Assembly: GCA_963662465.1 (NCBI GenBank)
Contig: OY759599.1
Location: 2,624,001-2,688,000, forward strand
Direction of reading: 5' to 3'
Origin: Desulfatiglandales bacterium
GTDB taxonomy: Bacteria > Desulfobacterota > DSM-4660 > Desulfatiglandales > Desulfatiglandaceae
Length of the DNA stretch: 64,000 bases
Part shown: in pieces, positions 1 through 64,000 of the stretch
How the letters are laid out: each line of letters opens with the position of its first letter
Position numbering within the stretch: the first letter of the stretch is position 1
Notes under the pieces: generated by a model
What the model saw: only the letters and a program-made list of their open reading frames with translations
What the model was told of the DNA's origin: nothing
Databases searched by the model: none
Translations under genes and position numbers: made by a program

Positions 1-285
1 ACTGCCGTCCATTTTAACAGCCATCTCCAGATATTTTTGAGCCCGCGCCATATCCCCATATCCGTACCAGGCTGTCCCCAGATTGTAAGCAAACGATGCA
101 TCCTCCGGGCAGAGACGGTAGGCTTTCAAAAAGAGATCCACCCCTCTTTTCTTGTCCTTTTTATAGGCTTCGGCGGCCTTTTCCGCCACATCCCGGGCAA
201 CGCCGCAGGTGTCCGCCGCCTCAACGGTCCCGGCAAACAGAACCATAAGCCCGACCCCTATCAAAACAAATGTTTTCAGCGCCAT
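1..285 (-). CDS. Secreted TPR-like protein, N-terminal part (runs off the window edge)
   Basis: Manual translation, not in ORF track: MALKTFVLIGVGLMVLFAGTVEAADTCG...AYRLCPEDASFAYNLGTAWYGYGDMARAQKYLEMAVKMDGS. Signal-peptide-like N-terminus, TPR-like YNLG..A..YL.A pattern, GGAGG RBS upstream of ATG at 285. Confidence 0.7.
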   Translation of the reverse strand, partial: MALKTFVLIGVGLMVLFAGTVEAADTCGVARDVAEKAAEAYKKDKKRGVDLFLKAYRLCPEDASFAYNLGTAWYGYGDMARAQKYLEMAVKMDGS

Positions 286-464
286 CTTATCCTTTCCTCC
301 CTGTTTACAACCGTTGGTTCCGGAAGCCCCATCCTTGTTCGCATGCTCCGCGTCCCATGGGTGTGAATTTTTCACTCGTGCATCTATCACAGTGTAAACC
401 GAAAGATAAAAGATGCCGAATTAGAGTGTTTTTATTATTGTCTTTAAACCCTTGCCGGCGTATC

Positions 465-650
465 ATGACCCCCATGAAACTCGTAAAGAGCCAACGTGAG
501 CATCTGGGTAAATATTTCTTTGACCTGTCAAAAATCGTAGCCGGCATTTATGTTTTTACGGGCCTTCCGGATAAACCCGTGCTGTTTTTATTGGGACTGG
601 TCATCGCTTTGATTTTCCTGCTTGTCGGCCTCATTCTAACAAAAGGATAA
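465..650 (+). CDS. Small membrane protein (DUF6722-like)
   Basis: MTPMKLVKSQREHLGKYFFDLSKIVAG...LFLLGLVIALIFLLVGLILTKG: two hydrophobic segments and an LGKYFFDLSK motif. The upstream extension in the ORF track is probably spurious. Confidence 0.5.
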   Translation: MTPMKLVKSQREHLGKYFFDLSKIVAGIYVFTGLPDKPVLFLLGLVIALIFLLVGLILTKG

Positions 651-654
651 TCGC

Positions 655-741
655 ATGACAGTAACATTGATTCTACTGGGCGTGGCGGTCGCCGTGCTGA
701 TATGGGCATATAAAATCACTCGGGAACCTCGGTCAGACTAA
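655..741 (+). CDS. Putative 28-aa single-pass membrane peptide
   Basis: MTVTLILLGVAVAVLIWAYKITREPRSD*, starting 4 nt after the previous stop, with AAGGA RBS. Confidence 0.4.
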   Translation: MTVTLILLGVAVAVLIWAYKITREPRSD

Positions 742-931
742 CGAAATCAGCTTATCCCGGAAGAGCCCGACTCCCCACACCCTCAAAGCGGTAAAAGCCG
801 CGCAGGGACCTTCGCGAGGCCATCCAGCCCCGCTAGCGGCCCCGACACGGAACATCACTTTTTGCCCCGCCGCAGCGAGGACGGGATTTTCTCAGGGTCA
901 GCGGGCCGGCATCCGCCAAGGCCCGGTGAGC

Positions 932-1060
932 TGAAGAAAAGGCAAGCCGAAACCCGAGGTTGTTGTTCCGGTTGCCGGGCGTGTTCCTGTTGCGATTGGC
1001 CGACCGGCAGTTCCCGGCGTTGTTGTTCCAGCCACCGCCCCGGTTCACCCGGTTCGAGCC
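932..1060 (-). repeat. DGR template repeat (TR)
   Basis: 129-nt copy of the 3' end of the 2074..3189 gene (VR 2083..2211) with 13 AAY codons (reads GSNRVNRGGGWNNNAGNCRSANRNRNTPGNRNNNLGFRLAFSS). 21 of 25 mismatches to the VR fall at TR adenines. Confidence 0.95.
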
Positions 1061-1457
1061 TTCAGAGAAAACCCGTAGTCACGAAACTTCCGAACAAATC
1101 TTTTCTTGCTTGAAGTTGCCAAGCGAATTTTTCCCGGCAGCGTCTCATAAGTATTCAGTATGCGGCGAAACAAATCAAGGAGTTCTTTGTCCTTGAAGCG
1201 CCTTCCCAGATACCGCAACAGTATTTCATGGTCGATTGAGTTGAAATATTTGGCGATATCCAGCTTCAGATACCAGTCGAAGCACCGTGAAAACCCCTGG
1301 GCCCGCTCAATGGCCTTGCGTCCTCCCTTCCCTTTTCAGCAGGCGTAGGAATCGAAAATAGCATAGGCGTCAAGGGTTTCTTCGCAAACATTCATAATGG
1401 CGTGATGCACGGGACCCGTTCCCTAATTTTATGATAAAGGTTGCCGGTCCGTTTCAT
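1045..1457 (-). pseudogene. DGR reverse transcriptase remnant (deletions, frameshift, nonsense codon)
   Basis: Manual translation: MKRTGNLYHKIRERV, frameshift, then VHHAIMNVCEETLDAYAIFDSYAC*KGKGGRKAIERAQGFSRCFDWYLKLDIAKYFNSIDHEILL...NTYETLPGK fused to IRLATSSKKRFVRKFRDY. These are DGR-RT motifs; the GLPIG and YxDD regions are missing. Confidence 0.88.
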
Positions 1458-1935
1458 CCGTCTGCTTTACGCCTTCCGGGGCATTCCGATCACCGGCCAA
1501 GATCCCCAAAACCGCATTTCCGTATTTCTTCACCCGAGCCTCCCCGACGCCTGAAATTTCCTTCAGTTCCATTTTCGATGCGACCTTTTTCGTCGCCATC
1601 TCCGCCAATTGTCCGTTGGTAAAGACAATGTAGACCGGCACGGCCTCCTTCTCGGCAACCTGCTTTCGCCAGTCCCTGAGCTTTACAAAAAGGGCAAAAT
1701 CAGCGGGCGAAAGAATTTCCCGGTAATCCACCCGCTTTCTGCCCGCGTCTTTTGGCGATGTATCGCCGTCGGACATATATTCCACGGCCATGGTCCAGAA
1801 AGAGTTTTCGCCCTGGCTCACGAATTCCCGGTGTACGGTGAGGATGCGCTGTGAGCGTAAAAAGTGATTGAGTTCCATTTCCACTTCCCGGGTTGTCTTA
1901 AGCGGGATGGTGAAGAATTTATATTGTATGGTCAT
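1429..1935 (-). CDS. HRDC-domain protein, DGR accessory gene
   Basis: LFVKLRDWRKQVAEKEAVPVYIVFTNGQLAEMA...ELKEISGVGEARVKKYG is an HRDC signature. It lies between the VR and the RT and overlaps the RT start. Confidence 0.88.
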   Translation of the reverse strand: MTIQYKFFTIPLKTTREVEMELNHFLRSQRILTVHREFVSQGENSFWTMAVEYMSDGDTSPKDAGRKRVDYREILSPADFALFVKLRDWRKQVAEKEAVPVYIVFTNGQLAEMATKKVASKMELKEISGVGEARVKKYGNAVLGILAGDRNAPEGVKQTDETDRQPLS

Positions 1936-1992
1936 TGAAAACCCCTTTATGGTTCCCGGACGGGAACATGTGCAAGCTCATTTAATCACCCA

Positions 1993-2072
1993 CGCGAGCC
2001 CCCGAGATTGTGCCGATGGAATGCTTCCGGCTTCGCACGGGCATTCCAACGGCCCAATCCCCGGGGCTCGCG
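1993..2072. other. Long imperfect inverted repeat (32-bp stem, 16-nt loop) immediately downstream of the VR; candidate DGR target-recognition hairpin
   Basis: cgcgagcccccgagattgtgccgatggaatgc (1993-2024) pairs with gcattccaacggcccaatccccggggctcgcg (2041-2072) with 4 mismatches; begins 1 nt after the target stop codon. Confidence 0.75.
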
Positions 2073-2073
2073 C

Positions 2074-3189
2074 TCACTGACCTGATGAAAAGGCAAGCCG
2101 GAACCCCAGGCCGCCGCTCCGGTCGCCGGGCGTGCCCCCGCCGCGATAGGCCGACCGGCAGAGCCCGGCGAAGTCGCCCCAGCCGCCGCCCCGGTCCACC
2201 CGGTCCGAGCCCGAAGAAGGCCCTGTAGGATCAGTCACTGAACCGGAGGGATAATCGCCGTACCAGTCCTCGCACCACTCCCAGACATTGCCGTGCAGGT
2301 CATACAAGCCCCAGTTATTGGGTTGTTTCGTTCCCACACCATGGGCATATTTATCGCCAACATCCCAGGCATTTTTGTCATACCAGGCATAACTTCCGAG
2401 CTGTCCATCGCTATCCCCGAAACAAAATTGCGTGGTTGAACCGGCTCGGCAGGCGTATTCCCATTCGGCTTCCGTCGGCAAACGATATTTGTGGGTCCCC
2501 TCTTTGCCATTCAACCTCTGAATAAACGCCTTGCAATCCTCCCACGACACATAAACAGCCGGGTTGTTCGCATTTTCCTGTACATAGTCCTTGCCCGACC
2601 ATGGCCTGCTCCCCATCACCTTCTCCCACTGCCCCTGGGTCACCTCCGTGGTCTGCATGTAATACCCTTTGGTCAGGGTCACCCGGTGCTGTTTCTCATC
2701 ATTATCCCGTCCCGACTCTCCCGATGGGCTCCCCATCATGAAACTCCCCGGCGGAATATACACAAATGCCATCCCCAGGCTGTTGGTCACTTTCCCGGCG
2801 GCCACGGGCTGCACTACGACCGGTCGCACCGGCGGCGCCACCCGCACCGCCGTAAGCCCGATATCGACATTTTCGTCCTGCTCCGCCGAAAGGGTCACCC
2901 ACCGTTTTTCCGTCTCATATCCTTCCGCAGACACCTCCACATGGTATCGCCCCGGTTCCAGTTCCATCCCCTGGTAAAAGGCCGGCCCGATGTTCAAAAT
3001 CCGCACCCGCGCATTCTCGGGCATGGTCTTCACAAACAAACGGGCAGGCTTCGGCTCAGGGAGCTTCTGCTCCCACACCGGCTCGAATTTTTCAACAAAC
3101 CATGCCCGGCCGTGGGGCGTATGGAGGAAGAGGCACCCCAGGATGCAGGCAAGACTGAAAAGGGCTTTTATCTTTGATCGTTTGGTCAT
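2074..3189 (-). CDS. DGR target protein: signal peptide, PEGA-like domain, FGE-sulfatase (CLec-fold) domain
   Basis: FGE motifs F.MGS, TEVTQGQW, P.VYVSWED, RLPTEAEWEYACRAG, N.WGLYDLHGNVWEWC.DWY, RGGGW, GFRLA. Hydrophobic N-terminus. Probable start MTKRSK at 3189 (ORF track 3255). Confidence 0.92.
   Translation of the reverse strand: MTKRSKIKALFSLACILGCLFLHTPHGRAWFVEKFEPVWEQKLPEPKPARLFVKTMPENARVRILNIGPAFYQGMELEPGRYHVEVSAEGYETEKRWVTLSAEQDENVDIGLTAVRVAPPVRPVVVQPVAAGKVTNSLGMAFVYIPPGSFMMGSPSGESGRDNDEKQHRVTLTKGYYMQTTEVTQGQWEKVMGSRPWSGKDYVQENANNPAVYVSWEDCKAFIQRLNGKEGTHKYRLPTEAEWEYACRAGSTTQFCFGDSDGQLGSYAWYDKNAWDVGDKYAHGVGTKQPNNWGLYDLHGNVWEWCEDWYGDYPSGSVTDPTGPSSGSDRVDRGGGWGDFAGLCRSAYRGGGTPGDRSGGLGFRLAFSSGQ
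2083..2211 (-). repeat. DGR variable repeat (VR)
   Basis: Encodes GSDRVDRGGGWGDFAGLCRSAYRGGGTPGDRSGGLGFRLAFSS; aligns without gaps to TR 932..1060. Confidence 0.95.
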
Positions 3190-3352
3190 TTTATACTCTT
3201 CTTTTCCAAAAAAGTTCTTGAGGGACGCGGAGCGTCCTGAAAGGTTCCTAATCAAATTACCATTTAAGTGAATATTCCAGAGGGAGTCAAGGAGAATGTC
3301 AACGGTCCGGGGCCGGTAAAGAGGTATCCGTTATTGCCGGCCTCCTCCCCGT

Positions 3353-3502
3353 TTTGAACACGATTCACAGGATTTAACACGATGAACAGGATTAGAAGAC
3401 GGAGGACAAACAAGTTCCTTCAGACCCCTACACCCTTTTGTTGGCCTTATCGCGGTCAATGGCAATCCTGTCCATCATTTAATCTTTTAAATCGTGTTCA
3501 AA
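3353..3502. repeat. ~150-bp intergenic element with inverted ends (MITE/REP-like)
   Basis: tttgaacacgatt (3353-3365) and aatcgtgttcaaa (3490-3502) form a perfect 13-bp IR, extended imperfectly inwards by acaggatt/aatcctgt units. Confidence 0.5.
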
Positions 3503-3583
3503 CATTATATGCTGAGGCTGTTGGGTACTGGATTGGGGATGAACGGAGATATGAAATGAACTGGGAGTTATTTTCGGAGAATT

Positions 3584-3949
3584 ATGCAAGCAAAAAGAAA
3601 TCCGAGTAATCCGGGCCGGGCGTACCTGGACAGGCTGACTTTTCTCATCCGGCACTTCGAGAACGAGAGAAGAGAACGGTTTTATCCGTTTTACCTCATT
3701 TTCAGAGGGGAGAGAAAACATCGTCGTTTCAAAGAGGCACTGAGCATCGGAAAATATTTTCTGGACCACTTGGTCCTGAACACGGAAGATGACGCGCTTT
3801 TTTTCGAAACATTAAAAAACCAGATGGAAAAGTATCAAACCACCGATACGGATTACTGGTCTTTTGCAGAGAAAACGCCGATTCCCATGCAGGATTATCT
3901 GAAAGTGATTTATGATCTGAACATTGAAAGCCTGTCAGCAAGGCAATGA
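3584..3949 (+). CDS. Hypothetical protein
   Basis: 121-aa ORF with GGAG RBS, convergent with the next gene; no motif recognised. Confidence 0.55.
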   Translation: MQAKRNPSNPGRAYLDRLTFLIRHFENERRERFYPFYLIFRGERKHRRFKEALSIGKYFLDHLVLNTEDDALFFETLKNQMEKYQTTDTDYWSFAEKTPIPMQDYLKVIYDLNIESLSARQ

Positions 3950-3962
3950 AGAATGTGGCATA

Positions 3963-4994
3963 TTATTTCCTCCCATTTCCATCGCATCCCGGTCCCACCC
4001 AATAGCTTAACACCACCTCATTCCAGTCCGTTGCCGAATGGAGCGCCTCTAAAACCTTTTTCATGTCGCCACCCCTTGCACCGGCGTAAACCTGTTCCTC
4101 CGGGATGGGAAGAAAGGAAAAATCGATGGGTTTGCGGCTGACAATCACTTTGATGGACTCCTGGCACAATTCGTCTTCTTTCAGGGGATAAAACACCAGT
4201 TGCACATCGCCTGCCAATGCGGGCGGCGGGAACCGGAAGGTTCCCGACGGCAGGGGCTGGTCGCCCATCCTGCCGTTGGGGTAAAACAGGGAAACGGTGT
4301 AATCGGCCGCCACGCCCAGGATATACAGATGGACGCCCGGTTCCGTTTCGACGGAAATAATCGCCGGAACGCCGGGGGGATAACATGCGGGCCGTCGATC
4401 CAGCCAGGCCTTGATTTTCGGTCGGTTGAGGGATTGGGCATCCGGAGCGATGGCCTCGATACCCCGATGATAGATATTTCCCCTTTTGAGAGACGCCTGC
4501 TGTTCCCATCCCGGAGAAAGCGCCTCCCGATAAATGACCGTCCTGACCACAGTCCCATCCTTCATCCGCAGGGCCTTTATCACCAGGCGGATAGCGGGTT
4601 TTCCGCCGGAATGGGTCGGCCCGTACTCAATGGCGTATGTTCCGGTCACCACCACGTCGGCCCCGGCGTGGTCAAGGATGTTCCGGCCGCCGGACCCAAA
4701 CATCTCCATTTCATCCTGGATGACCCCCAGCTCTTTCCGGGATTTGACGACCACCCCCCGATCCGAAAGACAGGCTTCCACCCGGGTGCGAAATCGGTCG
4801 CCAAGGGCGGTGATGTCCCCCGATTTTTCTTCATGGACGGGACAAACAGCCGCGGTTTCACCCTTTCGCATTCGGTCTGCGATTTTTCCGATTTCCGTTT
4901 CGAAACCGGCCGCGAAAACAGGGGAAAGAGATGTCAAAATCACGACGACATAAAGGGCTGAAAAAAGGACGGGGATGGGTAAAGATTGTTTCAT
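3963..4994 (-). CDS. Secreted protein with FlgO-like N-terminal and DUF4384-like C-terminal domains
   Basis: Signal peptide (MKQSLP...SPVFA), GADVVVTGTY motif, and WLDR...Y.PG...HLYIL...VSLFYPN...F.FPP...ESIKVIVS pattern. AGGAG RBS before 4994. Confidence 0.65.
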   Translation of the reverse strand: MKQSLPIPVLFSALYVVVILTSLSPVFAAGFETEIGKIADRMRKGETAAVCPVHEEKSGDITALGDRFRTRVEACLSDRGVVVKSRKELGVIQDEMEMFGSGGRNILDHAGADVVVTGTYAIEYGPTHSGGKPAIRLVIKALRMKDGTVVRTVIYREALSPGWEQQASLKRGNIYHRGIEAIAPDAQSLNRPKIKAWLDRRPACYPPGVPAIISVETEPGVHLYILGVAADYTVSLFYPNGRMGDQPLPSGTFRFPPPALAGDVQLVFYPLKEDELCQESIKVIVSRKPIDFSFLPIPEEQVYAGARGGDMKKVLEALHSATDWNEVVLSYWVGPGCDGNGRK

Positions 4995-5205
4995 GGGATT
5001 CTCCTGTGTGCATCCTACCGAGGAAGCCGGGATTTGGGAAAGCTTACCCCTTTCCGATCCCCATGTCAAAAACCAACACCCTATGGCCATCTTTTTCCCG
5101 GCTGTGGGGGCCTTCAATCTCCCCGACTTTTTTCTTGATGTCAAAAACGCCTTTGTTTATTACCTGCTGTTGTCGGACCTACAAAGCACTGCACGACATC
5201 TAATT

Positions 5206-5232
5206 GTAGGGGCAGGCCCCTGTGCCTGCCCT
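5206..5232 (+). repeat. GTAG-type REP palindrome
   Basis: gtaggggcaggcccctgtgcctgccct; identical reverse copy at 28431-28457 and near-identical copy at 29772-29798. Confidence 0.8.
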
Positions 5233-5470
5233 GATGTGACCAATATGGACCATCAGGATATCAAAACCATGGTTGACTTAGGTCGCTATTTTTCCATATT
5301 CGCTCCGATAAGGTGTGATCAGTAAAAACTGTAATGAAGAGTTCCTTTCAAGAATACGGCCTGTTTTGCTTTGTATCCAAAGGTTTTATATGGTAAATAT
5401 GGTTTCACAATTTCCTGAACCGGAATGCCTAACATATCTTTGCGGGAAATATAATTTAAGGAGGCAATAG

Positions 5471-6853
5471 ATGTATTTTAAGCAAATCACAGTGCCCGGC
5501 CTTGGCTGCAATTCTTATGTCATTGGCTGCCCTGGAGCAAGGCAGGCAGTAGTTGTTGACCCCAAACGCGATGTGCAGGAGTACATGGATATATCCCGGG
5601 ACGAAGGGATGAAGATCACCCATATCATTGAAACCCATGTGCATGCCGATCATGTCAGCGGAAATCTGGAATTAAAATCCCGGACGGGCGCGGATATTTA
5701 TTTCAGTGAATATGCACCTGTGACGTTCAATTACAAAAAGCTGAAAGAAGGCGATGTGATTGAATTCGGCATGGTTAAACTCGAGATTCTCCATACGCCC
5801 GGACACACGCCCAACTCCATATCAGTTCTGGTAACGGATAAAGCCCGGGCAGATCTCCCCTGGATGATTCTTACCGGCGACCTCCTGTTTGTCGGCTCCA
5901 TAGGCCGGCCGGATCTGGCCGGGGCGGAGATTCTGGAAGAACAGATCAAAAATCTTTACGATTCCCTTTATGGAAAATTGCAGCGTCTGCCCGATTATCT
6001 GGAGGTCTTCCCGGCCCACGGCCAGGGCTCCCTTTGCGGCAAAGGACTGAGCGCCAAACTGAGCAGCACGCTGGGCTACGAACGTAAGACCCAGGCGGTT
6101 CTGAATCTTGCTGATTTTCATGAATTCCACGATCAGATTGCCGGGGCGTTTCCCGTTCGACCCAAAAGTTTTACCCATATTATCAATACCAATGCTCAGG
6201 GTGCGCCGCTCCTCGAACGATGTCCGCTGGAGCAGACGCTGAACCCTGATCAGTTCGACCGGATCCGCCGGGAGGGAGCAACCGTGATTGACACCCGGGA
6301 CACAGGCGCCTTCGGTGGATTCCATATCCCGGGCGCCATCAATATCGGGTTTGAGAAGCAGATGGCCAACTGGATCGGCATGGTAGTTGACCCTTTGGAA
6401 AACCTTCTGCTGGTGGTGGACGACCGGCAAAAATATGACCAGATGACCACTGAACTCCATCGAATCGGTTATGACAATATTTTCGGCTACCTTTCCGGCG
6501 GCATGTCGGCCTGGATTTCCCATGGAATGCCCATTGACAGCTTATCGCCGATTTCCGTCCAAGACCTTAGGCAGCAGCTGGAAAGGCGGGATTTCAGCCA
6601 TATTGTGGATGTGCGGACCCCGGAGGAAAGGGCACAGTACCATATTGAGGACGCGATCCATGTACCGATGAGCGATATCCTGGCCAACGGCCTCCATATT
6701 CCGAAAGACGAGGAAGTAATTCTTGTCTGCGGCACCGGTTACCGGTCCAATATTGTGGCCAGCAGGCTCAAGCAGGATGGATTCAGCCATGTCCACAGCC
6801 TGGCCGGGGGACTTACCGCCTGGCAGAATGCGGGCTACGGTGTTGCAGCGTGA
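5471..6853 (+). CDS. MBL-fold persulfide dioxygenase-rhodanese fusion (CstB/Blh-like)
   Basis: ETHVHADHVSG, HTPGHT, TGDLLF, GRPDL, PAHGQGS.CG motifs, followed by two rhodanese domains; the last has active-site CGTGYRS. Confidence 0.88.
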   Translation: MYFKQITVPGLGCNSYVIGCPGARQAVVVDPKRDVQEYMDISRDEGMKITHIIETHVHADHVSGNLELKSRTGADIYFSEYAPVTFNYKKLKEGDVIEFGMVKLEILHTPGHTPNSISVLVTDKARADLPWMILTGDLLFVGSIGRPDLAGAEILEEQIKNLYDSLYGKLQRLPDYLEVFPAHGQGSLCGKGLSAKLSSTLGYERKTQAVLNLADFHEFHDQIAGAFPVRPKSFTHIINTNAQGAPLLERCPLEQTLNPDQFDRIRREGATVIDTRDTGAFGGFHIPGAINIGFEKQMANWIGMVVDPLENLLLVVDDRQKYDQMTTELHRIGYDNIFGYLSGGMSAWISHGMPIDSLSPISVQDLRQQLERRDFSHIVDVRTPEERAQYHIEDAIHVPMSDILANGLHIPKDEEVILVCGTGYRSNIVASRLKQDGFSHVHSLAGGLTAWQNAGYGVAA

Positions 6854-6955
6854 ACCTGGATAGTTAAACTGAAAAACCCGGTTTCCGTAACAGCTTTTAT
6901 CACACTAATCTTTGCGAACTTGATTATTGATTTTCGAGATTGGAATCAGCCGAGA

Positions 6956-9250
6956 TTAGCCAAGCAGGCCTGCAAGCCGAAAATGCTTGAACAGGACCTG
7001 AGGGGTCAGGGGAATTTCGTTGATGGCCACACCCGTGGCATCCAGAATGGCATTTCGAATGGCCGGGGGCGGAGAGATCACCGGCGGTTCCCCAAGGGCC
7101 TTGTTGCCGTATCCGGATGTGGGTTCAAATGTTTCCACGAATTCACAGCCCATATGGGGAACATCCAGGGCCGTGGGGATTTTGTACTCGGAAAGATTCC
7201 GGTTGTAAACATATCCGGTTTTGTCATCCACCACCAGTTCCTCGAAGAGGGCCGCGCCGATCCCCATGGCAATGCCGCCCTGCACCTGCCCCTGGGCCGT
7301 GAGGGGGTTAATAATCACGCCGGAATCGTGAACATTGATAATGTTATTAATGCGAACCCGGCACAGGGGAATGTCCACCGTGACATCCACGAAGGTGCAA
7401 CCAAAGCAGGGGGCGTTGGTGGTGGTTTTATGGGAAATATCCGTTGTGATCTGCTCGCCGCGTTCTTTGTGGTAACAGGCATCCCCGGCAAGGTCGGCAA
7501 GGGACATGAGTGTACAGTTTGCATCACGAGCATGCACCACCATGCCGTCTTCGATATCAAGTTCTTCGCGGGGGATGCGGGTTATGAGACCCGCATAATT
7601 CAATATTTTATCTTTAAAATCCAACCCTGCCCGGAATAGCGCGTTGCTTAAAACGTAGGCCTGCCGGGAGGCATAGGCCCCGGTGTCGAAGGGAAGCACA
7701 TCCGTGTCATGGGTGGCAGACAATTGGATTTGTTCGCAGGGAACGCCGATGGTTTCGGCTGCCATCTGGACGGCGATCGTGTCCGACCCCTGACCGATCT
7801 CCACGGCGCCCACCTGAAGACTGATGAAACCATCCGGATTCAGAACCAGTCTCGCTCCGGCAATTTCAACACAAACAGGATAAGTGCCCGAGCCATAACT
7901 GAAGCAGGCAACGCCCAGGCCTTTTCGAATGGGCCCGCGCTTGTGGTTTTTGGCATAGTCCGGTTTTTTCTCGTCCCACCGGATCCACTCTCTGCCCTTG
8001 ATCAGGCATTCCTCGATGCCGCAGCTTAACAGGGGCAGTCGGGAAAGGGGGTTAAGGTCTCCTTCCCTTGCCACATTTTTCAAGCGGAACAACACCGAAT
8101 CCATGCCGATTTGTCGGGCCGCGTCCTCCACGTTGCATTCCATGGCATAAAGGGTCTGGGGAACGCCGTAGGCCCGCATGGCGCCCGCCACCGGCATGTT
8201 GGCATAGATAGTGCGGCCTTCGTAAGCCATGGCGGCACGGGGATACAGAAAAGAGGCTTTGGCGCCTCCGGCGGACGCAACGGAATGGCCGTGGGAGGCA
8301 TATGCGCCGGTAATGGCAACCGCGCTCATCCGGTTTGCCGTCAGCGTCCCATCTTTTTTGACCCCGGTGGCAATATGGATATGGAAGGGATGCCGGTTCC
8401 GGGTGCAACCCATGCATTCCTCCCGGCTTAAAGAGATCCGAACGGCCCTGCCCCCCAGTTTTAAGGTTAGAAAAGCCACCAGGGGTTCAAGCACCGCATC
8501 CTGCTTGTTGCCGAACCCACCCCCCACATGGGGCTTGATGATCCGGATTCGATGCCATGGGATATCCAGAGCCTGACCGACGATGCGGCGTAAAATCTGC
8601 GGAATCTGGGTGGAAGTGACAATGGTGATGCGCGCCCTGTCTTCCATGTAGGCAAGGACGCAATGGTTTTCCAAATGGCAATGTTGCACCAGTTGCGTCC
8701 GATAGTCAGCCTCAATCAGATAATCCGATTCCTGAAAGGCCCCATGAACATTGCCTCCGCATTCGAAGGCATGCTCGCCCACGATGTTTTTGGACCCTTG
8801 GTGAATCTCTCTTGCCCCCGGCCCAAGTATGGCTGCGGGGGTCAACAGGGTTTCATAGACCTCATATTCGACCCGAATTGCCTCAAGCGCCTTTTCCGCA
8901 ATGGCTTCGTTTTCCGCCGCCACCACGGCAATTTCATCCCCGTAATAACGGATATCCCGCGTCAAAATGCGCCGGTCCGCCACGTCCCGTTGATCGGGAT
9001 TCAGGGAAAAGGGGTGTCCGGCCGTTGCAAAGGGAATGGCCGGCACGTCTTCATAAGTCAATACCGCTTCTACGCCGGCTATTGCTCGGGCTGCCTGGAC
9101 ATCGATGTGCTTGACCCGACCATGAGCGATGGTGCTTCGAAAACACTTGGCCGTCAGCGCACCGGGCCGGCAAAAATCGTCCACATAACATGCCCGACCG
9201 GTCGCCTTTACCGTTACATCCAGTCGCACCATGGGTTTTCCGATGGCCAT
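6956..9250 (-). CDS. xdhA: Xanthine dehydrogenase molybdenum-binding subunit (XdhA-like)
   Basis: GGGFGNKQD, GAYASHG, AMRAYGVPQ, EIGQGSDT, GAYASRQ, GNKALGEPP motifs. Confidence 0.8.
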   Translation of the reverse strand: MAIGKPMVRLDVTVKATGRACYVDDFCRPGALTAKCFRSTIAHGRVKHIDVQAARAIAGVEAVLTYEDVPAIPFATAGHPFSLNPDQRDVADRRILTRDIRYYGDEIAVVAAENEAIAEKALEAIRVEYEVYETLLTPAAILGPGAREIHQGSKNIVGEHAFECGGNVHGAFQESDYLIEADYRTQLVQHCHLENHCVLAYMEDRARITIVTSTQIPQILRRIVGQALDIPWHRIRIIKPHVGGGFGNKQDAVLEPLVAFLTLKLGGRAVRISLSREECMGCTRNRHPFHIHIATGVKKDGTLTANRMSAVAITGAYASHGHSVASAGGAKASFLYPRAAMAYEGRTIYANMPVAGAMRAYGVPQTLYAMECNVEDAARQIGMDSVLFRLKNVAREGDLNPLSRLPLLSCGIEECLIKGREWIRWDEKKPDYAKNHKRGPIRKGLGVACFSYGSGTYPVCVEIAGARLVLNPDGFISLQVGAVEIGQGSDTIAVQMAAETIGVPCEQIQLSATHDTDVLPFDTGAYASRQAYVLSNALFRAGLDFKDKILNYAGLITRIPREELDIEDGMVVHARDANCTLMSLADLAGDACYHKERGEQITTDISHKTTTNAPCFGCTFVDVTVDIPLCRVRINNIINVHDSGVIINPLTAQGQVQGGIAMGIGAALFEELVVDDKTGYVYNRNLSEYKIPTALDVPHMGCEFVETFEPTSGYGNKALGEPPVISPPPAIRNAILDATGVAINEIPLTPQVLFKHFRLAGLLG

Positions 9251-9252
9251 TT

Positions 9253-9516
9253 CTATCGACGTTTCGCGGACAAAATAGGGGTATTCAAAACAAGGGCCGA
9301 GAGATTATCGGAGCGTTTGATATTAAGTTTTATGGAAGACGTGTCAATTTCAAAATACCTGGATATCACCTCAACAATATCCCGCTGTAAATCATTTAAG
9401 AGGTCATCGGATATCTCAAGTTTGTCGTATACCAGCGCGAACTTGAGCCTTTTCTTGGCGGTCTCCCGGCTGTTCGCGGGCTTGCCGAAAAATTTTCCCA
9501 AAAAATCGTTGAACAT
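9253..9516 (-). CDS. minE: Cell division topological specificity factor MinE
   Basis: SRETAKKRLK...LQRDIVEVISRY...LVLNTPI; follows minD. Confidence 0.92.
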   Translation of the reverse strand: MFNDFLGKFFGKPANSRETAKKRLKFALVYDKLEISDDLLNDLQRDIVEVISRYFEIDTSSIKLNIKRSDNLSALVLNTPILSAKRR

Positions 9517-9525
9517 GGCATCTCC

Positions 9526-10326
9526 TTAATTATTGCGTCGCAGCTTGCGACCCAGAGATCGCCAAAAACCCTTGGCGCTGTTGGGATTTTCAATGGGGAG
9601 ATCGGACTGCCCATTGAGTCGCTGCGCAATGCGATGAAAGGCATTGCCTGCTTCCGAATCTTTTTGAAGCACCAGCGGCATCCCCGTGTTGGTGGCAATC
9701 ACCACCCGATCATCCATTTTGACCAGTCCGATAAGATCGATGGACAGCACTTCCACCACATCTTCATGACTCAGCATGTCGCCCCGTGCCACCATCTCCG
9801 GAACAATGCGGTTGACCACCAGCTTGGGCGTAATGGACTTGGCGTAAAGCAATCCAATGACCCGATCCGCATCTCTCACGGATGACACCTCCGGCGTGCA
9901 AATCACCAGCGCTTCATCCGCCGCAGCCACCGCGTTTTCAAAACCCCGTTCGATCCCCGCCGGACAGTCCATTAAAACATAATCGAATCCGGCACGCAGG
10001 CTTTTGCTCAGGTTGACGATATCGTTCGGATTCAGAGCGTCCTTATTGTCGCTCTGGGATGCCGGTATGAGAAAAAGGTTTTCGATCCGCCGATCCTTAA
10101 TGGCGGCCTGTTTAACTTTACAGCGGCCCTTGGCCACATCCACGATGTTAAATACGATCCGGTTTTCAAGCCCCATCACCACATCCAGATTCCTGAGCCC
10201 GATGTCCATGTCAATAACGACCACCTTTTTCCCCTGCAGGGCCAAAGCGCCGCCGATACAGGCTGTGGCGGTGGTTTTCCCGACGCCCCCCTTGCCGGAG
10301 GTTACAACAATGATTTTTCCTTCCAA
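9526..10326 (-). CDS. minD: Septum site-determining ATPase MinD
   Basis: TSGKGGVGKTT, DIGLRNLD, DCPAGIE, PEVSSVRDADR motifs and a C-terminal amphipathic helix. Confidence 0.97.
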   Translation of the reverse strand: MEGKIIVVTSGKGGVGKTTATACIGGALALQGKKVVVIDMDIGLRNLDVVMGLENRIVFNIVDVAKGRCKVKQAAIKDRRIENLFLIPASQSDNKDALNPNDIVNLSKSLRAGFDYVLMDCPAGIERGFENAVAAADEALVICTPEVSSVRDADRVIGLLYAKSITPKLVVNRIVPEMVARGDMLSHEDVVEVLSIDLIGLVKMDDRVVIATNTGMPLVLQKDSEAGNAFHRIAQRLNGQSDLPIENPNSAKGFWRSLGRKLRRNN

Positions 10327-10440
10327 AATACACCTCTTTTCTAAACGTTGGCGCCGCCGGTTATACCGGCCTGATTTTCGGTGCGGCTTTCGATACTTTT
10401 CGTTGATGAACCTTTCGGAAAATAAGCGTTAATACCAGCA

Positions 10441-11166
10441 TCAAAGAACTTCGGGCCACGGAAGGCGTCTAAAGGGATTCGCTTTCAGATAGTCTTCCAC
10501 AAGAATGGAATTATTGACGATGTGGGCAAATTGGGCGCGTCCTTCCTGAAATGGGGGAATAGCGGTTACAACATAACCGGCAATTTGCAGTTGCTCCGGT
10601 TGGAAATCAAGCGCCAAAATAATTCTCTCCTCGTCATCAGGATATCCTGCTGCGGCCTTTCCCTTTAAACTGCCCATCACCAGAATATCGCCCCCGGCGA
10701 CAACCTCCCCACCGGGGTTAACATCGCCCATGATGGTCAGATGTTTCCTGGCCGTCACCTTCTGTCCGGAACGGACCCTCCCCGCAAGCATCAGAACATG
10801 ACTGCGGTGATGTTGCCAGGATCGATCCACATCCCTTTTGCGGGTTCGTTCTTCTTCAATGGAGCGTGATCGCTGGTTCGGGGGAGCTGAAACAGCCCCG
10901 ACTTCAAAACGCTCTTGCAGAAAACGGCCCAGTTCGGCAAGCAGATCCGTATGGTTTTCATCCGTTTCCGTATCCAGCAAAACCTTTTTGCCCATGGCCA
11001 TATGGTCCAGCCGTTCAAAAACCGTCGTCAGTTCGTTTTTCAATAAGCCGAGCGATCGAGATGGATCGACTGTCACCCACAACCCGTCTCCGACGCCTTT
11101 CAATTTTATCGCCTGTTGTCGTTCATCCATCTGTCCGTCGGTTCCTAAAAAGAGATTTTTATGCAT
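10441..11166 (-). CDS. minC: Septum site-determining protein MinC (true start possibly MDERQQ at 11130)
   Basis: VRSGQ...GDVNPGGEVVAGGDILVMGSLKGKAAAG beta-helix motif; upstream of minD. Confidence 0.92.
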   Translation of the reverse strand: MHKNLFLGTDGQMDERQQAIKLKGVGDGLWVTVDPSRSLGLLKNELTTVFERLDHMAMGKKVLLDTETDENHTDLLAELGRFLQERFEVGAVSAPPNQRSRSIEEERTRKRDVDRSWQHHRSHVLMLAGRVRSGQKVTARKHLTIMGDVNPGGEVVAGGDILVMGSLKGKAAAGYPDDEERIILALDFQPEQLQIAGYVVTAIPPFQEGRAQFAHIVNNSILVEDYLKANPFRRLPWPEVL

Positions 11167-11185
11167 TGCAAATTAGATTTTCGGG

Positions 11186-11215
11186 AATATAACAGAAGCA
11201 ATATTTGGGTGTCAA
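11186..11215 (-). promoter_or_regulatory. Putative sigma70 promoter for minCDE
   Basis: TTGACA-18 nt-TATATT with a TGn extension on the minus strand. Confidence 0.45.
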
Positions 11216-11369
11216 GGAAAAGTAAGTACAATATATAGGGCATTTTTTCAGCAAACACTGAAAATTTCGAAGTGGTTGAAAAAAATCAGGATCAGGGGAT
11301 TTCAGGGGTGAAGAGAATTCAAAAAACAAGTGAGATAGGGTCGCCTTTGATCCTGTTGTTTCACGGAAT

Positions 11370-11996
11370 TCATTTCAAAATGCCCCGGGACAACATTTCA
11401 AGGGCCAGATGCCATGTGGTTTCAAGATGGGTTTTTCGATTCATGGCCTGTTTGCTGTTTTCCAGATGAATAATACCCAAAAAGGAAGTCCATACCACTT
11501 CAGCCAGGGTTTTTACGCCGCAATCCCGAAAAATCCCCTCCTCAATGCCGTATGCCATTATTTTTGAAAGAAATTCATAGTTGCGTGAGCCTGAATGATC
11601 CAACATCAACCGTAGGTTATCCGGCAGGTTTCGAAGCATTTCGCTTTGATGAAAATATAGCGTGACATTGAACAAAGCCGGATCTTTTTCATAAAATTCA
11701 ATGAAGGCGCCCCACAAGGATTGGAGAATATCGGCTTTTCTTTCAGTCCGGCGCTCATAGAGATTTTCTAGCCGTTTTCGAAAAAAGTCCGAGTATGAAG
11801 CGATGGCATGAACGAAAATTTCGTCTTTGGTCTTAAAATAAAGATACAGGGTGGCGCGTCCCAGTTCCGCTTCCTCAGCGATTTTTTCCATGGTGATGGC
11901 ATGATACCCTTCCTGTTCATAAACCTGAATGGCCGCACGAAGAATAGACTCACGCCTTTCGATTTTTTCACGTTCCCGTCGTTCTTTGATACCCAT
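11370..11996 (-). CDS. TetR/AcrR family transcriptional regulator
   Basis: ILRAA...GYHAITMEKIAEEAELGRATLYLYFKTKDEI helix-turn-helix. Confidence 0.93.
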   Translation of the reverse strand: MGIKERREREKIERRESILRAAIQVYEQEGYHAITMEKIAEEAELGRATLYLYFKTKDEIFVHAIASYSDFFRKRLENLYERRTERKADILQSLWGAFIEFYEKDPALFNVTLYFHQSEMLRNLPDNLRLMLDHSGSRNYEFLSKIMAYGIEEGIFRDCGVKTLAEVVWTSFLGIIHLENSKQAMNRKTHLETTWHLALEMLSRGILK

Positions 11997-12056
11997 TTTT
12001 GAATCTCTGTGTTCGATTTAGTTCTCGTCCCCTGGGTCCGCGGGGAAATGTCAACC

Positions 12057-12095
12057 GCCTGGGTTCCCACCTTAAGAAGCGTGGGAACCCGAGGC
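12057..12095. repeat. Intergenic hairpin (REP-like or terminator-like)
   Basis: gggttcccac/gtgggaaccc perfect 10-bp stem with a 10-nt loop, just downstream of the Mo-subunit stop. Confidence 0.45.
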
Positions 12096-12107
12096 TTAGT
12101 GGCTTAC

Positions 12108-14381
12108 TTAGCGATTTTCCGCCATCGATTTCAGAATTTTTTCCGGTGTAATGGGAAGGTCCTTACATCGGTATCCGGTGGCGTGATAAACGGCATCGGA
12201 AATGGCGGGGGCCGTGGGAGACGCCAGTCCCTCGCCGCACTCCTTGGCGCCCATGGGCCCTTCGGGCTCATAGGTGTCGATGTGGGTCACCTCGCTGGGG
12301 GGCATATCCATGGCCGTGGGCATTTTATAATCGAGGAAATTCGTGTTCAGGGTCTTGCCGTCCTGCATGACGAACTGCTCCGAAAGGGCGTATCCCAGTC
12401 CCATCTGAATGGACCCCGCAAGTTGACCTTCTACACCTTTGGGATTAATCACGGTGCCGCAGTCATGGGCGGTCCACATCTGTTTCACATCCACCACCCC
12501 GGTTTCCTGGTCCACATCCACCAGGGCCACCTGGGCGCCGAACCCGAAGGCCGGCGTCACCAAACCCTTGTCCCGGGGCGTATAATACCCGTGCGCGATC
12601 AGGGGTTCCCCCCGCTGGGATTTCTGGACCATGGCCACCACATCGCCGAAGGGCACCGCTTTCTTGGGCCTCCCCTTGGGCTGAACCACGCCGTTTTTGC
12701 ATTCCATCTCATAGATGACATTGGCGTTAAGATGGGCCGATATGGCCCCGAACAATTTTTCCTTGATTTTTTTGGCCGCATCCAAAACCGCATTCCCGGC
12801 CATGAGCGTGACCCGGCTTCCCCAAGCCCCCAGATCCGCCTGGGGCGTGGTGGCCGTATCCGCGGACGTAATACGGATATCTCCCATTTTTATCCCCAGC
12901 TCTTCAGCCAGAATCTGCTTCATGGCCGTATCGCATCCCTGGCCGATATCGGAAGCCATGGTCAGCAGATGGACGGTTCCATCGGAATAGGCCCGCACTT
13001 CGGCGGCGGAAAAGGGATACTGGGTATTGAACCAATTGAACACCCCCCCGGAAATAAAGCTGTAGCAACCGATGCCGATCCCCTGCCCCGGTTTGAGTTC
13101 CTTTTTAAGTCGTTTCCAATCACTCATTTTCGCAACAGCCTCGATGGATTCCTTGAAACCGCAGCTGCTGATGGTGGCCACATCGGGAATTTTGTCCCCG
13201 CTCACCTGTGCGTTTTTGAGGCGGATATCCACTGGATCGATCCCCAGGGCTTCCGCGGCCAGGTTCATCTGGATTTCGGAGGCATACAGGGACTGGGGCG
13301 CCCCGAACCCCCGCATGGCGCTTGAGGGCGGTTTGTTGGTGTACACATGCTGTCCGTGAAAACGGTAGTTGGGATATCGGTACAGCATGGCGCCGAAATT
13401 ACCGCACAGGAAGGTGGCCGTGGGTCCCATGGCGTTATAGGCGCCGCCGTCCAGCGTGATCTTGAGATCCTTTGCCACGAGGGTCCCGTCTTTTTTGAAT
13501 CCCACCTTTGAATGGAGCGTCATGGGGTGACGCCTTCGCCCGGTCAGGAATTCCTCTTCCCTCGAAAGGGTAAATTTGACGGGCCTGCCCGTTTGTTTTG
13601 CCATAAAGGCAGCGCAGAACTCCAAGGTGCGAAGCTCCATTTTTCCGCCGAACCCTCCCCCCACAAAGGGCTTAATTACCCGAATGTCGTTTTCCCGCAT
13701 CTCCAGGGTCGAAGCCAGCAAACACTGCACGATATAGGGAACCTGAGTGGAGGTCCAGAGGGTAATGCGTCCATCCAGATCCACCCGGGCCAAGGCGGAG
13801 CAGGGCTCCAGGTAGGCGTGGCTCACAGCATGCACCTTAAAGGTATCTTCACGAACATAGTCCGATTCCGCAAACCCCTTTTCGATGTCGCCGTACTGAA
13901 TTTTACGGTTGACGCTAATATTGCCGGGGCAATAATCGTGAATGGCGATCGCCCCTTCCTTCACGGATGAATCAACATCATACAAGCCTTCCAGTTCTTC
14001 ATATTCGACCTTAATAAGACTGAGGGCTTCCTGGGCCGTATCCTTGTCCACCGCCGCCACGGCAGCCACTTCGTCGCCAATGAAGCGCACTTTGTCAATG
14101 GCCAGGGCATATTCGTCCTGGGTATCGGCAAAGAGGCGCCAGTTGCCGTATTTAATTTTCGGAATATCAGCGCCGGTAATGACGCACTTGACCCCGGGAA
14201 GCGCTTTTGCCTTGCTGGTGTCGATGCTGAGGATCCGGGCGTGGGCCACCGGACTTCCCAGAATGCGCCCATAAAGCATTCCCGGCAGTTTCATGTCGTC
14301 GGTATATACGGACGCTCCCCTCGCCTTGGCCTCGGCGTCGTTTCTGGGCACATCTTTTCCCACAATATTGAATTGTTCCAT
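12108..14381 (-). CDS. Xanthine-oxidase-family molybdopterin-binding subunit (4-hydroxybenzoyl-CoA reductase alpha-like)
   Basis: GGGFGGK, YTNKPPSSAMRGFGAPQ, DIGQG, GAWGSRVTLMAGNA, GAKECGEG motifs. Confidence 0.85.
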   Translation of the reverse strand: MEQFNIVGKDVPRNDAEAKARGASVYTDDMKLPGMLYGRILGSPVAHARILSIDTSKAKALPGVKCVITGADIPKIKYGNWRLFADTQDEYALAIDKVRFIGDEVAAVAAVDKDTAQEALSLIKVEYEELEGLYDVDSSVKEGAIAIHDYCPGNISVNRKIQYGDIEKGFAESDYVREDTFKVHAVSHAYLEPCSALARVDLDGRITLWTSTQVPYIVQCLLASTLEMRENDIRVIKPFVGGGFGGKMELRTLEFCAAFMAKQTGRPVKFTLSREEEFLTGRRRHPMTLHSKVGFKKDGTLVAKDLKITLDGGAYNAMGPTATFLCGNFGAMLYRYPNYRFHGQHVYTNKPPSSAMRGFGAPQSLYASEIQMNLAAEALGIDPVDIRLKNAQVSGDKIPDVATISSCGFKESIEAVAKMSDWKRLKKELKPGQGIGIGCYSFISGGVFNWFNTQYPFSAAEVRAYSDGTVHLLTMASDIGQGCDTAMKQILAEELGIKMGDIRITSADTATTPQADLGAWGSRVTLMAGNAVLDAAKKIKEKLFGAISAHLNANVIYEMECKNGVVQPKGRPKKAVPFGDVVAMVQKSQRGEPLIAHGYYTPRDKGLVTPAFGFGAQVALVDVDQETGVVDVKQMWTAHDCGTVINPKGVEGQLAGSIQMGLGYALSEQFVMQDGKTLNTNFLDYKMPTAMDMPPSEVTHIDTYEPEGPMGAKECGEGLASPTAPAISDAVYHATGYRCKDLPITPEKILKSMAENR

Positions 14382-14398
14382 TGATTATTCCTTTCCCC

Positions 14399-15274
14399 TT
14401 AACTGTTCAAGGCTCGTTCCCGGGCTTCCCGAAGCGCCCTGGTGGTTAAAATCGCGACCATTTTTTTTCGGTAATCCGCGCTGGATCTGACATCCGTGAT
14501 GGGGCTGGATTCATCTGATGCCAGAACGCCTGCTGCCTTCATGATCTCTTCAGTCAATGCCTTTTCCCGGATGAAATCCTCCGTTTTCTTCGCCTGTAAC
14601 GGGGTGGGACCCACCGCGCCCAGAAAAATGCGGGCGTCCCGGCAGGTTTCCTTATCCATAATGACCATGGCCCCCACGCATACCGCTGAAATATCCACTT
14701 TTCCCCGGGCCGAGATATGCCGGTAAGAAACACCGGAACCGGGAACAGGCGGCGGAACGAGAATGGCGGTCATGATTTCCCCCGGGGTCAAATCCACCTT
14801 TCCGGGACCTTTGAAAAACCGGTCCAGGGGGAGTCGTCTTTCACCTTTCGGGCCCAGCAGCACGGCTTCCGCGTTCAATGCAAGCAGGCTGGGGGCATTG
14901 TCGGCAGAAGGGGCGGCATTGCACAGGTTGCCCGCCACCGTTCCCATATTGCGAACCTGCACATTGGCCGTTTCCAAAGCCGCGGCCGCCACGGCGGGAT
15001 AGTATTTTAAAACATCGGCGTGGGATGCCACATCGGCCAGAAGCGCCGTGGCGCCGATGCTCAGTCCTTTTTCCGAATCGAAAGAGATTTTGTCAAGGCC
15101 CGAGATATGTTTAAGGGCAATGACGGCTTTCGGCTTCAATGCCCCATGGTTCATTTTAACCAGAAGGTCCGTTCCCCCGGCCAGCAAAAAGGCGCCCTCC
15201 CCCTTCTCGGAAAGAAGCCCGTGCGCTTCTTCCAGACTTTCAGGCGCAAAATATTCAAATTTTGGTAATGTCAT
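14399..15274 (-). CDS. Xanthine-oxidase-family FAD-binding subunit
   Basis: LAGGTDL, QVRNMGTVAGNLCNAAPSAD, PITDVRSSADYR motifs; no 4Fe-4S insertion seen. Confidence 0.9.
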   Translation of the reverse strand: MTLPKFEYFAPESLEEAHGLLSEKGEGAFLLAGGTDLLVKMNHGALKPKAVIALKHISGLDKISFDSEKGLSIGATALLADVASHADVLKYYPAVAAAALETANVQVRNMGTVAGNLCNAAPSADNAPSLLALNAEAVLLGPKGERRLPLDRFFKGPGKVDLTPGEIMTAILVPPPVPGSGVSYRHISARGKVDISAVCVGAMVIMDKETCRDARIFLGAVGPTPLQAKKTEDFIREKALTEEIMKAAGVLASDESSPITDVRSSADYRKKMVAILTTRALREARERALNS

Positions 15275-15287
15275 GATGATACCCCCT

Positions 15288-15764
15288 CTAAGACTGCTTC
15301 ATTTTTTCCGCGGCTTCCGAAATGGCATCCACGATCTGAATATAGCCGGTACACCGGCACAAGTGGCCCGAGAGACCTTCCCTGATCTCCTGATCTGTGG
15401 GAGAACCATTTTTGCTCAGCAGATAAGCAGCCGACATCTCCATACCTGAGGTGCAAAATCCACACTGGATAGCGCCCTTTTCAATGAATGCTTCCTGAAT
15501 GGGATGCAGTTCGCTCCCGGATGGGGCCAAGCCTTCGACGGTTTGAACCTCTTTTCCCTGAACCTCCACAGCCAGGGTCAGGCAGGAACTGACGCTTCTG
15601 CCATCCACCAGCACCGTACAGGCGCCGCAGTCTCCTGAACCGCAACCCAGCTTGGTGCCGGTCAGGTTCAGATCGTCACGGAGCACCTCATTGAGGGTGC
15701 GCCATGGATCAACGGCCAGGGAATACACATCTCCGTTAACCTTGAGTTCAATCAGGTGTTTCAT
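15288..15764 (-). CDS. Xanthine-oxidase-family 2x[2Fe-2S] subunit
   Basis: GCGSGDCGAC, QCGFCT and CRCTGY; probable start MKHLIEL at 15764 with AGGAG RBS. Confidence 0.92.
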   Translation of the reverse strand: MKHLIELKVNGDVYSLAVDPWRTLNEVLRDDLNLTGTKLGCGSGDCGACTVLVDGRSVSSCLTLAVEVQGKEVQTVEGLAPSGSELHPIQEAFIEKGAIQCGFCTSGMEMSAAYLLSKNGSPTDQEIREGLSGHLCRCTGYIQIVDAISEAAEKMKQS

Positions 15765-15826
15765 CCTTTTATCTCCTTTTTGCTTTACGTTAAACAAAAG
15801 AACTACCATACATACATATGATTCAC

Positions 15827-15855
15827 ATGATAGACAGAGCGTATAACATTGTCAA
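15827..15855 (-). promoter_or_regulatory. Putative sigma70 promoter of the Mo-hydroxylase/TetR operon
   Basis: TTGACA-17 nt-TATCAT on the minus strand, about 60 nt upstream of the 15764 start. Confidence 0.6.
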
Positions 15856-16093
15856 GCGTTTTTTCCTTCCAGATATGACCAAAATGATTTATATTCCTTG
15901 CTTATGCTGAAAATACAGCTGTTAGCAGTTAGCTATTAGCCGTTAGCTTAAAAGCGGTAGAGGTTATTTTCATCCGCAGGGATGGCAAACCCCCTTGTCA
16001 TGAGGGTTTATGATGTAAAATATTCTTGAGGTGTTCACACTCTTTTCCGATCCGGTCGAACAATACACGGAAGCCATTTCACGGGGTAACCAA

Positions 16094-16909
16094 ATGGGAC
16101 AAAAGATACTGGCCGTTGATAACGATCGGCTGATGCTGGAATTCATGAAGGATTTGTTTGAACAACAGGGTCATGAGGTGGTTATCGCGGAAGATGGCAT
16201 TTCCGCCCTGGAGATCTTGAAAGACTATATCCCCGACGTTGCCTTTATTGACCTTGTAATGCCCAACATCAGGGGCGACAAACTATGCCGGATTATTCGA
16301 AGCATGCCCCACCTTAAAAACGTCTACCTTGTCATTGTTTCAGCTACCGCGGTCGAAGAACCCAAGCATTTTGCCGGACTGGGGGCGGATGCCGCCATTG
16401 CCAAAGGACCCTTTCATGAGATGTCGGAGCGTATTCTTAAGGTTTTAAATGAAACAGGCATCAGGATATCAAAGCGTCCCGAAGAATCGCCGCCGGGGTT
16501 TCACGGTATTTCCCAGCGAAAAATCACCAAGGAATTACTGTACGCTGAAAGGCATCTGGAAGCCATTTTAAATCATATATCGGAAGGGATTCTTGAGCTT
16601 AATCCTGATGGAAAAATCATTTTTTGCAATACCAAGGCCGTTTCTCTGTTTGGCGGTTCCGAGGAAAATCTCCTGGGATTGAATTTTGTCGAACTTTTTG
16701 AAGGCAGTGATCGCAAAAGAATTGAAGATCTGCTGGCAAAGATCGGAGACGGCCCCCCTGAAATCAGTGACGGAGTTCGTATCAGGCTGCACGAAGAATG
16801 GGTATCACTGAAACTTTTGCCCATCGATGACCCCACGGGGTGGTCCGTCATCGCCATTCTTACCCCCCTGATCGGCACTGCAACGCCTCAGACGATTGTT
16901 GCGGAATAG
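16094..16909 (+). CDS. Response regulator receiver plus PAS domain protein
   Basis: KILAVDND...FIDLVMP...IVSA...AK receiver; LEAILNHISEGI...DGKIIFCN PAS domain. Confidence 0.85.
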   Translation: MGQKILAVDNDRLMLEFMKDLFEQQGHEVVIAEDGISALEILKDYIPDVAFIDLVMPNIRGDKLCRIIRSMPHLKNVYLVIVSATAVEEPKHFAGLGADAAIAKGPFHEMSERILKVLNETGIRISKRPEESPPGFHGISQRKITKELLYAERHLEAILNHISEGILELNPDGKIIFCNTKAVSLFGGSEENLLGLNFVELFEGSDRKRIEDLLAKIGDGPPEISDGVRIRLHEEWVSLKLLPIDDPTGWSVIAILTPLIGTATPQTIVAE

Positions 16910-16918
16910 TGACATCTG

Positions 16919-17845
16919 ATGCCTGATATAAAGAAAAGAGTATCGAAATCGAAGCCCGCCGCAACCCTGATTCTGATAAGGCCGAGCGTTGCGGGGCATA
17001 ACGAGAATGGGTTTCAGACATATCTCCTCAAAAGGAGCGCCAAAAGCCGCTTTATGCCGGGCACTCATGTTTTCCCAGGCGGCGTGGTGGAGCCTGAGGA
17101 TCGGGGTCTTGAAACCTGGGCGGATCATTTGGATATGGATCCCGAGGACATACAGCGAAAACTGGGCGCAAACAACCTTTCCGTGGAGGACACCCTTTCC
17201 TTTGTAATCGCCGCCATCCGGGAAACCTTTGAAGAGGCAGGGGTCCTGTTGGGATTCAGAAAAGAAACCGTGGGTCTTGACCTTGAATCCCTGTTGGCGC
17301 AAAGACGCCTTGGCAATCTGGGATCCGGATGGCTCAAAACGCTCATGACGAATGGAAATGCGATGTTGGCGGTTTCAAGCCTGCGCAGATGGTCCCACTG
17401 GATTACGCCCCGGCGGATGCCCCTTCGGTTTGACACGCGGTTCTTTCTAGCGCTGATGCCGGCAGGTCAAATTTGCAGTCCTGACCAAAAGGAAACCACC
17501 GAAGGCCGGTGGATCATACCCAAGGAAGGATTAGTCGGCAACCTTTCCGGTGAAATCCCCCTGAGTCCCCCCGCTGTGGTTACCCTTCACGAACTTTTGC
17601 AATATACACGGATGGATAATCTGCTGAAGGCAGCCGCAAAACGATCCTGGGGAAATATGATGGAACCGAGGTTGGTTCCCTTGAAGCGGGGGACCATGAT
17701 CATCGAGCCCTGGGATCCCATGTATGGGAGAGAACACATCCGCATAGAAAAAACAATGCTTGAAGATGATATCCTGAGCTCTGAAAAACCATTTTCCAGG
17801 CTCTGGCATGATGGACGGTTGTGGCGACCCGTCAGGGTAAGCTGA
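16919..17845 (+). CDS. NUDIX hydrolase (NUDT19-like)
   Basis: VFPGGVVE...AAIRETFEEAG, HWITP, RFDTRFF. Confidence 0.88.
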   Translation: MPDIKKRVSKSKPAATLILIRPSVAGHNENGFQTYLLKRSAKSRFMPGTHVFPGGVVEPEDRGLETWADHLDMDPEDIQRKLGANNLSVEDTLSFVIAAIRETFEEAGVLLGFRKETVGLDLESLLAQRRLGNLGSGWLKTLMTNGNAMLAVSSLRRWSHWITPRRMPLRFDTRFFLALMPAGQICSPDQKETTEGRWIIPKEGLVGNLSGEIPLSPPAVVTLHELLQYTRMDNLLKAAAKRSWGNMMEPRLVPLKRGTMIIEPWDPMYGREHIRIEKTMLEDDILSSEKPFSRLWHDGRLWRPVRVS

Positions 17846-17990
17846 AGGCTGATTTGATAATTCTGTTGGCAGAGAAGGGCTATCCGCCGGTTGACCGGGA
17901 TGAAGTGTATAAAGAGATTTTCGAACAGGCTGAAAATTTTAAGAAGTATCAGCAAATATGAAAATTACGCGAATTTGGAAGGAGATAAAA

Positions 17991-19598
17991 ATGGTTGATT
18001 TCAGTTACCAGGAGATGTTTCCCCTGGGAGAGGATACCACCCGGTATCGTCTTCTAAGTCAAGAACATGTTTCCACAACCACTTTTGAAGGCAAAGAGAT
18101 TCTCAAAATTGACCCCGAAGCGCTGACCCTTCTGACGGAAACGGCATTCCGAGACGTTGCCCATTTACTGCGGCCCGCGCACCTTAAAAAAGTGGCCGCC
18201 ATCATGGATGATCCGGAAGCCTCCAAAAACGATCGACTGGTTGCCCTCGAGATGCTGAAGAATGCCGTCATTTCAGCCGAAATGGAATTTCCCATGTGTC
18301 AGGATACCGGAACAGCCGTTATCATGGGCAAGAAAGGCCAGCAGGTATGGGCGGATTTCAACGAAAGCGAAGCCATTTCCAAAGGGGTGTTCAACGCCTA
18401 TGTGAAAAACAATCTGCGGTATTCCCAGAACGCTCCTTTGAGCATGTTTGAAGAAAAAAACACCGGGTGCAATCTTCCGGCGCAGATTGATTTGTATGCC
18501 ACATCGGGCGACGGCTATAAATTTCTTTTTGTGGCCAAGGGCGGCGGAAGCGCCAACAAAGTCTACCTCTATCAGGAAACCAAGGCGGTTTTAAATCCGG
18601 ATACCCTCAGAAAATTCGTGTTGGAAAAAATGAAAACCCTGGGTACGGCAGCCTGCCCACCCTACCATCTGGCTTTTGCCATCGGCGGAACATCAGCGGA
18701 ATTGAATCTGAAAACCGTCAAGCTGGCCAGCGCCGGTTATCTGGATACCCTGCCGACAACAGGGTCGCCGGGCGGCCGCGCTTTCAGAGATGTGGACTTG
18801 GAAGACGATATTCTCAAAATGTCCCGGGAGACCGGTATCGGGGCTCAGTTCGGCGGCAAATATTTCTGTCTGGATGTTCGGGTCATTCGAATGCCCCGAC
18901 ACGGTGCATCGTGCCCCATCGGGATAGGGGTCAGTTGCAGTGCGGACCGTAACGTCAAAGGAAAAATCACTAAGCAAGGCATTTTCCTGGAACAGCTTGA
19001 AACCGATCCGGCCAAATACCTGCCATCCCTTGAAAACGCTTTCGAAGATGCCGTGCGGATTGATCTCAATCAACCCATGGATGACATTCGGCATATCCTG
19101 ACGAAATACCCGGTTGCCACACCGCTGTTGCTGACCGGAAAAATTGTGGTGGGCAGGGATATCGCCCATGCCAAACTCAAGGAACGCCTCGATGCCGGTG
19201 AAGAGTTGCCACAGTATATCAAGGACCATATCATTTACTATGCGGGACCGGCCAAAACGCCTGAAGGATATGCGTCCGGCTCTTTCGGTCCCACAACGGC
19301 CGCCCGCATGGATCCCTATGTTCCGGTTTTCCAGAAAAGGGGCGGTTCCATGGTGATGCTGGCCAAAGGGAACCGTTCCCAGCAGGTCACCGATGCCTGC
19401 AAAGAATACGGCGGATTCTATCTGGGATCCATCGGCGGTCCCGCCGCGCGTCTGGGCAAAGAGTGCATCACCCATGTGAAAGTGCTTGAGTATCCGGAAC
19501 TGGGCATGGAAGCCATCTTTGAGATCACGGTCAAGGATTTCCCCGCCTTTATCCTGGTCGATGACAAGGGCAACGATTTCTTTAAAAACCTTTTGTAA
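17991..19598 (+). CDS. fumA: Class I (Fe-S) fumarate hydratase
   Basis: [44 protein letters not shown] motifs; AAGGAG RBS. Confidence 0.93.
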
Positions 19599-19742
19599 GC
19601 CTTTTATGTGATGGCGAAAAGGCGAAGTTTATCTTATGCTGAGGAGTACACACTCTGAGAAGCAATCCTCTGAATCGCTGCGCTTAACTCTGCGTTCATG
19701 CCTTTTTAATTATGACGTGAATAGAAAACACCTTACTCAGGT

Positions 19743-20163
19743 ACAGCGAGATAAAATGATCAAAGTCTGCGCTCAATGCCATTCGGCAACCTATGCGCAA
19801 ACCCAGTTGGAAATGGGAGATGACATGCTTCGAAAGGCGGACCGATTAATGGCTCAGGCCATTGAGACTGTGGCCGCTCTTTACCGGGACGGCATTATTC
19901 AAAAACCGGAAAGCTACCCCTTCAATTATCCCAACCTCCTCTTCTTCATGCGAACCGGCGGCGGCGATTTCAATAAGCTTTCCCACATTGACCAGATTCT
20001 GCTAAAAATGTACCTCAAGCATCGCATGCGCACTTTTCAGGGATTTTTTCACATTAACCCGGACTATGCCTATTGGTACGGCTGGGCGGCAATGGTGGAG
20101 GATTTGGGGGAAATTCAGGAAACAGGCCTGCTTATGCGAGCAACACACGTTAAAAGCAAGTAA
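19743..20163 (+). pseudogene. C-terminal fragment of an HAO-like multiheme cytochrome c
   Basis: RDKMIKVCAQCHS (single CxxCH) followed by HRMRTFQGFFHINPDYAYWYGW; no signal peptide or earlier heme motifs. Confidence 0.65.
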
Positions 20164-20281
20164 GGCTCAGAACCATACTCTCCTCAAAACAAATCGATTT
20201 CTTAGATCTTTTTTCGGAGACGCATCCGGGTGAAAAGTTAGGGGATTGGTATAAAGAATCACTCACTACGGAGAGTTTGAT

Positions 20282-21259
20282 ATGCCCGCCGACAGTATCA
20301 AGCTCTGTTATATTTACGGCATTAACAAACAAAATGCCGTCAATTACATGGCCCTGGCTTTTTTTCATTTTCCATTAAGCTGCACCGATGCCCATAACCC
20401 GAAAACGACAAAAGCAACCATGGAAGGCGCCATATCCGGCTTTCAAAAGCTCAGATTTCTGGGATTGCGCCCTTCGGAGGTAAACGGGGCGGCATTGGGA
20501 GAGCTCCTCCAAGCGGATGCCGACGCGCCAATCTACGACTGCACCGACGATACGATTGTTTACGCCCTGGATCTGGCCTATACAATGGTCGGCATGCACC
20601 TTGAGTCATTATCCCTGGAGGCAAATTCAGCCAAGGAAATCCAGGGGTATATCAAATCGGTACCCACGGTCATGGAGCTTGGCATAAAAATTTATGAACT
20701 CATGGAAGTGGAAGAGCAAACCTTTCCCGTTGACCTATCGCAAGGTGGCGGCGGAACCGTCGTCATCAAGCTCAATTTTGACAAATCCTCGGCCCATTCA
20801 TCGGGCCCACTTTCCATTCTATCCTACAGTGCTCAGGCGACAACCGACCCGATCTCTTATACCTTTGAAAGCGTCCTCTACGGCGGGAATGTATCGGTCA
20901 GCATCGGTATGTATACGAGCGACAATTTTCTGGCGGCCGGTTGCGCCACGGGTTACATGCCGAACCAGGGAGGTTCCACAAGCCAGGATTCTTCCGGCGT
21001 CGGATCCTCGTGTTCGGATCCCGGACCCTCGCCGGACATCAGCCATATCACCAATAACATGGGCGATCTAGCGGTGGCTCTCTATATGAACGAGAAAAAG
21101 ATTCCCCTGACCGCGAGTACCCGATACGAATTCCTGCGGAAAACCGGCCTCAACGCGGATAACAATCATACATGGGTCGAAGGCAGTGATGCGCCAACGG
21201 AAATCGCGGATTTCCTCGTGGCGGAGCCCATAAAAAACCAACTTGCGTTAACCGGATAG
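20282..21259 (+). CDS. Hypothetical protein (start uncertain, possibly a fragment)
   Basis: 325-aa open frame, Ser/Gly/Thr-rich; no motif recognised. Confidence 0.5.
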   Translation: MPADSIKLCYIYGINKQNAVNYMALAFFHFPLSCTDAHNPKTTKATMEGAISGFQKLRFLGLRPSEVNGAALGELLQADADAPIYDCTDDTIVYALDLAYTMVGMHLESLSLEANSAKEIQGYIKSVPTVMELGIKIYELMEVEEQTFPVDLSQGGGGTVVIKLNFDKSSAHSSGPLSILSYSAQATTDPISYTFESVLYGGNVSVSIGMYTSDNFLAAGCATGYMPNQGGSTSQDSSGVGSSCSDPGPSPDISHITNNMGDLAVALYMNEKKIPLTASTRYEFLRKTGLNADNNHTWVEGSDAPTEIADFLVAEPIKNQLALTG

Positions 21260-21392
21260 GCATGCATCGTGCAATATCATAAAACCTCCGACAATCCGAG
21301 TTTAGTTGAAGATAGAGGGGTTCTAGTCTATGCTTCCGTTTGAAACTGAATTACAGTCTGCCCCCGCAACCCAAAAGAAAGGACTTTACAAA

Positions 21393-22265
21393 ATGAAACC
21401 GCTTGCGGCATGTGCCCCGTGTATTCTGGAATGGACCTTTGGGAGAACGGCATCTTCCTTAGATGAAAACAAAAGTGTTGAATTGATGCGAACCCTGTTA
21501 GGGGTATTACATGATGAATTCAAGGTGAATCAAAACCTGGGTCTCATTGCAAAGAGGCTCCTCGATGCGGTCAATCCCCAAATATTGGATGCCGCCGTTC
21601 TTTATGATGAGATCAAAAAGAACACCAATCTCGTTGTAAAAGCATTGTTGCCCGCTGCCAGGCAATTTGTCCAAACGGGTAAAACGCCGCAAGAACGTTT
21701 CGAGAGGGCGTGTTGCCTCGCATCAACGGGCAATGTTTCACCCCTCGCCGCACCCTCCGGGACTCTCGAATTTTCCGATGCGGAAGGGTTTATAGTGGGA
21801 AGCGGTCCCTTCCCCGTCGTAACAGGCAATGTGTATGAAGCCGCCCGAAACAAAAAACGGGTTTTATTCCTTTGCGATAACACCGGGGAAATTGGTTTTG
21901 ATTCCCTGCTCATAGAACAACTCAAAACCATGGGGAGTACTGTTACCCTCGTCCTCAAAGAGGCGCCCTTTTTTGAAGATGCCACACTTCAAGATGCCGT
22001 TTACTTCGGTCTGGACAACCTGAGCGACTGCATACTGAGCGTCAAAACCCTTTTCATCCCCGGTGAGAAAGCCCCATCCGTGCTGGATGAAGCCTATCAG
22101 GAAAGTGATCTGGTGATCGCAAAAGGCACTTTCAATGTTGAGTCTCTTTACGGGGAAACCTTTGGAAAACCCGTCATTTTTATCCTGAAGGCCAAATGCG
22201 GGCCCCTTTCAAAAAAATTTGGTGTTGATCAGGGGAGTTTTATCGTCAGGCTTGAGAACGGCTAA
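21393..22265 (+). CDS. DUF89/ARMT1-like damage-control phosphatase
   Basis: N-terminal CxxC, GN motif, DNTGEIGFD, EDAT, IAKGTFNVE, KAKC. Confidence 0.82.
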   Translation: MKPLAACAPCILEWTFGRTASSLDENKSVELMRTLLGVLHDEFKVNQNLGLIAKRLLDAVNPQILDAAVLYDEIKKNTNLVVKALLPAARQFVQTGKTPQERFERACCLASTGNVSPLAAPSGTLEFSDAEGFIVGSGPFPVVTGNVYEAARNKKRVLFLCDNTGEIGFDSLLIEQLKTMGSTVTLVLKEAPFFEDATLQDAVYFGLDNLSDCILSVKTLFIPGEKAPSVLDEAYQESDLVIAKGTFNVESLYGETFGKPVIFILKAKCGPLSKKFGVDQGSFIVRLENG

Positions 22266-22289
22266 CGCATGAGACGAGGAGGCGCTAGA

Positions 22290-23393
22290 ATGTATGATTC
22301 TCAGGTTTTTGACGTCATCGTGGTGGGGGCCGGACCCGGAGGGACTGCAGCCGCCAAACGTTGCGCGGACCGCGGCCTGAACGTCCTGTTAATCGAGAAA
22401 AAAGAACTGCCCCGCGACAAAGTCTGTTCCGGAATGATCATGGGGGAGTGGGCGCTTAAGATTATCCGACAGGAGTTCGGCAGCATTCCGCCATCCGTGC
22501 TTACGGACCCACCGTTACTTTCAGGCCATCGATTTTATGTAGGAACGGACAAAACGGAAGAGCTGAAATGGCCAACCGCCCTTTCATGGCGAAAGGACCT
22601 GGATTTCTGGGTGGTTCAAGGGGCTGTAAAAAGCGGCGTTAAATTGAAGGAGGGCGTACGTGTTGCCGGCATAAAGCCGGTAAATGGCGGGTGCCGGGTC
22701 ATCCTTGAAAAAGGGGGGAAAACCGAAGCGCTGCATGCACGCTTCGTCATAGGCGCAGACGGCGCCGCTTCCGTGGTCCGCAGATCCATATTCCCTGAAC
22801 TGAAGGTTCGTTTTTCGGGTCCCATCCGGGAATGCTACCGGGGCGCGTTGGACCTTCCAAAAGACTTCTTCCACTGGTTTTTTCCTAAAAGTCTTCCGCG
22901 CCCCCGATTTAACGTCAATCACAAAGACGATGTATTCCTGATCGAGGGATCGGGACTCAGGAAACTGCGAGGGGAAATCGCAAAGACCCTTTTGCGCTAC
23001 GGCTTTAATCCGGACACAAAACCGATCCGGACGGATGGCTGCGCCATCGCCCTGTTGCACGATAATCTGCTTTCGGGAGCATTTCAGCCCGTCAAAAGGA
23101 ATGTTCTGCTGATCGGCGATGCGGCCGGGCTTATTCTGCCCATCACTTTCGAAGGCATCGGTTCGGCTCTCAAAAGCGGAATTCTGGCATCTGAGGCCAT
23201 TATCAGACATTTTGACGATGAAACAGAGGTCGCATCCTTATACCTCAAAAGCCTTGACCCCATGCTGCTCACCATCCGGCGGCTCTGCGTGGTTCAAGAT
23301 GAACTGAAGACTGCGGCAAATGGCGGCGCGGATATCCTGGCTAAAGCCCTGCGAGACGCTTACAGGGAAACCCTGATCCTTCAAAAGACCTGA
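22290..23393 (+). CDS. Geranylgeranyl-reductase-family FAD-dependent oxidoreductase
   Basis: VVGAGPGG, PRDKVCSG, IGADGA.S, LIGDAAG...EGI. Confidence 0.85.
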   Translation: MYDSQVFDVIVVGAGPGGTAAAKRCADRGLNVLLIEKKELPRDKVCSGMIMGEWALKIIRQEFGSIPPSVLTDPPLLSGHRFYVGTDKTEELKWPTALSWRKDLDFWVVQGAVKSGVKLKEGVRVAGIKPVNGGCRVILEKGGKTEALHARFVIGADGAASVVRRSIFPELKVRFSGPIRECYRGALDLPKDFFHWFFPKSLPRPRFNVNHKDDVFLIEGSGLRKLRGEIAKTLLRYGFNPDTKPIRTDGCAIALLHDNLLSGAFQPVKRNVLLIGDAAGLILPITFEGIGSALKSGILASEAIIRHFDDETEVASLYLKSLDPMLLTIRRLCVVQDELKTAANGGADILAKALRDAYRETLILQKT

Positions 23394-23503
23394 AAATGAT
23401 AAATGTTAAAGAGGAAGCAAAGGAAAATTGTTGAGAAGCCAAGAAAATGTTAAAGTGGGGGAACGTTGTGTTTTGAGCGTTTTTTGATTCTCCACGGGCC
23501 ATT

Positions 23504-25120
23504 ATGACATTCATCGACTGGGTCGTACTCTGCATCTATATTTTTTCCATTATCTTCATGAGCGCCTGGATCGGACGTCGCCAGAAGTCTCAGGAAGACT
23601 ATTACCTGGGCGGCCGCGCCATGGGGTCCCGGCAGGTTGCCATGTCCATCATGGCCACCCAGGTGAGCGCCATCAGCCTGGTGGGCGCGCCCGCATTTAT
23701 CGCCCTCAAGAGTGATGGCGGTTTGATATGGCTGCAATACGAATTCGCCATCCCCCTGGCCATGATGTTCATCATGTTGATCATGGTGCCTCTCTACCAT
23801 CGGACTCACGCCATTACCATCTACGGATACCTGGAAAAACGCTTCGGCAGATCGACCCGGATGAGCATCAGCGCCGTATTTCTGGTAAGCCGGGGCCTGG
23901 GTTCCGGCGTCGCCCTTCTGGCCACGGCCATCGTAACCTCGGTATGCCTGCAATGGCCGCTCTGGCAAACAATTTTGTTGATCGGCATCGTCTCCATTAT
24001 TTATACCACCTTCGGCGGGATTGTGGCGGATATCTATTCTGACATCATTCAGCTCATTATCCTCTGGAGCGGATCTCTTGTGGCCATTATCATCCTGGTC
24101 CACATGCTGGATACATCGGCATTTGCCCTTTTGAAAAACGATCCGCGGCGATTGCGCATTTTTGATTTTTCAGCCCTCGGGTTAGGAGACAATCGGACCT
24201 TCGGATTCTGGCCCATGCTCGTGGGCGGTTTTTTCCTGTATCTCTCCTATTACGGCTGCGACCAGAGCCAGGCCCAGAGACTGCTGACAACAGCCACTCC
24301 CAAGGAAGCCCAGAAAGCCTTGATGATCAACGGTATATTTCGCTTTCTGTTGGTTCTCACCTACTGTACCCTGGGCGTCCTGCTAATTCCCTTTCTGTTG
24401 ACCCATCCGGAATTCGCCGCCAGGCTGCAGGATAAGCAGGCGGACTTTCTGGTACCCTATTTTCTCATGGCGTATTTTCCAAAAGGAATACTGGGCATCC
24501 TCATTGCGGGTTTTTTCGCCGCTTCCATGTCGAGTATCGACAGCGCTCTCAATTCACTCAGTGCGGTAACCTATGAGGATTTCCTGGTTCGATTATTCCC
24601 CGGGCTATCCAGGACATCCGATGCCCGAAAAGTCCATTTGTCGCGCCTGCTGACGGTTTTCTGGGGGCTGGTGGCCACCGGATTCGCATTGAGAATGATC
24701 GGCGGTTCGGAAACCGTATTGGAGTTGGTCAATAAAATCGGATCAGCGTTTTACGGGCCCATACTGGCGATTTTCTGGCTGGGCATCCTGACCCAACGCG
24801 GTTCCCAAACGGGCGCCATCAGCGGACTGGCGGCCGGCGTCGGATTCAATATATTTCTCTGGCAAACCTGCGGCAGTACGGTCAGCTGGCTATGGTGGAA
24901 TGTATTTGGATTTCTGATTTCCTTCGGAGTTGGGTATGGATTAAGTCTCATATTTGTTTCGAATGGGCGCCACGAAGGATTGATTTTGAACCGCCGGGAA
25001 CTCTTATCCGGCTACCTGTCAGGAAAAAAATACTATCGCCTGCTCGCGGCCGTTTTCCTTCTCATCCTGATGATAAGCTTCTTTCTGCAGGAATGCCTCA
25101 TTGCCGTATGGGCATTCTAG
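23504..25120 (+). CDS. Sodium:solute symporter (SLC5 family)
   Basis: Multi-TM protein with YYLGGR, SAIS..GAP, YLEKRFG, DQSQAQR, AASMSSIDSALNSLS. Confidence 0.92.
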   Translation: MTFIDWVVLCIYIFSIIFMSAWIGRRQKSQEDYYLGGRAMGSRQVAMSIMATQVSAISLVGAPAFIALKSDGGLIWLQYEFAIPLAMMFIMLIMVPLYHRTHAITIYGYLEKRFGRSTRMSISAVFLVSRGLGSGVALLATAIVTSVCLQWPLWQTILLIGIVSIIYTTFGGIVADIYSDIIQLIILWSGSLVAIIILVHMLDTSAFALLKNDPRRLRIFDFSALGLGDNRTFGFWPMLVGGFFLYLSYYGCDQSQAQRLLTTATPKEAQKALMINGIFRFLLVLTYCTLGVLLIPFLLTHPEFAARLQDKQADFLVPYFLMAYFPKGILGILIAGFFAASMSSIDSALNSLSAVTYEDFLVRLFPGLSRTSDARKVHLSRLLTVFWGLVATGFALRMIGGSETVLELVNKIGSAFYGPILAIFWLGILTQRGSQTGAISGLAAGVGFNIFLWQTCGSTVSWLWWNVFGFLISFGVGYGLSLIFVSNGRHEGLILNRRELLSGYLSGKKYYRLLAAVFLLILMISFFLQECLIAVWAF

Positions 25121-25205
25121 CGCAAGCATACGATTTATGTTGCATCCGCCAAACCCATTGTGAAACAATTCGGCAAACGATCACTCGATTTAAAAGGAGA
25201 ATGAA

Positions 25206-25751
25206 ATGAAAGTACTCAACCTATACTTTTCTTCAACCGGGAATACCGAGAAAGTGGCAAAGAAAATAGACGAAACGGTTCAGAAACTAGGTTACCCGGT
25301 GGATACGGTCAAAATCAGCGCAGAGGAACCTTCGCTCAACATTCTCGACTATGACTTCGTTTTTGTGGGAAGCGGGGTGTATGGCCAGATGCCGGGAAAA
25401 AATCTCATGGATCTTCACAGAGCGCTGCTTCAGCATTATGTCAAGGCAGGCGAGGTGAAACCCGGTTCCCCCAGGAGGCCCTCTTCCCATGTGGTGGTCT
25501 ATTGCACCTACGGCGGCGTTCACACGGGTATCAATGAAGCGATTCCGGCGGTTAAATACATGGGGCAACTCTTTGATCATCTGGGATTCAGCATCATCGA
25601 AGAATGGTATGTGGTGGGCGAATATAAATCAGATAAGCTTAAAAGCCATTCCGTGGGCGGCCGCCTGGGAGATATACGGGGAAGGCCGAACCAGGCCGAT
25701 CTAAAAGAGGTCGCCGAAAAAGTGAAGGGCGTACTTCTCTCTGTTGTCTGA
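25206..25751 (+). CDS. Flavodoxin-family protein
   Basis: YFSSTGNTEKVA FMN-binding loop. Confidence 0.82.
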   Translation: MKVLNLYFSSTGNTEKVAKKIDETVQKLGYPVDTVKISAEEPSLNILDYDFVFVGSGVYGQMPGKNLMDLHRALLQHYVKAGEVKPGSPRRPSSHVVVYCTYGGVHTGINEAIPAVKYMGQLFDHLGFSIIEEWYVVGEYKSDKLKSHSVGGRLGDIRGRPNQADLKEVAEKVKGVLLSVV

Positions 25752-25811
25752 TTCGCCCCCGATCCGCGAATCGATCCAACCCTAAAAGAAATCTTCAACG
25801 AATGGATAGAA

Positions 25812-26822
25812 ATGGATAATGACCACTTAAAATCAATCGAAAAATCTGCAATGGAAATATTTGATAAAGCAGAGAGAAGGAAAAAAGCCGGCAGAGATCA
25901 TTTTGAAGCTGGATGGCAGGCTACTTTGGAAATAATGCTTCTGATGGGTAAGAAGCGCATTGCCGAACAACCTGGGCAATTAGTGGCGATGCAGATTGAA
26001 AACCAGAAAGAATGGGAATTCTATCTGAACATAAAAGAAAAATTTGATCTACCGCCAGAAACTTCCGCTGTTTTGATAACACCGAGCGCTTTCAAAAGCA
26101 TCCCCAAGATTGAAAATGTAGAGGTTGGATATTTTGGACCAAAAGCATGGGAAAGGAATGCATATTCATTGATTATAAGTGATTTGGAAGATCATGAAAA
26201 AATCATGCAAGCTTCTCTGCCGGGCATTGAACACGCGGGAATAGATGTTTTTGACGATGGCAACCACTTGATTGATTATTCTTACAATACCATAGATGAA
26301 TGCATAGATGAATTAACAAAGACCACATGGATTCATTTCAATCCAGAAGGAAAATGGACCGATGAGCTGATAATCCGTTATACAGAAAACTGGTTTGCAA
26401 AAAGTCTGGAAATTGACCTGCAAAACTCCGAGATACATGAAGCGTTCAGCTATCTTCATCATCCGGAATTGCTCAATCTGACCCCTTTTGAATCGGCGTT
26501 CAAAGCATTGGGAGAAATCATCCCAAAAGGGTTCGAAACCCTTCAAGAAATGGTTGATACAACAAATGAACTCAACCGAGACTTTGAGTTTGATGATCCA
26601 ATTATTACCGTGGAGGGTATATTGCAGGACAATGAATCTGAAAGCCAAATACTGCTGGAGCGGATACACCTTGAAATTGACATGTCTTTACAGAGCCTGG
26701 AAGACATTAAAGGTGTGGATATTCCACTCCAGAACCGCTCAGGGGTTGAATATCAAAAGCTTTTTCATGAAACAACCCTTAAAATTTATGAAGCAGTAAC
26801 AGGACGACACTATCCGAAATGA
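25812..26822 (+). CDS. Hypothetical acidic protein, AT-rich
   Basis: 336-aa ORF, visibly more AT-rich than its neighbours; no motif recognised. Confidence 0.7.
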   Translation: MDNDHLKSIEKSAMEIFDKAERRKKAGRDHFEAGWQATLEIMLLMGKKRIAEQPGQLVAMQIENQKEWEFYLNIKEKFDLPPETSAVLITPSAFKSIPKIENVEVGYFGPKAWERNAYSLIISDLEDHEKIMQASLPGIEHAGIDVFDDGNHLIDYSYNTIDECIDELTKTTWIHFNPEGKWTDELIIRYTENWFAKSLEIDLQNSEIHEAFSYLHHPELLNLTPFESAFKALGEIIPKGFETLQEMVDTTNELNRDFEFDDPIITVEGILQDNESESQILLERIHLEIDMSLQSLEDIKGVDIPLQNRSGVEYQKLFHETTLKIYEAVTGRHYPK

Positions 26823-26936
26823 CATCGGGAAAAGATAGCAACCATGGGCACAAGGTTTTTTCAAGCCCAAACTGTTTAGATTGTCAGGTTATGCTGTGAG
26901 TATTTCATTCCCTCCATTTGATTCCGCGAGATCTGA

Positions 26937-28073
26937 TCACTCAAGAGCCGGGATCAGGGTTTCAAATCGGCGAGTGCTGGAGGTTTCATACTGATGGCTC
27001 CCGGTCTCCGTCAGATCTCCACAACCCACTAAAAGCTCACAATGACTGAGGATTTCATTAATCGCCATGTGTTTTCCCGGCCCTTTGAGAAGAGATGGTT
27101 CAAAATGCCGGTGGACGATCTCTTCGGCCGTGCCATGACCCTTGGAGACGATATCAACGATGTCGGCACATCTCTGCACATGATGTTCAATGAGTTCATC
27201 AATCCGCTGAGTCAAATCGACGACATTCCACTGTCCATCATAGTAAAAACGGTGCGCTGGAAGTACCAGCATATCCGGATGTGCTGTACCCAGACGCCTG
27301 AGCTGCCTTAAAGACTGTAGATAGCAATGAAGGCCCAAAATCTCTTTTGGTTCCGGGAACATATGACCGATGACGCCGGCGATTTCGCCATACATCTCCA
27401 ACCGGGTCGGCCAGGGAGTAATCTGTGGCAGCAGGATATCGCCCACAATGACCGCCTCTTCACCCAGTATGACGGCAAGAGAATCCATGCTGTGACCAGG
27501 CAGATGGGAAGTAACAATGTCGGCACACAGACTGTTGACGCCACTGCCGACCACCTCCACTTCAACGTGTTGCAGCATCTGATGGTATTCTAGGCAGTTG
27601 ACGGTGTAAAACGATTCCGGCATAAAGCAATGCCAGCACTTTGCCGGAAAATGCCGTTTGTAGTCAGCTGGGGCCATATTTGGATACTGACGAATTAACA
27701 GATCATATATCGCATGAGCCTTGACCTTCAGCGAGGTCATATTCACTAATTCTGTTAGACCTCCGTCGTGGTCTTCATGACCGTGACTGATCAGTACAAA
27801 TCCCAGATCCGATGGCTTTACGCCGGCAGTGTCCATCATCTTCAGCAGTTGCTTGCCCTGTCCGTGCCGCCCCGCGTCCACAATAAATGGGGTGTCTGCC
27901 ATGACCGCGTAATTCCAGGTCGGTCCCAGGTTCCAGTTGCCTGAGTAGAAATTTTCTGTAGGAAGACCGAATATTTCGAGCCCGGACGGTAGCCTAAAGC
28001 GCACCACCATGCCATTTCCGCTCCTATCGCCATGTTCAATAATGTTTCTGTATTTCAAGGGATTGTTCTCCAT
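26937..28073 (-). CDS. MBL-fold metallo-hydrolase
   Basis: SHGHEDHDGG, PGHS, GD, PAH motifs. Confidence 0.85.
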   Translation of the reverse strand: MENNPLKYRNIIEHGDRSGNGMVVRFRLPSGLEIFGLPTENFYSGNWNLGPTWNYAVMADTPFIVDAGRHGQGKQLLKMMDTAGVKPSDLGFVLISHGHEDHDGGLTELVNMTSLKVKAHAIYDLLIRQYPNMAPADYKRHFPAKCWHCFMPESFYTVNCLEYHQMLQHVEVEVVGSGVNSLCADIVTSHLPGHSMDSLAVILGEEAVIVGDILLPQITPWPTRLEMYGEIAGVIGHMFPEPKEILGLHCYLQSLRQLRRLGTAHPDMLVLPAHRFYYDGQWNVVDLTQRIDELIEHHVQRCADIVDIVSKGHGTAEEIVHRHFEPSLLKGPGKHMAINEILSHCELLVGCGDLTETGSHQYETSSTRRFETLIPALE

Positions 28074-28366
28074 TTAGTTAAGACTTGCGATTGAAAAAGC
28101 GCGATCCAAATATAAGCCTGTTCTGTGGCCAACCTAGCATAAATAGGGTGTGAGAGCAAATTGACGGAATGGTATTCTCAAAGAGCCGCTTTAATCTATT
28201 AGCGGTTAGCTTAATTCTACTTTGTCACTTTCCCACCAGCAATTCTCATTATAATGTCGTTTAATCACAAAACGCTGTTCAGACGGAATTCCGCCAAAAT
28301 TTCTCTCGGTTCTGAAAGCTGCGCCCACAAACACATCACGTTATACATCCAGTTTTATGTCGCGCC

Positions 28367-28457
28367 GTAGGGGCAATCCCCCCGTGGTTGCCCTGCCTGT
28401 CCTTTCTTTCGATGCTTGGACAGCATCAGCAGGGCAGGCACAGGGGCCTGCCCCTAC
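28367..28457. repeat. REPIN-like inverted pair of GTAG REPs
   Basis: gtaggggcaatccccccgtggttgccct (28367-28394) facing agggcaggcacaggggcctgcccctac (28431-28457). Confidence 0.75.
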
Positions 28458-28474
28458 AATAACATCCAGCGCCT

Positions 28475-28660
28475 ATGGATCAAAATAACTTGAAACAAAA
28501 AGACCTGGTCGGGGTTTTGGGAGGAAAATCTACTGTTTCAGAGATACTGAACGGCAAAAGGTCCATGAACCTTCAACATCTCAGGGCACTGGCTGACAGA
28601 TTCCATGTTGAACCGGTAACATTCGTTTATCTTCATACTTTGCCGGCGGAGACCGGTTGA
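28475..28660 (+). pseudogene. C-terminal HTH remnant of a HigA-type antitoxin
   Basis: MDQNNLKQKDLVGVLGGKSTVSEILNGKRSMNLQHLRALADRFHV; N-terminal half and toxin gene absent; starts right after the REPIN. Confidence 0.65.
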
Positions 28661-28810
28661 CCCAAAATCCATCCATATCCTGAAGCATATCAAAGTAGGA
28701 TTCCACCTTAAGAGCAATCCTCAGGATTTTTCCCACCTTCTTCCCTCTTGACTGGACCCATGAATGCATCTAAAATTGAAAGATCAATTTTTCATAAAGG
28801 AATGTTTCTG

Positions 28811-29767
28811 ATGTCCAATCAACCCGATTATGATTCCCCTTGGAAAGATATTCTGGAACGTTTTTTCTTCGACTTTGTTAGGTTCTTTTTCCCCGACGTT
28901 CACGCCGGTATTGACTGGGACAGAGAATGCACCTTTATGGACAAGGAGTTTCAGCAACTTGTCAGGGATTCGGAGATGGGACGCAGGCTTGCCGATAAAC
29001 TGGTCAGGGTGCATACCCGTGACGGCGAACCCCTCATGGTTTTGGCGCATATAGAGGTACAGGGGCAATATGAACGTGATTTCCCCGAGCGGATATATGT
29101 TTACAATTACCGGATTTATGACAAGTACCGCTGTCCCGTGGTGAGTCTTGCAGTGTTGACGGATGAAAACCCAACGTGGCGTCCCACTTCCTTCGGCTAC
29201 AAACAATGGGGATTCCGGCTCGAAATCGAATTTCCCATGACCAAGCTTTTGGATTATAATGACATGGCGATGCTGGAAAACAATCCCAATCCCTTTGCCA
29301 TCGTGGTCATGGCGCATTTAAAGGCGATGGAGACCCGTCATGCCCCCCAAAAACGGTTTGAGTGGAAATGGCGTCTTACCATGGCGTTGTACGATCGGGG
29401 ATATAAAAAACAGGATGTGATTCACCTTTTTCTATTCATCGACTGGATCATGACCCTTCCCGATGAACTGAAAAAAGATTTCTCAGAACGGATCATTGCT
29501 TATGAGGAGGAAAGAAAAATGAAATTTATCAGCAGTGTAGAAGAACTGGGCATGGAAAAAGGCATGGAAAAAGGCATGCTGGCAGATGCCAGGGAAATGG
29601 TTGCCGAAGTGCTTTCCACAAGGTTTTCTCAAATTCCTGAAAAGATCGTCAAAGCGATTTCTACCATTGAAGATCGAAAGATTTTGAAAGAACTCCTTAA
29701 AAAAGCAGTGTTAACCCAATCGCTGGAACAGTTTGAATCTGAATTTCAAAGCAATGCAAACTGTTGA
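28811..29767 (+). CDS. Rpn-family PD-(D/E)xK nuclease / putative transposase
   Basis: DYDSPWK, ADKLV, HIEVQ, R.YVYNYRIYD, NPFA motifs and C-terminal EKGMEKGM repeats. Confidence 0.82.
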   Translation: MSNQPDYDSPWKDILERFFFDFVRFFFPDVHAGIDWDRECTFMDKEFQQLVRDSEMGRRLADKLVRVHTRDGEPLMVLAHIEVQGQYERDFPERIYVYNYRIYDKYRCPVVSLAVLTDENPTWRPTSFGYKQWGFRLEIEFPMTKLLDYNDMAMLENNPNPFAIVVMAHLKAMETRHAPQKRFEWKWRLTMALYDRGYKKQDVIHLFLFIDWIMTLPDELKKDFSERIIAYEEERKMKFISSVEELGMEKGMEKGMLADAREMVAEVLSTRFSQIPEKIVKAISTIEDRKILKELLKKAVLTQSLEQFESEFQSNANC

Positions 29768-29771
29768 CGCC

Positions 29772-29815
29772 GTAGGGGCAGGCCCCCGTGCCTGCCCTGC
29801 CCCTGTGCCTACCCT
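29772..29815 (+). repeat. GTAG REP copy plus partial duplicate
   Basis: gtaggggcaggcccccgtgcctgccct followed by gcccctgtgcctaccct. Confidence 0.7.
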
Positions 29816-29854
29816 GAAGATACGGTATGAACCACCAAACAAACCTCTCCCCTT

Positions 29855-30235
29855 TCAAAACCCCTTCATCATCCCCATAATCAGATACGGCACTTCCACC
29901 CTGCCCGTGGGCGCCAGAATCCGACTGTTGAAGTTGGTGGTGTATCGCTTTTTCAGCGTACGGGACAACTTCCGGTACTCTGTGGTATCGACGGCTTCGG
30001 CGACACTCACAAAGGTGCAGGCCGTGCATTCCGCCGGAATTTTCGGTCCCGTGTCGACGGAAAGCCGCCAGCCGTGGGTCACTGGCACCCCCAGTTACTT
30101 CATTATGGGAATGGCTTCATCCCTGACAAACCGGTTGTGTTCGTCTTCCTTGCCCGGTACGATGTCGTAATACTGGTTGAACTTCCAGGCGCCGGCCTGA
30201 ATGCTGAAGGTCCGGTCGCGAAATTGGACCTGTGG
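29855..30235 (-). pseudogene. Interrupted, 5'-truncated hypothetical gene
   Basis: Frame reads AWKFNQYYDIVPGKEDEHNRFVRDEAIPIMK*LGVPVTHGWRL...ILAPTGRVEVPYLIMGMMKGF* with an in-frame TAA at 30097-30095. Confidence 0.5.
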
Positions 30236-30384
30236 CCCCTGAACCCGTGAATGTGGGAAGATACATTATTTTATCACTTTTGAAAGCGCCAGGGCTGCGA
30301 AATCGCCTTGTCCCGCAACGCCTTCACCCCCGGTAACAGACCAGTTCCAACTGGGCGACGAGCTGACAACCACCAGAATGGCCC

Positions 30385-30500
30385 CTTCCTGAATCCAGCG
30401 CCCGCAAAGGCCCAGGACTCTTCATCTCATCATCATGGGTGTACAAATCCAAGGAATGGTCATGTTCCTCGCTAAAAACAACGCTCTTCTGGGCCACTCG
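30385..30500 (-). pseudogene. Decayed fragment of a third PpsA-like PEP-utilising gene
   Basis: RVAQKSVVFSEEHDHSLDLYTH matches RLAQKSGVFSEEHDHYLDLYTH of 35239..36921; the DNA aligns with about 35835-35950. Confidence 0.75.
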
Positions 30501-31093
30501 TAGAATCTTTTTTGGTTCCACTACCAGAGGAGGTTTGCATTCTTATGACCGAAAGGGCAATAAAAGTTGCTCTTATACCTAAAATATAAAAAAATAGAAT
30601 GGTTATATTTGGGTGTTTCAGTTATTTTTGAACGGTGGGGGTTATTATGTAGAAAACTTTCACTTTACTTCATAAGGAATCCAAAAATGAAAATCACGTG
30701 CTTGGGTTACGATAAGATGGAGTTTAAATTAGATCCTCCTGAGGCAGGAATAGTAAAGATTATAACCTTCGTTTGCCCTGAGTGAGGAGAACGCACAGCT
30801 ATTTCGGAACTACCGGGTGGGGGATTGGTCATTGCAGTTGATACGTATCGGAAGGAAACCGTCAAATGGGCATCATTTTGTCTTCCAAATTAGATGCTGC
30901 ACTGGGATATACCGACCGTGAGGACTTAAATTGATGAGAGCTGGCCTTGCAAAAACAGGTCGAGAATGCTCAATCATTATAATCACTTGCGTTTCAGGCC
31001 GGCATAGTAACGTGGGCAATGAAACTGTGGTTCGATTGGGATGATCACTAAAAATAAGCTATCTTGTTTTATGGATTGAAAAGAGAAGAGTAC

Positions 31094-34000
31094 ATGGCAG
31101 ATCTACTTGATACTCAACAGATTCAAACATCTATTTCCAGGCTACTGGGTGAGGCAGCTAGACAGCTTGCTTCTTTTCTTGAGACGATATTGCCATCTCT
31201 TGTAGAGGATTGGTGGAAACAGGCCGTCGTCAACAACCTTTCATACCAACAACAACGCCGGGTCAAACAACACAACATTGAATCATTGGGATCTCTTGAC
31301 CTTGCAGCTTTGATTCGCATCCTCGATCAAAATTGGTATCAGATTTCCACAAAGCTGAACTTGGCCTCTGAATCCCGCCATTTTATCAAAGAAATGCAAA
31401 CAATTCGAAATCGTTGGGCACATTCTGGCACCGATGGATTCCCGGTCGATGATGTTTATCGTGACATGGATACCCTGCAACGGTTTGCAGCCGTCATAGA
31501 TGCGGACGAGGGATTTATAAAAGCGGTTCAAGCCGCAAAAGCGTCCTTATTGTCCAATAGATATCTCGAACATCATGAGAGGGCAGTTCCAGAGCAGCGA
31601 CCTAATCCGGGGGCTAAGGATGGTGGCACTGAGTTCAAGCCCGGACAAATCGTTTCCCTCAAATCAGATCCATCCATTAAGGGCGCTATTGTTGGGGTTT
31701 TCCCCGGTATTCCGGAGAATCGTTTCAAGGTTTTTGTGGATGGGGACACGCAAGCTTACTATGCATCTCAACTCCAAACTGATGATCAACCAGATGACGA
31801 TTTTCAACTCCTAAAAATAAATCAATTTCACTCGTATCTTACATCCCTTCAAATTCGATATCCTGGACTATCGACACTCTATTCGCTTAACGCTGCCCGC
31901 ATTGACTTCATTCCTTACCAATTCAGGCCTGTTCTAAAATTCATCCGATCGGACCGCCCCAGATTGCTTATCGCCGACGGTGTGGGTGTGAGAAAAACCA
32001 TCGAAGCAGGGCTGATTCTTCGCGAATTACAAGCGAGGCGAGACCTTCGATCGATTCTAATTATTTGCCCACGCCCTCTAATAACTGAGCGAAAATGGTA
32101 TATCGAAATGAAACGGTTTGAAGAACGTTTCACACATCTCGATGGTGGCACATTGAGGTACTGCATTAATGAGATGGATCTGGAAGGAATTTGGCCTGAG
32201 CAATACCAGCGAGTGATTATCCCCTATTCTTTGTTCGATGAAATTTTGCTATACGGCTCTAAGCCTGGCGGCAAGCGAAAGCCTAAAAAAGGGCTCCTGG
32301 ACCTGGACCCACCTCCGCGTTTCGATCTCGTTATCGTGGACGAAGCACACCACATTCGGAATCAGGATACTTTTAGCCATAAAGCGGTAAGATTTTTCTG
32401 TGATCATGCCGAAGCAGTCGTTTTCCTCTCGGGCACTCCCATTCAACTCGGTAATTATGACCTGTTTGTTTTGCTCAACACACTCCGCCCCGATCTCATT
32501 ATTAATATTGAGAGCTTCGAACATATGGCGGAGCCCAATCCGTTCATAAATAGCGCTGTGAACTTTGCACGCTCTCAAGAACCCGAATGGACCGTTCGTG
32601 CCACTGAAGCTCTTGGCCAGGCCGCCTCGACTTCCTGGGGTCAGGCCATTCTTAGAAACAACCCCGAGTTCGATCGAATACGAAAGCGGCTCATCAGAGG
32701 TGACGTGGCATTAGAGGAACGGGTACAGATAATTACGGACCTTGAAGCGTTGCACACCTTCTCAGGAATAATCAACCGAACACGACGCTGTGATATCGGG
32801 AATTTTACAATACGCAAACCGGAGACGGTGGTTGTTGAATTCACGCCGGAGCAAAAAAGCCTACATGACGATCTGCTGAAAATTCAGATCGAGATATTCA
32901 GTCGACTGCATAACGACGTCAATGTCAAGTTCATGATGACAACGATCAGACGCCAAGCGGCGAGCTGTCTTTTTGGCCTTGTCCCCTTCCTCGAAGACAT
33001 ACTCAATCGTCATCTTGATGAATTGCACTGGGAAGAAGCCGACAATATGGATTCGGTGCCCCGGACTGATACAATTGACAGTATTGAGTCCCAAATCCAA
33101 TCCATACTTGATCAAGCGCGCATACTGGACCCTTACGATCCGAAGCTCGATTCTTTACGGAAAATCATCCGAGACAAGCAGGTTTTGTCAAACAACAAGG
33201 TTATGCTTTTCAGCAGTTTCCGCCATACCCTTCACTATCTTTTCGAGCATCTTCGGGCTGATGGTTTACGAGTCGGCTTGGTTCATGGCGGAACCCCGGA
33301 TGAAGAGCGTGTAGATCTGCGACGCCGTTTTGGACTTTCCAAAGAACAAGAAGATGCCGTCGATGTGTTGTTGTTTTCTGAAATCGGCTGTGAAGGCCTT
33401 GATTACCAATTCTGTGATTCCATTGTAAATTATGACCTTCCATGGAATCCCATGCGGGTTGAACAGCGGATCGGCCGAATCGATAGAAACGGGCAAAAAA
33501 GCGAGAGTGTTGCCATTTACAACCTTATTACGCCGGGCACTGTCGATGCAGATATCTATGAACGCTGTCTTGTTCGCATCGGTGTGTTTAACAACGCCTT
33601 GGGAGGCAGCGAGGAAATCCTCGGGGGAATAACACGAGAGATCAGAAACATCGCGGAAAATTTTCACCTTACTGATGAGGAGCGCAGATCAAAGCTTCAG
33701 CAGTTGTCAGACAACGAGGTTCGGTTGGTACAGGAACATGAAAAACTTGAACAGCACCAGTTGGAACTTTTTGGCATTCGCCTTCCTGAAGATCAAATGA
33801 AAAAAGAAATTGAGGATGCGTCAAGTTTCTGGTTGTCACCTGAATCATTACAAAGACTTATCCATCTCTATCTTCAGGAAACTTGCGGTAAAGACCAAGA
33901 ATTCATACTTGGTGAAAAGCCTCTTAAAACACTCCGTCTTTCACAAAAATCACGATCCGCTATTCTCCGGGCCTTCCGAGTACTTCCCCGTCAAACCACA

Positions 34001-34267
34001 ACCGCTTATCGGGAATGGGAAACCTGGCTCAAGGGAGGAAATCCCCACCTGCTCGTAACCTTCGAGTCCGAATGCGCGTCACAGAACCCAGAAGCTGCCT
34101 TCATAATGCCTCTTCACCCATTAGTGAAGCAGGCGGCCATGTCATTTGACTGGAAGAAACGAGTCGTAACGACACTAAAGATAAACAGCGACGAAGTTCC
34201 GGCCGGCAATTATAAATTCGCGATCTATCAATGGAAATTCCACCAGAAACGCAGACGGCGTTGCTGA
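31094..34267 (+). CDS. SNF2-family helicase with N-terminal Swt1-like HEPN domain (possibly degenerate)
   Basis: LDLAALIRIL..NW...IRNRWAH (HEPN RxxxxH-like), PYQ, ADGVGVRKT, DEAHH, LSGTP, EGLDYQF, NYDLPWNPMRVEQRIGRIDR.GQ. Confidence 0.85.
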   Translation: MADLLDTQQIQTSISRLLGEAARQLASFLETILPSLVEDWWKQAVVNNLSYQQQRRVKQHNIESLGSLDLAALIRILDQNWYQISTKLNLASESRHFIKEMQTIRNRWAHSGTDGFPVDDVYRDMDTLQRFAAVIDADEGFIKAVQAAKASLLSNRYLEHHERAVPEQRPNPGAKDGGTEFKPGQIVSLKSDPSIKGAIVGVFPGIPENRFKVFVDGDTQAYYASQLQTDDQPDDDFQLLKINQFHSYLTSLQIRYPGLSTLYSLNAARIDFIPYQFRPVLKFIRSDRPRLLIADGVGVRKTIEAGLILRELQARRDLRSILIICPRPLITERKWYIEMKRFEERFTHLDGGTLRYCINEMDLEGIWPEQYQRVIIPYSLFDEILLYGSKPGGKRKPKKGLLDLDPPPRFDLVIVDEAHHIRNQDTFSHKAVRFFCDHAEAVVFLSGTPIQLGNYDLFVLLNTLRPDLIINIESFEHMAEPNPFINSAVNFARSQEPEWTVRATEALGQAASTSWGQAILRNNPEFDRIRKRLIRGDVALEERVQIITDLEALHTFSGIINRTRRCDIGNFTIRKPETVVVEFTPEQKSLHDDLLKIQIEIFSRLHNDVNVKFMMTTIRRQAASCLFGLVPFLEDILNRHLDELHWEEADNMDSVPRTDTIDSIESQIQSILDQARILDPYDPKLDSLRKIIRDKQVLSNNKVMLFSSFRHTLHYLFEHLRADGLRVGLVHGGTPDEERVDLRRRFGLSKEQEDAVDVLLFSEIGCEGLDYQFCDSIVNYDLPWNPMRVEQRIGRIDRNGQKSESVAIYNLITPGTVDADIYERCLVRIGVFNNALGGSEEILGGITREIRNIAENFHLTDEERRSKLQQLSDNEVRLVQEHEKLEQHQLELFGIRLPEDQMKKEIEDASSFWLSPESLQRLIHLYLQETCGKDQEFILGEKPLKTLRLSQKSRSAILRAFRVLPRQTTTAYREWETWLKGGNPHLLVTFESECASQNPEAAFIMPLHPLVKQAAMSFDWKKRVVTTLKINSDEVPAGNYKFAIYQWKFHQKRRRRC

Positions 34268-34529
34268 GAACTATTTCGAGGCGTGTATTTCATATGGTAA
34301 CGCCAGTTATCTTAACGACGCAGGTAATATGCTTTGTGTCAGTGCTGATACTATGGCCAAATTCAAGCATGCAAGTGTTCGATTTTTAGAAAGAATTGAA
34401 GATGTAATCGAAATATTCAAGGCAAATGGCGAATCATCAGAAAGCATATCTGTAGAAGTGCAGATAGCAGGCGAAAAGCGCGTCATTCAATGGAGTCAGC
34501 GTCATTTTATGCGAGTCGAAGCGGCATTC

Positions 34530-35143
34530 AAGGGGTTACTGTGGCCGGCTTGCTGATGTTCGGCAAGGAGGAAGCTCTGCGCGAAGCACTGCCCCAGTAT
34601 CATGTGGATTATAGGGAAAAGCTTTCCGATGACCCGGAGATCCGATGGACGGATCGTTTCACCATTGACGGCACATGGGCGGGAAACCTCTTCCATTTCT
34701 ATTTGCGGGTAATTCAAAGACTGTCAGCGGATTTGAAACTCCCGTTCCAACTCGACACCGACCTCTTCCGCAAAGGGGAGACGGTCGTACACGAAGCGAT
34801 CCGCGAAACCTTGGTCAATGCCCTGATTCATGCCGATTATCAAGGCATGGGGGGCATCGTGGTTGAAAAACATCGGGAACGTCTGGAATTTTCCAATCCG
34901 GGATCCCTGCTGATTTCGTTCGATCAACTCCTGCGCGGCAATGTCAGCGAATGCCGCAATAAGTTTCTGCAAACCATGTTCATGATGATCGGCGCGGGAG
35001 AAAAGGCTGGGTCCGGGGTTGATAAAATCCGACGGGGGTGGGCGTCGCAACATTGGCGCGACCCCATAGTGACGGAGCAGGTTCAGCCCGATAGGGTGCA
35101 ATAGATACTTCCCATGATGAGCATGATCCCTGAAGAGACATGA
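34530..35143 (+). pseudogene. Internal fragment of an AlbA/RecG-C-type (HATPase_c_4) ATP-binding protein
   Basis: TVAGLLMFG, AIRETLVNALIHADY, FSNPG, CRN, EKAGSG. No N-terminal domain. PDRVQ*ILPMMSMIPEET suggests a TGG-to-TAG nonsense change. Confidence 0.72.
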
Positions 35144-35238
35144 ATGAGCCAACCACACCCCCTGTACTTCAAAACCAATCACGCCATCCGCCCCAAAAGT
35201 CAGGTGAAAATAACTCAGCTCCCCGGATTGCCGCCGGA

Positions 35239-36921
35239 TCACTTGTCCAGGATGTAAACGGTTCCCATGTTTGCGTCCACCTTCACCCTCTGTCCCGACC
35301 GGATCTTGGCGGTGCCTTCGAACACATTCATAACCACGGGAATACCGTACTCACGACCCGCGATGGCCGCGTGAGACAGGCTGCCCCCGCGATCCACGAT
35401 AACCCCCTTGATCATGCTGAATACGGGCGTCCAACTGGGAGACGTACCGGCCGCCACCAGGATGTCCCCTTCCTCGATCAGACCCAGTTTATCTTCGCTC
35501 ATGATCACACGGGCCGTACCCTCGGCCACTCCGGGCGACCCGCAGGCGCCGTAGAGATCCGCCTTCAATTCGGGCCTCACCTGGGGCATGGCGCCCACCA
35601 CCACCTTGAGTGCAATGGGGTCATTGCTCTTGACCAGAACCGCCATGGCCTGATCCAGGTCGAACCCTTCCTTGAGCAGGGCCGGCGGGTTGGGATTCTT
35701 GCACCACCCTTCCCATTCCGCTTTTCTTCGCGCCACAACATGACGCATATTAAACTGATCCGGATTGATGCCGGCCCGGCGCACTTCATCCGGCTGAAGG
35801 AAAAAGATGTCCTCGGCATCATCGATGGCCCCTTCCCGGACCCAGCGCCTGCCCAGGCCCAGGGCGCTTCGTCTCATCATGGCGTGGGTGTAGAGATCCA
35901 GATAATGGTCATGCTCCTCACTGAAAACGCCGCTCTTCTGGGCCAAGCGCATCAGTTTCGTAAACCACCTTCGCTGTTCCCGGGGCACCTTTTCAAGGAC
36001 CTCTTTTTCAGCCTTCACCCTGGCCTCGGAAACCTTGGCCCTTTCCGCCTCCAGATTGAAATCACCGCCCTTTTGCAGGAACTGCTTCACGCTCATCAAG
36101 GCCGGGGTGGGATCTTCCACCCATGTGGGCATGTTCATCTCGCTCATACGCTGCATGCGCCACCCGTCCTCGTCCATGAACTCGGAAAAATCCTTCATGA
36201 AAGCCCGGCCTTTGTCACCGGCCTCCAGTCTGGATTTAATGCCTTCCAACGCGCCTTCCAGAAATTCGCTTTCAAGGCCGTCTTCCCGGGCGCGTTTGGA
36301 GAACTCCCACAAGCGCTTGTCAACCTGGAACACCTTGTTGTCAAAACCCGAAACCAAATGATGAAACTGAGGAGAAGTGTCGTCGATTCCCGCCAGTTCC
36401 CGACACATGTTTTCAAAAAGGATATAGGCGGTGTAGGCGCCGTACATCATATACATGTGGATTTCCCACATACGACGGCAGGTGTTGATGGTTTCTTCGA
36501 AATTATCCAGCAGTTCCAGGTTTTCGGCCGTGTCCGGAACCCGCTTTTTCAGTTCTTCATAACGACCCAGCATTTCCTTTATAAAACCATTCCACAAGCC
36601 GTCATAGTCCTGGATAAAGGGGAGAATGGCCGTTCGAAATTTCTTTTCCCGGCGCTGCTTTTCCGCCTCGCTTTTGACCACCAGAAGGGTCAGGTAGCCA
36701 CCGCCGTTATGAAAACGCCAATCCCAGCCTTTGACCGTCGGCAGACTGAGTTTTTCGGCCCCATACTGCATTCCGTGACGACAAAAGTTCACCCAGAACC
36801 ACCCGAACATGGGGGTCCATGGGGGCACCGAATGGGTGCCGTCCAGAAACCAGGCAGGCGATTGTTCAAAGTCGCTTTCCGGATCAAATTCCAATCCCGG
36901 CGCCACATCATACACTTTCAT
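35239..36921 (-). CDS. PEP-utilising enzyme, phenylphosphate synthase subunit A-like (substrate-binding plus His-swivel domain)
   Basis: WFLDGTHS.PP.TP N-terminus; SPGVAEG, TSPSWTPVF, DRGGSLSHAAIAGREYGIP; no ATP-grasp domain. Confidence 0.85.
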   Translation of the reverse strand: MKVYDVAPGLEFDPESDFEQSPAWFLDGTHSVPPWTPMFGWFWVNFCRHGMQYGAEKLSLPTVKGWDWRFHNGGGYLTLLVVKSEAEKQRREKKFRTAILPFIQDYDGLWNGFIKEMLGRYEELKKRVPDTAENLELLDNFEETINTCRRMWEIHMYMMYGAYTAYILFENMCRELAGIDDTSPQFHHLVSGFDNKVFQVDKRLWEFSKRAREDGLESEFLEGALEGIKSRLEAGDKGRAFMKDFSEFMDEDGWRMQRMSEMNMPTWVEDPTPALMSVKQFLQKGGDFNLEAERAKVSEARVKAEKEVLEKVPREQRRWFTKLMRLAQKSGVFSEEHDHYLDLYTHAMMRRSALGLGRRWVREGAIDDAEDIFFLQPDEVRRAGINPDQFNMRHVVARRKAEWEGWCKNPNPPALLKEGFDLDQAMAVLVKSNDPIALKVVVGAMPQVRPELKADLYGACGSPGVAEGTARVIMSEDKLGLIEEGDILVAAGTSPSWTPVFSMIKGVIVDRGGSLSHAAIAGREYGIPVVMNVFEGTAKIRSGQRVKVDANMGTVYILDK

Positions 36922-37090
36922 TTTTTTCCTCCTTTGAAAACATGTTTTCGGAAAACAGAAGTATGTTGGAAAGGTTGAAACCGGAAAAGTATATGAACAA
37001 TTGATATCGGTTGCGGATGAATCCGGCCAAGAACACGCATTCAGGCGTATTCGCGTGCTCCTCAGCCTCTTGTGTTATTATCAATAAAAT

Positions 37091-37190
37091 GTAACAGCTC
37101 AAAAAAACAGGAGTACTTTAAGGCTCACGCCTGAAATCCTTATTCGGAGTTTACCCGTAATGCTTTTACCCCGATTTATTGAGCTGTTAC
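37091..37190. mobile_element. 100-bp MITE with 12-bp terminal inverted repeats and 8-bp target-site duplication
   Basis: gtaacagctcaa ... ttgagctgttac flanked by aataaaat on both sides (37083-37090 and 37191-37198). Confidence 0.8.
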
Positions 37191-37216
37191 AATAAAATCC
37201 TGTTCCTCATGCCCCG

Positions 37217-39022
37217 TTATTTATCCAGTATGTAGATTGCCCCATTGGTGGCATCCACCTTTATCCGTTGCCCGGTTTTAATCTTTTCGCAGGCAACGAA
37301 GCTGTTTATTATAGTGGGCAATCCATATTCCCTACCGATGATAGCAGTGTGGGAAAGTGTTCCGCCTCTATCCCCGATAATCGCCGCGGCTATCCCAAAG
37401 ACAGGGGTCCAGGATGGAGAGGTGCCGGGGCACACCAGGATTTCACCCGGCTTAAATTTACCAAGATCCTCGTAGTTTATTATCACTCGGGCAATTCCCT
37501 CGGCCTCGCCCGGGCATCCACAAATACCCATAATATCAGCATTAAGGTCCGGTCTCGATGCAGGCAAATCACCAATGATGATCTTGACCGCAATGGGGTC
37601 TAATGCCGGGAGCATATCCTCGCCTACCGCCTCTTCAAATCCACCGGGACGGTCGGTATAAACAGGCGGCCTCCATTCGCCTTCATTTTCAAACTTGCTT
37701 ACCCATCCCTCCCAGTCAGCACGACGTCTCCTTGTTATCCACCGCAAATCATTCATGTGCGGCAAAAGTATGGTACTTTCGATCTCCCATGGGTTCAGCA
37801 TAAAAACATCGTCAGCTTGGTCTATGGCGCCTCCTTCAACAAGCTTCTTCCCGATCGCAAGGTAGCCTCTACGCATTATTGCCTGGATCGTCATTTCGCA
37901 AAAGAGGTCGTGCTCTTCACTGTACACGGTGGCACATTGACCCAGTTTGATCAAGGAGCTGAACCACGCCTTATCCTGGGGTGGAACCCTGTCAAGCATC
38001 TCTTTGACCGCCTTCTCCCTTTTTACTGAGAGTTCCCTTCTTTTCACATCAAGGATGTATTCCTCATCAGCCACTGTACCCCCTGATATGAGGTCTTTTA
38101 TTACCGCTATCGGGGCACTTGGTTTCTCCAGCCAGTAGGGATCAACAAGGTCATTCATACGCACTACCCGCCATCCACGAACCTGCAGGAAGTCCATGAA
38201 TGTTTTTAACCAGTCCTTTCCCTTAGCGTCTTTCTCCAGCGTGGGGATGATAGCCTCAGCATCATTCTCCTTAAAGATATCACTGAGCCCCATCTCAACA
38301 GCCTGCTTGCCTAATAGCCATAACTCTTTGTCGACTTTATATATCTCGTTGTCAAACCCCCTCATCATATCCTGGAATTCAGCCGACTGGTCATTTAGAT
38401 CAAAACGTTTCTTGCACTCCTCCTCAAGGATTATCCAGGCGGAATAGGAGGTCTGCATCCCAAAGAAGTGAATCTCCCACATCGTCCTATAGGCCGCATC
38501 AAGATCCCAACTATGATGCAACAGGTCAAGGCCCGACGCCTTGTCGGGATCAAATTCAATGAGAGACTTATACATATCTAATAGCTTTTTTTTGTTTTTT
38601 TCCCAAATGCCATTAAAATCCTCGATGTACGGGCGTATCGCCTCAGTAAATTTAGCCTCCCGTTGTTTTTTCTCTTCTTCATCTCTGATAACAAGGAAGG
38701 CCACATAAAGACCGCCATCCTTATACCGCCACTCCCAGCCATGGCAAGTAGGCAGGCTCAACGCTGTATTAACCCACTTATTGCCAATGCCGCAATGCCT
38801 AGCCCAGAGATAACCATATAAAGGCGTTACCGGCGGTGAGGAATGTGTCCCATCAAGGAACAATGAGTGAAACATAGGCATATCAACCTCAGGGATAAGG
38901 TCATATCCTGGAGCCATATCCCATATGGCATTCTCCGTTTTGGGCTTTTCAGTTTCCCATTTTTTCCACCTGTCCTCAGGCGATAAATCACCATATGTAC
39001 TCGGCTTTCCATGCTCAGACAT
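37217..39022 (-). CDS. Second PEP-utilising enzyme, phenylphosphate synthase subunit A-like
   Basis: LFLDGTHSSPPVTP, YSEEHD, TSPSWTPVF, DRGGTLSHTAIIGREYGLP. Confidence 0.85.
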   Translation of the reverse strand: MSEHGKPSTYGDLSPEDRWKKWETEKPKTENAIWDMAPGYDLIPEVDMPMFHSLFLDGTHSSPPVTPLYGYLWARHCGIGNKWVNTALSLPTCHGWEWRYKDGGLYVAFLVIRDEEEKKQREAKFTEAIRPYIEDFNGIWEKNKKKLLDMYKSLIEFDPDKASGLDLLHHSWDLDAAYRTMWEIHFFGMQTSYSAWIILEEECKKRFDLNDQSAEFQDMMRGFDNEIYKVDKELWLLGKQAVEMGLSDIFKENDAEAIIPTLEKDAKGKDWLKTFMDFLQVRGWRVVRMNDLVDPYWLEKPSAPIAVIKDLISGGTVADEEYILDVKRRELSVKREKAVKEMLDRVPPQDKAWFSSLIKLGQCATVYSEEHDLFCEMTIQAIMRRGYLAIGKKLVEGGAIDQADDVFMLNPWEIESTILLPHMNDLRWITRRRRADWEGWVSKFENEGEWRPPVYTDRPGGFEEAVGEDMLPALDPIAVKIIIGDLPASRPDLNADIMGICGCPGEAEGIARVIINYEDLGKFKPGEILVCPGTSPSWTPVFGIAAAIIGDRGGTLSHTAIIGREYGLPTIINSFVACEKIKTGQRIKVDATNGAIYILDK

Positions 39023-39111
39023 TTTTCTTCCTCCGTTTTCTAAGGTTTATTTTATCCGCTCGTTCTCGCCTTTTTCCCGTCAACTCATAGCAATCGCCTC
39101 CTCTTATCCCT

Positions 39112-40692
39112 TTAGAACCTGAATTGTATGTTTTTTAGCTTTTTTTTGGCCTCTGACAAGTCAATTTGCTTAAACCCGGTTACTAACTTTTGAGCAAGTT
39201 GGTCAGTAACTGACGCCGACTTTTTTACTGCCACCTTTGCCGCGCGAGTTTGAAGGTAAAATATATTTTGGGGAAACGGGAGATCTTTGTCAATAGCCCA
39301 TTCCATATCCTGCGCACAACCCGCGGTTTCCTCTAAGAACTTGGCTATTTTAGCGATTTCTTTAATCTCTTCATCACTTATGGAGGCTAAGCTTTTCATA
39401 TTTTCAGGCACTTCGGTCCACTCAGCGCCCGTTTCCGTATTCATCACACACTTTTCTTTCTTACCCACATGCTTCGTAATTATTTCAAGCGTCTCTTTAT
39501 CCACAACGAACCCATCGATACTCTCTGTTCCGCTCACGACGCCTTCCCCCAGGCCCCAGTTGGATTCAATAATAATTTTTGAGGCGTCGCCGTTGACGGG
39601 GTTTACCGTAAAACCAATTCCTGAAGCCCGGGCATTAACCATCTTGGGGATGGCAACCCCCAGTTCATCTCCGAGAACGGGAAGATCTTTATTTACCCTA
39701 AATGCAATCCCCCGCGGCGTATAAGCACTGGACCAGACCATTTTTATCTTATCCAGAACATCGTCTATACCGCTCACATTGAGAAAGGTTTCAAACATAC
39801 CCGGCCTGCTTGCCGTCCCTGCCGACCTAACTGAGACGGCCATATCAGGGAGCCCCGCCTTTTCACAGAGGTCACTGTAGTAAACCGTTATGGTATCTTT
39901 AATATCCGGGGGCATATCTTTGGCCTCTATTATGCCCCGAATGGTCTTGCTGATCTTTTCAAACTCCCCTATACCTTTACCTTTAAATTCACCAAGATCC
40001 TTTGCATAGCGTAATATTTCCTCAGATGCGCCGGTTTCGCGGATGAATCTTCGGTATGTATCTATGGAAATCACAAAACCAGGCGGCACAGGGACACCCA
40101 TACGCGTCATTTCTCCAAGATTTGCACACTTTTTCCCGACGATATCATTATATTCAGTTCCTATTTCCTCAAACCAAAGACATAAATTTTTTTTTATTTT
40201 TGTCTTCTGAAGAGACTGTTCAAAATCTTTAAAAAATTTATCTTTCTCTTTCCAATCAGCACCAAACCGATCATCAAAATATGGCGTCAACCGATCAAAA
40301 GAGTTAAGCCACCATAATCGTTTGCCTCCTCCGAGAACGACATCTTCGAGCAACTCTTTGAGTTCCAACATCAATTCCTTGGGCAAAAAAGAGATAGCCC
40401 CAAGTTCGATAGATTTTTTAAGTGCCTCGGGCGTCATTGCATGGGCCGTAAGCATAACCGTTGGAAAGCCTCTTAAATCGGAGATTTTCAGGAGTTCAAA
40501 TCCATTAACGCCCATAATATCTAAGACTACCGCATCATAGCGATTACTCGAAAGAAATTGTACAGCAGTACTGTAATCAACAGCCTTATGAACGGTGCAT
40601 ATATCCAGAAGTTCCTCCACTGAATCGAGGATATCCGGTTCATCGTCAACGACCAGAATGAGCTTGTTTTTTAAAGGACTTCCTGTACTCAT
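39112..40692 (-). CDS. Response-regulator receiver fused to a PEP/pyruvate-binding ATP-grasp domain (phenylphosphate synthase subunit B-like)
   Basis: LVVDDE...VLDIMG...MLTA...FLPK receiver, then VGKKCANLGEM..GVPVPPGF, VSVRSA, PGMFET.LNV, WGLGEGVVSG, QDMEWA, LQTR. Confidence 0.85.
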   Translation of the reverse strand: MSTGSPLKNKLILVVDDEPDILDSVEELLDICTVHKAVDYSTAVQFLSSNRYDAVVLDIMGVNGFELLKISDLRGFPTVMLTAHAMTPEALKKSIELGAISFLPKELMLELKELLEDVVLGGGKRLWWLNSFDRLTPYFDDRFGADWKEKDKFFKDFEQSLQKTKIKKNLCLWFEEIGTEYNDIVGKKCANLGEMTRMGVPVPPGFVISIDTYRRFIRETGASEEILRYAKDLGEFKGKGIGEFEKISKTIRGIIEAKDMPPDIKDTITVYYSDLCEKAGLPDMAVSVRSAGTASRPGMFETFLNVSGIDDVLDKIKMVWSSAYTPRGIAFRVNKDLPVLGDELGVAIPKMVNARASGIGFTVNPVNGDASKIIIESNWGLGEGVVSGTESIDGFVVDKETLEIITKHVGKKEKCVMNTETGAEWTEVPENMKSLASISDEEIKEIAKIAKFLEETAGCAQDMEWAIDKDLPFPQNIFYLQTRAAKVAVKKSASVTDQLAQKLVTGFKQIDLSEAKKKLKNIQFRF

Positions 40693-40832
40693 TGTTTTTT
40701 ACCTCCCTATCATGCATTCCAAGATATTCCATCCCATCAACTTAAGGGTTTAGCCGGACTTTCAACACCGATGACTACCTTTTCTCCTAACCCGGACAAG
40801 CCGGAACCATACAGATTTGAAAAGTTGAAATG

Positions 40833-41201
40833 TCAATCATCAACCAAGATCAAGGCGCCCGGATCACACCATTTCACACACTGGGGGTCCGGCGGGTCCC
40901 CGCAAAAATCACACTTGAGGGGAATTCCCGTATCCGGTTCTTTAAAGGCGGACTTGACCGGGCAGGAGGCCCGGCAAACCACGCACCCATTCACCTCCAC
41001 ACCGTTGATAATATAGTTTTCCTTTGAGTTGCAGCCTGCTTCCGTGTAGGGGCCCGCAATCACCGGGAAACAGACCTCTTCTTTCACAAACACACGAATC
41101 CGGGATCGCTGTGGATTCACGGCTCCCGTATGCTGCAACGAACACGCCACCTGGCACAGCCGACATCCGGTACATTTGGCATAGTCGATTTTAATTCTCA
41201 T
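40833..41201 (-). CDS. 4Fe-4S dicluster protein (AOR electron-transfer partner)
   Basis: CTGCRLCQVAC, CVVCRASCP, KCDFCGD..P.CVKWC. Confidence 0.85.
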   Translation of the reverse strand: MRIKIDYAKCTGCRLCQVACSLQHTGAVNPQRSRIRVFVKEEVCFPVIAGPYTEAGCNSKENYIINGVEVNGCVVCRASCPVKSAFKEPDTGIPLKCDFCGDPPDPQCVKWCDPGALILVDD

Positions 41202-41288
41202 GGGTTGCCCTCCCCTGATGATTGTTGATTGGTGATTGTTGATTGTTGATTGTCGATTGAGAAACGCCGAGTATAAAAATACCAATCA

Positions 41289-43100
41289 TCAATCATCGAA
41301 TACGCCCTCATGCAAACCCAGTTCCGCCAGTTTGTCAGGTCCGGGAATGCCTTTTTCATCCCATCCCCTGAGGGCATAGTATTGGGGCAACATGAGATCC
41401 ATGTGGACCACCTGGCCTTTGACCCGGGGCTCATGGGTCATCCTTCTGGGCAGGGCATCGTCTTTTACGGTAAGCCCGGCTTTCAGGTTAAACAGCCGTT
41501 CCATGTTCCATATCTTTTCACCGATCAACCGCAATTCCTCGCTGCCGTAGTCCAATCCGGTAATCACATTCAGCCATACCTGAAGCTTTTCTCCCCACAG
41601 GGGACCATGATAGATGATCCAGCAAAGAACGGCCGAGTCCACCAGAGCCACATAATCCTGGTCGTGCTTGGTCCATTTCACATGCTCCTCGGGGTCCCGA
41701 CGGCCGTCGTAAAAGGGGAGCGTGGCCTTGGTATGGCTGCCGCCGACGTTGTTGGTGGCATACTGAAGCCCGATAATTTCCACCCCCTGGGGATGCCAGG
41801 CGGGCATGCCCATTCCCTTGACACCCATGAACAGCTCAGGGTGACCGTATTGTTCGGCAACAAATTTTCCGCCTTCGGCGAGTACCTCCCCGAAATCCCG
41901 GCGCACCGCCGTCTTTTTAAGGAGCTCAAACATCGCTTTGGTGTTGCCGAAACCCATGGGGTATCCCAGGTCCTTTTCCGGCAGAAACCCCGATTCAAAC
42001 AGCTCCATGGCGCACGATATGGTGGCGCCGGCGGTGATGGTATCCATTCCCAGTTCATTGCACAGGTAATTGGCCCGACAGATATCATCCAGATCCCCGA
42101 AACCGCAGTTGGATCCCAACAGCGCCATGCTCTCATGTTCCGGCCCCTTGGTGGTCCAATGGTATTCCGAATCCTTGATACGGCTGCGTTTGCTGCACGC
42201 AAAAGGGCAGCCGAAACAGGCTTCATCCCGCACCCGGATGTGATCCCGCACATGATTGGGATCCTCATACCATTCAAAGGCCTTGGAATATCCTTCCTGG
42301 AAATTTTTTGTGGCCTGGGTGCCGCTCTTGTTGGCGCGACCCGGCAGGGCCCAGGTGCCGTACATGCGCCGGTTGTACAAAACGCGATTCACCCTCCCCT
42401 CTTCCAGGAAATCCATGACCGCCTGGCCGAATCCCTTCACATCCGCCACATCCACCTGGCCCGTCCCCCCCGCCACAATGGCTTTGAGGTTTTTGCTCCC
42501 CATGACGGCCCCCAGACCCGAACGACCAGCGGCCCGCCCCCCGTCGGCCATGATACAGGCAAACCGTACAAGGTTTTCCCCGGCGGGACCGATGCTCACA
42601 ATGCTGAGGTCGCTTAATTCCCAGTCATCCAGGGTATCGCTCAACTCTTTCCGGATGGCGTGTTCCGTATCAGTGGTCCATGTGCCCCACAAGTGTTCCG
42701 CCGGACGCAGTTCCACGATCCCGTCTCGAATGTAAAGGTACACGGGGAATGGCGACTGACCTTCAAGAATCAAAACATCATAACCCGCAAATTTCAGGTT
42801 GGGACCGAAATAACCACCGCAACAGGGATTTGCGATGCAATTGCTCAGAGGGGACTTGCTTACCACCACGAAGCGCCCACCGGCGGGAACCCCCGTACCG
42901 GTCAATGGGCCGGTGGCAAAAATCAATTTGTTCAGGGGTCCCAGGGGATCAACCCGGGGGTCCACTTCGTCCATCAGTATTTTAAGCCCGGCACCCCGTC
43001 CCCCGATAAATTCCCGGCACAGATCCGGGGACAAATCTTCAATGGCGCGGTTCCCCGTAGAGAGATCGACTCTCAGAATTTTGCCTTTCCATCCAAACAT
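41289..43100 (-). CDS. aor: Aldehyde:ferredoxin oxidoreductase family (tungstopterin)
   Basis: ILRVDLS, FIGGRG, GPAGENLV, AAGRSGLGAVMGSKNLKAI, CFGCPFAC, GMDTI, YYALRGWD. Confidence 0.9.
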   Translation of the reverse strand: MFGWKGKILRVDLSTGNRAIEDLSPDLCREFIGGRGAGLKILMDEVDPRVDPLGPLNKLIFATGPLTGTGVPAGGRFVVVSKSPLSNCIANPCCGGYFGPNLKFAGYDVLILEGQSPFPVYLYIRDGIVELRPAEHLWGTWTTDTEHAIRKELSDTLDDWELSDLSIVSIGPAGENLVRFACIMADGGRAAGRSGLGAVMGSKNLKAIVAGGTGQVDVADVKGFGQAVMDFLEEGRVNRVLYNRRMYGTWALPGRANKSGTQATKNFQEGYSKAFEWYEDPNHVRDHIRVRDEACFGCPFACSKRSRIKDSEYHWTTKGPEHESMALLGSNCGFGDLDDICRANYLCNELGMDTITAGATISCAMELFESGFLPEKDLGYPMGFGNTKAMFELLKKTAVRRDFGEVLAEGGKFVAEQYGHPELFMGVKGMGMPAWHPQGVEIIGLQYATNNVGGSHTKATLPFYDGRRDPEEHVKWTKHDQDYVALVDSAVLCWIIYHGPLWGEKLQVWLNVITGLDYGSEELRLIGEKIWNMERLFNLKAGLTVKDDALPRRMTHEPRVKGQVVHMDLMLPQYYALRGWDEKGIPGPDKLAELGLHEGVFDD

Positions 43101-43144
43101 AAGGCTCCTTTCAAGCTGTTAGCTATTAGCTTTTTGGCTAAAGG

Positions 43145-46100
43145 CTAATCGCTAAGGGCTAAAAGCAATGAGAAAACCTGTTCCTCATTATTTCCCATCA
43201 CATCCAGCGCCCCACTCCGGCACGATGCCGAACAAAGGCCGCACCCCTTGCACAGGGCAGGGTTCACCACTGCCGTGCCTGTTTCATCGTCCACTTCCAC
43301 CGCATGAAAAGGGCACACCGATTCACAGACGCCGCAGCCCGTACACTTCCGCGAATCCACCCGGGCAATGGCCGCTTCACCCCACATTTCTTCCCGGCTT
43401 AATACGGTCATGGCCCGGGAAGCCGCGGCATGCGCTTGCGCGATGCTCTCACCGATGCGTTTGGGCCCGTGTGCCAGGCCGCACATGAAAACACCGTCCG
43501 TGGGAAAATCCACGGGCCGGAGTTTCATATGGGCTTCCATAAAAAACCCATCCGGGTTCAGGGGAATCTTGAGAGCTTGGGACAATCCATGGTTACCCTC
43601 AGGAGGAATAGTCGCCGCGGCCAGGGACAAAAGATCCGCCTGAAGCATCAATTTCTGCCCCAGGGTCGGTTCGGTCACCACCACCTGGAGCCCGGCATCC
43701 GTCACCTGCACCTGGGGCTTGTCCGCTTCATGATACCGGATGAACATGACCCCCTGATCCGCCGCATCCCGATAGACATTTTCCATGAGGCCGTAGGTCC
43801 GCATATCCCGGTACAGCACGTAAACCTTCATCTCCGGGTTTATCGCTTTTAGTCTTACGGCATTCTTCACCGCCTGCCCGCAACACACCCGGCTGCAGTA
43901 GGGCCGGTCAGCATCCCTCGAACCCACGCACTGAATCATCACCAGAGACCGGCACGATTGTATCCGATCGCTCTTGGCAACCATCTCCTCTTCCAACTCC
44001 AGATGGGTCAGTACCCGATCATCCCGGCCATAGTGGTATTCATCAGGCTGAAATTCCCGAGCCCCGGTGGCCACGATGGTCACGCCATGGGGAATCTCCA
44101 CGGATGTCCGTCGCTCGCCCGTTTCAAGGGTGGTCCGGAAATTTCCCACATACCCTGAAAAGCCCGTGATTTCGGCCTTCGCATGAACCTGAATGAACAG
44201 GTGATGATAAACTTGTTTAATGAGCCCCTTGAGATAAGATACGACATCATCCCCCTCCACCGTGTACCGAAGCCTTCGCGCCATGCCCCCCAGAAAATCG
44301 CTTTTTTCAACCAGATGAACCTTGATTCCCTGGTTTGCCAGGGAAAGGGCGCAAACCATGCCGGATATGCCGCCCCCGATCACCAGGGCGGAACGAAGAA
44401 CGGTATAAGACTGCCGCACCAGGGGAGACAACATTTTCACCTTGGTGGCGGCCATTCGAACCAGGTCTTTCGCTTTCCCCGTGGCCGCCTGTTTTTGTCC
44501 CATATGGACCCAGGCGCAGTGTTCCCGGATATTGGTCATTTCGAAAAGAAAGGGGTTTAGTCCCGCCTGTTTGAGGGCATCCTGAAACACCGGTTCATGG
44601 GTACGGGGCGTACAGGCCGCCACCACCACGCGATTCAAATCTTTTTCCTTGATGGTCTGAACCATTCGCTTGATGGAATCGATGGAACAACTGAACGTAT
44701 CCTCCTGGGCATGGACCACACCCCCCAGTGTCTTTGCGTATGCCACCACATCGGGCACATCCACGCCCTTGATGATGTTGGTGCCGCAGTGACAGACGAA
44801 GACCCCCACCCGCGGGGATTCACCCCGGGTATCCCGCTCGGAGGGATAAGATTTTTCCGACACGAGGGTTCCCCTGGCCCCGGCCACCAGGCCCGCGGCC
44901 ATGGCCGCCGCCCCGCCGGCCATGGTCACGGAATCAGGGATATCCATGGGTCCGGTAAAAACGCCGCAGGCATAGATCCCGGGCCTTTCGGTCTCCATGG
45001 GATGAAGGGCGGATGATTGACAGAAACCGTCTTCAGTGACGGTGATGCCCATCTTTTCCGCCAATAACCGGTTGCTTGCGGGGGATGTGAGACCCACGGA
45101 CAGCACCACCAGATCAAATGCTTCTTCATGAACCCGGGCGCCGTCCAGGCGATACCTGAGGGTGACCGCATGGGTTTCCGGGTCCTCCCCCACAACGGCG
45201 GGTTTGGCCCATTCAAACCGGACCCCTTCCATCCCTTTGGCCCGTTCATAATAACGCTCAAACCCCTTGCCGAATGCCCGTACGTCATTATGAAGGATAA
45301 CCGCTTCCATCGAGGGAATATGCTCCTTGGAAAGGATCACCTGTTTCATGGCATACATGCAGCACACCGATGAGCAATAGGTGTTGCCGGCCGATATATC
45401 CCGAGACCCCACACACTGAATCCATGCAATCTTTTGAGGAGTTGAACCATCGGACGGACGGCGAAGCACACCCAGGTTGGGCCCCGAAGCACTCAGGAGG
45501 CGCTCGTATTCCAGGCTCGTAACCACATTCCGGTACCGGTCATACCCATAAAGACTTTGTTTTAAAGGATCAAACACTTCATAGCCTGGAGAAAGAATGA
45601 TACCGCCCACCCGCACCTCGTGTTCCTGGGCCTGCTGGTGAAAATCAATGGCCCGGCTGTTGCAGGTGGGCACGCAGATTTGGCATTCCTTTCGCTGCAA
45701 AAAAAGACACTGGGCCGGGTCCACCACACTCACCGCCGGCACAGCCTGGGGAAAGGGGAGATGGATGCATTTGACCGTCGCCAGCCCCGCATTGTAATCG
45801 TCCCTGACGTTTATGGGGCAATACTCGGCGCACGTGCCGCACCCGGTACACTTGTCCGCATCCACATAGCGGGGTTGTTGTACCAGATGAACGGTGAAAT
45901 CCCCCGCTTCACCCGAAACCGCATCTACCTGGGTGTCCGTCATAATGGAGATGTTGGGGTTCGTGGCGCATTCCAGAAATTTGGGAGACAGAATGCACAT
46001 GGAACAATCGTTGGTGGGAAAGGTCTTGTCCAGTTGGCTCATCTTTCCACCGATGGAAGAGGCCTTCTCCACCAGGTACACCTTAAACCCTGAATTGGCC

Positions 46101-46210
46101 GCATCCAGAGCCGCCTGTATGCCGCTGACCCCGGCGCCGATGATCATGATGGCGCCGATCTTGTCCTGGGCCGTATGGGGCGTTATGGAACCTGGATCAT
46201 TTTGCGTCAT
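43145..46210 (-). CDS. hdrA: HdrA-like heterodisulfide reductase flavoprotein subunit (two FAD modules)
   Basis: LDKTFPTNDCSMC, QCVGSRD...CSSVCC, VFVCHCG, ACTPRTHE, CSRVCC and C-terminal ferredoxin motifs. Confidence 0.9.
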   Translation of the reverse strand: MTQNDPGSITPHTAQDKIGAIMIIGAGVSGIQAALDAANSGFKVYLVEKASSIGGKMSQLDKTFPTNDCSMCILSPKFLECATNPNISIMTDTQVDAVSGEAGDFTVHLVQQPRYVDADKCTGCGTCAEYCPINVRDDYNAGLATVKCIHLPFPQAVPAVSVVDPAQCLFLQRKECQICVPTCNSRAIDFHQQAQEHEVRVGGIILSPGYEVFDPLKQSLYGYDRYRNVVTSLEYERLLSASGPNLGVLRRPSDGSTPQKIAWIQCVGSRDISAGNTYCSSVCCMYAMKQVILSKEHIPSMEAVILHNDVRAFGKGFERYYERAKGMEGVRFEWAKPAVVGEDPETHAVTLRYRLDGARVHEEAFDLVVLSVGLTSPASNRLLAEKMGITVTEDGFCQSSALHPMETERPGIYACGVFTGPMDIPDSVTMAGGAAAMAAGLVAGARGTLVSEKSYPSERDTRGESPRVGVFVCHCGTNIIKGVDVPDVVAYAKTLGGVVHAQEDTFSCSIDSIKRMVQTIKEKDLNRVVVAACTPRTHEPVFQDALKQAGLNPFLFEMTNIREHCAWVHMGQKQAATGKAKDLVRMAATKVKMLSPLVRQSYTVLRSALVIGGGISGMVCALSLANQGIKVHLVEKSDFLGGMARRLRYTVEGDDVVSYLKGLIKQVYHHLFIQVHAKAEITGFSGYVGNFRTTLETGERRTSVEIPHGVTIVATGAREFQPDEYHYGRDDRVLTHLELEEEMVAKSDRIQSCRSLVMIQCVGSRDADRPYCSRVCCGQAVKNAVRLKAINPEMKVYVLYRDMRTYGLMENVYRDAADQGVMFIRYHEADKPQVQVTDAGLQVVVTEPTLGQKLMLQADLLSLAAATIPPEGNHGLSQALKIPLNPDGFFMEAHMKLRPVDFPTDGVFMCGLAHGPKRIGESIAQAHAAASRAMTVLSREEMWGEAAIARVDSRKCTGCGVCESVCPFHAVEVDDETGTAVVNPALCKGCGLCSASCRSGALDVMGNNEEQVFSLLLALSD

Positions 46211-47365
46211 TTAATTCTCCATCGCCATTTCCACAATCTCTGAAACATCCATGATTTCCAGTTTCCCTTCCATCTCAGAGGTGGCCACGCTGTCCTTGAA
46301 GTTGAGGATGCAGTAGGGGCACGCCGTAACAAGGATATCAGCCCCCTGTTCAATGGCCCGGGCTACCAGGATATCGGAGAATCGCTCGCCTTTAGGGGTT
46401 TCCATCCAGATCCGCCCCCCGCCCCCGCCACAGCAAAGGGTGTTTTCCCGTGCATCCAACTCATCCATCACTTGAAGTCCGGGGATGCTGTTCAGCACAT
46501 TGCGCGGCGCGACATAAATCCCGTTGTGGCGTCCCAGGTAACAGGGGTCATGGTAGACCGCCTTTTTGTTCACTTCCCCTCTAAAAGTGATTTTGCCCTG
46601 CTCGATGAGCCTTTCAAGCACCTGGGTCACATGGGTCACCTTGAAATCGCCCCCCAGCGCCGGGTAGTCATTTTTAAAGGTGGTATAGCAATGGGGAGAT
46701 GTGGCGATGATTTCTTTTACGCCGCTTTTTTGAAACACTTCGATGTTGCTTTTCGCAAGAGACTCAAACACATCCCGGTTGCCCACTTTGCGGACGCTTT
46801 CGCCGCAGCAGCTCTCACGGTTTCCGAGAATGCCGAACTTGACGCCTGCCCTTTGCAGAATCCGTCCCGTGGCACGGGCCACATTCCCGAGACGGGTATC
46901 ATAGGCCGGGACGCAGCATGAGAAGTAAAGCGCCTCATGATCCGCACTGAACGTTTCGATGCCCGTATCCCGCACCCAGTCAGACCGTTTATCCCGCTCG
47001 CCGCCCCAGGGATTGCCTTCACCGGTCAATCCCCCCATGGCGCTTCTGAGACTAGCCGGCGCCATGCGGTATTCGAAATTCAGCAGGATATTGCGAACCG
47101 CCCCCAGAATATCCGTAATGGCCACCCCTCGGGGGCAACGGCTCACGCACTGATTGCAGGTGGTACAAAGCCACCACCCTTCATTTTCCAGATCCACCAG
47201 CCCATACCGGCTTTCACATATCATCCGGTGCGGCATAAAAGTCCGAACCGAATTCCACGGACAACTAGCGGTACACAGGCCGCACTGAAAACACAGCTTG
47301 AACGCTTCACCCCCGGCGTCCCTGATCAGGTCAATGGCTTCTTCAAAAGGCTCGACGGTTTCCAA
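46211..47365 (-). CDS. HdrD-like Fe-S oxidoreductase (4Fe-4S plus two CCG domains)
   Basis: CFQCGLCTASCP, CTTCNQCVSRCP, CCGE, YHDPCYLGRHN, CCGGGGG, ACPYC; TTG start. Confidence 0.88.
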   Translation of the reverse strand: METVEPFEEAIDLIRDAGGEAFKLCFQCGLCTASCPWNSVRTFMPHRMICESRYGLVDLENEGWWLCTTCNQCVSRCPRGVAITDILGAVRNILLNFEYRMAPASLRSAMGGLTGEGNPWGGERDKRSDWVRDTGIETFSADHEALYFSCCVPAYDTRLGNVARATGRILQRAGVKFGILGNRESCCGESVRKVGNRDVFESLAKSNIEVFQKSGVKEIIATSPHCYTTFKNDYPALGGDFKVTHVTQVLERLIEQGKITFRGEVNKKAVYHDPCYLGRHNGIYVAPRNVLNSIPGLQVMDELDARENTLCCGGGGGRIWMETPKGERFSDILVARAIEQGADILVTACPYCILNFKDSVATSEMEGKLEIMDVSEIVEMAMEN

Positions 47366-47434
47366 CCTGCAACTCCCGTGAAAAAATGTGGATTTTTTTC
47401 ACTCTTCACTCTTCACTTTTCACTCTTCACTCAA

Positions 47435-48199
47435 TCAATGCATATACCGCCCACCATCCACCACCAAAGTCTGCCCGGTGATGAAATCACTTTCCGAAGA
47501 CGCCAGATAAAGGGCGGCGCCCGTCACATCTTCAGGGGTTCCCAGCCGCTTGAGCGGGGTTTTGGATGTATCGTATTTCGTGATATCCGCCAGGGAACGG
47601 CTGGCCTCCGTATCCGTAAAACCGGGGGCAATGGCGTTGATGCAAATGTTATGGGGACCCAGTTCAACGGCCAGGGCCCTTGTCAACGCCAGGATGCCGC
47701 CCTTTGATGTTACGTAGTGCACAAAGCCGTGGGAACCGGTAAAGACGGTTTCGGAGCAAAGATTGATGATTTTCCCATATGCCGCCTGCTTCATGAAGGG
47801 GTACACGGCCCGCGTGGCAATGAAAGCGCCCTTGACATTCACCCCCATGACCCGGTCCCATTCGTCCAAAGAAATTTCATCAAAGGGTTTTCTGACCAAC
47901 CCGTCATAGATGGCCGCATTGTTGATCAGAATATCGATCTTGCCGTATTGGCCATTGGTTTTTTCCGCCAGGGCCCGGCAGTCCGACTCGCTGGTCACAT
48001 CCCCTTCAAAGAATTGCGCCTCGCCACCCGCTTCTTCGATCAACGAAACGGTCTCTTTCATATCTTCGAAGTCTTTTTCCGAAAACACGATGTTCATGAC
48101 CATGACCCGTGCACCCTCTTGTGCTAATCGAAGCGCGAAGGCCCTGCCCAGACCTCTGGCGCCGCCGGTCACAATGGCTGTCCTGTCCTTCAATCGCAT
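47435..48199 (-). CDS. Short-chain dehydrogenase/reductase
   Basis: TGGARGLG, NNAA, YVTSK, IAPG; probable start MRLKDR at 48199. Confidence 0.92.
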   Translation of the reverse strand: MRLKDRTAIVTGGARGLGRAFALRLAQEGARVMVMNIVFSEKDFEDMKETVSLIEEAGGEAQFFEGDVTSESDCRALAEKTNGQYGKIDILINNAAIYDGLVRKPFDEISLDEWDRVMGVNVKGAFIATRAVYPFMKQAAYGKIINLCSETVFTGSHGFVHYVTSKGGILALTRALAVELGPHNICINAIAPGFTDTEASRSLADITKYDTSKTPLKRLGTPEDVTGAALYLASSESDFITGQTLVVDGGRYMH

Positions 48200-48306
48200 G
48201 TCGCATCTCCCCCAGTGGATTGATGATTGTTGATTGTGGATTGTGGATTGTCGATCAATGATTGCTAAAACGCCAATCATCAATCAACAATCGCAAATCA
48301 ACAATC

Positions 48307-49950
48307 CTAGAACTCGGGTTTCCGGAGCCCGTAGTCGTCCGCAATGATTTGGTAACAGTTATAGCTGGACCCCCGACCAATGGCGGGTCCGCCGGCCACT
48401 CCGGAGGAACACATGTACAGGCCGTCCACATGGGTTTTGAGGCCGCCCGGCAGTCCTCTAAAACGACCGCTCTGGCTTCCGCCGCAGTTCCCTTCGGACC
48501 AGCCGCCTTCTCTCATGTCCAGATGGGTGTCCTGGATATCGATGGGGGTGGCCACACGTTCCGCGATGAGATTGTCTTTGGTCATATTGGGGGCGTATTT
48601 CCGCCATTGATCCATCATGGTGTCAACAAACTCGTCATGCAGCTGCCGCCACTCTTTTCTGGAGAAAAGGCGTGCGGGGGCGGTGAATTCCTCCACATGG
48701 ATACTGTATTTTCCTTCGGGGGCGCGTGTGGGATCCCAGATACTGTCGGGCGCCGTCAGAAGGTGAAGCTTGGAAGGCATTCCCAGCAGAAAGATTTCGT
48801 GCATGTACTTGTCTTCCGTATATCCCAGATCCTTTGGCAGATAGTAGGTCCGGGGGGTGCAATTAACATCCGGATTGTCCTTGGCAGCGGTATAGTTCGG
48901 CAGCTCATGGACGCCGATGGGTCCCCAGAAAAGCTGTGCGCGATCAAAAAAGTAGGTGTCCACTTTCCGTTTCATCTGGGTGGACAGTTTGTCTTCGCCG
49001 ATCATGCGGAGGAACAGCTGCGGCGTGGCATTGTCGGACACCACCATTTGTTTGGCCTCAATTTCGGTGCCGTCCAGCAGCCTGATCCCTTTGACTTTGT
49101 TGTTGTCAATGATGAGTTTGTCCACTTCCGAGTTGATGTGATATTCGGCCCCCATTTTTTTGCCCGCCGAAACGAGGGAATCCGTAATGGACTGGGTGCC
49201 CCCTTTGGCAATGGCCGCCGTCTCCCATCCCAGCACCAGGTGGAGGGTTGCAAAGGCAAACATGACCCCCGGCACATCATCGGGATAGATGCCGCATGAG
49301 GTGAGAAACCCTCTCATCATCAGAATCCTGAGCTCAGGGCTTTCAAAGATATAATGAGCCCATTCTTTTGCGGTCATGAACTGCATGGACGGATCTAATC
49401 CGGTTTTCGGATTGATCACCATTTTTTCCAGGGCATCCGGAATACCATAGGGTGTGGGTACGGCAAATCGATAGTCATGGAATGCCGGCCTGATGTAATC
49501 GTTGTATTTTTGTGTCCAATACAGATAGGCTTCCGCATCGGCTTTTGAGAACTGGGCGATTTGGTCATAGGTCTTTTTGGCGTTTGTCTCGCTGTACTCG
49601 GTTTTTCCGGTCTTGGGATCTACCACTGGATAACCGGCATAGGCCACATAAGAGGTGCCGTCGTCAAACACAGCCGCTTCATTGGTATCCGGGAAGGCGT
49701 ACTCCAGGCCTTCGTCCCGAAGGTTGAATTCCTTATAGGCCGGATGTCCGTAATAGCGCGTAAAATGGGCGCAGAAATTGCCCCGAAACCCGGGCGCGGG
49801 AGAATCATCAAAGGACACGGCGCCGCCGCCCAGATGATCCAGCCGTTCAAAGACCCCTACCGATAAACCCGCCTTTGCCAGATAAGGAGCAATGGTCGTT
49901 CCATGATGTCCGCCGCCGATCACAATTGCATCGTAAGATTTGTCCGCCAT
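48307..49950 (-). CDS. Phytoene-dehydrogenase-like FAD-dependent oxidoreductase
   Basis: IGGGHHG, ERLDHLGGG, KGGTQ, YAPNM, GLYMCSS motifs. Confidence 0.82.
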   Translation of the reverse strand: MADKSYDAIVIGGGHHGTTIAPYLAKAGLSVGVFERLDHLGGGAVSFDDSPAPGFRGNFCAHFTRYYGHPAYKEFNLRDEGLEYAFPDTNEAAVFDDGTSYVAYAGYPVVDPKTGKTEYSETNAKKTYDQIAQFSKADAEAYLYWTQKYNDYIRPAFHDYRFAVPTPYGIPDALEKMVINPKTGLDPSMQFMTAKEWAHYIFESPELRILMMRGFLTSCGIYPDDVPGVMFAFATLHLVLGWETAAIAKGGTQSITDSLVSAGKKMGAEYHINSEVDKLIIDNNKVKGIRLLDGTEIEAKQMVVSDNATPQLFLRMIGEDKLSTQMKRKVDTYFFDRAQLFWGPIGVHELPNYTAAKDNPDVNCTPRTYYLPKDLGYTEDKYMHEIFLLGMPSKLHLLTAPDSIWDPTRAPEGKYSIHVEEFTAPARLFSRKEWRQLHDEFVDTMMDQWRKYAPNMTKDNLIAERVATPIDIQDTHLDMREGGWSEGNCGGSQSGRFRGLPGGLKTHVDGLYMCSSGVAGGPAIGRGSSYNCYQIIADDYGLRKPEF

Positions 49951-50029
49951 TTCCGTTTTACCTCCTGTTTATATATGAAAAAATTAAAAAAGGTGTTGAA
50001 TCCTGCTTTTCAAATCCAAAATCGAAAAT

Positions 50030-50821
50030 CTATCTAAGCGACATGAAAACCTCTGCCAGCTTTTCAGCCTGATCATCCGGATCACCTTCGATGAACTGAC
50101 AATCCCTTCCCATATTCGGGGGGGAGGAGAGTGCCGCAATCCCCATTTTTTGAAGCGCTTCCGGGAGAACGTCAAGGTCCCCGGCGCTCCATGAGGGGAT
50201 GGAACGCGATCCCTTCATCATCTTCAACATCTTGGTCCTGGAAATATACCTCAGCTCACCCACCTCGTTGCTCACGGTCACCAGTGCGGGCATCTTGGCT
50301 TTTACCCATTCATATCCTACGGGGATGCTCTTCTTGACCACCACGCTGCCGTCTTCGACGCTGATGTCTCGAGCCAGGCTGATGCAGGGCAATTCAAGCA
50401 TTTCCCCCACAATCAAGCCCACCTGACCGGAATCCCAGTCCCCGGCCTGCCTTCCGGTCAACACCAGATCGTAGTCGCCGATTTTCCGGATGGCGCCGGC
50501 CAACGCCGCAGCGGTGGAATGGCTGTCCAGTTTGTCAAAGTGTTCATCTTCCAGAAGGATCAGTTCATCGGCGCCCGCCGCCAGCGCCTTTCGAAGGACC
50601 GTGTCCGAAACCTTCTTACCCAGACTCAGGACCGTTATTTTCCCGCCCAAATCTTCTTTCAGTTGAACCGCCGCCTCCAAAGCATTTTCATCAAAAGGAC
50701 TGATGACCTGGGGTGCGTCCACGATCACTTCCATTTTTTCAGCGTCCACCCTCACATCGGAAAGGGGCGCTTCCGGATCGGGAATCTGTTTGGCACAGAC
50801 GATGATTTTGATATCCGTCAT
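50030..50821 (-). CDS. etfB: Electron transfer flavoprotein beta subunit
   Basis: CAKQIPD, PFDENALEAA, GRQAGDWDSGQVG. Confidence 0.92.
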   Translation of the reverse strand: MTDIKIIVCAKQIPDPEAPLSDVRVDAEKMEVIVDAPQVISPFDENALEAAVQLKEDLGGKITVLSLGKKVSDTVLRKALAAGADELILLEDEHFDKLDSHSTAAALAGAIRKIGDYDLVLTGRQAGDWDSGQVGLIVGEMLELPCISLARDISVEDGSVVVKKSIPVGYEWVKAKMPALVTVSNEVGELRYISRTKMLKMMKGSRSIPSWSAGDLDVLPEALQKMGIAALSSPPNMGRDCQFIEGDPDDQAEKLAEVFMSLR

Positions 50822-51807
50822 GACAATTCCTCCAGTTTCTCTATGAGTGCCGGTATGATTTCTTCATAATCTTCAACGACGCCGTAATCCGCCACCTTGA
50901 ACATGTTGCAGGCGGTATCCGTATTGATGGCAATAATCTTCTTGGAATGAACCATTCCCACCAGATGCTGAATGGCCCCTGATATCCCCACCGCCACATA
51001 GATGTCAGGCGAAATCATCGTGCCGGTAAGACCCACCTGATGATCCGACGATATCCAACCCTTATCCACGGCCACGCGGCTGCACCCCACCATCACATTC
51101 CCGAATAATTTGCTTAAGGCCCCTCTCAGTTCCTCAAGCAACTCAAAACCATCTTCTTCTCCCAGACCCGCCCCTCCGGCCACCACCACGGTTGCCTTGT
51201 CAAGGGAAACGATGTCCTCCTTGACAATTTCGAGGGATTCAACCTTGATCATGGTTTCATCGATTTCCGGCGTAATTTCTTCGATTACGCCCTTTCCGTC
51301 GCCGCCCTGGGGCGGCGTAAAAACTTTTCCCCGCACCGTCGCCAGTTGCGGTTCTCCTGGAAATTTAAAGACTGAAATAGCATTGCCTCCGGAAACCGGC
51401 TTGGTCCGCAGCAAAAGGCCGTCTTCCGGATCGATGGAAAGATCAACGCAATCGGTGGTCAGTCGGCTGTTCAATCGAGAGGAAAGCCTCGGCCCCACTT
51501 CCATACCCATAAAAGAGTGGCTCATGAGAAACACTTTCGGCATGATCTTTCGGCAGGCCTGTTCCAGGGCCGCTACCCACAGATCAGGCTTGAATCCCTC
51601 AAGCAGCGGGTGTTCCATTTTATAGACCTTGGCCGGGCCATAGGGAATTGCCGCGTCGCAAACCCCTGAAACCGCGTTCCCCATCAACAGCAGGGAAAAC
51701 CCACCTCCCATTTCACCCGCCAGCTTCTTTCCCGCACCTAACAATTCAAGGGTTCTCGTATCCAATGAACCCTCTTTCACTTCTCCCAGTATCAGAACCT
51801 CACTCAT
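50818..51807 (-). CDS. etfA: Electron transfer flavoprotein alpha subunit
   Basis: VVVAGGAG, GCSR, QVGLTG, YVAVGISGAIQH.VGM, IAINTD. Confidence 0.92.
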   Translation of the reverse strand: MSEVLILGEVKEGSLDTRTLELLGAGKKLAGEMGGGFSLLLMGNAVSGVCDAAIPYGPAKVYKMEHPLLEGFKPDLWVAALEQACRKIMPKVFLMSHSFMGMEVGPRLSSRLNSRLTTDCVDLSIDPEDGLLLRTKPVSGGNAISVFKFPGEPQLATVRGKVFTPPQGGDGKGVIEEITPEIDETMIKVESLEIVKEDIVSLDKATVVVAGGAGLGEEDGFELLEELRGALSKLFGNVMVGCSRVAVDKGWISSDHQVGLTGTMISPDIYVAVGISGAIQHLVGMVHSKKIIAINTDTACNMFKVADYGVVEDYEEIIPALIEKLEELS

Positions 51808-51959
51808 CCTGAACCTCCTTGCAGGTTTTACGTTTTACGTTTTAAGTTTTAAGTTTATGGGTTCCAAAGCCGGCCCGTGGGAACCAGATGAACTCGTTAC
51901 GCTCCACGCTTCACGCTTCTTTTGTGTTGGTTTAAATCCGCAATCCGCAATCCGAAATA

Positions 51960-53885
51960 CTATAGTGCCTGCAGCACCAGTTCATTTAAATCCATCACCC
52001 GGAAGGGTTCTTTCAGCCCGGCAACCTTGCGGGCATCCTCCAGCATGATCATACATAAGGGGCATGAGGTGATGAGGATTTCAGCACCCGTGGCTTCGGC
52101 TTCCCGAATCCGGACTTCCCCCATCTTGACCTCGCCTGAAAGGTCCTGCCACATCCTTCCGCCCCCTCCGCCACAGCACAGGCTATGGGCGCCATGGTGC
52201 GTCATTTCCACCAGCGTAATTCCGGGAATGGCGCGAATAATCTCCCTGGGTTCATCAAAAATCCGGTTATGCCGACCCAGATAACAGGGATCATGGTAAG
52301 TGACCTTGGCTTCAATCCCTTTTTTGAATCGCAATTTACCCTCAGCAATCAACTCCCTCAACACCAGGGTGTAATGCCTTGCCCGGAAAGAGGCTTCCGG
52401 ATATTCATTCTTGAAGGTGTGGAAGCAGTGGGGCGAAGAGGTGACCACCTCGGTAATGCCGTATTTGTCAAAGAGTTCCTCACAACCCTCTTTCTGTTCC
52501 TCAAACAGCCCCAATTCCCCGACGCGTCGTGCAATATCCCCGCAGCAGGGTTCTTTTTTCCCCAGGATGCCGAAACTGACGTTTGCAGCCCGGAGAATCT
52601 CTGAAAACGACCGGGCAATGACCTGGGCCGTGTCATCAAAGGAGGTGGTACACCCCACAAAGTAGCAGAGATCACATTCAGCCCCTTTTTTGGTGAGGTC
52701 GGTCAGTTCCAGACCATCCGCCCAGGCCCCCCGCTTGCGCTTGGAAGATTCCCAGGGGTTATTGTATTTAAACAGCTTCTCAAGGGTCTGGGTCATCAGC
52801 TTGGGAACCTGGGTTCCCTCTTCCACGGCCAGCACGCGTTTCCGGGTCACCGCCTCGAAGGCGGCGCCGTAGACCGGGCACACTTCCAGGCAGGCCCGGC
52901 AGGTAGTGCAATACCAGAAGTTTTCATCCACCTTTGTATTTTCATTCCGGCTCATGAAGCGGATATCCCCCAGTGGAAAATGTTCCTGCCACAAGGCGTG
53001 TCGCATGGCCTGGACAAAATCCCGAGGGGCGAAGGGCTCACCGGCCCCGGCGGACGGACAGGCCGCCACGCACCGGCCGCAACGCATGCAGCCGTCGAAA
53101 AAGATCGCGTCACCCAAGGCAAATTCCCCGGCGCCGTCTTCCAAACCCAAAACAACGGGTTCGGCGGCATCCTGGAAATAGATACAAGCGGGGGCGCCCA
53201 TGATGTGGAACAGCTTGGTGTAGGGAATCAGGGCAATGAAGCTCAGACAAAAAAGGGTGTGTATCCACCAGCAGGATGGATAGAAGGCTTCGGCCGATCC
53301 AGGTGAAAGCAGGCCACTCACCCACCAACCCATAAAAGACCATGCTCCCCATGCCGGTTGCTGGGAGGACAGTCGAAGGGCTTCCAGCAGAAAACCTGAG
53401 AGAACAATCAGCAGGAGCCACAACGGAACGAGCGCATCTTCCAATCGCCTTTCAAGGCGGGGCACACGCTGAAGGTATCTTCGAATGAGTGCCCAGATGA
53501 TCCCCGTCAGCAGCATCAGACCCGCCAGTTCCATAACCAGGGAAAAAATGAGATAGGGCGTGCCATCCAGAAACGAAACGAGGTAATGGTGGATGGCCAG
53601 CACGCTGGTGCCAATGAAAAGAATCAGAAATCCCCAGAAGATGAAAAGGTGCATCAAACCAGCGGCCACTTCGCCCTGAAACAAACGACGTCCCAGGAAT
53701 GCATCCAGCAGCATTTTCTTGAGGGCATCTCCTGAAAAAGGAATCTTTGAGGATTTGGCGCTTTTCTTCCATACCAGGATATGGGCGCCGATGCCTGCCA
53801 GGAACAGGCCCGTGGAAAGAGTTGCCAGCATATAAAAGACCCAAACATGATCGATCTGCCAGAACATGATGCGATTGGGCGTCAT
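51960..53885 (-). CDS. Membrane-anchored Fe-S/CCG oxidoreductase (ETF:quinone oxidoreductase, HdrF/FadF-like)
   Basis: N-terminal TM helices with MH..IFWGF and HT...PYTKLFH, then CMRCGRC, CTTCRAC and two CCG domains; adjacent to etfAB. Confidence 0.87.
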   Translation of the reverse strand: MTPNRIMFWQIDHVWVFYMLATLSTGLFLAGIGAHILVWKKSAKSSKIPFSGDALKKMLLDAFLGRRLFQGEVAAGLMHLFIFWGFLILFIGTSVLAIHHYLVSFLDGTPYLIFSLVMELAGLMLLTGIIWALIRRYLQRVPRLERRLEDALVPLWLLLIVLSGFLLEALRLSSQQPAWGAWSFMGWWVSGLLSPGSAEAFYPSCWWIHTLFCLSFIALIPYTKLFHIMGAPACIYFQDAAEPVVLGLEDGAGEFALGDAIFFDGCMRCGRCVAACPSAGAGEPFAPRDFVQAMRHALWQEHFPLGDIRFMSRNENTKVDENFWYCTTCRACLEVCPVYGAAFEAVTRKRVLAVEEGTQVPKLMTQTLEKLFKYNNPWESSKRKRGAWADGLELTDLTKKGAECDLCYFVGCTTSFDDTAQVIARSFSEILRAANVSFGILGKKEPCCGDIARRVGELGLFEEQKEGCEELFDKYGITEVVTSSPHCFHTFKNEYPEASFRARHYTLVLRELIAEGKLRFKKGIEAKVTYHDPCYLGRHNRIFDEPREIIRAIPGITLVEMTHHGAHSLCCGGGGGRMWQDLSGEVKMGEVRIREAEATGAEILITSCPLCMIMLEDARKVAGLKEPFRVMDLNELVLQAL

Positions 53886-53981
53886 GGAAGTCTCCTCCTT
53901 TGGTGTGCCGCTCAAAAATAAAGTGTTGTAGACATTGTTCGTTTTTTTGTAGACTTGTCAAAGCAATTGTTTTTATACAAG

Positions 53982-53998
53982 CATAAGGTTTGCTTATG
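53982..53998. promoter_or_regulatory. Putative LysR T-N11-A operator
   Basis: cataag-gtttg-cttatg perfect 6-bp inverted repeat in the divergent intergenic region. Confidence 0.55.
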
Positions 53999-54027
53999 AT
54001 CGAAAAGATATGCTTATAGGATATGAA

Positions 54028-54906
54028 ATGCGAATCAACCTGAACCAATTAAGATCCTTCTTCCTGGCAGCCCGGGAAAAAAGCATCACCAAGGCCGCCC
54101 AGGCCCTGTACGTGACCCAGCCCGCGGTGACGATGCAGATTAAGTCCCTGGAAACGGATCTGGATTTAAAACTCTTTACGCGGTATGGAAAAGGGCTTGA
54201 TCTCACCGATGCGGGCCGGATTTTATTCGGTTATTCCGAGCGCATATTTGAGATTGTGGAAGAGATGGAATACGTGTTGAAGGGTCACGCGGATCTTTCC
54301 GCCGGTTCCCTGGTCATCGGCACCACGCGAAGTTTTGCCCGACACCTCATGCCCAGACTGCTTTCCCGCTTTCAGGAACAATACCCGGGCGTCAAAGTGT
54401 ATCTGAAAGTGGGAAGCTCCACCAAAATTGCCGACGGCGTCATGGCCTATGACTACCATCTGGGCATCATCGGTCGGATCCCCTTTCGCAGCAAACTGAG
54501 CGTGGTGCCCTTTACCAAAGAGGAATTCTGCCTGGCTGTGCCCATCAGCCACCGATTCGCGGCCATGGAAACGGTTTGCTTCAACGACCTGGAGAAGGAA
54601 CCCATTATTATTCGCGAGGATGGATCAGGATCCAGATATGCCATCCTCTCCCTGTTAAGTTCCCTCGGCGTCAAACCGTCGGTTTTGTTGGAGGCGGAAA
54701 GCGTTGAATTTATAAAAGAATACATCATTCAAGGGCGAGGGATCAGCTTTTTGTACAAACCTGAGATTCGGCTGGAAGCCCAGTTGGGCCTGCTAAAACC
54801 CCTGACCCTCAAGGAAGGGCCCATCCTGGTGCAGACAGATGTGGTGTTCCCGAAGGACGTGGATTTAAACCCGGCCACCAAGGCCTTTCTTCGATTGGTG
54901 GAATAA
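54028..54906 (+). CDS. LysR family transcriptional regulator
   Basis: NLNQLRSF...SITKAAQALYVTQPAVTMQIKSLE...LF.R HTH; IIREDGSGSR. Confidence 0.95.
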   Translation: MRINLNQLRSFFLAAREKSITKAAQALYVTQPAVTMQIKSLETDLDLKLFTRYGKGLDLTDAGRILFGYSERIFEIVEEMEYVLKGHADLSAGSLVIGTTRSFARHLMPRLLSRFQEQYPGVKVYLKVGSSTKIADGVMAYDYHLGIIGRIPFRSKLSVVPFTKEEFCLAVPISHRFAAMETVCFNDLEKEPIIIREDGSGSRYAILSLLSSLGVKPSVLLEAESVEFIKEYIIQGRGISFLYKPEIRLEAQLGLLKPLTLKEGPILVQTDVVFPKDVDLNPATKAFLRLVE

Positions 54907-54928
54907 CCTGAGCGAAAACGTCTTCGAT

Positions 54929-55432
54929 TCAACGAAATGGAAACAGGCGCCGGGCATCTTTGAGCAGAAGGAGGAGTTGTTTTTCCCGAAGCGGGGAGGC
55001 AACAAAGCCGAAACGTTGGTAGAAGCGGGATGCCTCGGCGTCAAGCGGATGGGCCGGCAGGGCGCGTATGCCGGTCTGCTCGGCAATCCACAGTGTACGC
55101 CCGATAGCGTCTTGCAGGAGCCCCCTTCCAATACCCTGCCCCTGATAACTGAGAGACACGGCAAGGCGGGCGAGGATCACGACCGGAATTGGGTAATTTC
55201 CCATGCCTTTCCGGATGCGCTCGGGGGCATCCATGGCGGCCACTTCTCCGACCGTCAAGCTGTAGTAACCAACGACACGCGCATCCTCGGTCACAGCAAA
55301 GGTCCTGGCAGATCCACTGGCGTGGGCCTGTAAGGCATGGCGAATCAACCACGCATTCATGCTCGACTTACCAGAGTCGAAAGACCCGAAGGAGTGACCT
55401 TTATGAATAGGTTTGGGGCCGGTCAGGGTCAT
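54929..55432 (-). CDS. GNAT-family toxin (TacT/AtaT-like)
   Basis: FDSG...WL, VVGYYSL, PIPVVILARLAV...QGQGIG..LL.DA, FYQRFGF. Confidence 0.88.
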   Translation of the reverse strand: MTLTGPKPIHKGHSFGSFDSGKSSMNAWLIRHALQAHASGSARTFAVTEDARVVGYYSLTVGEVAAMDAPERIRKGMGNYPIPVVILARLAVSLSYQGQGIGRGLLQDAIGRTLWIAEQTGIRALPAHPLDAEASRFYQRFGFVASPLREKQLLLLLKDARRLFPFR

Positions 55433-55731
55433 GCCTTATCCCAGGGCGCGGGTTTCGACCACAAGTCCTGTAAACCGGCATTGGGCTTTGGGGGGCGATC
55501 CAGCAGCGCCATAAACTCTTGGTATTTTGCCTCGGAGACCATGAAGATTCGCTGATCCAGCAGGGTCTGTTCAGCGGCCCGGCAAGCACTGTCCATGACG
55601 AATTCGGTCAGCGACTTATGACAAGCCTTTGCCGCATAACGCAGAACAGCCTCTTGCTCAGGGGTAGCCCGTAGCCCGAGCCGAGCCGATTTCACAATTC
55701 CTTTTCTGAGCGGTTTTGTTGCAGCCATCAT
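55429..55731 (-). CDS. DUF1778 RHH antitoxin (TacA/AtaR-like)
   Basis: KSARLGLRATPEQ...AA...SLTEFV..SA...AEQTLLDQR...LLDRPP.PN; ATGA overlap with the toxin gene. Confidence 0.88.
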   Translation of the reverse strand: MMAATKPLRKGIVKSARLGLRATPEQEAVLRYAAKACHKSLTEFVMDSACRAAEQTLLDQRIFMVSEAKYQEFMALLDRPPKPNAGLQDLWSKPAPWDKA

Positions 55732-55885
55732 CGACCTCCTTGTGAATGAATTTGGATATGTTAGTACATCCGACGAACAATATCAAGGAATTTTGAACAA
55801 GAATGGCTCTTGAGGAAGCTCTGGAGCAGTTTACCTTGGTCTCCAATTAAAAAAATCCGGATCATTTACGCGAGACACCCCGCTG

Positions 55886-56311
55886 CACTTCCCCCACCTT
55901 GCAGGTATCGCGACGGTTTTCCAGACGCACGGTCAGGGTTTCTCGTTTCTCGGTGGGCGTGGCATAATTGGTGAAAATATCCGCCTCTACGGTGACGGGT
56001 CCGGTGAGGCTTGGGGCGGCGGCGCCGTAGTAGTTGGCTTCGATAATATAGGTCCCTTCCATGGCCCGGCGCAGCAGATATTCTTCCGGGCCGTATCCAT
56101 CCGTGAAGTCCTTGGAAAGGAGTCCTCCCAGGGTAGTTCTCCGGTGTTTGAAGGTGGCCTGTTCACCCGAGGGTTCCGTAACCCAAAGGTCAATATCGGT
56201 GAGATCGGCATCCCAGGCCAGCACAATGCGGAGGGCGAGATCCATGGGGAGGATAAGCCGGCTGTCCACTTCAATATGCCGGACGCCGAACTTTCGGGCC
56301 ATGGGCAGGAG
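55886..56311. repeat. 426-bp direct repeat, copy 1 (orphan 3' end of the VIT/DUF2135 gene)
   Basis: Matches 57068..57493 at a constant offset of 1182 nt; 4 transitions found by manual comparison. Confidence 0.9.
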
Positions 56312-56403
56312 TTTGAAGGAAACCCTGTTGGCCAAATAAACATTGCAGGCGCTGTATCGATCGTGGTATGTAGTACATGAATATAATCGATGGAGGTTAC
56401 GCC

Positions 56404-56610
56404 ATGCAAATAGTGACTGTTTCTCCAAAATTTCAAGTAGTAATCCCACGAGATGTAAGAGAATCTTTACATCTACGTCCCGGACAAAAAATGCAGGTTG
56501 TTGAATACGAAGGAAGAATTGAATTAATTCCTAACCGTGACATTTCAGAACTACGAGGCTTTTTAAAAGGAATCAACACCGAGTTTGTGCGGGAGAAAGA
56601 TAGGATATGA
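56404..56610 (+). CDS. vapB: AbrB/MazE-family antitoxin (VapB-like)
   Basis: MQIVTVSPKFQVVIPRDVRESLHLRPGQ; GGAGG RBS; ATGA overlap with the PIN gene. Confidence 0.87.
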   Translation: MQIVTVSPKFQVVIPRDVRESLHLRPGQKMQVVEYEGRIELIPNRDISELRGFLKGINTEFVREKDRI

Positions 56611-57002
56611 ATATCATAGATTCCTCGGCCTGGTTGTCATATTTCACTGATGAACCCACCGCTATTCATTTTAGTACTCCGATACAGGATGTAAAATCAC
56701 TTGTTGTGCCGGTCATTACCATCTATGAAGTTTTTAAAGTGGTGCTACGAGAATCAAGTGAGAATGATGCATTACAAGCTATTGCAGCAATGCAGAAAGG
56801 CACTGTAGTTGACTTAACATCAAGTCTGGCAATAGCCGCATCCAAGCTGAGTATTCAACATAAATTACCCATGGCAGATAGCATCATTCTTGCTACTGCC
56901 AAGAATTATAATGCAACGATCTGGACTCAAGATATCGATTTTAAAGATATTCCAGGGGTGAATTACTTCCCAAAATCAAAAAATGGCCAACCAAACGCTT
57001 AA
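56607..57002 (+). CDS. vapC: PIN-domain toxin VapC
   Basis: IIDSSAWL, ITIYEV, LPMADSIILATA, WTQD.DF acidic PIN residues. Confidence 0.9.
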   Translation: MNIIDSSAWLSYFTDEPTAIHFSTPIQDVKSLVVPVITIYEVFKVVLRESSENDALQAIAAMQKGTVVDLTSSLAIAASKLSIQHKLPMADSIILATAKNYNATIWTQDIDFKDIPGVNYFPKSKNGQPNA

Positions 57003-57068
57003 CCTGTCCGGAAGGGGCACGGCGGCGCTAATAGCGGCATGTTCCGCGGCAGGCAGGTCGAGCTCCAC
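56985..57068 (+). mobile_element. Truncated attC-like site closing a vapBC gene cassette
   Basis: GGCCAAC-caaac-GCTTAACCTG ... CAGGTCGAGC-tccac; the complementary GTTGGCC lies at 56327-56333 upstream of vapB. Confidence 0.55.
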
Positions 57069-60000
57069 ACTTCCCCCACCTTGCAGGTATCGCGACGGTT
57101 TTCCAGACGCACGGTCAGGGTTTCTCGTTTCTCGGTGGGCGTGGCATAATTGGTGAAAATATCCGCCTCTACGGTGACGGGTCCGGTGAGGCTTGGGGCG
57201 ACGGCGCCGTAGTAGTTGGCTTCGATAATATAGGTCCCTTCCATGGCCCGGCGCAGCAGATATTCTTCCGGGCCGTATCCATCCGTGAAGTCCTTGGAAA
57301 GGAGTCCTCCCAGGGTGGTTCTCCGGTGTTTGAAGGTGGCCTGTTCACCCGAGGGTTCCGTAACCCAAAGGTCAATATCGGTGAGATCGGCATCCCAGGT
57401 CAGCACAATGCGGAGGGCGAGATCCATGGGGAGGATAAGCCGGCTGCCCACTTCAATATGCCGGACGCCGAACTTTCGGGCCATGGGCAGGAGACGGTTA
57501 AGTTCCAGCAGGGCCGTCAGCGCGATTTCCCGAAAGCGATCCCATGGTGTGACAACCACGTGGTAGAGCAGCGCGATGGCCCTCGACAGGTCTTTTCCGC
57601 CTGCCGGGTCACCCTGATTTTCGGACAGTCGGATCAGGGCCCGATCAGACAGAACCAGTGCCAGGTCCCGGTAGGACTGGGGCTCTTCGCCCCGCAGTTT
57701 GAGGGTCTGTTCAAACACCCCGATGCTGTCATCGAGTCGGCCCCACTGACGGAGGCGATGGGCCAGAACACGCAGAAGCGGCCCGTTTTCGAGATCCAGC
57801 TCAGAGATATTATACAGGACCCGCAAGGCACGATCAGGCTCCCCGTGGCGTAGAAAGAAGTCGGCGCAATCCAGGTAGAAGCCGGGGGCCTTTCCGTATG
57901 CCTTCCTCTGTTGAAGGTAAGCGGCATAACGATTTTCAGCCCCGGCATTTTCGAGAGGCGTAAGATAGGGCGTATCCGGATTCCAGGGTTTGATCCGGAT
58001 CGAGGAGGGCGCTTCCCTTTCGAACGATGCCATGTCCTTCAAGGGCGTTTCTGATCCTGCCGGCTCGGGATTTCGCCGAAGGAAAGCGGGGTACTCCAGC
58101 GCCTGGTCGTTGAACTCGAATCGATCAAGCACCGATCTCCGGCCTGGATCGGCGTTTTCCTCTCGGCGCCGTGCCGTGGATCTTCTTGAGAAGGTCGGGA
58201 TGTCCATTTCCACGGACGAGTTCCTGTTGAGTACCCATTCGTCTTGTTTAGTGTCGGCGGCAGGGGGCGTATGGCACTCGGCGATCTTTTCGCGGGGAAA
58301 GGTTTCTTCCCACCACGCCACCCGTTTTTGCCAAAGCGCCAGAACCGCTTCAATGCGCTTTTCCTGAGATCTGCTCTTTTCCCGGGCCTTTTCCGCCGAA
58401 CGGGCATCGTATTGCGTCCTCATTTCAGGCAGGGAGGCCGGGGGCCGGATTTGATGCCGTACGTACTGGTTGAGGTTTTCCAGAACAATAAGGGATGTCT
58501 CCGGGGTTACCAGTCCATGGGTTCGACCCAGATCCCGAATGGCTTCTTTGTGTTTTTCCGGCTGAAGAAGCCATTCATCCAGTTGACGCTGGGCCCAGTA
58601 GGGGCGAAGCACATCCCCTGAAAATCCGTCGTTTTTTTGTATCCGGAAGGATCGGGTCACCATGGTTTTGCCGGCAAGGCCATAACGCAGCGTAATGTCG
58701 GCGCTTTTTCCAATCAGTTTGCCGCACACCGGCATGGGGCCAAGGGCCGGGACCGGAAGACCGGGAACCACATCTTTGACGTCCCCGGGTTCGCACGCCA
58801 CACCCAACAGCGTCATTCCGATGCGGCCGATGCGCGGCAGAACATCTTCCATGCCCATGCGGGTCAGGTTGAAATACGCTCCGCCCGACTGAGCAGACTG
58901 AAAGCGCAGCACATGATGGGCCGCGCTCACGGCATCCGATACCACATACAGGGGCCGGTTGAATCCATTGGCCGGTTGATCGTCTTCCAGCGTATTGAGC
59001 CCATCGGAAAAGAGGAAATAGAGATCCGCATTCCCGTTCTGAGGCGATGCCAAAGATAGACGGGTGGCGCCGTCATAATCGAGAGCCCCGATGGCCGTCA
59101 GCAGGGCCTCCCCATTGCCGTTTCGAATGGTGAAGGATTGCGTCTTATCCAGGGCGTCTCGAAACGGGATGAGGTCCACATCCATGGTCCGGTCCTGAAA
59201 TTGAGCAAACCAGCGTCTGAGCAATTCCATTTCCCGTTGGTGATCGCCTTCCCTCGAAGCGGAGGCATCCCAGTAGATGAGGACCTTTTTGGGTACTATC
59301 ATTTCATCGGACAGGACCCTGGGGGCGTCGTCAAAGAAAGTGAAATAGGTGTTGCCGTCGCTGTTTTGCTCAACAGCCGGAGGTGGGTTTTCCACATGGG
59401 GAAAGGCGATGAGCAGCCCATGATGCAGGGCCTCGTCCTGACGGGAGATCTCCGCCACCAGGCTGTCGGACGTCCCTTCAAAGTGTAGACCTTCCCAGGG
59501 GGCGGATCGAACATCAGGCTTGGTTCCGCTCCCACAAACCTCCACGCGGAGGTGAAATGCGGGGGATACTCTCCTCAAAATGGAGGGGAAGCTGGTAGAG
59601 CCCGGTCTTCTCTTCCGGGAGCAGTTCCGAAATGAACCGGACCCGAGTGGTTCTCTTTCCCTGTGCGGGAATGGGAAAGACCCGGGTTTTAAAAACATTT
59701 CCTTGGGTGTATTCCACCAGACCCGGATCAATGCCCGCACGTACGGTCTTCTCAAAGACGATGCGGCCCTTTTCCTTCTCCACGGGCGCCCCGTCCACCA
59801 TGCGACCCTCCACATCGAGGGCAAAGCCGCTCACGGTTGCCCCCTCCGGAAGCGGAAAATAGAGGTCTCCGGCCAGTACACGGTCATTGGGGTTATAAAA
59901 AACAAGGGTCATGGCGGTGTCTGCCACAAACCCGTGAATCCGAATGTCCACATCCACCCGCGCAAGCCTTACGGGGCTTTCGGTCCCGGTCGTCTCGGCA

Positions 60001-60089
60001 GCGGGGACCATAACAATGGGTGTAAGGGTCTGCGTGACCCCCAGGGCTTGATTCGGCGCCCATATGCTGATGTCGTCTTGTGTTTTCAT
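56999..60089 (-). pseudogene. VIT-domain / vWA-like / TPR / DUF2135 protein split by one frameshift
   Basis: VIT motifs (FYNPN.R.L.G.L.FPLPEGATVSGFALD, DPGL.E) in 59514..60089. WDAS.S, TPR-like helices and DIDLWVTEPSGE...GYGPEEY are in the next frame. Removing one base from the G5 run at 59561-59565 restores ...EESIPAFHLRVEV. Confidence 0.78.
57068..57493. repeat. 426-bp direct repeat, copy 2 (inside the VIT/DUF2135 gene)
   Basis: Matches 55886..56311. Confidence 0.9.
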
Positions 60090-60184
60090 GAAGGAATGCC
60101 TCCCTGGTTTGTATCTCATGTAAAACCAAAAAATTCAATGCATAAGAAATCAAAAAAATACGACCACTGACACCGCTTCATTAC

Positions 60185-61489
60185 CTAGAGAACAACGACT
60201 TCCGGCAGGGGCTTGATGAAATGTTGCCTTAGGCTGTAGGTGTAGGCGCCCTGGGTCGGTACCATGAGGATATCACCGATCTCAATTCCCGACCCCCAGT
60301 AGGTATATCCCCAGACATCGTGGGGGGTACATAAAGACCCCAGAACGTGGCAGGGCTTTTCCGTAAGAGCAGGTCGCGAAAGGTTCAGGACCGGAAAATA
60401 GTCGGTTTCAAACCGCTCCCATCCCACGGCGTTGGTCCCGGCGTCGGTAATGACCAAACCCGATCCCTTCTTGTCCACGACGCGGATGAAAAGGTGCATG
60501 GCGTCGTTGGAAATCCAGCGACCGGGTTCAAGGCAGATCCGGGCCGACACCAGGGGGCGCAGGTGCTTTTGAACAGCTTCGCCGATGGCCTGCGCGAAAA
60601 CTGTGATCGGCACGGCCTCAATGCCGTGATGAAGCTCCGGCGACCCCGGGGATTCGCCAAGGGCCTCTCTCAGCCTTCCTTCCGAGGTACCGGCCGGTTG
60701 AAGCCATTCACCCGCTTCGGGCCAGTACCCCCCACCGATATCCACAAATTCAATGCTTCTTCTCAAGGACGGCTGCAAATGCCGGAGGATTTTCGCAAGC
60801 TGCTCGATGAAGGCCACCTGGTTGCCCGGGTCAAGACTCCAACTCGTATGGAACTGCAACCCGCGCATTCGAAGGTGAGGGCTTTGCGCGGCCTGTACCA
60901 TAAAATCGGCCAACGCCTCGGGCAAAATGCCGAATTTTCGCCACAACCCGGTGGGTTGGGTGGTCAAACGAACCCCGATGGAAACCACCCGGTTGCATGC
61001 CGCGGCCGCTTTTTCGAGTCTTTCGAGTTCTGTGAAACTATCGACCAACACAACAACCGATTCAGAATGGGCCGCTGCCAGGACCAGCTCCCCTTCGGTC
61101 TTTCCCGGACCGCTGAAAACAATGTCCCTCGCTCCCAGGGCCAGGGCCATTTCCAGCTCGATGCCGCTTGACACGTCGAGACCGAACCCGTTTTCGAGAA
61201 GGATTTCGGAAACGCCGGAATAGTTGTTGCTTTTCACCGCATAGTAAAAAGAGACCGGATCCAACACCTGGGAAAAAGCGGCCATAAACTGCCGGGCACG
61301 ATGGGAAAGGGCCTCACAGTCAAGGACATAGACGGGCAGACAAACTGGGTCAAGCCTGTCAAGAAAACGACGACCGCGTTCGAAATATTCTGATGCAAAC
61401 CGGCGCAGTACCGAAACATCGAGCGAAGGCGTTCGGGTTTCCAGCAGGCGCCGGGCCCGTTCCAGGGAGGGTATTATTTCAGACGGCAT
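60185..61489 (-). CDS. Fold-type III PLP-dependent decarboxylase (LysA/ODC family)
   Basis: YYAVKSN, DVSS..E, FSGPGK, KFG, DIGGG, EPGR, GSLCTPHD, GAY. Confidence 0.88.
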   Translation of the reverse strand: MPSEIIPSLERARRLLETRTPSLDVSVLRRFASEYFERGRRFLDRLDPVCLPVYVLDCEALSHRARQFMAAFSQVLDPVSFYYAVKSNNYSGVSEILLENGFGLDVSSGIELEMALALGARDIVFSGPGKTEGELVLAAAHSESVVVLVDSFTELERLEKAAAACNRVVSIGVRLTTQPTGLWRKFGILPEALADFMVQAAQSPHLRMRGLQFHTSWSLDPGNQVAFIEQLAKILRHLQPSLRRSIEFVDIGGGYWPEAGEWLQPAGTSEGRLREALGESPGSPELHHGIEAVPITVFAQAIGEAVQKHLRPLVSARICLEPGRWISNDAMHLFIRVVDKKGSGLVITDAGTNAVGWERFETDYFPVLNLSRPALTEKPCHVLGSLCTPHDVWGYTYWGSGIEIGDILMVPTQGAYTYSLRQHFIKPLPEVVVL

Positions 61490-62760
61490 TATAGTTCTCC
61501 AATTTCCACCAGAAGAAGATCCGTCAATTCACGGCACTGGTCGGCTAGACCCTGCTCCTCATACGGGCGCACGACGGCATGGCCCAGGACCCAGCTGTCA
61601 TAATTTTCAGGCGGAAGCAGGATGTCATCACCCGGAAATCGGATCAACTGAATATCCATCACCCGGGGGTCCCCGGCAAGCCGGGTCGTATCGATCCGGT
61701 TAAGCCTTCCGGATTTCCGGGCGTGAAAACGAAGGCCCAGATAGGGCCCGGATGCCGGCGGTAAAATCGGCGGGTGAGACCGTTTTCGAGCAAAATCGAG
61801 GTTCAGTTTCAGGATGTCGAAATGGCAAACGGTTTTCAAGAGAAAGGGAAGGCAGTCTCCCCCCGGACGAGGCGCAATCTCAAGAAGAAGGATGTCCTCC
61901 CCCCGAACCATAAAATCGAGCATACACACGGCCCGGGTGATCCCCACGGCCCGGGCGCTTTCAAGAAGGGTTTCTTCCAAGCGTTGCCGGTTGATTTGCG
62001 TCGGAAGATGGGCCGGCAGTACATAAGCCCGTGTGGTGCCGAAGGGAGCGGTGGAATCAATGATTTTACCGGTCAACCGAAGGATCTCGATGCGATCCGC
62101 CGCCACAATAAAATCGCAACTGAACTCCCGACCCTCAATCAGTTCCTCGGCAAGGATAAGCGGGGCTTCGCTGGACCCGTTACGGTACATCGGCATCGAT
62201 CGGCGATCGTTCAGGCCGTTCCGGATGTCCCGGAAACGCTCGGCGCAACCTTGTTCGGTGCGGCAGGAGAAAATAAGTTCGCTGCCGCTGCCGGAGGCCG
62301 GCTTGAGTACGCACGGACCGTCGATCGAACGAAAAAATGCGACGGCTTCGCTTTCCGAGGCGACCTGTTTGCAACGAGGGACGGCAAGACCGTGCCGGCG
62401 CCAGAGGATCTTGGATCGGTGTTTGTCCCGGCAGTTGGCAACAGCCTCTGAAGAAGGATATGGAAGACCGTAGCGGTAAGCGAGAACGGCGGCAAGCCCC
62501 ATGGATTCACAGTCGAAACAGGCAATGCCGTCGAGAGAGAGATTCTCCCGGTGCAGATGCCGCAACAGAACCGCTTCGACCCGACCGACGTCTGATAGAT
62601 CGCAAAGGACTTCTTCGCAACCCGGCGGACGACTTTCCCGCGCATGGCGCCAAACCTCCGTATCAGTCAGAAACAGGGCACTTCCAGAACTTTCCCGCTG
62701 AATCCAGGCGATGTAGTCCGGGGTGGCGCCGACCACGAGGGTTTTAGTTAAGCGAGACAT
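61489..62760 (-). CDS. ATP-grasp ligase (L-amino acid ligase-like)
   Basis: CRDK, PCVLKPASGSGS, EELIEGREFS, LEIAPRPGGD. Confidence 0.85.
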   Translation of the reverse strand: MSRLTKTLVVGATPDYIAWIQRESSGSALFLTDTEVWRHARESRPPGCEEVLCDLSDVGRVEAVLLRHLHRENLSLDGIACFDCESMGLAAVLAYRYGLPYPSSEAVANCRDKHRSKILWRRHGLAVPRCKQVASESEAVAFFRSIDGPCVLKPASGSGSELIFSCRTEQGCAERFRDIRNGLNDRRSMPMYRNGSSEAPLILAEELIEGREFSCDFIVAADRIEILRLTGKIIDSTAPFGTTRAYVLPAHLPTQINRQRLEETLLESARAVGITRAVCMLDFMVRGEDILLLEIAPRPGGDCLPFLLKTVCHFDILKLNLDFARKRSHPPILPPASGPYLGLRFHARKSGRLNRIDTTRLAGDPRVMDIQLIRFPGDDILLPPENYDSWVLGHAVVRPYEEQGLADQCRELTDLLLVEIGEL

Positions 62761-63694
62761 GGGAAATTTTTTCTGTTCGAGCGGAAATCCGGATCTTGTA
62801 AAGGGTCCTGGGCGTCAGATGAAACCGATGCTTCCAGCCGAAGTCTCCACAAAGAAAATCGACGGATTTCATTCGGGTTTCACAGGCCCAGCGAATATGG
62901 TGAAAATTGATCAGCTTGGCCACCCCCCGAAATTCCGGATCAACACCGCCGGCCAATACGGTATAGGCCCCGGCCCAGACCGCACCAATATCCACGGCCG
63001 CAACCCGACCGCCGATGGTTACAGTGGTAACCCGCAAAAGGCCTTCGTTGTAAAGCCATGCCACAAGGTTTTCGAAGGATTTCAGGAAGCGGGGGTCATG
63101 GAAGTAGGACCGGTCGCCGAAGCCCGCCAGGTTCATGTGAAACAGGGTGTCGACGTCCGATAAGTCGTTGTATCGGTAGGAAACACCCGCCGATTCGAGG
63201 GGCGCGAGTTCATGACGGAGTTTTTTACGGGTTTTTCCGGAGAAGCGTTGCATGAACCGGTCGAAGGTATAACCACACTCGGCCGGAAAGAAGAGGTATC
63301 CGGTTTCATCCGGTTCCACGCACAACCCTTCGGGGAGCAAGGATTCGCCGGTGAGATAGCGGATATACGCTTCTCCGGGGACATTGTCAATCAGTTGGTC
63401 GACAACGCCTTTCCTTCGAGCGATGATCCGGTTTTGTTCGAGCCAGGTCTTGCCCTGCCAGGTTTCCCCGGGGAAATGGCCGAATGACCCCTGTTTTTCG
63501 ATCCAACTCAGGGCCAGGAGCCCCTGGATACGGCCTTCGACATCTTCCGCCGTGATAAAACAGGGGCGGCGGCCGAAAGGGTCCGCAAAGCATTCCCGGA
63601 CCGGCCACAGGTCGAATAGACAATCCCGGGGCATTAATGCCTGCCACAGCCGGGCGCATTTTTCAGGATCTTCGTGCCGCTGGATTCGGTACAA
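62744..63694 (-). CDS. GNAT-fold protein (Acetyltransf_6/FemAB-like)
   Basis: FSGKTRKKLR, Y..LAGG.DPEF.G..KL, VDFLCGDFGWK..F. Confidence 0.75.
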   Translation of the reverse strand: MYRIQRHEDPEKCARLWQALMPRDCLFDLWPVRECFADPFGRRPCFITAEDVEGRIQGLLALSWIEKQGSFGHFPGETWQGKTWLEQNRIIARRKGVVDQLIDNVPGEAYIRYLTGESLLPEGLCVEPDETGYLFFPAECGYTFDRFMQRFSGKTRKKLRHELAPLESAGVSYRYNDLSDVDTLFHMNLAGFGDRSYFHDPRFLKSFENLVAWLYNEGLLRVTTVTIGGRVAAVDIGAVWAGAYTVLAGGVDPEFRGVAKLINFHHIRWACETRMKSVDFLCGDFGWKHRFHLTPRTLYKIRISARTEKISHVSLN

Positions 63695-63696
63695 TG

Positions 63697-63999
63697 TTAT
63701 TGCCTCAACGTGACATTCAGAGCACTGGTTGAACCGCCGAAGAAATCCTCCGCAAACCCCCGAACCGTCTCGGGATCATAGGGTTTGCAGCTGAAAACAT
63801 CCAGATAGACCGCATTGGTCTGGTTGGCGAAGTGAGCGCTGATCAGGGAGGTCTCGATCAATTGAACCATCGAATACCCCGCTACCCGCTCATCCTCGCC
63901 GAAGTGAACCACCTGGGTCTCACCAAATCGCTTCATCTCGATGAGATCGCACAGTTCCACGACGAAGCGGCGAATCTTTTCCGCATCGCGGATTGCATC
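63697..63999 (-). CDS. Pyruvoyl-dependent S-adenosylmethionine decarboxylase-like proenzyme (5' end outside the window)
   Basis: IRDAEKIRRFVVELCDLIEMKRFG...GYSMVQLIETSLISAHF...YLDVFSCK.Y; the frame is open to the window edge. Confidence 0.82.
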   Translation of the reverse strand, partial: DAIRDAEKIRRFVVELCDLIEMKRFGETQVVHFGEDERVAGYSMVQLIETSLISAHFANQTNAVYLDVFSCKPYDPETVRGFAEDFFGGSTSALNVTLRQ

Positions 64000-64000
64000 G

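Follow-up and report, generated by a model that had tools for sequence, protein, structure and literature searches.

What has become of a DGR whose reverse transcriptase (RT) is mostly gone while its other parts are still in place? This question is raised by cassette A, an HRDC-type (Avd-less) DGR on the minus strand that occupies the first 3.3 kb of the window, the 64-kb stretch of Desulfatiglandales DNA analysed here. The original prediction left two answers: either the DGR is frozen on one selected variant of its variable repeat (VR), or it is a non-autonomous cassette whose template repeat (TR) and HRDC gene are used by an RT encoded elsewhere. As set out below, cassette A is probably a frozen relic, its RT destroyed and its sequence drifting silently ever since. 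Its parts follow the order target-VR-hairpin-HRDC-RT-TR-spacer RNA:

2074 to 3189, minus strand: target gene, 371 aa, with an N-terminal hydrophobic (signal-like) segment, a PEGA domain and an FGE-sulfatase (CLec-type) domain with the VR at its end
2078 to 2211, minus strand: VR-A (variable repeat), changed at 21 of the 28 TR adenines, 16 of these to G
1993 to 2072, no strand: imperfect 32-bp inverted repeat at the DGR-hairpin position, starting 2 nt past the target stop codon (z -7.5)
1429 to 1935, minus strand: accessory HRDC gene, 168 aa, frame open, with a beta-alpha-beta-beta N-domain (1-55) and an HRDC domain (80-146)
1045 to 1457, minus strand: RT remnant, 413 of about 1044 nt, identified by motifs, tblastn and alignment to intact orthologues
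1064 to 1074, minus strand: upstream strand of a cPRT-Stop-like duplex, pairing with 894-883, with 10 of 11 pairs kept in cassette A
927 to 1060, minus strand: TR-A (template repeat), with non-adenine mismatches to the VR at 1034, 956, 950 and 935, plus the family-wide C/G at 930
797 to 930, minus strand: structured spacer RNA 3' of the TR, with duplex strand 894-883, a stem-loop plus A-run and a long hairpin

The FGE-sulfatase domain of the target was recognised at E 1.6e-44, VR-A lies within the last 45 codons, and the target of a related locus (L066) has the same architecture and falls in the same length class. The HRDC domain matches PF00570 (E 8e-19) and the RecQ HRDC fold (rmsd 0.9-1.1 Å), and the N-terminal domain, a separate beta-alpha-beta-beta fold unit, is found in all full-length relatives aligned. 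Aligning TR-A (1060-927) with VR-A (2211-2078) gives 26 mismatches, 21 of them at TR adenines. The signals expected on the target side, namely the family-wide C/G at the TR/VR 3' end (IMH-type) and the hairpin at 1993-2072, appear to be present; a genome search for the inverted repeat found no further copy. The original prediction had also pointed to possible other VRs matching TR-A; when the whole genome was scanned on both strands with changes at adenines tolerated, VR-A alone came up (four non-adenine mismatches, the next best site having 19). A scan for sigma-70 promoters and terminators stayed at chance level.

The collapse of the RT to about 410 nt was borne out, with 413 of about 1044 nt retained from 1457 to 1045. 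With the intact genomic RT paralogue as query, tblastn matched the interval at E 5e-37, and the piece after the stop codon gave a weak Pfam RVT_1 match (E 0.003). All the motifs that had been named are found on the minus strand where they had been placed: MKRTGNLYHKI from 1457, RERV, VHHAIMN, SYAC*KGKG, LKLDIAKYFNSIDH, and ETLPGK joined to IRLATSSKKRFVRK. Related genomes with the intact cassette do exist: two of the same genus (L024, L025) carry it whole, with 347-aa RTs, and the lesions were called against these orthologues, a comparison with L051 giving the same picture. The remnant lacks the GxxxSQ and YxDD motifs, but intact orthologues possessing both share 77% DNA identity with it, so it is a decayed member of the DGR RTs. 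Five lesions were recorded, three deletions (207, 279 and 147 nt), an insertion and a nonsense codon:

1426 to 1427, minus strand: deletion junction 1, 207 nt, 2 nt beyond the HRDC stop codon, frame kept
1410 to 1411, minus strand: +2 insertion (frameshift), from alignment to intact orthologues
1336 to 1338, minus strand: TGA nonsense codon at a conserved Arg, from aligned intact relatives
1129 to 1137, minus strand: deletion junction 2, 279 nt, at a 9-nt direct repeat, taking out GxPIGN..SQ and YMDD
1074 to 1075, minus strand: deletion junction 3, 147 nt (171 nt against L051), in the thumb, ending at the first base of duplex strand 1074-1064

The loss of the GLPIG and catalytic YxDD blocks, both inside deletion 2, and the TGA (1338-1336) in place of the usual Arg, which the aligned intact relatives have, are therefore as first described. 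Other details needed amendment. MKRTGNLYHKI is indeed joined to the RERV region, but that join is in frame, and the frameshift placed there is the separate insertion at 1411-1410. ETLPGK is fused to a thumb-like segment as proposed, and the third (thumb) deletion had gone unlisted. The RT frame does end inside the TR, but this is not damage: intact relatives likewise end in GFSxKART* over the TR start. With its frame broken twice, the remnant no longer carries translation as far as the TR.

Retrohoming overwrites the VR from the TR, and sites other than TR adenines should therefore match. We counted four mismatches at 88 such sites in cassette A and six at 81 in cassette B, a second DGR of the same family described below, against six at 1200 in 14 RT-intact relatives pooled (Fisher p 0.003 for A and 4e-5 for B), ten of which had none; L040 and L058, which have VR indels, and L045, where the motif was not found, are outside this count. 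At 950 and 935 it is TR-A, not VR-A, that departs from the relatives. The difference between four in 88 and six in 1200 implies that VR-A is not being rewritten. This comparison, the most direct test at hand, goes against present activity in trans, and a hybrid complex should also serve TR-B. Cassette A thus does not appear to undergo ongoing mutagenic retrohoming. Mismatches at the TR 3' end were also considered as an IMH/IMH* difference and this was rejected, since the relatives have identical TR and VR at those sites, which makes them drift. Read as a clock, the TR/VR mismatches correspond to about 2.3% per copy (95% interval 0.6-5.6%). Among the changed adenines themselves VR-A is unusually rich in G, with A to G at 16 of 21 against 92 of 229 in the 14 relatives (p 0.002), an excess that places many glycines at variable positions.

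The intact HRDC and TR next to the damaged RT had been taken as a pointer to trans-activation. HRDC is open and both are full length, but neither is free of damage, point erosion being present in both. HRDC-A has seven private amino-acid changes, where three RT-intact relatives have 1, 1 and 2 and two relatives with a dead RT have 4 each; the TR/VR clock predicts 7.7 neutral changes for HRDC and 4.8 for the RT block, and 7 and 5 were observed, in counts that are limited to columns invariant in relatives and in which some changes date from when the cassette still worked. Three HRDC-A residues occur in none of 29 relatives. The pairwise dN/dS of HRDC-A (0.04-0.12) is not raised, a measure that is blind to a short dead period. 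Spacer position 836 is C in cassette A and G in all 21 others, lone deviations at invariant spacer columns being seen in live cassettes too, and the spacer helices, with 1 broken pair among 33, are no worse kept than those of live cassettes. Taken together HRDC, TR and spacer seem to drift like a young pseudogene, at about the neutral rate. The pointer is a weak one, because three deletions make up most of the RT damage and point decay is at just about 2% throughout; without selection, an HRDC frame at the TR/VR-clock divergence would be free of stops with a probability of 0.6.

The pseudogene reading and the frozen branch of the original prediction are thus supported, the latter by the non-adenine mismatches (4/88), by the point erosion of HRDC and spacer and, as described below, by the frequency of broken RTs in the family, the lack of a second family RT in other genomes with a broken one, the loss of a core part from every DGR of this genome and published precedents; nothing shows, however, that the fixed variant had been selected. 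For the trans branch the outcome is split: an intact RT of the same family is present in the genome, but VR-A has not been refreshed from TR-A. In other words the parts list of a non-autonomous cassette appears complete, and a sign of the helper acting on cassette A appears absent. In its live state, we propose, RT and HRDC protein would have bound an RNA reaching from the duplex strand at 1074 through the TR and spacer, and the adenine-mutagenised cDNA made from it would have overwritten the VR of a secreted CLec-fold binding protein. Loss of the RT would have stopped retrohoming and fixed the VR as it then stood, and about 2% substitutions (95% interval 0.6-5.6%) would since have built up in each of RT remnant, HRDC, spacer, TR and VR. 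Cassette B, even when whole, would evidently not have kept VR-A matched to TR-A.

One feature is unexplained by the frozen-relic reading: the RT-A deletions look constrained, being in frame and bounded by edges, which hints at purifying selection on the retained cis parts after RT loss, whereas the substitutions fit neutrality. All three are multiples of 3, and five of six within-RT deletions in the family are in frame (p 0.02-0.11), a count that leaves out three deletions in the target gene or across the HRDC-RT border, which translate out of frame. The two outermost breakpoints are 2 nt away from the HRDC stop codon and 0 nt from the duplex strand; under random placement both would fall within 5 nt in about 0.2% of cases and within 20 nt in 2%, figures calculated post hoc.

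The second of these edges belongs to an RNA structure of the whole family. In 22 of 23 family loci the RT 3' end pairs with the spacer in an 11-bp duplex that leaves one base unpaired (T in 21 of 22). The free columns of this duplex carry compensatory changes, and a stem-loop and A-run follow it; the call rests on an anchored register, with three G-C anchor columns fixed by the search patterns, and free duplex-folding energies differ from shuffles at p below 0.05 in 6/23 loci only. In the spacer RNA of about 135 nt (930-797 and its relatives), 28 of 36 pairs covary with two-sided changes over 22 loci, a level reached by none of 500 shuffles, the structure scored having been drawn from the same alignment. 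An Rfam search with five loci returned no family (one chance match, E 0.82). The long hairpin has a GGUA/GAA internal loop, which we take to recall the bulged-G (loop E) motif.

The arrangement resembles the cPRT Stop of BPP-1 as given in the text of bioRxiv 10.1101/2023.10.23.563531, with an 11-bp duplex between a segment upstream of the TR and the spacer, one unpaired U, and then a stem-loop and adenosines; there the upstream strand is essential for cDNA synthesis. Unlike in BPP-1, the upstream strand here is the RT 3' end and not avd, and the family has HRDC and no Avd. The survey in that preprint deals with Avd-bearing DGRs and five archaeal genomes, and its supplements or journal version may cover HRDC types. 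By analogy we infer that the duplex of the HRDC-type family may act like a cPRT Stop.

Could cassette A nevertheless be served by another RT of its genome? The candidate is cassette B (C1:1,132,958-1,134,560; L016), 1.49 Mb from cassette A, whose RT-B (C1:1,133,289-1,134,293; 334 aa) is intact, has YMDD, belongs to the same family as RT-A and is followed by its own TR. HRDC-B by contrast lacks about 45 N-terminal codons and carries a -1 frameshift; that this 1-nt shift is an assembly error is unlikely given the indel rate in repeats. The sole VR of TR-B lies 1.83 Mb away, in a target of about 1380 codons (C1:7,465,363-7,469,499; L017) with a -1 frameshift near its start. In relatives the target lies directly upstream of HRDC; a relative, L023, has a homologous target in cis that has lost 3459 nt in frame. 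TR-B and its remote target each precede near-identical (97%) copies of a nuclease gene (L016:8795-9844 and L017:8444-9409), presumably Rpn-like to judge from sequence type, and the repeats upstream are common to both.

On this basis A and B might complement each other now, by duplication-degeneration-complementation, with A non-autonomous and giving HRDC protein and TR RNA, B giving the RT, and VR-A still being diversified. We consider this improbable. It accounts for an intact RT-B beside a truncated and frameshifted HRDC-B, and for RT-A deletions that respect both functional edges and the frame; A and B do have the same covarying spacer fold and duplex, but their spacers are only 63% identical, RT-B is 55-57% identical to A-clade RTs, and neither VR-A nor VR-B is matched to its TR. 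RT-B is conserved beyond its own TR/VR clock, with one deviation at 117 conserved columns where 9.8 are expected had it drifted as long as TR-B/VR-B (p 0.001), yet this good state is explained equally well, and without action in trans, if B recently lost its cis target and HRDC 5' end. An alternative VR base at the TR-adenine position 2162, seen in run X2 (10-fold against 16.9-fold) and in X3 among the matches listed, would suit continued diversification; it may however belong to a co-occurring sibling population, since these samples hold one. The private lesions of HRDC-A and spacer A, and a remnant in which translation stops short of the TR after two breaks in frame, likewise speak against a cassette still in use. 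Components of BPP-1 do work in trans, according to the text of PMC5758913.

A similar reciprocity was observed in the Avd-type DGRs of this genome, both with MutS-tailed RTs. Cassette C (C1:403,300-408,000; L018), with three VRs of which one is remote at 591,994, has an intact RT and TR and a TAG in avd; cassette D (C1:3,601,300-3,605,800; L019) retains avd intact, and a 1.8-kb IS marks the point where its TR 3' end and RT N-terminus have been lost. Reading of the TAG as pyrrolysine was rejected, as none of 48 tRNAs has a CUA anticodon and no pylB scored above the cut-off. All four DGRs therefore lack a core part. In both pairs the loss is reciprocal, with the RT surviving in B and C and the accessory gene in A and D, a pattern that would fit complementation and equally four separate knock-outs in a genome rich in elements. 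In BPP-1, RT, Avd and TR are all required, according to the text of PMC12875486. Many near-identical repeats of 1.7-4.7 kb mark the genome as element-rich, and a stretch of about 10 kb at 91,899 occurs again at the contig end. A third bAvd match, at C1:7.113 Mb, had no DGR RT or TR found with it. We infer that cassette B is not a working helper but an independent DGR whose crippling is more recent.

Just as improbable, in our estimate, is that a non-autonomous phase lies in the past: selection would still have acted on HRDC and the DGR RNA when the RT was trimmed, RT-B or a copy since lost would have served them, and the arrangement would later have lapsed into what is now a frozen relic. In-frame deletions with the HRDC stop and the Stop-like duplex as their limits would be natural products of such a phase; selection, however, removes deletions that cross an edge and does not itself place them on it, and short repeats by themselves bias deletions to frame (from 33% to 50% at repeats of at least 7 nt). 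The family offers both kinds of case. Searching by HRDC, blind to the state of the RT, we found 41 loci, of which 35 were assessable after setting aside four at contig ends (L039, L050, L052, L053) and two with partial HRDC only (L068, L069). HRDC is followed by an intact RT in 24 relatives, and in 11 of the 35, about a third of the family, the RT is broken or missing, often with the TR lost too, some of these loci being near-duplicates. L056 independently repeats the pattern of cassette A, with a full-length HRDC, a twice-deleted RT and the TR kept, and its last deletion, like that of L043, stops shortly before the duplex strand (within about 20 nt and at 25 nt, respectively). In L046 and L067, by contrast, a deletion runs across the HRDC-RT border, and L047/L048 and L066 lost the TR; the counts are small and post hoc. 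A second RT of the family was found in none of five other genomes with a broken family RT, three of which are small or fragmentary. The edge-bounded in-frame deletions, the Stop-like duplex and the well-kept RT-B nonetheless leave some room for a non-autonomous stage, past or present. That two half-dead DGRs complement each other, with A reduced to an HRDC gene and a minimal DGR RNA run now or until lately by RT-B, and with the same split in the Avd pair, seems to us unlikely without being negligible.

It is very hard to credit that the retro-machinery itself made the deletions, an RT stalling at the duplex, jumping upstream on an HRDC-RT-TR mRNA and the short cDNA recombining back, with several blocks removed at once. 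Three large deletions with little point decay (no missense change at 28 conserved columns of the remnant apart from the stop), a breakpoint at the duplex edge and 47 RVT_1 matches in the genome, most of them group II intron-like, would suit this; but BPP-1 synthesis halts before the duplex and not after it (text of bioRxiv 10.1101/2023.10.23.563531). Self-mutagenesis of RT or HRDC by the DGR RT was rejected as well: there is no adenine excess in the retained RT block (A sites changed 3/58, C sites 6/30) or in HRDC (A 5/85, C 6/59), and so the DGR RT did not copy these segments.

The least credible explanation is an assembly artefact, with the RT intact in the cell and collapsed in the assembly, and collapse is unlikely because cassette A lies on a single contig without N and pairwise alignment of the genome's repeats (3.04 Mb at 99% identity or more) gave no more than 445 gap openings; the repeats at the junctions measure at most 9 nt. 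The proposed check of read support gave a mixed answer: among the contigs listed, none crosses a junction with 31 nt to either side, but two contigs end exactly on junctions 2 and 3 (1129 and 1074). Such ends suggest a non-deleted allele in the sample and are as expected if deleted and non-deleted alleles coexist there, a branch at the junction implying both. The TGA is covered without difference, 23 nt from the contig end, by a contig (1184-1361) of run X3, a second sample, and the independent point erosion of TR, spacer and HRDC likewise counts against an artefact. Runs X1 and X2 possibly come from the source sample itself and do not count as independent; X4-X7 gave small shares, X4 distant relatives only, and were not used as evidence. 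One X1 contig has the VR-matching base at 935 and one X2 contig the consensus base at spacer 836. X1 and X2 also contain a co-occurring allele with 26 differences in the 266 nt of 1468-1733 (the HRDC 3' half) and about 1% in the flanks, a possible recombinant patch, and an X3 contig of 1287 nt at 252-fold depth is identical to HRDC-A over 224 nt (1677-1900) and then continues into unrelated sequence.

Cassette A most likely descends from an HRDC-type DGR and is, as far as its sequence tells, a decayed member without an intact RT or retrohoming. HRDC-containing DGRs are Architecture C in the text of Wu et al. 2018 (PMC5758913), with a Treponema denticola representative in that of PMC4891356. 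Cassette A agrees with these in the HRDC gene overlapping the RT start, the FGE-sulfatase/CLec target, the adenine-specific TR/VR differences, the chromosomal location and, judging by cassette B, a possibly remote target; it differs in its order HRDC-RT-TR, the HRDC gene of T. denticola lying between TR and RT as described in PMC4891356, and further in that the cassette has no avd and its RT is destroyed. DGRs with an inactivated RT and intact VR and TR appear in Fig. 4 of Schillinger et al. 2012 (PMC3521204) and in Trichodesmium erythraeum IMS101 (PMC4143802), where they are read as recent inactivation. There too the RT is knocked out and TR, VR and target are left. The cases in the text of these two papers, however, are single stops, frameshifts or IS insertions, unlike the three deletions reaching the accessory-gene and DGR-RNA edges here, and cassette A has in addition accumulated non-adenine mismatches and has an intact same-family RT elsewhere in its genome. 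Several DGRs per genome are common, according to the text of bioRxiv 10.1101/2024.11.15.621889. Our literature search, which did not cover subscription journals, found plasmid-borne trans expression and remote targets, and no natural case of one DGR running the template of another. Non-autonomous retroelements exist, for example group II introns that have no ORF and depend on a related RT. Cassette A is like these in keeping its cis RNA, having lost the RT gene and having an intact relative in the same genome, and unlike them in showing no sign of a helper acting on it; to our knowledge a DGR does not use its RT to spread, and helper action would therefore leave no copy-number signature.

As a frozen relic, cassette A would represent an ordinary fate of DGRs that is here well dated, since TR/VR drift, HRDC erosion and the sibling allele agree on about 2% of neutral time. 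A BPP-1-like, RNA-controlled architecture for priming and stop in Avd-less HRDC-type DGRs is suggested by the family-wide duplex and the covarying spacer, which also supply RNA boundaries for reconstituting the HRDC class. RT-B, HRDC-A, RNA-A and RNA-B form a natural pair for asking whether DGR parts cross-react; were complementation true, this would be a natural non-autonomous DGR, with RT, accessory protein and RNA mixable across cassettes only about 56% identical. Finally, two small membrane-type ORFs lie downstream of cassette A on the plus strand (474-650 and 655-741), the first of which matches DUF6722.

Follow-up and report, generated by a model that had tools for sequence, protein, structure and literature searches.

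A probably frozen HRDC-class diversity-generating retroelement with a deleted reverse transcriptase gene in a Desulfatiglandales bacterium

Results

Organization of the DGR1 locus

We analysed a 64,000-nt stretch of the genome of a Desulfatiglandales bacterium (GCA_963662465.1 OY759599.1:2624001-2688000), hereafter the window, which contains a diversity-generating retroelement (DGR) that we call DGR1. On the minus strand the order of its parts is target gene with variable repeat (target1, VR1), hairpin, HRDC accessory gene (HRDC1), reverse transcriptase (RT) remnant (RT1) and template repeat (TR1). A first-pass annotation had proposed this order, and it holds, except that the part it called RT is a remnant and not a gene.

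932..1060, minus strand: template repeat TR1, from alignment with VR1
1075..1457, minus strand: RT1 pseudogene, with codons ~1-11, ~81-178 and ~272-289 left, from comparison with G005, G008 and L056
1429..1935, minus strand: HRDC1 accessory gene, 168 aa, intact, with an unnamed beta-alpha-beta-beta N-domain (1-55) and an HRDC domain (80-146), from domain search and comparison
1993..2072, no strand: long imperfect inverted repeat with 32-nt arms and a 16-nt spacer, directly after VR1 and the stop codon
2074..3189, minus strand: target1 gene, 371 aa, intact, with a putative signal peptide, PEGA (51-113) and FGE-sulfatase/CLec (142-366), from Pfam, a structure model and hydropathy
2083..2211, minus strand: variable repeat VR1, codons 329-371 (the last 43 codons), with homology to 2078, from alignment

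Pairwise alignment of TR1 (932-1060) and VR1 (2083-2211) runs over 129 nt of the minus strand without gaps and contains 25 mismatches, and the homology extends further (927-1060 / 2078-2211). VR1 differs at 21 of the 29 TR1 adenines (A>G 16, A>T 4, A>C 1) and at 4 of the 100 non-A sites, all four being synonymous third-position changes (Fisher p=5.5e-14 for the adenine bias). Codon comparison shows that all 13 AAY codons of TR1 differ in VR1. These figures are identical to those first read from the sequence. The 29 A, 13 AAY codons and 15 variable codons of TR1 allow ~2e16 possible peptides; the adenines of the variable codons occupy codon positions 1-2, and VR1 forms the 3' end of the CLec-fold target. 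We rejected the alternative that TR1 is the end of a translated paralog, as a stop codon in the same frame precedes TR1 by six codons. The adenine-specific mismatches and a CLec-fold target with a C-terminal VR support the original identification of the locus as a DGR. Scanning the whole genome with the adenines treated as wild cards yielded no further TR1 target, the best other site matching 81 of 100 non-A positions (background mean 25, sd 4.8). A gene at 7.47 Mb was rejected as a TR1 target since it fits the template repeat of a second DGR (TR2, 86/92) and not TR1 (81/100).

Target1 is an FGE/CLec-fold protein, as proposed, on the combined evidence of Pfam, its closest solved relative (Treponema TvpA, 2y3c, E=3e-31) and Foldseek. 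Its structure model, a check suggested with the first-pass annotation, has a pLDDT of 88.6 and matches PvdO, TvpA and FGE, and the C-terminal stretch of TvpA aligns ungapped over the whole of VR1. In the alignment, target1 does not have the YMCH..YC cysteine pair of active formylglycine-generating enzyme, which we take to be the catalytic pair: the first Cys of the YMCH motif aligns with a variable codon, Asp in VR1. Because this Cys falls on a variable codon, we infer a binding rather than a catalytic role. The export proposed earlier is supported by a probable signal peptide on hydropathy, the N-terminus being basic and then hydrophobic in both target1 and its G007 orthologue; target1 has no clear lipobox. 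In a cluster look-up for VR alleles, target1, HRDC1 and the target of the second DGR (target2) were singletons.

The domain search bears out the HRDC accessory gene, which adjoins the RT remnant as in the catalogued architecture C, where avd is optional. None of its 25 columns conserved at >=90% is changed, so HRDC1 shows no decay. The fold of its N-domain matched only ferredoxin-like folds at Z<=5, which is uninformative. The hairpin after VR1 has a DNA fold energy of -39.2 kcal/mol (z=-8.2) and is single-copy in the genome; a related locus (L057) has an 86% identical copy in the same place. Strong post-VR hairpins (z<=-3) occur in only 11 of 61 related loci and are a non-universal DGR trait.

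DGR1 is flanked by bioBDFA on one side and xdh/minCD on the other, and no phage structural gene was found among 10 neighbouring proteins scanned, in keeping with the chromosomal, non-phage setting that had been proposed. The genome encodes dsrA, with a match over the cut-off, which supports a sulfate-reducing host; an anaerobe had been proposed. A scan for sigma-70 promoters and terminators performed no better than chance.

The surroundings hold further elements. A TPR-caspase (Peptidase_C14) gene with a signal-like N-terminus lies immediately downstream of TR1 on the same strand (window 1-390; L023:8900-10390, minus), and a small DUF6722 membrane-protein gene lies on the opposite strand just beyond the TR1 spacer (474-650). 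An exported-looking DUF4384 protein is encoded upstream of target1 on the same strand (3963-4994, minus). At 3315-3506 there is a dispersed ~190-nt palindromic repeat with dozens of genome copies, some of which form a tandem array near 1.48 Mb, while one follows TR2.

The reverse transcriptase gene is a remnant

Three internal deletions in RT1 have removed 207, 279 and 147-171 nt; their junctions are near 1424, 1129-1131 and 1074, respectively. Further lesions are a frameshifting 2-nt insertion near 1411 and an Arg-to-stop TGA at 1336-1338. In all, about 630-660 of ~1,030 nt are missing, and ~400 nt remain between HRDC1 and TR1. The 279-nt middle deletion is flanked by 9-nt direct repeats, and it takes out both GxxxSQ and YMDD (YxDD). 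An intact DGR-type RT with these two motifs is absent from DGR1 and present in same-genus relatives and in the second DGR (RT2). Because both motifs fall in the 279-nt deletion, DGR1 is a DGR remnant rather than a functional DGR, and because ~630-660 nt including YxDD are gone it cannot work alone. The first-pass annotation was right about the DGR, the HRDC gene, the target, the setting and the host; the gutting of the RT had escaped it.

Compared with relatives, the remnant has a dN/dS of 0.05-0.12, a ratio that cannot date the loss because synonymous sites are near saturation, and it keeps 23 of 25 conserved residues, the exceptions being the stop and one inherited change. On this ratio and these residues we read the RT1 loss as recent. 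All three deletions spare HRDC1 and the TR RNA, and the third stops at the first base of an RNA element, the stop-duplex strand described below; the alignment in part forces the junction to this place, because conservation itself starts at that base.

Related cassettes and recurrent RT loss

A close RT was found in 3 of 40 related genomes, all of the same genus and each within an intact target-HRDC-RT-TR cassette with few non-A TR/VR mismatches (1/99, 0/98 and 2/95). One of these genomes (G008) has also two non-adjacent VRs (1/98 and 0/98). Another same-genus genome holds a DGR RT that is more distant and comes with a TR-like repeat (G004:C3:412002-415081, L043).

A search with the HRDC protein gave 89 loci, in which HRDC is intact by choice because the search used it. 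Thirty-two were too short to judge; in the remaining 57, the RT is unbroken in 48, partial or broken in 6 and absent in 3. An FGE target lies just upstream in 55 of 57 loci with sufficient upstream DNA, and one Avd query matched none of the 89. Among 43 related TR/VR pairs, 5 have no non-A mismatch, 22 have one, 9 two, 6 three and 1 four, so that 42 of 43 fall at 0-3.

RT loss recurs among the HRDC loci. An independent cassette (L074:42-1107) retains HRDC, TR and spacer and has an RT shrunk by internal deletions, like DGR1. L052/L053 have lost RT and TR and carry instead an inverted small-gene segment like window 474-750, and in L046 the RT is cut at codon 97. An insert like window 474-750 also lies between HRDC and an intact RT in L056, and L057 has an HRDC gene with an internal deletion and a stop ahead of the RT start.

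Conserved RNA elements around the template repeat

Comparison across relatives predicts the following elements in the RNA flanking TR1.

797..852, minus strand: long stem P3, interrupted by an internal loop and capped by a hairpin, putative RT-binding element (fold, covariation)
859..882, minus strand: short stem-loop P2, then a run of A (fold, covariation)
883..895, minus strand: downstream strand of the stop duplex, with a bulged U (covariation)
898..929, minus strand: template:primer hairpin P1, with priming A 898 and first templated base C 930 both predicted
1064..1074, minus strand: upstream strand of a cPRT-Stop-like duplex at the end of the RT gene, pairing with 883-894 (covariation, cognate-duplex test)

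A five-helix model, its structure drawn from the same 30 sequences that scored it, reaches 91.8% pairing, and 32 of its 43 pairs have changes on both sides. It lies above all slid controls and was reached by 0 of 500 shuffles, a count that is not a probability because the sequences are kin. The stop duplex (1064-1074/883-894) is 97% paired, with covariation at 7 of 11 pairs. In the 41 of 48 distinct loci that have the anchor motif (the other 7 were left out), the mean duplex energy was -19.4 kcal/mol for cognate strands, compared with -12.3 for non-cognate strands and -7.1 for a control segment (0 of 5,000 permutations). Of 40 other duplexes, 37 are stronger than that of DGR1. Covariation thus points to a structured RNA flanking the TR, of the kind used for cis-priming. 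A search against Rfam returned no real family, only a single chance match (E=0.14).

By analogy with Sp A56 and TR G117 of BPP-1, priming would occur at A 898 and copying would start from 930. The template and primer strands close into a 25-34-nt hairpin in 29 of 30 sequences. This leaves little room for an Avd-binding stem-loop of its own, in agreement with the lack of avd. Compared with the VR and TR tails, the 10-base primer arm fits the VR better in 11 sequences, the TR better in 10 and both equally in 9. By a count made by eye, the hexamer that surrounds the priming A is an exact complement of the VR tail in 21 of the 30 rows and of the TR tail in none, and this complementarity could help the cDNA find its target.

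RNA decay was considered as a sign of a dead element and rejected. Three of 44 columns were changed at first; the spacer changes at 894 and 878 are common to L056, whose RT is intact, so that only one is private. This is a G>C at 836 in a near-invariant GGTA motif, whose G is kept in all 29 other rows.

Four incomplete DGRs in one genome

None of the four DGRs in the genome is complete; each has one broken core part. DGR2 (1.133 Mb; G000:C1:1132887-1134424, L021) consists of a 5'-truncated and frameshifted HRDC2, an open RT2 (334 aa, YMDD) and TR2. Its variable repeat, VR2, lies at 7.469 Mb in the 1,300-aa target2 gene (G000:C1:7465597-7469499, L022), which encodes InlB-B, Ig-like, FN3 and FGE domains and seems to have a frameshift beyond the signal peptide. 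An Rpn-transposase segment, ~96% identical between the two loci, comes after each of them and suggests duplication with differential loss. VR2 differs from TR2 at 23 of 37 A and 6 of 92 non-A positions; when polarised against relatives, four of these six differences (positions 44, 45, 63 and 118, three of them mid-repeat) are TR2-side changes absent from VR2. RT2 is 67% identical to the RT1 remnant and carries A191T, in a column that is Ala in 41 of 41 others and in RT2's closest allele.

The other two DGRs are of the Avd type. DGR3 (0.40 Mb; G000:C1:402403-410003, 591990-592129) has an Avd gene with one premature stop, an open 5xx-aa RT with an in-frame repeat-derived insertion, and three near-perfect VRs (non-A mismatches 1, 0 and 2 of 96); it may be the most recently active of the four. 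DGR4 (3.60 Mb; G000:C1:3601300-3606200) has an intact Avd gene and two VRs with 0/69 non-A mismatches, and a transposase insertion took the 3' end of its TR and the 5' end of its RT. Across the whole genome there are 47 RVT_1 matches, and most of them are group II intron RTs present in multiple copies.

Discussion

Comparison with known DGRs

Table S1 of Wu 2018 (PMC5758913) catalogues architecture C as TG-HRDC-RT-TR in Pelodictyon phaeoclathratiforme BU-1 and as TG-HRDC-RT-TR-TG in the deltaproteobacterium Desulfobacter postgatei 2ac9 and in Thiorhodococcus drewsii. DGR1 resembles the listed design in gene order, CLec1/FGE target with C-terminal VR, HRDC without avd, chromosomal location and A-to-N change, and differs from that listing in its deleted RT pseudogene, the PEGA domain of its target and its unusually long post-VR hairpin. 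With the Treponema denticola DGR and TvpA (2y3c), as described in PMC4891356, it shares an HRDC gene overlapping the RT start and an FGE-type CLec target; we also count as a likeness the remote targets, and the target remnants in core-less strains, of that system. The T. denticola order there is TG-TR-HRDC-RT, unlike that of DGR1, and the targets are lipoproteins, whereas target1 shows no clear lipobox. Like the account of Thiohalocapsa PB-PSB1 (Dore et al. 2024, PMC10907252), our genome has several DGRs, many of them broken, with remote targets; we also count as a likeness the occurrence of intact beside broken alleles within one population. That report describes one complete locus per class, whereas here none of four is complete, and target1 does not have the NACHT/vWA sensor domains described there.

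In the BPP-1 bRT-Avd-RNA structure (bioRxiv 10.1101/2023.10.23.563531), the described order is template:primer duplex, 2-3 nt, a stop duplex of 11 bp that has a bulged U, then a stem-loop followed by As, and an RT-binding stem. The HRDC-family elements follow the same order, with the stop duplex reaching to the upstream gene end. In contrast to BPP-1, the HRDC family has no avd, and its template and primer strands close in a hairpin that leaves little room for an Avd-binding stem. The conservation survey presented with that structure covers Avd-bearing DGRs only, plus five archaeal genomes. Outside subscription journals, our search gave no publication that deals with RNA structure in HRDC-only DGRs, although Table S3 and Fig. 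S18 of the same preprint may bear on it; the same search gave no paper on an orphan TR served by the RT of another cassette.

A frozen relic or a live element

DGR1 is a genuine HRDC-class, Avd-less DGR, which probably was recently fossilised and is now a frozen relic. The TR1 RNA would have folded into a priming hairpin and stop duplex, as the BPP-1 work and the intact relatives suggest, and the RT, probably aided by the HRDC protein, would have started at the 3' end of the TR and copied it, making errors at adenines. The cDNA would then have taken the place of the VR, rewriting 15 codons on the binding face of the CLec fold in an exported PEGA-FGE protein. Later the RT gene lost most of its length; VR1 probably froze on one small-residue-rich variant, and the target gene has been kept.

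Non-A mismatches favour this reading, as both DGR1 (4/100) and DGR2 (6/92) lie at or beyond the top of the 43-pair range. A T at 1034, polarised against relatives, arose in TR1 and was not passed to VR1, just as four TR2-side changes did not reach VR2. Decay elsewhere points the same way: A191T in RT2, the broken HRDC2, the apparent frameshift of target2 and the private change at 836. Against it, all deletions lie inside RT1, sparing an undecayed HRDC1 and the TR RNA, and a second VR allele is present in sample S1. Moreover, three of the four non-A mismatches of VR1 are at its 3' end, the IMH/IMH* zone in which TR/VR differences are described as normal, and the same source gives up to 11 non-A differences in presumed-active DGRs (Wu 2018, PMC5758913).

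The best-surviving alternative, which we consider unlikely, is that DGR1 is non-autonomous but live, its TR1 RNA and HRDC1 being used by the open RT2 1.5 Mb away. The losses are complementary, DGR1 having HRDC without RT and DGR2 an open RT without HRDC, while DGR3 combines an Avd stop with an open RT and DGR4 an intact Avd with a broken RT; this reciprocity within the HRDC and Avd classes suggests sharing in trans, although complementarity in two pairs is expected by chance 1 in 4. The deletions leave the RNA element whole, and L074 is independently alike, but we roughly estimate a chance of 0.07-0.13 that three deletions would spare HRDC and TR. TR1 and TR2 share a common RNA fold. A modelled RT2-HRDC1 complex (partner pLDDT >=77, at least 73% contact agreement between runs) scored 0.43 compared with 0.00 for the best control, which the tool rates as weak; of the solved pairs, 116 of 157 attained the model mark, as did 2 of the 215 mismatched ones, but at <=0.60 it was attained by only 18 of the 157 solved pairs and by both mismatches. 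The modelling thus lends weak support to RT-HRDC binding, with the HRDC protein perhaps replacing Avd. Activity of degenerate loci in trans is reported for Thiohalocapsa, but the cases described there used a remote TR too rather than an orphan TR (PMC10907252). Also against it, RT2 has left its own VR2 without four TR2-side changes, carries A191T and is just 67% identical to the RT1 remnant. We likewise assign a low probability to the specific form in which RT2 and HRDC1 jointly act on an orphan TR1 RNA that selection preserved as far as the first base of its stop duplex, a mini-DGR with HRDC in place of Avd that L074 and the DGR3/DGR4 pair would mirror.

It is less probable still, and in our view very unlikely, that this lineage is dead while intact cassettes in co-occurring cells supply VR alleles by recombination. 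Run X1 contains a second version of 2077-2290 with 23 differences (depth 10 vs 17), of which the two listed, 2147 and 2162, are both TR-adenine positions; there is no second version over 2261-2620 and 2694-3300, and public contigs end exactly at the RT1 junctions 1074 and 1129. Intact and broken alleles are described side by side in Thiohalocapsa (PMC10907252). However, the second version is known from contigs only, with 2 of its 23 differences listed, and because it also differs at 26 sites in a 266-nt HRDC record, and the ends of its bubble point to one difference at a non-A position (2107) and one beyond the VR (2260), it is probably a diverged strain and not a fresh variant. Runs X4-X7 contain 6-11% of the words, and the X4 contigs are short, diverged pieces only.

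That the RT1 lesions are assembly or sequencing errors in an intact DGR1 is scarcely credible: several DGR genes here (HRDC2, target2) do have 1-nt frameshifts typical of long-read error and no contig displayed spans a deletion junction, but the three deletions of 147-279 nt are clean, one lies between 9-nt direct repeats, and the stop codon recurs in two independent assemblies (contigs X2 record 11 and X3 record 17).

Implications for Avd-less DGRs

As a locus, DGR1 is ordinary. Its design is catalogued, and broken DGRs are known already, including truncated RTs (PMC3521204), degenerate loci with trans activity (PMC10907252) and target remnants without a core (PMC4891356). How Avd-less DGRs work is described as an open question (Wu 2018, PMC5758913). 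For this HRDC-only family, the covarying RNA model, built on about 40 relatives, gives exact and testable priming and stopping positions, and the 48 loci with an unbroken RT are material for reconstitution. A genome with four incomplete DGRs and reciprocal losses is also a natural test of whether RTs and accessory proteins are shared between cassettes. If such sharing in trans is true, the HRDC protein would stand in for Avd on an RNA without an Avd-binding stem.
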